Source: an uncultured virus (IMG/VR IMGVR_UViG_3300009376_000009)
Taxonomy: Duplodnaviria; Heunggongvirae; Uroviricota; Caudoviricetes
Virus record (IMG/VR): IMGVR_UViG_3300009376_000009
Strand: one strand, 5' to 3'
DNA length: 20,000 nt
Shown here: piece by piece, positions 1-20,000 of the stretch
Layout: every line of letters begins with the position of its first letter
Numbering within the stretch: the first letter of the stretch is position 1
Translations under genes and position numbers: made by a program
The notes under the pieces: generated by a model
Told to the model about the DNA's origin: nothing
Seen by the model: only the letters and a program-made list of their open reading frames with translations
Database searches by the model: none

Positions 1-1790
1 CAAGGTCAATGGTTCCATCACCATCTTCGTATGTTGCTGAAATACGAGTTTCTGTGTTACTTGAAAACATGGCCCCTACTATATCTTGCACAGCCTCGGT
101 AGTCAAAGGAGCGCCATCAAGAGTTGTGACGACGTCTATCGTCCCATCACCATCCTGATACGTAACTGATGTGTTAGTTTCAGTATTGCCTGAAAACATG
201 GCCCCTACCAAATCTTGAATATATTCATCAGTCCGAGGTTGAGTATCTGTGGCGACGAAATCAAGGGTTCCATCACCATCCTCATACGTCACAGAAATGT
301 TTGTTTCAGTATTCCCTGATACCATCGCCCCAACAATGTCCTGCACTTCCTCAGTCGTAAGGGCAGCGACATAATCAGGAGTAGCCCATGACCCAACCCC
401 ACTCAAACCTGAGTATTTCAAGAATTGGCCTGATGAACCACCGGCAGGAAGATGATGATTACCCGCAGTTGTAGGGTGAGTATAGACTGTATCATTGTCG
501 GTGGCTACGAAATCGAGAGTCCCGTCATCGTCTTGATATGTGACTGAAATATTAGTTTCAGTATTGCCCGATACCATAGCACCCACAATATCTTGAACTG
601 CTTCCGTAGTCAAGGGCGCACCATCAAGGGTAGTAACCACATCAATAGTGCCGTCACCATCTTGATAGGTAACAGAAGTATTCGTTTCGGTGTTCGACGT
701 AAACATAGCCCCGACTATATCCTGCACTTCCTCAGTTGTAAGTTGGGTATCAGCCGTCATATCGTCTACGACTAAATCTATTGTTCCGTCGCTATCATCA
801 TAGGTAACTGAAATCCTAGTTTCCGTATTCGATGTAAACATGGCTCCGACAACATCTTGAATATCTTCTGTGGGGTTAGTCCAAGTTGCTACCCCACTTG
901 TTAGAGCATATTTCAAATAATCGCCCGACGAACCCCCGGTTGGGACGTGCTTGTTTCCAGCAGTAGTAGGGTGAGTATAGACGGTATCTGTATCTGTCGC
1001 CACGAAATCAATCGTTCCATCACCATCCTGATAAGTAACTGAGATATTAGTTTCCGTGTTACCTGTGAGCATACCACCTACTATGTCTTGCACTTCCTCC
1101 GTTGTTAGGTTGGTATCTAAATCATCAACGACAAGGTCAATAGTCCCATCTCCGTCTTCGTATGTAGCCGAGATTCGTGTTTCGGTATTTCCTGAGAACA
1201 TGGCTCCTACTATGTCCTGAACGGCTTCTGTCGTAAGTGGTGCGCCGTCAAGAGTAGTAACCACATCTATTGTTCCATCCCCGTCTTCGTAAGTAACTGA
1301 TGTATTGGTTTCTGTGTTGCCTGAGAACATGGCTCCGACAATATCTTGCACCGCTTCGGTAGTTAGTGGTGCGCCATCGAGAGTTGTAACTACATCAATA
1401 GTCCCGTCTCCATCTTGATAGGTCACAGAAGTATTAGTTTCAGTATTCCCTGAAAACATGGCTCCTACAATATCTTGAACTTCCTCAGTAGATAACTGAG
1501 TATTAGTGTCTGCGGTCATGTCGTCCACAACTAAGTCAATTGTGCCGTCACCGTCTTCGTAAGTGGCGGCAATACGAGTTTCAGTATTCCCTGAAAACAT
1601 AGCCCCGACAATATCCTGAACGGCTTCGGTGGTCAATGGTGCGCCATCTAAGGTCGTGACCACATCTATTGTGCCGTCGCCATCTTGATATGTAACTGCT
1701 GTATTGGTTTCGGTATTACCGGAGAACATAGCACCGACAATATCCTGAATATACTCATCAGTCCGGGGCTGTGTATCAGTAGCAGCAATA
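1..1790 (-). repeat. Coding tandem repeats of ~43 aa (QDIVGAMFSGNTETNxSVTYQDGDGTIDxV), 12 copies visible
   Basis: QD(I/L/V)VG motifs near 81, 209, 335, 587, 716, 851, 1082, 1211, 1340, 1469, 1610 and 1739. Spacing is mostly 129 nt, with many synonymous differences between copies. Confidence 0.9.
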
Positions 1791-3853
1791 GTCATATCTG
1801 TCCCATCAGGGGTTAACGAAACGTTAGAGCCAGCAACCAATTTAATATCCTGTGTTCCTGAACTTGCCCCACCTGCTGTTAAGCGCAGAAGAACATCGTT
1901 AGAGGAATCAACCCAAGAAGAAGTGTAGGTATTTTGGGTGTTAGTGGTTGTGTCGGGAGGAACTACCCAATCACCGTCCTCCCTAAGATACTTGGTAGTA
2001 GTGGCTCCGCCATCTCTTGCAGGAACTAAAGCGGCTGTGCCGGGGCTTGTTGAGCCTGCGAACGTCGAGTAAGTGGTATCAGGAGAAGTTAAGGTAATGA
2101 GGAAGGGGTCGCCCGAAGTCCCGGCTCCTGTTAAGTTCGTCCCAAGTGAGCCTGTGGCGGTCACAAACTTCACATATTCGCCTTCTTGCACATCTTCGTT
2201 GTCGCCGCCACTATCTACAATCTTGAAGCCATCCCCCATGTCTACTGTATCTGTATTTGTCGTAAAAGTAAGTGCGCTTTGCATATAGGTCGTCAAGCGA
2301 CTCATAGTGGCCTTCCTATTCGTTCCTCCTGCGCCATTATCTACAATCATAAGGTCAGCATCAACTAACGCTTCACCAATGTCGGTCATACCATCAATAT
2401 CAAGACTAAATGCTGTTCCTGATAATCCGATACCACCGTTTGCCGTAGCAGAATACGTAGTATTTGTGTCTGCGGAGGAAAATGTAATTGTGTCCGTTCC
2501 AGCATTCGTGGTAATCGTCATACCACCCGCCGCTACAAGAGTTAAGTCATCTCCCGCAGAAGCCGCAAGTGAAGTTTGGCCGGACACCGCAATACTGTCG
2601 AAAGCGTTAGCACTACCCCCCGCCGCAGCCCACTCAATACCGTCCGCCCCCGAATTAACGGTCAAAACTTGGTTTGCGGTTCCAATCGCTAATACGCCTA
2701 ATGCACCATGTCCTTGTCCGTACAATACTGAGTTTCTAGCAGCGTATTCGATACCCGTTCCTCCTGCGGCCACAGGTAATCTGAGTGTGCTTCCTCTTGC
2801 TCTGTAAACTCCTTCTGCTACTTGAGTGTAATTCCAATCTCCAAGCACTTTGGGTCTTTTCACCGTATGAATCTCTGATGAGTTAATATCGGTGAATAAC
2901 GTAGAGCCATAGAGTTTTGCACCACCTTCTATCTCCAACGAATAGCAATCCAAAATTAGATTAGAGCGAATCTGTGCATAATGTGCTGAGTTTGTTGGTT
3001 TACCTATTTTAAGGCCGTGATATTTCACATTGAAAGTATTGAATCCTGCTGTTCCCGATGGCCCACGATTAGCGTCGCCATTGACGGGAAGATACCACGT
3101 CGTTGAATTAGGAACAAACCTAACTGTCGAAAGCCCCCAATCAGTAGCAACGACACCCCTATGAGCAGTAACGGATGCGGTAGGTGAAACGTCCATATCC
3201 AAAGTAAGTGACCCATCAAAACTGAACTCCTTCGTTAAATCCGCTTCTGTGCGAGTCAACGGTTTGATAGGAGCATCAGAATCAAGGCTAAGAGCATCTA
3301 CTTTTCCAAAAGAATTGCTTTGAGTTGGGACAAAAGTAGGTGAGAAGTAAACTGTTGAAGAGTCTGTAATGAATTGAAGATGAGGATATACCCCGTCTTC
3401 CAAAGCAATACTGATATTCGCTCCGGGCTTGAACTTAAAAGTTACATTTCCCCTTGAAGTAGAATTATCGAACATTCCGTTTTCTGCTGTATTGAGTGAA
3501 GCGTCCGTAAGGAACGTAACATAGCAATTGTTGGTTGGGGCTGACCCTGTAAACACCACCGAAGCAGTAGAAGTTGACGATATACAACCCGCCTTCTTGA
3601 TTACAAGGGGGGCGTTGCCTTTGAGATTTGCTACCGCATTGAGTCTAAACCCTCTCCCTGTGGCGGTATCATTCTGAATAGTTATGCTGTTACAATAGAA
3701 ATCGGAATCAAAATGCGCTGCATTTGTCGCAGTCCCGGTGAAAACTAAGTCATCCGTGCCGCCCGAAGTAAGTGTGGGCGCACCCACTTCGGCCCAATTG
3801 TCTGCTTCTGTAACTACGGAAGATGCAGAGCCATCCCAAGTAAATGTTCCCAT
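1..3853 (-). CDS. Very large repeat-rich virion fibre/adhesin-like protein (3' end truncated by the window edge, >1280 aa)
   Basis: Absent from the ORF track because it runs off the window. ATG at 3853 (MGTFTWDGSASSVVTEADNW...), and I read it in one frame to the left edge (Met codon at 70 is in frame). Thr/Gly/Asp-rich, with fibre-type motifs (LPVAAGGTG, GTANQVLTVNSG, KYLREDGDW, YTHPTTAGNKHVPTGGSSG). Lies downstream of head genes. Confidence 0.85.
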   Translation of the reverse strand, partial: MGTFTWDGSASSVVTEADNWAEVGAPTLTSGGTDDLVFTGTATNAAHFDSDFYCNSITIQNDTATGRGFRLNAVANLKGNAPLVIKKAGCISSTSTASVVFTGSAPTNNCYVTFLTDASLNTAENGMFDNSTSRGNVTFKFKPGANISIALEDGVYPHLQFITDSSTVYFSPTFVPTQSNSFGKVDALSLDSDAPIKPLTRTEADLTKEFSFDGSLTLDMDVSPTASVTAHRGVVATDWGLSTVRFVPNSTTWYLPVNGDANRGPSGTAGFNTFNVKYHGLKIGKPTNSAHYAQIRSNLILDCYSLEIEGGAKLYGSTLFTDINSSEIHTVKRPKVLGDWNYTQVAEGVYRARGSTLRLPVAAGGTGIEYAARNSVLYGQGHGALGVLAIGTANQVLTVNSGADGIEWAAAGGSANAFDSIAVSGQTSLAASAGDDLTLVAAGGMTITTNAGTDTITFSSADTNTTYSATANGGIGLSGTAFSLDIDGMTDIGEALVDADLMIVDNGAGGTNRKATMSRLTTYMQSALTFTTNTDTVDMGDGFKIVDSGGDNEDVQEGEYVKFVTATGSLGTNLTGAGTSGDPFLITLTSPDTTYSTFAGSTSPGTAALVPARDGGATTTKYLREDGDWVVPPDTTTNTQNTYTSSWVDSSNDVLLRLTAGGASSGTQDIKLVAGSNVSLTPDGTDMTIAATDTQPRTDEYIQDIVGAMFSGNTETNTAVTYQDGDGTIDVVTTLDGAPLTTEAVQDIVGAMFSGNTETRIAATYEDGDGTIDLVVDDMTADTNTQLSTEEVQDIVGAMFSGNTETNTSVTYQDGDGTIDVVTTLDGAPLTTEAVQDIVGAMFSGNTETNTSVTYEDGDGTIDVVTTLDGAPLTTEAVQDIVGAMFSGNTETRISATYEDGDGTIDLVVDDLDTNLTTEEVQDIVGGMLTGNTETNISVTYQDGDGTIDFVATDTDTVYTHPTTAGNKHVPTGGSSGDYLKYALTSGVATWTNPTEDIQDVVGAMFTSNTETRISVTYDDSDGTIDLVVDDMTADTQLTTEEVQDIVGAMFTSNTETNTSVTYQDGDGTIDVVTTLDGAPLTTEAVQDIVGAMVSGNTETNISVTYQDDDGTLDFVATDNDTVYTHPTTAGNHHLPAGGSSGQFLKYSGLSGVGSWATPDYVAALTTEEVQDIVGAMVSGNTETNISVTYEDGDGTLDFVATDTQPRTDEYIQDLVGAMFSGNTETNTSVTYQDGDGTIDVVTTLDGAPLTTEAVQDIVGAMFSSNTETRISATYEDGDGTIDL

Positions 3854-3864
3854 ATTCTACCCCC

Positions 3865-4299
3865 TTAATCAGAGGATTTCAGACTACCACTCAGTTGCGC
3901 GGTAGTAGTGCCGCCAACCTTCGTTGTAGTGGCCTTTACCTTAAACGCGCTCCCTCCCTTTTCTTCTATCGCTCTAATGGCCTCAAGTGCCTGCTTCTCA
4001 AATGAGGTTAACTGCTTGTTGAACCTAACATCTTGAGTGCCTTGTTCCTTTTCGGGAACCCATGCAGGAATCGTATCTATCAGAACACGCAAGCAATCAG
4101 TTGCAACTAAAAACTTGATGGCGGATTCTTTTAGTGTAGTATCAGGCACATTGTCTGCTGTTCCACCAACATAACCCGCCGCACGTGTCTTTTTGTTGAC
4201 TTCGGCTGTCCGAATAGTGAGATATTCACTAATCGTATTCTCATTTAGTCCTCGTGGCCTATTGAGAAGGTCACGAATCTGTGCTGTCGTTACCGCCAC
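3865..4299 (-). CDS. Putative head-tail adaptor / head completion protein
   Basis: Track ORF 3865..4335; more likely GTG start at 4299 after GGTGGGG RBS. Predicted helical, begins VTTAQIRDLL-x8-ISEYL like SPP1 gp15/HK97 gp6-type adaptors, and sits downstream of the capsid gene. Confidence 0.6.
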   Translation of the reverse strand: MAVTTAQIRDLLNRPRGLNENTISEYLTIRTAEVNKKTRAAGYVGGTADNVPDTTLKESAIKFLVATDCLRVLIDTIPAWVPEKEQGTQDVRFNKQLTSFEKQALEAIRAIEEKGGSAFKVKATTTKVGGTTTAQLSGSLKSSD

Positions 4300-4633
4300 T
4301 ACCCCACCTACTATCGTAATCCGATGGAACATCAATGATTACAGCGTCATTTGAAGGTTTGTTCGTCCTATCCAATACCAAAACAAGCCTTGAGCCAACA
4401 ATGGCGTGAGCCATCATGCTATTTGGAAGCCAATACAGTTTCGTTCTATCATCAAGAAGCGTAATAGGATGGTTTGCGTGTTGAGTAGAAGGGTTTCGTA
4501 GAAGTCGGACTAAAAACCCATCTCCACTTAACCAATGCTTGAGTCTGTGCTGCATATCAGCGACTTTGGCGGAAGGAGGCATAGGAATCCCCGCCTTCTT
4601 CATCTTAGATGCTAATTCGGCCTTCGTAACCAT
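4271..4633 (-). CDS. Hypothetical protein with N-terminal HeH/SAP/LEM-like motif
   Basis: 120-aa ORF. N-terminus TKAELASKMKKAGIPMPPSAKVADMQHRL fits the helix-extension-helix pattern often seen in phage head modules. Confidence 0.6.
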   Translation of the reverse strand: MVTKAELASKMKKAGIPMPPSAKVADMQHRLKHWLSGDGFLVRLLRNPSTQHANHPITLLDDRTKLYWLPNSMMAHAIVGSRLVLVLDRTNKPSNDAVIIDVPSDYDSRWGSGGNDSTDS

Positions 4634-4646
4634 GTAACTCTACTCT

Positions 4647-4781
4647 TCACTCTTTCTTGGCTTTACTTTTAGCCGCACTCTTCTTCTTTGGAGCCTTCTT
4701 TGGAGGGATTACGTCGTAATTCCCGTCTTCACGGAGAACATACTGTGTGCCGTCAGGCTCAGTCCAGCCTTCGTCGGCCAT
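4647..4781 (-). CDS. Small protein (44 aa) with Lys/Ala-rich basic tail
   Basis: Below the track cutoff. MADEGWTEPDGTQYVLREDGNYDVIPPKKAPKKKSAAKSKAKKE fills the gap between two co-oriented genes. Confidence 0.7.
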   Translation of the reverse strand: MADEGWTEPDGTQYVLREDGNYDVIPPKKAPKKKSAAKSKAKKE

Positions 4782-4786
4782 CTAAA

Positions 4787-5236
4787 TCAATATCCTTCGA
4801 CGTAAGTGATGTAGAGATACATCTTTCCGGCTGTTAGGGCCGCAGTAGCGATTGTAAATAGGACGCTTCGTGCAGCAGTCAGTTTCTTTGAAGCCACAAG
4901 GCCACCAACCTGAGTTGCCGCCACATAAGCCGCGTTGTCGAAAGCAGTTGCGGCCTTGATTATAGCAGCCCCATCAGTAGCGACACCGAGAGCGACAGTA
5001 GCAGAACCACCCGAAGCAAGGGGAGTTACTACGTCCCATGTAGCCCTTGTGATTATTGCGTTATCAGGAAGAGTAGAAGCCTTTCCATCTGCATTAGTCA
5101 TGGTAATTGCGCCTGCTGCACCGCCTTGTGTGCCGAAGTCATACATGAAACATTGAGTCTTTTCATTGTGCGGAGCGAGATGGGTGTTACCAATCAAGTC
5201 TTGTAACTTGCGGTTCCGGTTATTCTGTGCCGACAT
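4787..5236 (-). CDS. Putative capsid decoration / minor structural beta-sandwich protein
   Basis: Track ORF 4787..5254; ATG at 5236 follows AAAGGAGG. Ala/Thr/Gly-rich, LPDNAIITRA...ATVALGV...LTAGKMYLYITY pattern, directly downstream of the major capsid gene. Confidence 0.6.
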   Translation of the reverse strand: MSAQNNRNRKLQDLIGNTHLAPHNEKTQCFMYDFGTQGGAAGAITMTNADGKASTLPDNAIITRATWDVVTPLASGGSATVALGVATDGAAIIKAATAFDNAAYVAATQVGGLVASKKLTAARSVLFTIATAALTAGKMYLYITYVEGY

Positions 5237-5263
5237 TTCACTTCCTCCTTTCAATCAGTTATC

Positions 5264-6157
5264 TCACGCAACCCCGGTAATCTTGCAAATCCGGTTATTC
5301 TTGCCCGAAGCCGCGCCATCTTGGTGTTCGTGGATAACCGACCCAAAGAAAGAGGTCAGAAGCCAATCGTAACCAACGCCGGGAAGCCTCGTCAACTCTG
5401 TTTCCATAAAGCCCTCCCCGTTGTATTGGAAGAACTCTGCGGTTTCAGCACCCGGTATTAGCAGAAGTGCGTCACTTGCAACAGTCGAATCCCTTGAGTA
5501 GTAAACTCTCAAGTTTGCGATACGTCCCATGTGGTCTTGTAGTGACTCAACCACGTTGCCGAAGAGTTGAGTGTTTAGCATGGCGCTTCTCTTGCCTGCT
5601 GGAAGGATAAGAGCCATTGGCTCGTCACCCGAAACTCTTGCGTTAGCGAAGATTAAGTCCATAGCGGCAAGGAGGTCGCCTTCCTCATCAGCACCAGCAG
5701 ACCCAAAGGTTGTAGTAGCAGCCTGAGTCTGTCCTGCACCGGCTGCAAGAGCCGATAGAATCTCGGAGTCAATCTTGTCTGCACGAGCGCGAATAATTCC
5801 CAACTGCTGTCGGTCAATGTTCTCCCATGACTCTCCGCGTAGGCGGACTGAGTCGAGGAAAGTCACACGGCCCTGACCCTTGTAGAGTTTGGTCGTGTAG
5901 TTCTCGGTTCCAACCTTCGTAGGGTCTACGATGGCGTTATCATCAAGGGGGTACGAAAAAGTCCCGTTCACGCCGGTATACCACTTGAAATCCATCCAAG
6001 AAACCGAGCGAACCCCAACAACGTTTGTCCCAACGGCTATGGTCGTAGATTGTAGTTGAATGAAATCGCGGAGTGTTTGCTCGATAACAGCATCACCCGT
6101 CGAAAATGGGCCTGCGGCTGCGTCTACGTTCAAAATCTCTTCTAGTGTTCTACTCAT
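5264..6157 (-). CDS. Major capsid protein (HK97 fold)
   Basis: 297 aa, follows protease/scaffold and cement genes. Has a long spine-helix-like segment (IDRQQLGIIRARADKIDSEILSAL) and ends ICKITGVA. GGAGG RBS upstream. Confidence 0.8.
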   Translation of the reverse strand: MSRTLEEILNVDAAAGPFSTGDAVIEQTLRDFIQLQSTTIAVGTNVVGVRSVSWMDFKWYTGVNGTFSYPLDDNAIVDPTKVGTENYTTKLYKGQGRVTFLDSVRLRGESWENIDRQQLGIIRARADKIDSEILSALAAGAGQTQAATTTFGSAGADEEGDLLAAMDLIFANARVSGDEPMALILPAGKRSAMLNTQLFGNVVESLQDHMGRIANLRVYYSRDSTVASDALLLIPGAETAEFFQYNGEGFMETELTRLPGVGYDWLLTSFFGSVIHEHQDGAASGKNNRICKITGVA

Positions 6158-6170
6158 ACTAACTTCCTCC

Positions 6171-6647
6171 TTATGCTATATTCGCTCCTGCGGTCATAAC
6201 TGTAATCAAGTTACCCTCAGTTGTTGCTGTGCCGGTTACGCCTGCATTAGTTAGGCCATCACCTGCTCCTGAGTCTACAAGAGCAGTTGTTACTTCTCCT
6301 GTTCCGACATACAGTCCGATTTTCTTTGCGGAAGAACCGCTTGAAGTTACTGCAAGACCGTCGTTTCCGGCATAGACCGTTAGTCCGGTAGTCCATGTCT
6401 GCGAAGCCGCCGACTGCACTTGAAGAACACCACCGAGAGGATAGAAAGACACCTTAGCGGCGGTAATATCCATTGTTCCGCCTGCGGCCCTCTCGGACTC
6501 GCCTGCTGAAATCCCTATTGCGACTTCACCAACGGCGGTCAAATCAAGCAAGTTGTTTGTTCCGTCGTGGGTCATAATCTTGCCTGCGCCCTTAACAATC
6601 TTGTCGTCAATCATCAGTCCGTGTATTGGGTCTGCAAAGTTTACCAT
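6171..6647 (-). CDS. Capsid cement/decoration protein (DUF2190-like)
   Basis: 158 aa, Gly/Ala/Thr-rich, GGVLQV...GLTVYAGNDG...KKIG pattern, located between the scaffold and capsid genes. Confidence 0.6.
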   Translation of the reverse strand: MVNFADPIHGLMIDDKIVKGAGKIMTHDGTNNLLDLTAVGEVAIGISAGESERAAGGTMDITAAKVSFYPLGGVLQVQSAASQTWTTGLTVYAGNDGLAVTSSGSSAKKIGLYVGTGEVTTALVDSGAGDGLTNAGVTGTATTEGNLITVMTAGANIA

Positions 6648-6648
6648 A

Positions 6649-7131
6649 TCAAATCAACTCCTTAATCTCTTCAAACATCGGCGCACGCTGGTCGCCCTCA
6701 TCTTGAGCGAGTGTGCCGTTCCATGCCTTAGCCCATGCGTTCCAGCAGCGAGCATAGATTTGCTCATCTGAAGTAACCATTACGCCGTTGAGGAAGTTAG
6801 CGACTACTCGCTGCTCCCCCTCGGAAGCGACTATTGGTGTGGAATCGTCAGTCAAATCGTCAACAGGCTCCATTACGACAGGCTCTTCGGTAGGATGAGC
6901 CTCTTCCCAAGAAGAGATTAGGTTCTCGATTGTGTCTGTCTTGAGGTCTTCGTGACCGGACATACCCAATTCGGTTGCTCTCTCAACAAGGGCGGAGCGT
7001 GCCTCTTCCTCTCGTGCAGCCTCGGCGTCAGTAAACTCCTTCACTTGAGCCTGACTCATTACGAGTTGTGCTTTGAGGTCTTCGATTTCGTCTGTGCTGT
7101 CGGGAATCTCAGTTACTATCTCATCGGTCAT
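6649..7131 (-). CDS. Putative nested in-frame scaffolding protein (160 aa) from an internal start
   Basis: In-frame ATG at 7131 (MTDEIVTE...), with GGTGA RBS 5 nt upstream (7137-7141) and TTGATAAG at 7178-7185. Confidence 0.65.
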   Translation of the reverse strand: MTDEIVTEIPDSTDEIEDLKAQLVMSQAQVKEFTDAEAAREEEARSALVERATELGMSGHEDLKTDTIENLISSWEEAHPTEEPVVMEPVDDLTDDSTPIVASEGEQRVVANFLNGVMVTSDEQIYARCWNAWAKAWNGTLAQDEGDQRAPMFEEIKELI

Positions 7132-7902
7132 AGCGGTCACCTTCTCACAGTTGTTATTCTCGGAAGAAACTGAATGACTTATCAAGGTTGCCTCCATAAC
7201 AGGGGTTTCAAGCCTCTCAACTGATTCTATGTTCGCTTTTTCATACGCAGGCCGATGAACAATAGCCAAATGGTCGAATGTGAAGTCTTCTCCGAAGATA
7301 ATTCCATCTTCATCAGCCTGAATAGGTACTCCTGAGCCTCCAATGGAAACCCCATAGTCAGAACGAAGCCACAAACCGGACTCAAGAGCCTCAAATAATT
7401 CGGGCCTCATTACGTGCGCGATATATCTGACTTCGTAACCCCCATCAGTTTTAGGATGAAAAGAGGCAGCATGAATTACCCCAACTACTGCTTTATCCAC
7501 CCCACCATCCATATTGCGGTCAAAACCTGCACCGCCTTCGATAGCATCAGGATGATTGAGAGTTAAATCGGCCCCCTGCATCTGCCGTGCGACATTTCTC
7601 GCTCCTTCCTCAGTCACAGCCCAACCATTCTTATTCAGGCCATCATGGAATGCTATGCCTCGTATCTCTATAATCGTATTTCCTGTCGTTGCTTCAACAA
7701 CGCTTAGTGCTGAGTCTATATCAAGGTCAATAGTAACTGCTATCTTGCGGCACTCCCCATCAATCAACTTCTCATCAGGAGCGCAAACCTGAGTTGCGTA
7801 TTTCCGCTTTCGCTTCTTCCGCTTATCTTTGCGTGGGGCTTCTGCGATTACTTCTGTTACTTGGATTTCGTCGCAACAACTGCCCTCGCATCCACACGAC
7901 AT
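6649..7902 (-). CDS. Prohead maturation protease fused to C-terminal acidic scaffold domain
   Basis: Track ORF 6649..7920; start moved to MSCGCEG at 7902, 23 nt after a CTTAAG box. Protease-type motifs NKNG, LTLNHP (His), VSIGG (Ser), FDHLAIVHRPAY. C-terminal third is acidic and coiled-coil-like. Confidence 0.8.
   Translation of the reverse strand: MSCGCEGSCCDEIQVTEVIAEAPRKDKRKKRKRKYATQVCAPDEKLIDGECRKIAVTIDLDIDSALSVVEATTGNTIIEIRGIAFHDGLNKNGWAVTEEGARNVARQMQGADLTLNHPDAIEGGAGFDRNMDGGVDKAVVGVIHAASFHPKTDGGYEVRYIAHVMRPELFEALESGLWLRSDYGVSIGGSGVPIQADEDGIIFGEDFTFDHLAIVHRPAYEKANIESVERLETPVMEATLISHSVSSENNNCEKVTAMTDEIVTEIPDSTDEIEDLKAQLVMSQAQVKEFTDAEAAREEEARSALVERATELGMSGHEDLKTDTIENLISSWEEAHPTEEPVVMEPVDDLTDDSTPIVASEGEQRVVANFLNGVMVTSDEQIYARCWNAWAKAWNGTLAQDEGDQRAPMFEEIKELI
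7178..7185 (-). promoter_or_regulatory. Internal TATA-like box TTGATAAG, likely driving scaffold-cement-capsid transcription
   Basis: Identical 8-mer to the box upstream of the portal gene (11038-11045), placed ~45 nt upstream of the RBS-led internal ATG. Confidence 0.55.
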
Positions 7903-7925
7903 GGTATATGTAGCATACATAGTGT

Positions 7926-7932
7926 CTTAAGA
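7926..7932 (-). promoter_or_regulatory. TATA-like box (TCTTAAG) for a leaderless protease transcript
   Basis: 23 nt upstream of ATG 7902, the same spacing as CCTTAAG before ATG 14784. Confidence 0.5.
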
Positions 7933-7935
7933 ATC

Positions 7936-8274
7936 CTACGATATACCCTCTATGATGCCCCACGTCAGTAACTCATTGATTACGTCCTGTATCGCAGCAT
8001 AGTCCTCAATATCGCAAGTGGTATCAGTATACACGTAACCAACCTCATATTCTTCGTAGGTTTCAGGCCCAACGAATACCCTATACCCCTTCTTATCGTC
8101 TTGATAATCCAATGAAACGTAGAGAATGAACATTCCATTATCGTTTTCCTTCGCTATAACCTCTCCTTGAGTATCGTAACACGTCATAACCGGGTTATGA
8201 GGGGAGAAAAAGCCGCTACTACTGCTTCCGATGAGTAAAAGGAGTAGAAGAGTAACGGCTGTCGCCTCGCGCAT
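7936..8274 (-). CDS. Membrane-anchored/secreted small beta protein
   Basis: Track ORF 7936..8295; more likely ATG at 8274 (TAATG overlap, GGAGG RBS). N-terminal hydrophobic stretch, then GEVIAK...VFVGPETYEEYEVG. Confidence 0.7.
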   Translation of the reverse strand: MREATAVTLLLLLLIGSSSSGFFSPHNPVMTCYDTQGEVIAKENDNGMFILYVSLDYQDDKKGYRVFVGPETYEEYEVGYVYTDTTCDIEDYAAIQDVINELLTWGIIEGIS

Positions 8275-9260
8275 TAGCCCTCCAACCAATACCATTTCTC
8301 GTCATTCAATACGGCTCCGTAGTATACTCTGAATTGTATACTGAGATAATCCTCTCGCGTAACGTTGAAGAAATCAATGTAGTGATAATCCCAATCGTAG
8401 TGGTATGTGTCGTAGGTGGATGAACCATTGTAGAGAAGACGTAGTTGGGACGTTGTTGTCGTATTATTGATGTAGACGTCAATTGTTACGGTAACTGTAA
8501 CATTCGCCATACAACTGAAATCAACATCGAAGTCATTCAGCAATTTACTGCTATTCGTAGTGTTGTTGGTATACCAATAAGAGTTGACTGAGTAGAAGAA
8601 AGCATCGCAATCCTCTGTGACTTCCTCTTCCTCTTGCTCATATTCACAAGAGCCATCATCGTGAGTAGCGGTTTCGTTGTAGTTAAGGGCTACGGGGTCT
8701 GTGCAGCCATATATCGCTTGTTCCTGCTCCCCTTCATCAAAATCGAAATCAATGACTACGTTCTCAAATAGGTCTATGGTTCCGTTTTCAACCTCAATAA
8801 AGGCGTGATGCGTTCCTTCGCTCAAATTATGAAATCTCTCCGCAAAGAAATACTGATTACGGAATGCGGGGCTTACTCCACTTCGTTCCTCCCCATCCAA
8901 TGAGATGTAGTATTCAATAGTGTGTGCGGTGTTACAGTAGTTATCATCTTGTAATTCAACATTGAATAAGGCGTCGTATTCGATAACGTAATGATTTACG
9001 TTTAGGCTCCAAGACTCTTCACAAGAATGTGGAGTTATGTCGGGGTCATCGTCCTCTGCCCCCAACCAAGCGATACCGAAATCAATACCACTCTGATGAA
9101 GGCCGGTCATCAATAGAGCAAGAATAGAGCCTATTGTGATTATAAGCGACCTTAACTCAGTAAAGCGGTCATTCAATTCAGAAATGATGCTTGGCTCATC
9201 ATGCCTATGGGGATGAGAGGGAGTTACCTCATGTGAGTGTGTTGCATCGCTCGCGCTCAT
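8274..9260 (-). CDS. Membrane-anchored acidic protein with a GCTD-x3-LNY-x6-DDGSC motif
   Basis: 328 aa, single TM segment (LIITIGSILALLMTGL), motif YGCTDPVALNYNETATHDDGSCEY, and many N-x-S/T sequons. Confidence 0.75.
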   Translation of the reverse strand: MSASDATHSHEVTPSHPHRHDEPSIISELNDRFTELRSLIITIGSILALLMTGLHQSGIDFGIAWLGAEDDDPDITPHSCEESWSLNVNHYVIEYDALFNVELQDDNYCNTAHTIEYYISLDGEERSGVSPAFRNQYFFAERFHNLSEGTHHAFIEVENGTIDLFENVVIDFDFDEGEQEQAIYGCTDPVALNYNETATHDDGSCEYEQEEEEVTEDCDAFFYSVNSYWYTNNTTNSSKLLNDFDVDFSCMANVTVTVTIDVYINNTTTTSQLRLLYNGSSTYDTYHYDWDYHYIDFFNVTREDYLSIQFRVYYGAVLNDEKWYWLEG

Positions 9261-9267
9261 ATCTTAG

Positions 9268-9594
9268 TCATGGCGCGAGTGTTTCTTCAAAGTTGAGGGA
9301 GTCTGAGATAATTTCCGCGTTTGCAACGAAGCGATTCTTACAGATAATTTCACCGTAGGTTTCGTTTATCGCATACTGCTCGTAGATACTTGGGGTAACA
9401 TACAACCACGAATCGCGGGTGTCGTTGGTAGTTACAATTAGCACAAAGACAATGTTGTTCGTGCCTTTATTCGTTACTATGGTGTTCTCACGGACTTCAC
9501 AGAAAGAGGCATCCAAGAAAATGCCGGTGACCCCAATCGAAGCGCACATGAGTAGTGCTACTATCCCGATTGCAACTTTTTTCTTGCTAGACAC
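9268..9594 (-). CDS. Membrane-anchored small protein, probable paralogue of 7936..8274
   Basis: KKK plus hydrophobic N-terminus; LYVTPSIYEQYAINETY resembles VFVGPETYEEYEVGYVY. Confidence 0.65.
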   Translation of the reverse strand: MSSKKKVAIGIVALLMCASIGVTGIFLDASFCEVRENTIVTNKGTNNIVFVLIVTTNDTRDSWLYVTPSIYEQYAINETYGEIICKNRFVANAEIISDSLNFEETLAP

Positions 9595-9623
9595 CCTTAT
9601 TCATGCTGATAGCGTCGGGGTGA

Positions 9624-11015
9624 TTAGTCAACATTTCCATCATAATCTTCGTTTCCGGGCTGAGAGTTTTCCAAAGGTGTTTCGCCAACGTTTGCAGGCT
9701 CTAAGTCCTTCCTTTCATCTCCATCTGCTTCAAGGGGTAGATTCAACATATCAAGAGTTTGATTTAGGGTTAAGATACCGTTACTGTAACCCAATACTGC
9801 TCTCTGCATAACATTCAATGGGGTTTCGCTATCCATCGCGTCAAATCGAATTACCGGCAAATCTTGTCTGCGGTATGGAATATTGAGTAAATCCAAGTGA
9901 ATGCCGAAAAGGGCTATGCAGGCTTCTCCAAGAATCTTGTGCATTCGACTAATCGCTTGAACAGCCCATAGATTAGCATTGAAAGTCGCAGCGAAGGTGC
10001 TTCCGCGCTCCTGTCCTGCGGCCACACGCGGCACTTGAAGCACAGCCGCAATATCTGCGTTTATTGCGTCTAAAAAGTCGCTACTGTTAGGCAGGGAGTT
10101 TTCCAAGTCTACATGATGCAATTCTACGTAGTGGGGAAGGACAGGGATTTGGTCGCCTCGTAGACCTTCAAAGAGCGATATTACCTCGTCCATAATGTGA
10201 GTTAGTCGTTCATTCTGTTCTGCGGGGTCTTGAATATGCTCAATCGCCTCCTTGTTAATCGTAATGAATTGCTTGGTCATTGAGTCCTCAAGCGACAGTC
10301 GGTTATTCATCGAGTTATACTTCATGCGTATGGCTTGCTTTAGGGCCGAGAATCGAGAAGCACCCCAAATACCGTAAGTTTTCCGTCCTCTGTTATCCAC
10401 GAACCAATTGCTGCGGTAATCAATCTTGATATGCAGAATCTCGTTAGCAGGGATTTCCTTAGCATTAAGTTTCATTTCCCTTAACAAATACTTCGTGGCT
10501 CTCGTTATGGGATTGTCTTCTGTCGCATCGAAAATAGAATCTATCCCGCCTCTTTCGTCTACAATAGTAATCTGCTTAACAGGAAGGTTCTGTAAGTCAG
10601 TAATACCGACTCCTGCCTTTCCGACTATCTTATTCACATCGTTCCCATATACCATCATGTTTCTCATGGCGTTGATGAGAATATCATCGAAATCAATGCG
10701 CTCTTCTACCAATTCACGTATAGCATCTCTGATTTGAGCGTTCTTCCCCTTCTCGTAGTTTACTTCGTAGTTATTGGCTGTGAGCGATACCGCACGAACA
10801 GCCCCATTCAATTCAGGGTCAAGTTTCAGCATCAAGTCATACATATCAAACTCGTTGTCGTAGTTACTATCGCTCTGTAACCTCTCTGTATCTCGCATGA
10901 CGTCAGGAATACCCGCAACAGCGCGAAAACTCTTATTCGTAGGGATTCTACCGCTTGCGGTCTGCCTCTTTGGTTCGCTTCTCCAAAACTGATACCATTT
11001 CGGCCCTTCTACCAT
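9624..11015 (-). CDS. Portal protein
   Basis: 463 aa. DPELNGAV, MMVYGN, EILHIK, YGIWGASRF, IAAVLQVP and GILTLNQ motifs are typical of HK97/lambda-type portals. First gene of the head operon. Confidence 0.88.
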   Translation of the reverse strand: MVEGPKWYQFWRSEPKRQTASGRIPTNKSFRAVAGIPDVMRDTERLQSDSNYDNEFDMYDLMLKLDPELNGAVRAVSLTANNYEVNYEKGKNAQIRDAIRELVEERIDFDDILINAMRNMMVYGNDVNKIVGKAGVGITDLQNLPVKQITIVDERGGIDSIFDATEDNPITRATKYLLREMKLNAKEIPANEILHIKIDYRSNWFVDNRGRKTYGIWGASRFSALKQAIRMKYNSMNNRLSLEDSMTKQFITINKEAIEHIQDPAEQNERLTHIMDEVISLFEGLRGDQIPVLPHYVELHHVDLENSLPNSSDFLDAINADIAAVLQVPRVAAGQERGSTFAATFNANLWAVQAISRMHKILGEACIALFGIHLDLLNIPYRRQDLPVIRFDAMDSETPLNVMQRAVLGYSNGILTLNQTLDMLNLPLEADGDERKDLEPANVGETPLENSQPGNEDYDGNVD

Positions 11016-11037
11016 GATTATCCCTTAAAACAAGTGC

Positions 11038-11052
11038 CTTATCAACTTTCGG
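11038..11052 (-). promoter_or_regulatory. Archaeal-type promoter (BRE CCGAAAG + TATA-like TTGATAAG) for portal
   Basis: Box ends 22 nt upstream of ATG 11015, consistent with a leaderless transcript. Confidence 0.65.
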
Positions 11053-11126
11053 CTGTTTTTCGCATTATTTCGGTTTTTTCAGCGATTTTCAGAAAGAATT
11101 AACTGTGTGACTGCTCCCCTATACCC

Positions 11127-11244
11127 CAATTCCTTTATTCCTTCAAAGACGTAGATAATAGAATATGCTTACTATCTCATAGTTACTCTAAGAACAGGAG
11201 GGGGGCATCTCCAAAATAGCCTCTTTGAAGGAATAAAGGAATTG
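11127..11244. repeat. Perfect 23-bp inverted repeat separated by 72 bp
   Basis: CAATTCCTTTATTCCTTCAAAGA (11127-11149) and its exact reverse complement TCTTTGAAGGAATAAAGGAATTG (11222-11244). Confidence 0.9.
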
Positions 11245-11303
11245 CTTTACTTCTTCGCAGTATGCCGATTTAATTATTTTTCGGCCTATCAAAATTACCG
11301 AAA

Positions 11304-11319
11304 GAAAGAATGATTATAA
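11304..11319 (+). promoter_or_regulatory. Archaeal-type promoter (purine-rich BRE + TTATAA) for the phosphoesterase-terminase operon
   Basis: GAAAGAA-TGA-TTATAA ending 24 nt upstream of ATG 11344. Confidence 0.65.
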
Positions 11320-11343
11320 CTCACCTGTTGCTCATCTTGTTCA

Positions 11344-12828
11344 ATGGGGGCGGAACCTGTCGCTGGTGGCTATACGGGCCGCACCAAGTTTGTCGGCGGA
11401 CAAGACCTAATTGAGAAGTTTGCTCAAGAACGAGCATTTGCGAGCGAAATGGACTTTGCTCGATTTTTGCATGAAATTGAGCCGAGGCGAAGCGTTAGTG
11501 GTTGGCGTGCTGCTATCAGTAGATGGAAAATGGAGGATAAGAAGAACATCTTCCAAATCCCTCCTGATGAATACAGCGAAACAACCCCCTCGCGTATACG
11601 TGTTTACCACGACAAGGCAAATGACGTCTATCTGACTATGTTGGATAATGCAAATGAGATGATTGCTGTTAGTGGCGAAACACACAGGGAAATGAGAAAA
11701 GCATACTCCAAAGATGGCTCTAATCTCAGTATGAGGGAAATGAGCCGTGAGTTTGGCTTCCCCGAATCATGGGTTTACGAATACGTCAAAATTAACCGAT
11801 GGAATCACCAAATGGATATTCACACCGATGAAGAGATTCAAAATCGGTCAGAAGAAGACCTTGTTCAAGAAATTGTAGATACTAAACGGAATATAGTCTT
11901 GGAAAAGGCTAATCGAAAATATTGGCGTGAAATATCGAAAGATGCCGACAGAATGCGTCTTCTTGACGATTATCTGCTGAATGAGTTTAGAGAAGCACTA
12001 AAAACGCAGAATCTTGCTCCTAAAAAGGTCACAAAACTGAAAATGGCGAAAGCAGAGCCATTTGCGGTGGTAATTTCCCCTACCGACCTTCATTTCGGTG
12101 AAAAGTGTTGGGTAGACGAAACCGGCAACGAATATGATACCGAAGAAGCCCGATTGAGGCTTCTTGATAGGACTGAGAACCTAATTTCTCGACTTCCGGG
12201 TCGTCCTGAGAAGATTTTTCTTGCTACGGGTTCTGATTGGTTCCATGTTGATAATCCACAAGGTTCTACAACGAAAGGGACGTTACAGGATATGTCTACG
12301 ACCCCAACTCAAATCTTCATGGATGGTTGTCTATTGGCGAGAGAACATATTGAGTTGCTGAGAAAGGTTTCTCCTGTTGAAGTGGTTTTTATGCGAGGTA
12401 ATCACGATAGACACATGGCTTTGGCTCTGATGATGTATCTTAGTGCGGTTTACGAGAATACTGATGACGTAAAAGTAATATGCAACCCAATGATACGTCA
12501 ATATCTTACATGGGGTAATAATCTGCTTGGCTTTACGCATGGTGATGGGGTCAAAGGTAATGATTTGCCTCTTCTTATGGCTACTGAGGAACGAAAGGCT
12601 TGGGGTGATTGCGAACACCATACTTGGTTTCACGGACACCTGCACCACATGAAGTTAACTGAGAAGGGTGGAACGACTGTTGTTCAATTACCGAGTTTGG
12701 CGGGAAATGATAGATGGACGTTTAGTAAGGGGTATACTGACTCAAGACCGGGGATTTGCGCCCATCTTCTCGACAAGGACTTAGGGTTAATTGGTAACCT
12801 ATTTGCTCCGGTGATTTTGGATGAGTAG
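11344..12828 (+). CDS. Calcineurin-like metallophosphoesterase with N-terminal HTH-containing region
   Basis: All five metallophosphoesterase motifs are present: DLHFG, GSDWFH, GNHD, HGD, GHLH. HTH-like LSMREMSREFGFPESWVYEYVKINRW in the N-terminal part. Confidence 0.85.
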   Translation: MGAEPVAGGYTGRTKFVGGQDLIEKFAQERAFASEMDFARFLHEIEPRRSVSGWRAAISRWKMEDKKNIFQIPPDEYSETTPSRIRVYHDKANDVYLTMLDNANEMIAVSGETHREMRKAYSKDGSNLSMREMSREFGFPESWVYEYVKINRWNHQMDIHTDEEIQNRSEEDLVQEIVDTKRNIVLEKANRKYWREISKDADRMRLLDDYLLNEFREALKTQNLAPKKVTKLKMAKAEPFAVVISPTDLHFGEKCWVDETGNEYDTEEARLRLLDRTENLISRLPGRPEKIFLATGSDWFHVDNPQGSTTKGTLQDMSTTPTQIFMDGCLLAREHIELLRKVSPVEVVFMRGNHDRHMALALMMYLSAVYENTDDVKVICNPMIRQYLTWGNNLLGFTHGDGVKGNDLPLLMATEERKAWGDCEHHTWFHGHLHHMKLTEKGGTTVVQLPSLAGNDRWTFSKGYTDSRPGICAHLLDKDLGLIGNLFAPVILDE

Positions 12829-14323
12829 TTTCAATACTGATTTTGCTATGGCGCGTAGTCGTACTGATGTGAAATATTTCTACCGATGGCTTGGTTATAC
12901 GTGGGGGGAGCATATTGGCGAATGGATGGAGATGTATGGGGCGCGTGATGATTCCTCTGTTCATCGTGTTTGCGTAATTGCTCCACGTGACCACAGCAAA
13001 TCTACTACTCTGCGGGTAAAACTACTTCACTCTGCTCTTTTTGAGAAGTGGCGTAACAAACCTTTCACCTGTTGGCTCTTTTCAGCAAGCAAGGACTTGG
13101 CTATGCGACGTTTGGAGGAAATTAGGGAGGATATGAAGCGTCACCCTCAACTCAGTAAGTATCTCAATACGAAAAGAGGCAACAAACTTGAATTACATTT
13201 CAATAACGGGGCATGGATTCGTGCTACTTCGGTTGGAGCCGCTATTCGTGGGGAGCATCCCGCCTGTATTGCATTTGATGACGTTCTTGACGATATGGGC
13301 GATATGGATTGGACGAATATTCGACATTGGTTCCGAAAGAAGGTCACTCCTATGCTTAGTCCCGGCACTTCCATATATGTCGTCGGCACACCGATGAGTA
13401 TGGTAGACCTATACCATAGCGAGATGTTACAGAATGAGGCTTGGAAATCAGGCGTATGGTCGAGTATTCCTAATTGGGATGAATACAAATCAAATCCCGA
13501 TATAGAACCGGAAGCACTTTGGCCTGAGTTTAGGCCCATCAAGTTTCTTTTAGAGCAAAAGCAAGCGATGGGAGAGTTGGCGTTTGTGCAGGAATATCTG
13601 TGTAAAGTGGTTGATGATGAAGCGGCTGTTTATCCACGTAATCTGACTCGTAGAAACCTCAATATGGACGCGGTCTTTGAAAATGAGAAGTTAACCAACG
13701 ATAAGTATGCGATAGGTTTCGACCCTTCTCATGGTTTGGGTCAAGATTACAGCGTCATGGTTTGTTTGAGGCAAGATTCTGATGGGTATATTCACCTTTG
13801 TAATATTTGGCGACGAAATGACTTCCCTCCTTCTCGACAAGCCGACATGATGATTGATTGGAATAAGCGATACGGGACTCCTGCCTTCGCTGTTGAGTCG
13901 GTGGGCTTCCAACAACTGTACGAGAGTCTACTAACTCAGAAAAATGCTGGTATTGACTACCGTGAGAGCAAAGTGAGTAATAGGACGATGAAGCAAGGTC
14001 TTCTTAATCGAATGCGCGTGTGGTTTGAGCGCGAATTGGTCTGCTTTCCCTATGGAGATGATTTCACAAGGAAAACCATGAATATTCTGTTAGAGGAACT
14101 AGAGCATCATGCTTGGAGGGACGGTTTAATCGAAGATTTGGCTCGTCATAACGACTGTGCTATGGCTTTGGCTCATGCACTTGACCAATTCAGTTATAAG
14201 ACGCCCGCGTCGCCTGTAATTATGAAAACGATGAAGAAAGGCGAATGGGTTGGTGGTTCTACACGTCCTCAACGGACTGAAACTTCGGGTGTTGGTGGTA
14301 AAGTAATACGGAGGGTTGATTGA
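12821..14323 (+). CDS. terL: Terminase large subunit
   Basis: 500 aa. Walker A variant APRDHSKST, Walker B CIAFDD, coupling motif VVGTP, FVQEY, and RNase H-like nuclease motifs IGFDPS, DYS, HNDCAMA. Confidence 0.92.
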   Translation: MSSFNTDFAMARSRTDVKYFYRWLGYTWGEHIGEWMEMYGARDDSSVHRVCVIAPRDHSKSTTLRVKLLHSALFEKWRNKPFTCWLFSASKDLAMRRLEEIREDMKRHPQLSKYLNTKRGNKLELHFNNGAWIRATSVGAAIRGEHPACIAFDDVLDDMGDMDWTNIRHWFRKKVTPMLSPGTSIYVVGTPMSMVDLYHSEMLQNEAWKSGVWSSIPNWDEYKSNPDIEPEALWPEFRPIKFLLEQKQAMGELAFVQEYLCKVVDDEAAVYPRNLTRRNLNMDAVFENEKLTNDKYAIGFDPSHGLGQDYSVMVCLRQDSDGYIHLCNIWRRNDFPPSRQADMMIDWNKRYGTPAFAVESVGFQQLYESLLTQKNAGIDYRESKVSNRTMKQGLLNRMRVWFERELVCFPYGDDFTRKTMNILLEELEHHAWRDGLIEDLARHNDCAMALAHALDQFSYKTPASPVIMKTMKKGEWVGGSTRPQRTETSGVGGKVIRRVD

Positions 14324-14643
14324 TGCCGAGTAGAGAGCAACGGCTGAAGAAGTTTAATCGGCAAGACCCATCTGTACGTAGACATGGGCCTAAAAAGCGT
14401 CGCGTTGTCTACAAAGAGGCCATTGAGAAGATTCTCCTGAACGAAGGTAATGAGTGGCTTACTGCCGACGAAATTGCTCACAAGGCCAACAATTTCATTT
14501 CCTCTTATTGGACTCAACTCAATACTCACAGCGTTGCTGCTATACTTCGGATTTATGAGAAGGACAAGATTATTGAGTCTAAAAGAATGTTGGCGACTCA
14601 ACCTAAGCGGTATCGCGTCATAGATTCTGAAAAACTATTTTGA
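14323..14643 (+). CDS. Putative winged-helix DNA-binding protein
   Basis: ATG overlaps the terL stop (TGATG) with GGAGG RBS. Basic N-terminus; IEKILL..WLTADEIA..SVAAILR..KDKIIES..KRYRV fits the wHTH pattern. Confidence 0.65.
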   Translation: MPSREQRLKKFNRQDPSVRRHGPKKRRVVYKEAIEKILLNEGNEWLTADEIAHKANNFISSYWTQLNTHSVAAILRIYEKDKIIESKRMLATQPKRYRVIDSEKLF

Positions 14644-14753
14644 AAAAAAATGTTGAAAATCGTTTGAGGGGGTAGGCATTGGATATAGAGATAGGCGGTG
14701 CAGATTTGGAAGCGCCGCAGTACAGCGTTTTTCGTGATTTTTCAATTGCACGG

Positions 14754-14760
14754 CCTTAAG
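14754..14760 (+). promoter_or_regulatory. TATA-like box (CCTTAAG) for the GC-rich plus-strand block
   Basis: Ends 23 nt upstream of ATG 14784, preceded by T-tracts. Confidence 0.5.
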
Positions 14761-14783
14761 GGGGGGAAGCCCCATTGTAGACC

Positions 14784-15659
14784 ATGTCTACATCAGTAGT
14801 ACTAGGAGTTGAAGCAAGCGCGGGCGTACCTGCGCGAATGATTGCCTGCCGTGAGGCGCTGGATGAGGCCGGCGCATCGGCAGAGTGGAGGGCTGCTCTC
14901 GGAGAGCGCACAGGCCTACGGGCCGACCTTCCAGACTGCACGACCCTATGGGGTTGGGCGCAGAGGGCAGGGCGTGAGATGCTCAGGGTCGTCTTCACAG
15001 ACGGCAGCATTCACGACGTGGCCCACGCTGGCGACCTGAACGTGGCCCTCATCGAGAGCCACTTTGCCCGGTCTGTCTACGACAGCACCGGCTCAGACGG
15101 CGAGGGCGGCAGGGTCTACCGGGAGGTCACCCTTGACGGAGTGGTAGAGCGCACCACCGACAGGCAGACCACGTACACCGACTTGACCCTGACGACGAAG
15201 GAGGCTCAGGCCTGCCCCGCCGAGACATGCGGCGGCTGGCTGCACCCGGTCACCTTCACCTGTGGACGCTGCGGCGGCAACTTCCCGGAGGGAGGCGAGG
15301 TCGGAGTCCGAGAGGACGTAGCGAACCGGTACGAGCCGAAAGTCAAGGGCTTCTACCACATCGTCTTCGGTGAGAACGGCGAGGCCGTGAGCCTCACACC
15401 CCGAACCCTGACCCGCAGGAAGGGCAGCGACAAGGCCGGACTCAACCCGGAGTCGTGGGAAATCTTCGCTCGCTGGGAGCGCGGCGGCAAGCCGGCATGG
15501 GCGCAGCAGGCATTCGGCCTCGTGGCCGTGCAGGGGAACGACGGCACAACCTTCCTCCCGGTGGCCTTCCACCGAGAGCAGGCAGCAGCAGCCCGCGAGT
15601 GGGGCATCACCATTCAGGGCAACGGCCCGAACATGGGAATCAGGGAGGTGACGGAGTAG
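14784..15659 (+). CDS. Hypothetical protein with central zinc-ribbon motif
   Basis: 291 aa, CPAETC...CGRC, strong GC3 bias, upstream promoter and downstream hairpin. Confidence 0.75.
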   Translation: MSTSVVLGVEASAGVPARMIACREALDEAGASAEWRAALGERTGLRADLPDCTTLWGWAQRAGREMLRVVFTDGSIHDVAHAGDLNVALIESHFARSVYDSTGSDGEGGRVYREVTLDGVVERTTDRQTTYTDLTLTTKEAQACPAETCGGWLHPVTFTCGRCGGNFPEGGEVGVREDVANRYEPKVKGFYHIVFGENGEAVSLTPRTLTRRKGSDKAGLNPESWEIFARWERGGKPAWAQQAFGLVAVQGNDGTTFLPVAFHREQAAAAREWGITIQGNGPNMGIREVTE

Positions 15660-15663
15660 GCGC

Positions 15664-15697
15664 GGAGTGGGGGCCGCCTTCGGGCGGCCTCCCTCCC
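15664..15697 (+). terminator. GC-rich cUUCGg-tetraloop hairpin after the gene
   Basis: GGCCGCC-TTCG-GGCGGCC (15672-15689) immediately after stop 15659. No U-tract, so it may be a stability/processing hairpin instead. Confidence 0.55.
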
Positions 15698-15730
15698 AAC
15701 GCCGAAACGTTTTGTAACGGAGGTGAGAAG

Positions 15731-16321
15731 ATGAGCAAGCGAAGCGAGAACGAGCGCCGGAAATCCGGCATCCCGGTGAAGCCGAAGCCGACCCCGGAGG
15801 GGAAGGACGGCGGCAGAACGAACGAGAAGATTGGCTCGGTCGCAGACCGGCCCCACGTCGGCATACCGCTAACGCCGAGCCGAGAGCGCAGGATGATTGA
15901 CCTAGCGATTGAGTATTGGGACCACGACATGAGGGGGTCACCGTGCCTAGACGCAACGGCGACCTACTTCGGCATCAGACACCTGCTGCACTTCATGACT
16001 TCGATGAAGGACTTCCTCAGAGCCATGAGGAAGGGCGGCCACACCATCAGGCAGCGCACGAGCCTCATCCGCAAGAAGCCCTACACGGTGCAAGAGTTTT
16101 GTAACAGGCTAGACAGCATCCTCAACCGGGCGCAGGCCCACCACGAGGGGCGCGTTCCTGATGCGTGGGTCTTCACGACCCGCCACATCTACGAGGGCGA
16201 CGAGAGCCACACGCACCACATTCACGCCACCGACACGCACGGCAGAGTTGTGGTTGATACGGCCCCGATGGGGAGCAACGACGACCGAGAGGTCACAGGA
16301 GTTTGGGGGGTGTGGTCTTGA
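15731..16321 (+). CDS. Hypothetical protein, possible papain/C39-like Cys-His-Asp fold
   Basis: 3' part of track ORF 15455..16321; ATG 15731 follows GGAGGTGA RBS. Motifs PCLDATATYFG and HIHATDTHGRVVVDT. Confidence 0.65.
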   Translation: MSKRSENERRKSGIPVKPKPTPEGKDGGRTNEKIGSVADRPHVGIPLTPSRERRMIDLAIEYWDHDMRGSPCLDATATYFGIRHLLHFMTSMKDFLRAMRKGGHTIRQRTSLIRKKPYTVQEFCNRLDSILNRAQAHHEGRVPDAWVFTTRHIYEGDESHTHHIHATDTHGRVVVDTAPMGSNDDREVTGVWGVWS

Positions 16322-16491
16322 GCGAGAGTTTTGTAACGGTTGTCTACCAACTCCCGCAGCCGCACACCGGCTTCAGATGTTTTGTAACGGAAGTTCCCGA
16401 TGGGATGAGATTCGTCATGCCTACATGGGTGGGCTTCGATGGCTTCTGCCTCGGAGTCGCAATAGGGGGTGAGATTGATGGCGAGGGCTAA
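16318..16491 (+). CDS. Small hypothetical protein (57 aa)
   Basis: TTG start overlaps the upstream TGA, GGGGTG RBS, fills the operon gap, and encodes two motif copies as FVT. Confidence 0.5.
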   Translation: MSESFVTVVYQLPQPHTGFRCFVTEVPDGMRFVMPTWVGFDGFCLGVAIGGEIDGEG

Positions 16492-16633
16492 GTGCGACAA
16501 GAATGGATGCAACTTCGCCAACGCGAGAAGGGTGAAGCGTCACCCATTCAAGATAAAGAAAGGCGACTTGCACCGCGTCCCGATAGTTCGGTCTTGCCGG
16601 ATTTGTGGGCGGTACTTGGTGGTGAGGCCATGA
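16478..16633 (+). CDS. Small basic zinc-finger-like protein (51 aa)
   Basis: Not in the track. MARAKCDKNGCNF...RSCRICGRYLVVRP, GGGGTGAG RBS, and its stop overlaps the next ATG (ATGA). Confidence 0.7.
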   Translation: MARAKCDKNGCNFANARRVKRHPFKIKKGDLHRVPIVRSCRICGRYLVVRP

Positions 16634-16809
16634 GTGACGAAGAACGTTTTGTAACGGAGGGATTTACCTTCGATACCTACGCGGGCCGTAAGGGTGCATG
16701 GGTTAAAGCGACCCGGTGCGTATGCCCCTACTGTGAAGCCGACAACATGACTGTTGAGATAATCGAGAGGGTTGACCCTGACCCTGTGGAAGAAGAAGGG
16801 CAAGAATGA
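16630..16809 (+). CDS. Small acidic protein with CPYC motif (59 aa)
   Basis: 3' part of track ORF 16492..16809; ATG 16630 follows GGTGAGG RBS. Confidence 0.65.
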   Translation: MSDEERFVTEGFTFDTYAGRKGAWVKATRCVCPYCEADNMTVEIIERVDPDPVEEEGQE

Positions 16810-16833
16810 ATGTTTTGTAACGGAGGTATGTGT

Positions 16834-17169
16834 ATGGATATAGACAACATGAACACCGAGCAGTTAGTTGCTTGGTTCGTGGACTACCAGCGCAGGCACA
16901 CCGGCACAGGGTCAGGGACGAGTATGAGGGAGGCTGTGAAAGCACTCTTTTTCGCGTCCCGAAGTGTAGACGCGAACGTTGGGGCTGTATGGTCCCAACT
17001 GCTCGCGGACGACGCTGCTCTGAACCGCGTGATGCAGATGCTATGGAACCACGAGCCGGAGCCGCTAATCAGCGACGGAGCCTACCCTGAGTTGAATCTG
17101 ATTGGGACTGACGCCCCTGACGATTCGGTTCGGGTTGCAGGCGCGTTCCTACCACGCAGGCTGCTCTGA
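16834..17169 (+). CDS. Hypothetical protein (111 aa)
   Basis: Track ORF 16810..17169; GGAGGT RBS favours ATG 16834. Confidence 0.7.
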   Translation: MDIDNMNTEQLVAWFVDYQRRHTGTGSGTSMREAVKALFFASRSVDANVGAVWSQLLADDAALNRVMQMLWNHEPEPLISDGAYPELNLIGTDAPDDSVRVAGAFLPRRLL

Positions 17170-17210
17170 TTGAGTAGGGACGTTTTGTAACGACATGGGG
17201 ATTACGTAAG

Positions 17211-17273
17211 CCCCCGCCTCTTGACTCAGGGGGGCGGGGGTGGGCTACCAGCCGCGAGGCTCGCGTTTTTTTT
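17211..17273 (+). terminator. Two GC-rich hairpins plus T8 tract ending the plus-strand block
   Basis: CCCCCGCCTCTTG/CAGGGGGGCGGGGG (G-U pairs work on +), then CGCGA-GGC-TCGCG followed by TTTTTTTT at 17266-17273. Confidence 0.65.
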
Positions 17274-17453
17274 CGACAATATATCTCCCGTTACAAAACG
17301 TTTTTAGCCTGCCCGTTACAAAACGTTGGGGCGTTACAAAACGTTAGAGAGAGAGCGCGTTACAAAACGTTAGAGAAAGAGAACGTTACAAAACGTTCGT
17401 TAGAGAGAGAACGTTACAAAACTTGAGAGAGAGAGAGCGTTACAAAACGTGGT

Positions 17454-17485
17454 GGGCAGGCCGGCGTTGCAGCACCGGCCCGCCC
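17454..17485 (-). terminator. GC-rich hairpin downstream of the 17502 gene, bracketed by two motif copies
   Basis: GGGCGGGCCGGTG...CGCCGGCCTGCCC on the minus strand; mismatches resolve as G-U only on minus. Confidence 0.5.
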
Positions 17486-17501
17486 TTGCGTTACAAAACG
17501 A

Positions 17502-17663
17502 TTACTCGTCGTCTTGCTCGATTGGCTGGTAGCGACCTGCGCCCTTGACGAATCCGACGAACTTCCAAAGCGAAGCGAGAGGGAAGCCCCACTCGTTCTT
17601 CTCGTTTTCGGGTATGTCGTCCTTCGTAGGCATCCTGCCGCGTGCTGCTTGGGTTGGTTCCAT
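17502..17663 (-). CDS. Small hypothetical protein (53 aa)
   Basis: Track ORF 17502..17696; ATG 17663 lies 21 nt after TTCATAAG. Confidence 0.65.
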   Translation of the reverse strand: MEPTQAARGRMPTKDDIPENEKNEWGFPLASLWKFVGFVKGAGRYQPIEQDDE

Positions 17664-17684
17664 GATACACCCTATACGCCGCCC

Positions 17685-17714
17685 CTTATGAACCACACGG
17701 CTCCGTTACAAAAC
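17685..17714 (-). promoter_or_regulatory. Promoter cassette GTTTTGTAAC-N10-GGTTCATAAG
   Basis: Same architecture as at 18295-18324, 19176-19205 and 19851-19880. Confidence 0.8.
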
Positions 17715-17841
17715 GTTTACTACCACCTTCCACCGTTACAAAACGTTAGTGTTACAAAACGTTAGAGAGATTTGTAACGTGAGTAATGTTGTTTCTGGAC
17801 TCGCGCCGAAGGCGCGAGAGAGAGAGAGCGTTACAAAACGC

Positions 17842-18273
17842 TCAAGCATCGTCCATCTCACTCCACGAAATGTCTACCTTGACTATGCACACGTGCGGCG
17901 CAGCATCGGGGTGGTAGTCGTCTTTCTCCCAAGTAGCCATGACCCGACTGAGGATGAAGGCCATGATTAGCCGACCCGTTTCGATGATGGATTTCATGCT
18001 GAACGTCTGCCCCATCTGCTCTTCGTTAGCGGGGGTGCGTCCCATTTGGAAGGTGAAGGAATCGCCCGTCTTCTCCATCCATGCCTTGAGTGCCTCCTGC
18101 GGTAGTGCGCCGTCGAAGGGCATCAACCCTCCACGTGCGAGGACTCTCTGAGTGTGCTTCACCCACTCGTCTGACCCCTCAACGGGTGTCTGTCCCGGCA
18201 TTCTGATATTCCCTGTTCTACCCTTACCTCTGCGGCGGAAGCGCCATGACCGAGGGTCGTCCTTCTTGCTCAT
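17842..18273 (-). CDS. Hypothetical protein (143 aa), basic N-terminus
   Basis: ATG 21 nt after TTCATATA; a motif copy lies 2 nt after the stop. Confidence 0.75.
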   Translation of the reverse strand: MSKKDDPRSWRFRRRGKGRTGNIRMPGQTPVEGSDEWVKHTQRVLARGGLMPFDGALPQEALKAWMEKTGDSFTFQMGRTPANEEQMGQTFSMKSIIETGRLIMAFILSRVMATWEKDDYHPDAAPHVCIVKVDISWSEMDDA

Positions 18274-18294
18274 AGTCAGTCATCTTGGCCGTCC

Positions 18295-18324
18295 TATATG
18301 AACCTGTGGCTCCCGTTACAAAAC
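18295..18324 (-). promoter_or_regulatory. Promoter cassette GTTTTGTAAC-N10-GGTTCATATA
   Basis: Fixed 10-nt motif-to-box spacing and 21 nt to ATG 18273. Confidence 0.8.
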
Positions 18325-18416
18325 GTTTCTACCCGTTACAAAACGTTCGTTACAAAACGTTAGCGTTACAAAACGTAGAGAGAGAGATTTGTAACAGAGG
18401 ATATATTGTCGGTGTG

Positions 18417-18588
18417 CCTACCGAGAGAGCATGGAAACAAGACACAACTCGCGGGTCGTGACGTTACAAAACTCTCTCGGCAGGACTTGAATGGTGCAAC
18501 GTCACTATGGACGTGACCCGCGAATCCTGTGTTACAAAACGTGGTGGTCGCCCCCCGGACGGCTCATCAAGAAACCGAGGGGGCAACC
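18417..18588 (-). ncRNA. Candidate structured RNA (long pseudoknot or two-state fold plus upstream hairpin)
   Basis: Helices of 6+10+11 bp and a crossing 13-bp helix. All non-Watson-Crick positions are G-U on minus and A-C on plus. No convincing ORF. Confidence 0.55.
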
Positions 18589-18610
18589 CCGAAAAACTCC
18601 GTTACAAAAC

Positions 18611-18772
18611 CTATCTACTCAACTCGACTATCACTTCCTCTTCTTCTCTCCATTGAGTTACAAAACATTCTGCTGGTGGCGGCAGCGCGAGCGTTACAAA
18701 ACTTACCTCACGGAATTGGTCAGCCAAATCACGAAGCGCCCAATACGTTACAAAACATGGAATGCTACTCAT
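18611..18772 (-). CDS. Small hypothetical protein (53 aa) encoding three motif copies as FVT
   Basis: Not in the track. MSSIPCFVTYWALRDLADQFREVSFVTLALPPPAECFVTQWREEEEVIVELSR, GGTGAGG RBS, overlaps the upstream stop, and its own stop abuts a motif copy. Confidence 0.55.
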   Translation of the reverse strand: MSSIPCFVTYWALRDLADQFREVSFVTLALPPPAECFVTQWREEEEVIVELSR

Positions 18773-19154
18773 CTTCTTCCTCACCTACCTCAAGTGTTTC
18801 AAGTGCGTTGTGGAGCATTCTCGCCTGTCGGCTCGCCTGCTCAACGAATACTCTGTTCTTCTCGATTGCGAGGCCGCTTTTGATGCTGTCTTTGGTCCCT
18901 CTGACTCCGTTACAAAAGTCTACCCAATCCCGTACCATCGTGGCTATGTGCGGTGTGAAACCTAGTACTGCTCTCATTTGTGCGATATGAAGGCGTACTG
19001 CGGTCACTACATGAGCGCACTTCTCGCATACATCACCTTCAACGAGGGGGTGTCCTATGTTCCTCTGTCCGTCTTGAATCCTACCTAGCCTGCCTTCGCA
19101 TCCTGTGTGGGATGCTGCAAGCCCGAAGGCGCATAGGCCGTCTGTTCCGTCCAT
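18765..19154 (-). CDS. Hypothetical protein with N-terminal Cys-rich (Zn-binding-like) region
   Basis: 129 aa, C..C...GHPLVEGDVCEKC..VTAVRL; ATG 21 nt after TTCATATA. Confidence 0.75.
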   Translation of the reverse strand: MDGTDGLCAFGLAASHTGCEGRLGRIQDGQRNIGHPLVEGDVCEKCAHVVTAVRLHIAQMRAVLGFTPHIATMVRDWVDFCNGVRGTKDSIKSGLAIEKNRVFVEQASRQARMLHNALETLEVGEEEDE

Positions 19155-19175
19155 GATACGCTCATCCTATGGGGG

Positions 19176-19205
19176 TATATGAACCTGTGGCTTCTGTTAC
19201 AAAAC
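19176..19205 (-). promoter_or_regulatory. Promoter cassette GTTTTGTAAC-N10-GGTTCATATA
   Basis: Fixed 10-nt spacing and 21 nt to ATG 19154. Confidence 0.8.
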
Positions 19206-19332
19206 GTTGGGGTCCGTTACAAAACGTTGCTGTTACAAAACGTTGGCGTTACAAAACGTTGGTGTTACAAAACTTACAGAGAGAGAGCGCCGTTACAAAA
19301 CTTAGAGAGAGAGAGAGGCGTTACAAAACCCA

Positions 19333-19360
19333 CCCCCACCGGAGATTTCCCCGGCGGGGG
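19333..19360 (-). terminator. GC-rich hairpin downstream of the 19381 gene, bracketed by two motif copies
   Basis: CCCCCGCCGG...CCGGTGGGGG on minus with one G-U pair. Confidence 0.5.
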
Positions 19361-19380
19361 CTTACGTCCCGTTACAAAAC

Positions 19381-19809
19381 CTAACCCTCGTCGGGCAAGT
19401 CATCGGTCTGCATGGCGTTGTGACGGATTTGAAGTTGCGCCAAGTTTAGCACGCCTTCCAAAACGACAGCAGCGAAGCGGCGAGGCATCTGCCTTCTCAT
19501 TCCCAACTCACGCTTGATGCTGGTTATCGCGCCGCCGCCTTTGCCGGTCACTCGCATATCGCTGGTTCCCCCGCCAAAACGAATCTCTTGCTCAACCATC
19601 GTCAGTATCAGTCCGTAGCGGTATGGTACTGTTCCGCCTGCTGCGCTCGCTGCAACGACCATATCAACGGCCTTGCGGACACCAAGCACGCCTTCATCGA
19701 ACTGCTGCGATAGTACTACTTCTTCGTCCGGGTTACCGTCCTCATCCATAGTAGCCATGCTAGCACATAGTCCAAGCCCGTCCGGGCTTACAAAGTCTGT
19801 TATGTCCAT
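19381..19809 (-). CDS. Hypothetical protein (142 aa)
   Basis: Track ORF 19381..19839. ATG 19839 is only 11 nt from the TATA box, whereas ATG 19809 has a GGAGG RBS inside the predicted leader. Confidence 0.75.
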   Translation of the reverse strand: MDITDFVSPDGLGLCASMATMDEDGNPDEEVVLSQQFDEGVLGVRKAVDMVVAASAAGGTVPYRYGLILTMVEQEIRFGGGTSDMRVTGKGGGAITSIKRELGMRRQMPRRFAAVVLEGVLNLAQLQIRHNAMQTDDLPDEG

Positions 19810-19850
19810 TCGTATCTCCCTCCTATTACAATTTTTCATACTCGCCCCCC

Positions 19851-19880
19851 CTTATGAACCCCACGACCCTGTTACAAAAC
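19851..19880 (-). promoter_or_regulatory. Promoter cassette GTTTTGTAAC-N10-GGTTCATAAG
   Basis: Fixed 10-nt spacing; preceded by a four-copy motif array (19871-19946). Confidence 0.75.
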
Positions 19881-20000
19881 GTTCCGAGCCTGTTACAAAA
19901 CGTTTGCGTTCTCTGTTACAAAACGTTAGAGAGAGTGTTACAAAACTCTGTTCTCCGCCGAAGGCGGAGAGAGAGAGAGAGGCCCGCCGAAGGCGGGCCG

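Follow-up and report, generated by a model that had tools for sequence, protein, structure and literature searches.

The window analysed here, a stretch of 20,000 nucleotides from an uncultured tailed ocean virus of archaea, carries behind its terminase gene a block saturated with copies of a short word, a pattern that suggests viral gene control of an undescribed kind. Judged from the sequence, the copies are probably clustered sites for a transcription activator that is itself likely viral, a reading to which we give a probability of about 0.55. The gene content of the window fits a group C member of the magroviruses, which infect uncultured marine archaea and are abundant. In group C the structural module carries an inserted gene of the PolD-exonuclease-like (calcineurin-like) type (PMC5434244); in the window, a calcineurin-like phosphoesterase gene (11344-12828, plus strand) with Metallophos_2 and PHROG exonuclease hits, a match at the exonuclease level, lies between the portal gene (9624-11015, minus strand) and the gene for the terminase large subunit (12821-14323, plus strand). 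The remaining traits, tested as in Philosof 2017 (a PolB and clamp-loader module, no ligase, a GroEL-type chaperonin in some members), are seen among the relatives: ATP-dependent DNA ligase occurs in 0 of the 13 that are at least 90% complete, the relative G004 encodes PolB, an RFC-like AAA protein, Cpn60 and Cpn10, and the chaperonin family is present in nine genomes. A terminase scan of cellular genomes gave no provirus, a chaperonin scan gave only bacterial hits at 35-36%, and a scan for DUF932 hit nothing beyond its own record. The array block, 4-9 kb of short transcription units, is flanked by the terminase operon on one side and the replication genes on the other; term searches of published magrovirus work (PMC5434244, PMC10160649, PMC5332604, PMC11706807) turned up neither such arrays nor anything on transcription control.

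An exact search for GTTTTGTAAC finds 41 copies in the window, 7 on the plus strand (spanning 15709-17191) and 34 on the minus strand (17290-19946), against 0.03 expected by chance (mean of 200 shuffles, maximum 1). This agrees with the roughly 41 copies (7 and about 34) reported in the initial annotation, as does the switch of polarity, which falls at the meeting point of the converging gene blocks, between 17191 and 17290. With one mismatch allowed the total rises to 46, and a variant at 18909 is co-oriented within its gene. The structural 15.7 kb, which had been described as motif-free, is so for exact copies; it holds two one-mismatch matches (5198 and 12028) against 1.4 expected. Two GATTTGTAAC variants of inverted polarity, at 17769 and 18386 within the minus-strand arrays, were absent from the earlier list. 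An extended inverted repeat, CGTT-ACAA-AACG, had also been proposed and is present in the window, where CGTTTTGTAA occurs 26 times; the flank is not kept in the consensus words of relatives, and the 4-bp inverted flank is unsupported as a functional unit.

The arrays are not an assembly artefact, a concern raised earlier, because identical arrays are carried by other records and runs. By eye the G001 record, which may share the window's sample, has the same arrays; contigs of run X3, from the same study as the window's possible source, match 16279-19851, and contigs of run X5, from another study, match 16421-17899 and 18562-19291, in each case with 0 differences and 0 gaps. As a separate observation, contigs of two assemblies stop within one array.

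Directly behind the terminase gene, an HTH-like ORF (14323-14643, plus strand; labelled by eye, with no Pfam hit) is followed by a conserved non-coding element (GAGGGGGTAGGCA ... GCAGTACA.CGTTTTT, 14660-14735), seen in an alignment of five clade members, which forms the terminase-side edge of the block. A TATA-like CTTAAG (14755-14760, plus strand), motif-free upstream, lies 29 nt before the ATG at 14784 of a candidate motif binder, a Zn-ribbon protein of 291 aa whose C-terminal domain is beta-rich (14784-15659, plus strand). Seven single copies (15709, 16096, 16328, 16379, 16646, 16812 and 17182) are distributed along the plus-strand operon, two of them inside ORFs and those at 16328, 16812 and 17182 within 13 nt of a stop codon. 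On the minus strand the copies form arrays, the first of which (eight copies with AG-run spacers, 17290-17499) lies behind the last minus-strand gene and ends at the convergence point. That gene, a 53-aa ORF (17502-17663), has its TATA starting at 17692 with the ATG 29 nt on, likely giving a leaderless transcript, and the array beyond it (four copies and the inverted variant at 17769, 17705-17839) begins with copy 17705-17714, ending 12 nt before the TATA, and closes with copy 17830, 3 nt after the upstream stop. The arrangement is repeated at a 143-aa ORF (17842-18273, minus strand; TATA start 18302, ATG 29 nt on), where the array of seven copies and the inverted variant at 18386 (18315-18610, minus strand) has copy 18315-18324 ending 12 nt before the TATA. 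A doubtful 57-aa ORF (18611-18784, minus strand) holds three copies; the 129-aa ORF overlapping it (18765-19154, minus strand; TATA start 19183) is preceded by an array of eight (19196-19380, minus strand), in which copy 19196-19205 ends 12 nt before the TATA and copy 19371 follows the upstream stop by 1 nt. Finally, a 142-aa ORF with a GGAGG leader (19381-19809, minus strand) has its TATA 12 nt after copy 19871-19880, the first of four (19871-19946, minus strand) in an array that runs on past the window end in G001.

Two placement rules, both missed in the initial annotation, emerge from this layout. In the window clade, the distance from motif to TATA is exactly 12 nt in 53 of 62 pairs when an unconstrained scan allows 0-40, a figure to be read with the clade set having been partly gathered using a pattern that allowed 11-13 nt, a choice biased towards spacings near 12. 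Each of the window's four minus-strand promoters follows the rule, and in 43 of the 53 pairs the ATG lies 29 or 30 nt after the TATA start. The arrays yield a predicted promoter grammar for Marine Group II archaea, with TTCATAWR and a leaderless ATG 29-30 nt after the TATA start. Among 43 distinct motif-TATA spacers the mean identity is only 40%, so that length is kept while sequence drifts. The rule is clade-specific: spacing is 13-14 in G003, 19 or 30 in G010, 14 (from a reversed half-site) or 27 in G004, and variable in G016. The other rule concerns stop codons, nine of ten in the window being followed by a co-oriented copy 1-13 nt on; among the first copies in the window clade, 47 of the 54 that are co-oriented come within 13 nt of a stop, while 13 of 13 opposite-facing ones lie farther away. 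Copies thus occupy the gap before most units, starting right after the preceding stop and ending 12 nt ahead of the next TATA. Distances between other copies are loose, mostly 13-16 and up to 60. As genes were called by a simple script, which overlooked some and misplaced the start of others (15731-16321 was added by hand), the in-gene and post-stop counts are approximate; a sigma-70 promoter scan is irrelevant for archaea.

The arrays are group-wide, with the word differing by lineage. The terminase gene is followed closely downstream by the densest 9-mer cluster in 18 of 18 genomes or fragments, though weakly in three, and 15 of 18 reach at least 19 copies per 6 kb; in most genomes a word of 9-11 bp is present about 20-90 times within 4-9 kb. 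Among 113 other viral loci used for comparison, none reaches 30 copies and three reach 20, all through in-frame coding repeats. The conservation in relatives on which the earlier proposal depended is found for the arrays, though the word itself varies. That polarity follows transcription is true of the window (30 same, 0 opposite) and of G009 (19 and 0), and it fails in G004 (30 and 28) and G015 (30 and 26), as well as in G002 and L003, where polarity is uniform across genes of both strands and reversed inside terminase-side genes. Polarity with transcription is thus not universal, some relatives using palindromes or uniform polarity; in close relatives, the promoter-proximal copy is a full palindrome, GTTACAAAA-NN-TTTTGTAAC.

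The suggestion that a dedicated protein controls early transcription remains the best reading, and is strengthened by the fixed 12-nt TATA spacing, by the copies just after stops and by the retention of arrays in relatives; its HTH binder and general polarity rule are not supported. Gene content and position suggest that the genes of the array block are early. The word would be a half-site recognised by a regulator that binds DNA sequence-specifically and is most likely virus-encoded; the promoter-proximal copy may hold this regulator next to the BRE, where it would help TFB and TBP to load the host RNA polymerase. The remaining copies would raise occupancy and shield each unit from read-through, and the U4 run on their sense strand may in addition assist termination by the host. 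A single site, rather than 40-90, would suffice for activation, which also does not account for the copies inside genes in G002 (20 of 81) and G010 (18 of 89). Characterised archaeal viral activators are few (PMC5569661), and the arrays supply about 50 precisely phased candidate promoters. The lineage words also form a natural series for in vitro tests of binders without host culture, and a lineage-specific word flags the variable genome block in metagenomes.

Several known archaeal systems resemble this arrangement in part. A fixed-distance site just upstream of the BRE/TATA is shared with archaeal activator UAS elements (GvpE, PMC2241852; Ptr2 and TFB-RF1, PMC5569661), and GvpE activation requires a fixed UAS-BRE distance (PMC2241852); the window clade has such a distance and other clades have others. 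Those elements differ in having one or two sites per chromosomal promoter, no saturating arrays and a known binder. Halovirus HF2, likewise an archaeal tailed virus, has promoter-containing intergenic repeats in its early-middle region; its seven class I repeats, each 56-58 bp long, are spread over about 33 kb, and control by a virus-encoded regulator, perhaps a CxxC protein, has been suggested for them (PMC8707807). Unlike in HF2, the present arrays consist of about 20-90 short words, post-stop and in-gene as well, and lineage-specific; with the low spacer identity among the 43 promoters, a long (29-58 bp) conserved repeat over BRE, TATA and start is not found. SSV1 F55 and AFV6 AvtR are archaeal-virus regulators acting on repeated early-promoter sites, and AvtR spreads along DNA, both activating and repressing; those crenarchaeal viral systems differ in having few sites, those of F55 over the BRE and start site, and small RHH proteins (PMC5569661).

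Stoperator-like repression is the main rival, albeit an unlikely one: a viral repressor bound beside the BRE, behind stops and inside genes would switch the block off once the early phase is over or during a carrier state. The post-stop placement of co-oriented copies, the copies inside genes and the polarity of the window and G009 all suit it, as does the change of word between sister viruses (G010 and G018, G016 and G017), which recalls immunity specificities. The stoperators of L5 and other cluster A phages are, like the sites in the window and G009, numerous, short, asymmetric, intergenic and transcription-oriented, yet those phages are temperate with sites genome-wide (PMC9283540), whereas the present sites form one block and tyrosine integrase (PF00589, the only integrase type searched) was found in 0 of 13 records at least 90% complete. 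Moreover, the sites stand upstream of the BRE/TATA, not over it, at an invariant distance, many relatives have dyads, the layouts of G004, G015 and G002 are palindromic or of uniform polarity, and post-stop placement is absent in G003, G004 and G015. Less probable again is that the arrays mark the segment for entry, protection, packaging or replication in an iteron-, hr- or first-step-transfer-like manner, with promoter control secondary. The saturation of one contiguous block next to the terminase gene, coding DNA included, the uniform polarity in G002 and L003 and the conserved element at the block border are in keeping with such a mark, and baculovirus hrs are reported to be both enhancers and origins. 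Those hrs are arrays of partly palindromic sites that enhance viral promoters via a viral protein, IE1; they differ in being eukaryotic, genome-dispersed and position-independent, the present sites being clustered and phased to the TATA. An iteron origin consists of helically phased direct repeats in one short cluster; here several arrays extend over kilobases, and 1854 copy-pair distances show no 10.5-11 bp period. The 12-nt rule is also not predicted by a segment mark, 40 related contigs share no common position at which their ends accumulate, and contig depth has no clean two-fold step, a measure that cannot speak to terminal redundancy.

It is improbable that the binder is a host transcription factor recruited or titrated by the virus, with the words reflecting host genera. 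The same word does occur in distant branches (the window, G002, G010 and G019), none of 45 conserved viral protein families tracks the word in a residual-identity test, and SIRV1 promoters are reported to be acted on by the host activator Sta1. Against this, the word differs even between viruses 69-74% identical in replication proteins, and an exact-match search of metagenomes for the dyad and TATA pattern gave 30 loci, 27 with magrovirus-like genes, one on a short dense-array contig and two single array-free hits, with no archaeal-chromosome-like locus among them; when viral contigs were scanned with looser patterns, most hits were single and chance-like. Least probable of all is a by-product of promoter-cassette duplication and recombination plus slippage, with no dedicated binder. 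T4-type PeSL cassettes, in which an early promoter and a stem-loop are repeated between variable genes, would be the model for such shuffling, and it is true that the small genes between arrays vary from genome to genome, that AG runs number nine in the block and zero elsewhere in the window, and that in one contig of low depth 17732 is fused to 18333, linking two arrays. Hairpins also precede some arrays (15655-15725, z -3.5), yet what recurs is the word rather than a stem-loop, and the spacer keeps its length despite divergent sequences; isolated copies in orthologous genes of the window and G002 differ in position and are opposite in orientation. A structured-RNA reading of the arrays was set aside, three of them giving inconsistent z values (+1.95, -1.41 and -1.98).

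With regard to the putative activator's identity, the HTH-like ORF suggested initially has no profile match in G010, G008 or G011, which rules it out as a universal binder; G010, in which profile search did not find it, is 99% complete with 89 motif copies. Its likely recognition helix, compared by eye, does not track the motif. The Zn-ribbon protein is the best candidate, though a weak and tentative one. A positional counterpart stands at the array-block edge in most relatives, and clearly similar pairs (z at least 13) all share the motif core, G006 and G019 doing so at only 62% terminase identity. After removal of phylogeny, the co-variation of protein and word is not significant (partial rho 0.12, p=0.065), the remaining association could be due to both lying in one linked block, and G010 and G019 have TTTTGTAAC in common with the window while Zn-ribbon similarity is undetectable. 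A motif lies 1-11 nt before the gene's own TATA in G002, L003, G003, G025, G010 and G022, and none is present at that promoter in the window, G009 or L002.

An enhancer-like system of a kind not described in archaea may be envisaged, though we consider it rather doubtful: the Zn-ribbon protein would be made first from its motif-free promoter, coat the block of early DNA through its dozens of clustered sites and recruit the host's TBP/TFB from a phased proximal site, with protein and word changing together between lineages. Each lineage would then possess a private switch, not triggerable by co-infecting relatives, and the protein would be fast-evolving and lack a clear match among solved structures. 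It has no Pfam or PHROG family match; sequence searches with it gave four and eight relatives, a 70.5-kb contig also encodes it, and Atlas searches gave weak zinc-ribbon leads or nothing. Structure models (pLDDT 68 for the whole, 78.5 for the C-terminal part) had no match above Z 3.2 in the PDB, which shows neither a new fold nor its absence, and one viral model, A0A516M115, was matched (E 4e-6).

The window holds 41 exact copies of the motif GTTTTGTAAC, seven on the plus strand (15709-17191) and 34 on the minus strand (17290-19946), against 0.03 in shuffled sequence, which bears out the count made in the initial annotation. Allowing one mismatch adds two inverted variants within the minus-strand arrays and one in-gene variant, and yields two matches in the structural part of the window, a chance level. 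Contigs of two further runs, including one run from another study, carry the arrays without any difference, so these are not the assembly artefact that the annotation wished to have checked; the record G001 and the longest contig both terminate about 100-120 bases beyond the window end, within an array. Copies mostly follow one another at 13-16 nt with no helical period, and consistent RNA folding of the arrays was sought and not found; both observations suggest that the copies are independent sites on DNA. The simple-sequence filler between copies varies by lineage, being AG runs in the window (17280-20000) and the relatives G002 and G010, and CG runs in G004 (64000-72008) and G015. Two short window ORFs (16303-16491 and 18611-18784) are rich in the FVT tripeptide through motif copies and are perhaps not real genes; similar ORFs are present in G002 and the related locus L003.

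The window encodes portal, phosphoesterase and terminase, and relatives were gathered through the terminase (50) and through a conserved replication-module protein (80). None of the 13 records with a completeness of 90% or more (61-72 kb) has a tyrosine integrase or an ATP ligase. The genes of G004 include those for PolB, an RFC-like ATPase, GroEL/GroES and DUF932. Judged by gene content, not by a tree with published genomes, the virus and its relatives appear to fit the group C magroviruses of Philosof, as described in PMC5434244; the group is still without a formal name in PMC11706807. The densest 9-mer cluster was located in 18 genomes or fragments, and in every one it falls no more than about 11 kb downstream of the terminase gene. 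Fifteen of these clusters are strong, with 19-75 copies per 6 kb; those of G005, G018 and G020 are weak. Among 113 background viral loci, obtained by pattern scans and not at random and compared after 10 magrovirus-like ones were left out of 123, none reaches 30 copies per 6 kb, and the three exceeding 20 copies are all coding repeats. The arrays are real and group-wide, and apparently undescribed so far; a term search of four magrovirus papers, with Zhou et al. 2023 and supplements outside its scope, found no description of them.

The repeated word differs between lineages: GTTACAAAA in the window, G002, G010 and G019; GTTACATAA in G022 and G023; GGTTACAAT in G006; CTACAAA with varied flanks in G003, G004, G015 and G016; GGACAAAAA or GTACAAAAA in G008 and G018; AAATCCAAA in G017; CGGCCAAAA in G005; and CGACTAAT or GCGACTATT in G024 and G025. 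The layout of the block is common to the relatives, with small genes oriented back toward the terminase, most behind an array of their own. Past them comes a divergent point that leads into numerous small genes, DUF932 usually among them, and the replication module.

Copies run with transcription without exception in the window (30 with, 0 against), as the annotation had noted, and also in G009 (19 and 0). Polarity is biased in G002, G003, G010 and G016, but G004, G015 and G024 show none, and the in-gene copies of G002 and L003 have it reversed; it is therefore a clade trait and not a general rule. In the window block a co-oriented copy lies 1-13 nt downstream of 9 of 10 gene ends, and across the clade, in plain counts, the first copy follows the stop at 1-13 nt in 47 of 54 co-oriented cases versus 0 of 13 where the copy faces the other way. 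Read on the sense strand, the word opens with four U; according to PMC8716108, this unit is what aCPSF1 recognizes in Methanococcus. Since the words of other lineages have fewer U, and the post-stop rule is missing in G003, G004 and G015, a role of the U-run in aCPSF1-type termination would be at most a second use of the word.

At all four minus-strand promoters of the window the final copy ends 12 nt ahead of TTCATAWR; in three of them an ATG follows 29 nt past the TATA start, and the remaining one carries a GGAGG leader. With every copy counted and spacing unconstrained, the distance is 12 nt in 53 of 62 motif-to-TATA pairs of the clade, a set gathered in part with an 11-13 nt pattern, and the window, G002, L002 and L003, found independently of that pattern, also show 12 nt. 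The 12-nt pairs comprise 43 distinct spacers (mean identity 40%), and 43 of the 53 have an ATG at +29 or +30. The copy nearest the TATA box is mostly a 20-bp palindrome in G002 and L002, other palindromes occur in G003, G004 and G015, and the distance differs in other clades. Of the 30 loci recovered by a metagenome scan for the palindrome with TATA, 28 carry dense arrays. A site phased upstream of TATA is also the layout of archaeal activator sites, and for GvpE PMC2241852 reports that shifting the activator site abolishes activation.

The reading we favor, at a probability of about 0.55, is that a viral regulator would occupy the clustered half-sites and dyads, and that the protein at the proximal site would draw the initiation apparatus of the host to short transcription units that are probably early, much as an archaeal UAS multiplied into arrays. 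The dedicated regulator of block transcription suggested by the annotation thus survives as the best reading, without its proposed binder or its general polarity. Stoperator-style repression of the block, which the one-way copies of the window recall, is the leading alternative but an unlikely one; by the features tested the system appears to fall outside the stoperator, HF2 repeat and iteron families. That the arrays mark the segment, be it for entry, for packaging or for replication, would suit their confinement to one block, but beside the TATA phasing it is improbable. A host factor as the binder is less probable again; among the metagenome loci no host contig carried the exact dyad and TATA pattern, in a scan of exact matches with host genomes outside it. 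Least credible is an origin of the arrays as a by-product of recombination.

The HTH-like ORF (14323-14643, plus strand), which the annotation had put forward as the binder, is missing from G010, G008 and G011 by profile search and is not supported in that role. Nor did any conserved protein family prove to track the word. In most genomes the block is bordered on the terminase side by a gene of 196-466 aa whose product has a cluster of cysteines at its center; in the window this is the gene of the Zn-ribbon protein (14784-15659, plus strand). An alignment of twenty copies has a mean identity of 15% and three cysteines that never vary, so that homology is only partly shown, and protein models contain a Zn ribbon along with a beta-rich domain, with no clear match among solved structures. 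At several of these genes the motif abuts their own TATA, and similar proteins accompany similar words; a partial Mantel test of protein versus word fell short of significance (p=0.065), and in two genomes the window's word occurs without protein similarity. The Zn-ribbon protein is a candidate binder only.

Between the HTH and Zn-ribbon genes lies a conserved non-coding element (14660-14735), found also in G002, G009, L003 and L449, and GCAGTA-like words can be seen by eye at the corresponding position of G004, G006 and G022; the element is possibly a packaging or late-control site. A 196-aa ORF kept across the window clade (15731-16321) combines Cys (SPCL), His (HIHA) and Asp in an arrangement reminiscent, by eye, of papain-like peptidases, with no Pfam match, and a capsid-region ORF (4271-4633), of a family in 15 genomes and likewise with no Pfam match, has a SAP/HeH-like N-terminus by eye. 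In the terminase genes of G019, G022 and G023 a single in-frame TGA interrupts the terminase match, which would reflect a split gene, frameshift or readthrough. The close relatives L007, L008, L010 and L011 (82-83% terminase identity) carry, in the fragments covered, palindromes that are sparser and of another sequence (CTAGTATATATACTAG, ACACTAAGTGT-like). Near some promoters of G002 (~26090 and ~27110), G020 and G010 (~46700-48300) lies a second word (ACGCTTGCG or CTTACGCTGCGCC-like); these promoters face the replication side and are possibly another promoter class. In the unrelated viral loci L221 and L124, GTTTAAACA or AACATATGT occurs 16 times in non-coding phase within 6 kb. Nine other unrelated elements (L052, L053, L054, L057, L059, L060, L070, L097 and L126) have a pair of direct CGTTACAAAACT-like repeats, separated by about 22 bp, in a conserved region close to the contig ends, perhaps as integrase arm sites.

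Follow-up and report, generated by a model that had tools for sequence, protein, structure and literature searches.

The window (the whole stretch of DNA analysed, 20,000 nucleotides of an uncultured tailed virus) carries head genes, a portal gene and a terminase gene, with a block of small genes and their promoters to the right of the terminase. Clusters of its proteins recur on contigs of about 70 kb. Among five related genomes of 65-72 kb, PolB is found in all five (the lowest-E PolB matches among those listed are haloviruses), a chaperonin in two and a match to the PriS model in none; one relative (G003) encodes both an archaeal-type clamp loader (RFC) and GroEL. Magroviruses, which infect Poseidoniales, are head-tail viruses of 65-100 kb that have a chaperonin, PolB and replication genes of archaeal type. 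The genes seen here fit the set described for them, the Krittikaviridae/group E having a terminase, PolB and a GroEL-type chaperonin (PMC11706807); a search of that paper for ncRNA or non-coding gives no match. From the gene set we infer the host and the family: the window virus is probably a head-tail virus of about 70 kb, magrovirus-like, with a marine archaeal host. Genome scans revealed no terminase relative and, among 80 titled loci, no host-linked motif array. Elsewhere in the window, a fibre-like ORF on the minus strand (2-3853, more than 1,280 aa) contains many near-identical repeats; a perfect 23-bp inverted repeat with a spacer of about 72 nt (11128-11244, z -4.0 on plus) lies where the portal and phosphoesterase genes diverge; and the GC content reaches 62-67% at 14750-16250 versus about 45% in the structural genes.

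A 10-mer, GTTACAAAAC, occurs in the window in 41 exact copies and in 46 with one mismatch (1.3 expected); it is restricted to a 5-8-kb block adjoining the terminase gene. On the transcribed strand the exact copies read as UUUU / GUUUUGUAAC in 7/7 cases to the left and in 34/34 to the right of the convergence near 17240. Relatives have private 10-mers of their own in the corresponding block. The window (15709-19946) and the loci L002, L014, L020, L024, L029, L036, L048, L252, L265, L282 and L435 each have their own repeat of about ten bases, in up to about 80 copies, placed ahead of promoters, past stops and within ORFs; it is polarised with transcription in the window, and in G005 it is palindromic, often spaced 45-62 bp and phased ahead of promoters. 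The palindromic form and the promoter phasing in G005 point to a DNA-binding site, and we presume that the 10-mer is probably a DNA site first. In halovirus HF2 intergenic repeats of 29-58 bp (about a dozen) are tied to TATA promoters and proposed as regulator sites (PMC8707807). Both repeats are promoter-linked in an archaeal tailed virus; that of the window, unlike those of HF2, is a short 10-mer present in dozens of exact copies and lies also within ORFs and RNA, and no RNA knot is described for HF2 in the sections consulted.

The element considered here, 18417-18532, is the last one of a minus-strand unit that starts near 19156 and includes two small ORFs, a hairpin and the knot, after which come a motif array and a promoter (Table 1). 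The core GGTTCATA is found four times on the minus strand of the window, each time about 20-30 nt ahead of an ATG. The hairpin of the unit is missing from the close relative L128 and hence lies outside the conserved core. Hairpins are seen 3' of genes at 17454-17485 and 18544-18590 (minus) and at 15669-15692 (plus), all of them stronger on the transcribed strand; the first one has compensatory changes in L128. The plus strand has an ORF of 19 codons at 18431 and, at 17794-17812, 19122-19132 and 19950-20000, palindromes with a three-base GAA loop, a loop that is very stable in DNA.

Table 1. Features of the knot unit and its surroundings, in the order of transcription
Feature	Coordinates	Strand	Basis
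TATA-like core GGTTCATA, ~10 bp past motif array; putative start of the knot-ending transcript	19178..19185	minus	
ORF of 129 aa, first gene of the knot unit; no meaningful family	18765..19154	minus	
ORF of 53 aa with three in-frame motif copies; no family	18611..18772	minus	
G-U-containing hairpin just 5' of the knot	18544..18590	minus	z -3.97 on minus
5' GUUUUGUAAC copy; start point of every homologue	18531..18540	minus	motif scan, alignment
Stem 1, outer 5' strand (6 + 10 bp, 2-nt bulge)	18515..18532	minus	fold
Stem 1 bulge, 9 nt (10 nt in L128)	18506..18514	minus	fold
Stem 1, inner 5' strand, 11 bp	18495..18505	minus	fold
Loop 1, 10 nt; its 3' end is the invariant AAG-Y ahead of CC	18485..18494	minus	alignment, fold
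Stem 2, 5' strand, 14 nt; last two bases start the junction motif	18471..18484	minus	fold
Junction GUUUUGUAAC copy: G,U in stem 2; UU unpaired (loop 2); UGUAAC in stem 1	18463..18472	minus	
Stem 1, 3' strand, 27 nt; self-folding alternative CRCRRC/GUUGUG	18442..18468	minus	fold
Loop 3, 11 nt; length varies; extra motif copies in L003, L004	18431..18441	minus	fold, scan
Stem 2, 3' strand, terminates in the invariant GG	18417..18430	minus	scan, fold
Invariant CA tail past stem 2	18415..18416	minus	helix comparison
Downstream motif array (one inverted, four sense) and next TATA-like promoter; putative terminator/promoter block	18297..18395	minus	
Next gene, 143 aa, no family, own promoter	17842..18273	minus	

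The sequence-only reading claimed that the minus strand forms here a long stem with two bulges whose loop pairs 13/13 with a downstream segment, in the crossing topology A-B-C-B'-A'-C'; the topology and every listed pairing are indeed in the sequence. Stem 1 (27 bp) sets 18527-18532 (6 bp), 18515-18524 (10 bp) and 18495-18505 (11 bp) against one continuous strand, with bulges of 2 and 9 nt and three G-U pairs. Stem 2 joins 18472-18484 with 18417-18429 (13/13 paired, one G-U), and an extra U-G pair (18471/18430) brings it to 14 bp. All non-Watson-Crick pairs are G-U on the minus strand, as was said of the four imperfect positions, and the motif copy said to be built into the junction of the helices is there. 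By fold class the modelled element is an H-type pseudoknot (crossing helices, a short loop 2, compensatory change). With stem 2 held open ViennaRNA recovers stem 1 (26 bp, the outermost register slightly shifted), and the ViennaRNA MFE allows a pair between the C of the CA tail and the G of loop 1, with a pyrimidine bulged out.

The two best crossing helices of the window element sum to -55.7 kcal/mol on minus versus -42.5 on plus, while dinucleotide shuffles give -25.1 +/- 3.0 kcal/mol and none of the 200 is as strong as observed. None of the 1,136 sliding 141-nt windows on both strands of the 20 kb holds a stronger crossing pair than the knot. Loose knot scans also give many unrelated crossing pairs of -40 to -48 kcal/mol. 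The z-score of the nested MFE is -3.25 on minus and -1.32 on plus. An alternative local fold (CAGGAUU/AGUCCUG) had also been proposed; the first 72 nt do adopt it as their MFE, yet it does no better than chance (z -0.58, 59/200 shuffles as good), and its equivalent is seen in only 4/6 of the copies considered below.

A crossing-helix scan of 50 terminase loci recovered this architecture, on the equivalent strand, from L002, L003 and L004, and pattern scans added L128 and L273. This gives six distinct copies in about four lineages (window/L128, L003/L004, L002 and L273), identical sequences in further records being left out of the count; six is to be read as at least six, among the matches listed, and more homologues are probable. 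The nearest record (G001) is identical across the element and hence adds no variation. Two further pattern searches returned 34 loci with two real copies and 19 loci with three, and an exact 18-nt pattern matched no viral contig. A profile built from five copies (without L003) finds L003 at E 3e-17 and gives one full match per carrier; in the remaining 43 of 49 sources it finds nothing comparable, with four weak partial matches on motif pairs. The control is provided by the 138 loci that the search pattern caught: 131 have no motif arrays and give 1-8 bp, and the other seven are carriers, one of them cut by the contig end. Each genome has one knot, always on the transcribed strand and as the 3'-terminal element of a small unit driven by a promoter. 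The gene ahead of it encodes DUF3846 in three copies and is unrelated in the other three, which suggests that the module moves independently.

The comparison of homologues for covariation, suggested in the sequence-only reading, reveals compensatory changes in both helices. Stem 2 has 14, 14, 16, 17, 14 and 11 bp in the six copies, with 86/86 positions paired (10 G-U); between the invariant CC and the motif, which it misses by one base in L273, it is free of mismatches, and its sequence is rewritten between lineages with the pairing kept. Twelve of the first 14 stem-2 columns, counted from the outer end, have changed on both sides, at a register made uncertain by the variable length. As MAFFT failed to register the 3' halves, pairs were counted on helices anchored at the invariant CC/GG, and these counts lean toward the structure. 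Stem 1 (17-28 bp) is found in 6/6 copies, is weakest in L273 and has few single mismatches, including one C-A; loop 2 is 1-2 nt in 5/6. The elements of the window and L128 differ by five substitutions and one insertion. Two of the substitutions fall in stem 1, both producing G-U pairs, and the remaining changes are in the bulge and loop 1; the sequence immediately upstream is unrelated. Outside the helices, two motif copies, AAG-Y-CC and GG-CA are invariant in 6/6, and the junction GUUUUGUAAC copy is among them in every case.

The knot energy is unmatched by 200 shuffles in each of the six copies, which argues against a by-product of local duplication or inversion in a repeat-rich gap. The region is filled with repeats, and a CCUGCG direct repeat occurs in L003 and L004; nevertheless, differing sequences rebuild the same crossing helices at the same place, and this covariation contradicts such an origin so strongly that we consider it highly improbable.

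Under RNA parameters folding favours the transcribed strand in 5/6 copies, by 4-15 kcal/mol, and with DNA parameters the difference between the strands is at most 2.1 kcal/mol across copies; these models favour an element acting as RNA. Both crossing helices are kept through two-sided changes and the strand bias is mostly lost with DNA parameters, so that the proposal of selection on the minus-strand RNA is supported, and we believe that the element is a selected, strand-specific structured RNA. A structure in single-stranded DNA, such as a priming or origin signal in an iteron-like repeat field, would agree with the confinement of the repeat to the block beside the terminase gene, with the nearby plus-strand GAA-loop palindromes and with G-T pairs, which are tolerated in ssDNA hairpins. 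However, the strand advantage nearly vanishes with DNA parameters, the changes in the close relative add G-U pairs, and the element is always at the 3' end of a transcript; we regard this explanation as very unlikely.

No frame or peptide is common to the copies, and the window and L128 are separated by a one-base insertion. A frameshift or read-through pseudoknot was considered and rejected: the stop lies at 0, 0, +14, -70 and -89 nt, i.e., at no fixed spacing, and for read-through the frame past the stop is closed again at codon 3 in both L003 and L004, with no common peptide. A cis-regulatory leader (a riboswitch or an operator like that of T4 gene 32) was rejected as well, since the knot is separated from the next ATG by a TATA-like promoter and is followed by differing genes. 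Judged by the modelled folds, the pseudoknotted element is real, conserved and apparently undescribed, and belongs to a narrow magrovirus-like clade; its structure is well supported, and its function is a matter of interpretation.

We presume, at a probability of about 0.45, that the knot works at the 3' end: transcription would pass the internal motif and end just beyond the knot, which would resist decay and leave a stable viral small RNA. The module would be an ncRNA forming the 3' terminus of a short transcript, which the host archaeal RNA polymerase would make, presumably early. During transcription stem 1 would fold back over the internal GUUUUGUAAC copy; stem 2 would then join the last ~14 nt of the module to the loop, so that both stems stack coaxially into a long H-type pseudoknot. 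The internal U4 tract would thereby have two of its four U's hidden, and with these junction U's buried the internal copy would be a poor signal for termination or cleavage. The next U-tract just past the knot would be the termination point. The 3'-most strand would be locked in a helix of 11-17 bp, probably capped by loop 1 (AAG-Y) and the CA tail, and this putatively nuclease-resistant end would probably leave a stable small RNA of 105-175 nt once the upstream message decays.

The next U4 tract lies 5, 5, 8 and 9 nt past stem 2 in four of the six copies and at 42-43 nt in the window and L128, which counts against this reading. In Methanococcus U4 tracts are the terminator signal of aCPSF1 and are stronger in multiples (PMC8716108). 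Junction U's that are paired, together with a next U4 close behind stem 2 in 4/6 copies, speak for the 3'-end function, provided that the behaviour of aCPSF1 can be carried over from a methanogen. Lone motif copies lie within ORFs, which implies that hiding one U4 is not required. Protection alone could also be had from a plain hairpin, with which other genes here end, and so the invariant AAGYCC/GGCA may stand for more than that. Such invariance in the loop and tail hints at tertiary contacts or at a pocket for binding, and it keeps alive two other readings, a decoy and a ribozyme. As to the three roles named in the sequence-only reading (an ncRNA, a 3'-protective knot or a switch), a conserved structured RNA is borne out and the protective knot is favoured, while the particular alternative fold offered there for a switch is the one at chance level.

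It is tempting to propose that the knot acts in trans as a decoy, showing the virus's own repeat as a near-continuous duplex over the stack of stems 1 and 2, or presenting an AAGY/GGCA pocket, and titrating a repeat-binding protein (a viral regulator, a host terminator or a defence factor). There is one copy per genome whatever the upstream gene, the junction motif is paired in 6/6 copies, the repeat resembles a protein site (palindromic and phased in G005; compare the HF2 regulator sites proposed in PMC8707807), and the same region of sister viruses holds promoter-driven structured units without an ORF. On the other hand, RNA duplexes adopt the A-form, pairing at the junction is a trivial outcome for any knot that includes a motif, and an atlas search with the product of the neighbouring 107-aa gene yields no named family. 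If the motif is a DNA site, the junction copy may be retained for that, or may serve both as DNA and as RNA. We consider a decoy rather unlikely.

The second rival is a conformational switch or attenuator, in which stem 2 is constant and stem 1 alternates with a hairpin in its own 3' strand, toggling the junction U4 between termination and read-through. The nested MFE does retain stem 2 in 6/6 copies, with a local hairpin in place of stem 1; the CRCRRC/GUUGUG complementarity is present in 5/6 (GUUGUG is missing in L273), and the 5' segment can also pair with the first part of stem 2 (12 bp in L004). By our estimate, which uses a crude penalty, the knot is better than the best nested fold in 6/6 copies, by 1.4-15 kcal/mol: a gap of 1.4-5.4 kcal/mol in four copies suits a switch, but one of 12-15 in the window and L128 does not. 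The gene that follows is served by a promoter of its own and is not the same in all of the viruses, the alternative 5' fold is at chance level, and neither a trigger nor an output is evident, so we take a switch to be unlikely.

The third is a new self-cleaving ribozyme cutting a multi-gene early transcript. A small invariant core (AAG-Y-CC, GG-CA and the bulged pyrimidine) on a pseudoknot scaffold with variable helices speaks for it; however, few bases are invariant beyond the genome-wide repeat, stem 2 beside the core varies between 11 and 17 bp, and Rfam gives no HDV, hammerhead, twister or pistol match. We find a ribozyme doubtful. Bolder is the idea of a trans-acting RNA that mimics the virus's own DNA operator repeat as a pseudoknotted duplex (or else has a new AAG-Y-CC/GG-CA catalytic core) and is one of several unrelated, interchangeable cargo RNAs in a promoter-dense block; we consider it rather unlikely as well.

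The Rfam 15 cmscan of the window at E<=5 gave a single unrelated miRNA match elsewhere, and the six related loci gave none at the gathering score; the anatomy differs too, in line with the earlier statement that no known ribozyme class is recognised. HDV-like ribozymes have a 7-nt L3, a P1.1 and a conserved catalytic C in J4/2. They share the strand order A-C-A'-C' with the knot, whose motif alone could form a 3-bp hairpin at the place of P3. The class was rejected because the knot has 1-2 nt at the P3/L3 place, no P1.1 partner and no catalytic C, the bases ahead of the stem-2 3' strand differing in all lineages. The P4 helix of RNase P, with AAG-U-CC opposite GG-C (partner GGCUU) and a universal bulged U, resembles AAG-Y-CC/GG-C with its bulged pyrimidine; RNase P was rejected, since the bulge is C in 2/6 copies (L002, L273), the partner is GGCA, the rest of RNase P is absent and there is no Rfam match. 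Type III antitoxins (ToxI/CptI/TenpI) are small H-type pseudoknots in tandem short repeats of prokaryotes and viruses; here there is a single unit of 105-175 nt, and its neighbours have no ToxN/CptN/TenpN families in Pfam or PADLOC. A template RNA of a reverse transcriptase (retron/DRT/UG27) was rejected as well: PF00078 is found in 0/5 related records, four of them at least 99% complete, only one record searched being a knot carrier (65% complete). UG27 RNAs (bioRxiv 10.64898/2026.09.22.753630) have a cognate reverse transcriptase, unlike the related records searched here.

The known pseudoknots that end RNA-virus transcripts or block nucleases are tRNA-like structures and xrRNAs. Like the knot, they are H-type at the transcript end, with covarying helices and few conserved loop bases; unlike them, the knot is in a dsDNA virus with an archaeal-type promoter, its stems are far longer (17-28 and 11-17 bp), and in the four carriers examined it has neither the CCA end nor the cloverleaf of tRNA-like structures. 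By this analogy the knot works like a 3'-terminal viral pseudoknot and is a member of no family tested. In the literature we found no report of it, including the part consulted of a catalogue of 10,006 viral RNA candidates (PMC10690425), nor any structured RNA described from viruses of Poseidoniales. These are among the commonest archaea of the surface ocean. For such a small set of genomes the covariation is unusually clean, and the element occupies about 130 nt and is open to in vitro tests that do not need the uncultured host. The knot would open a way to study where transcripts of archaeal viruses end and how these ends are protected, and it draws attention to a part of the genome that seems to contain more RNAs still lacking annotation, along with a virus-specific repeat code.

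Other structured units are seen in relatives. In L435 (G005), three GC-rich, promoter-led plus-strand stretches of about 470 nt (9173-9645, 10104-10571 and 13400-13860) have no leader ORF or a short one, with a folding z of only -1.3 to -2.5 (30 shuffles). Past a TATA box of the same locus (14898-14986, plus) lies a tRNA-like unit with a 7-bp acceptor-like stem, a T-arm-like hairpin and a long arm, for which ARAGORN and Rfam give no call. A sister clade (L252 6244-6489, plus; L255, L271, L228, L251, L265, L287) has a different promoter-driven unit of about 190-245 nt with no ATG frame; sequence-only profiles reveal no link between it and the knot. This unit has covarying helices, with two-sided changes in 6 of 23 predicted pairs, and an end of the type AGUCC...C-run/G-run.
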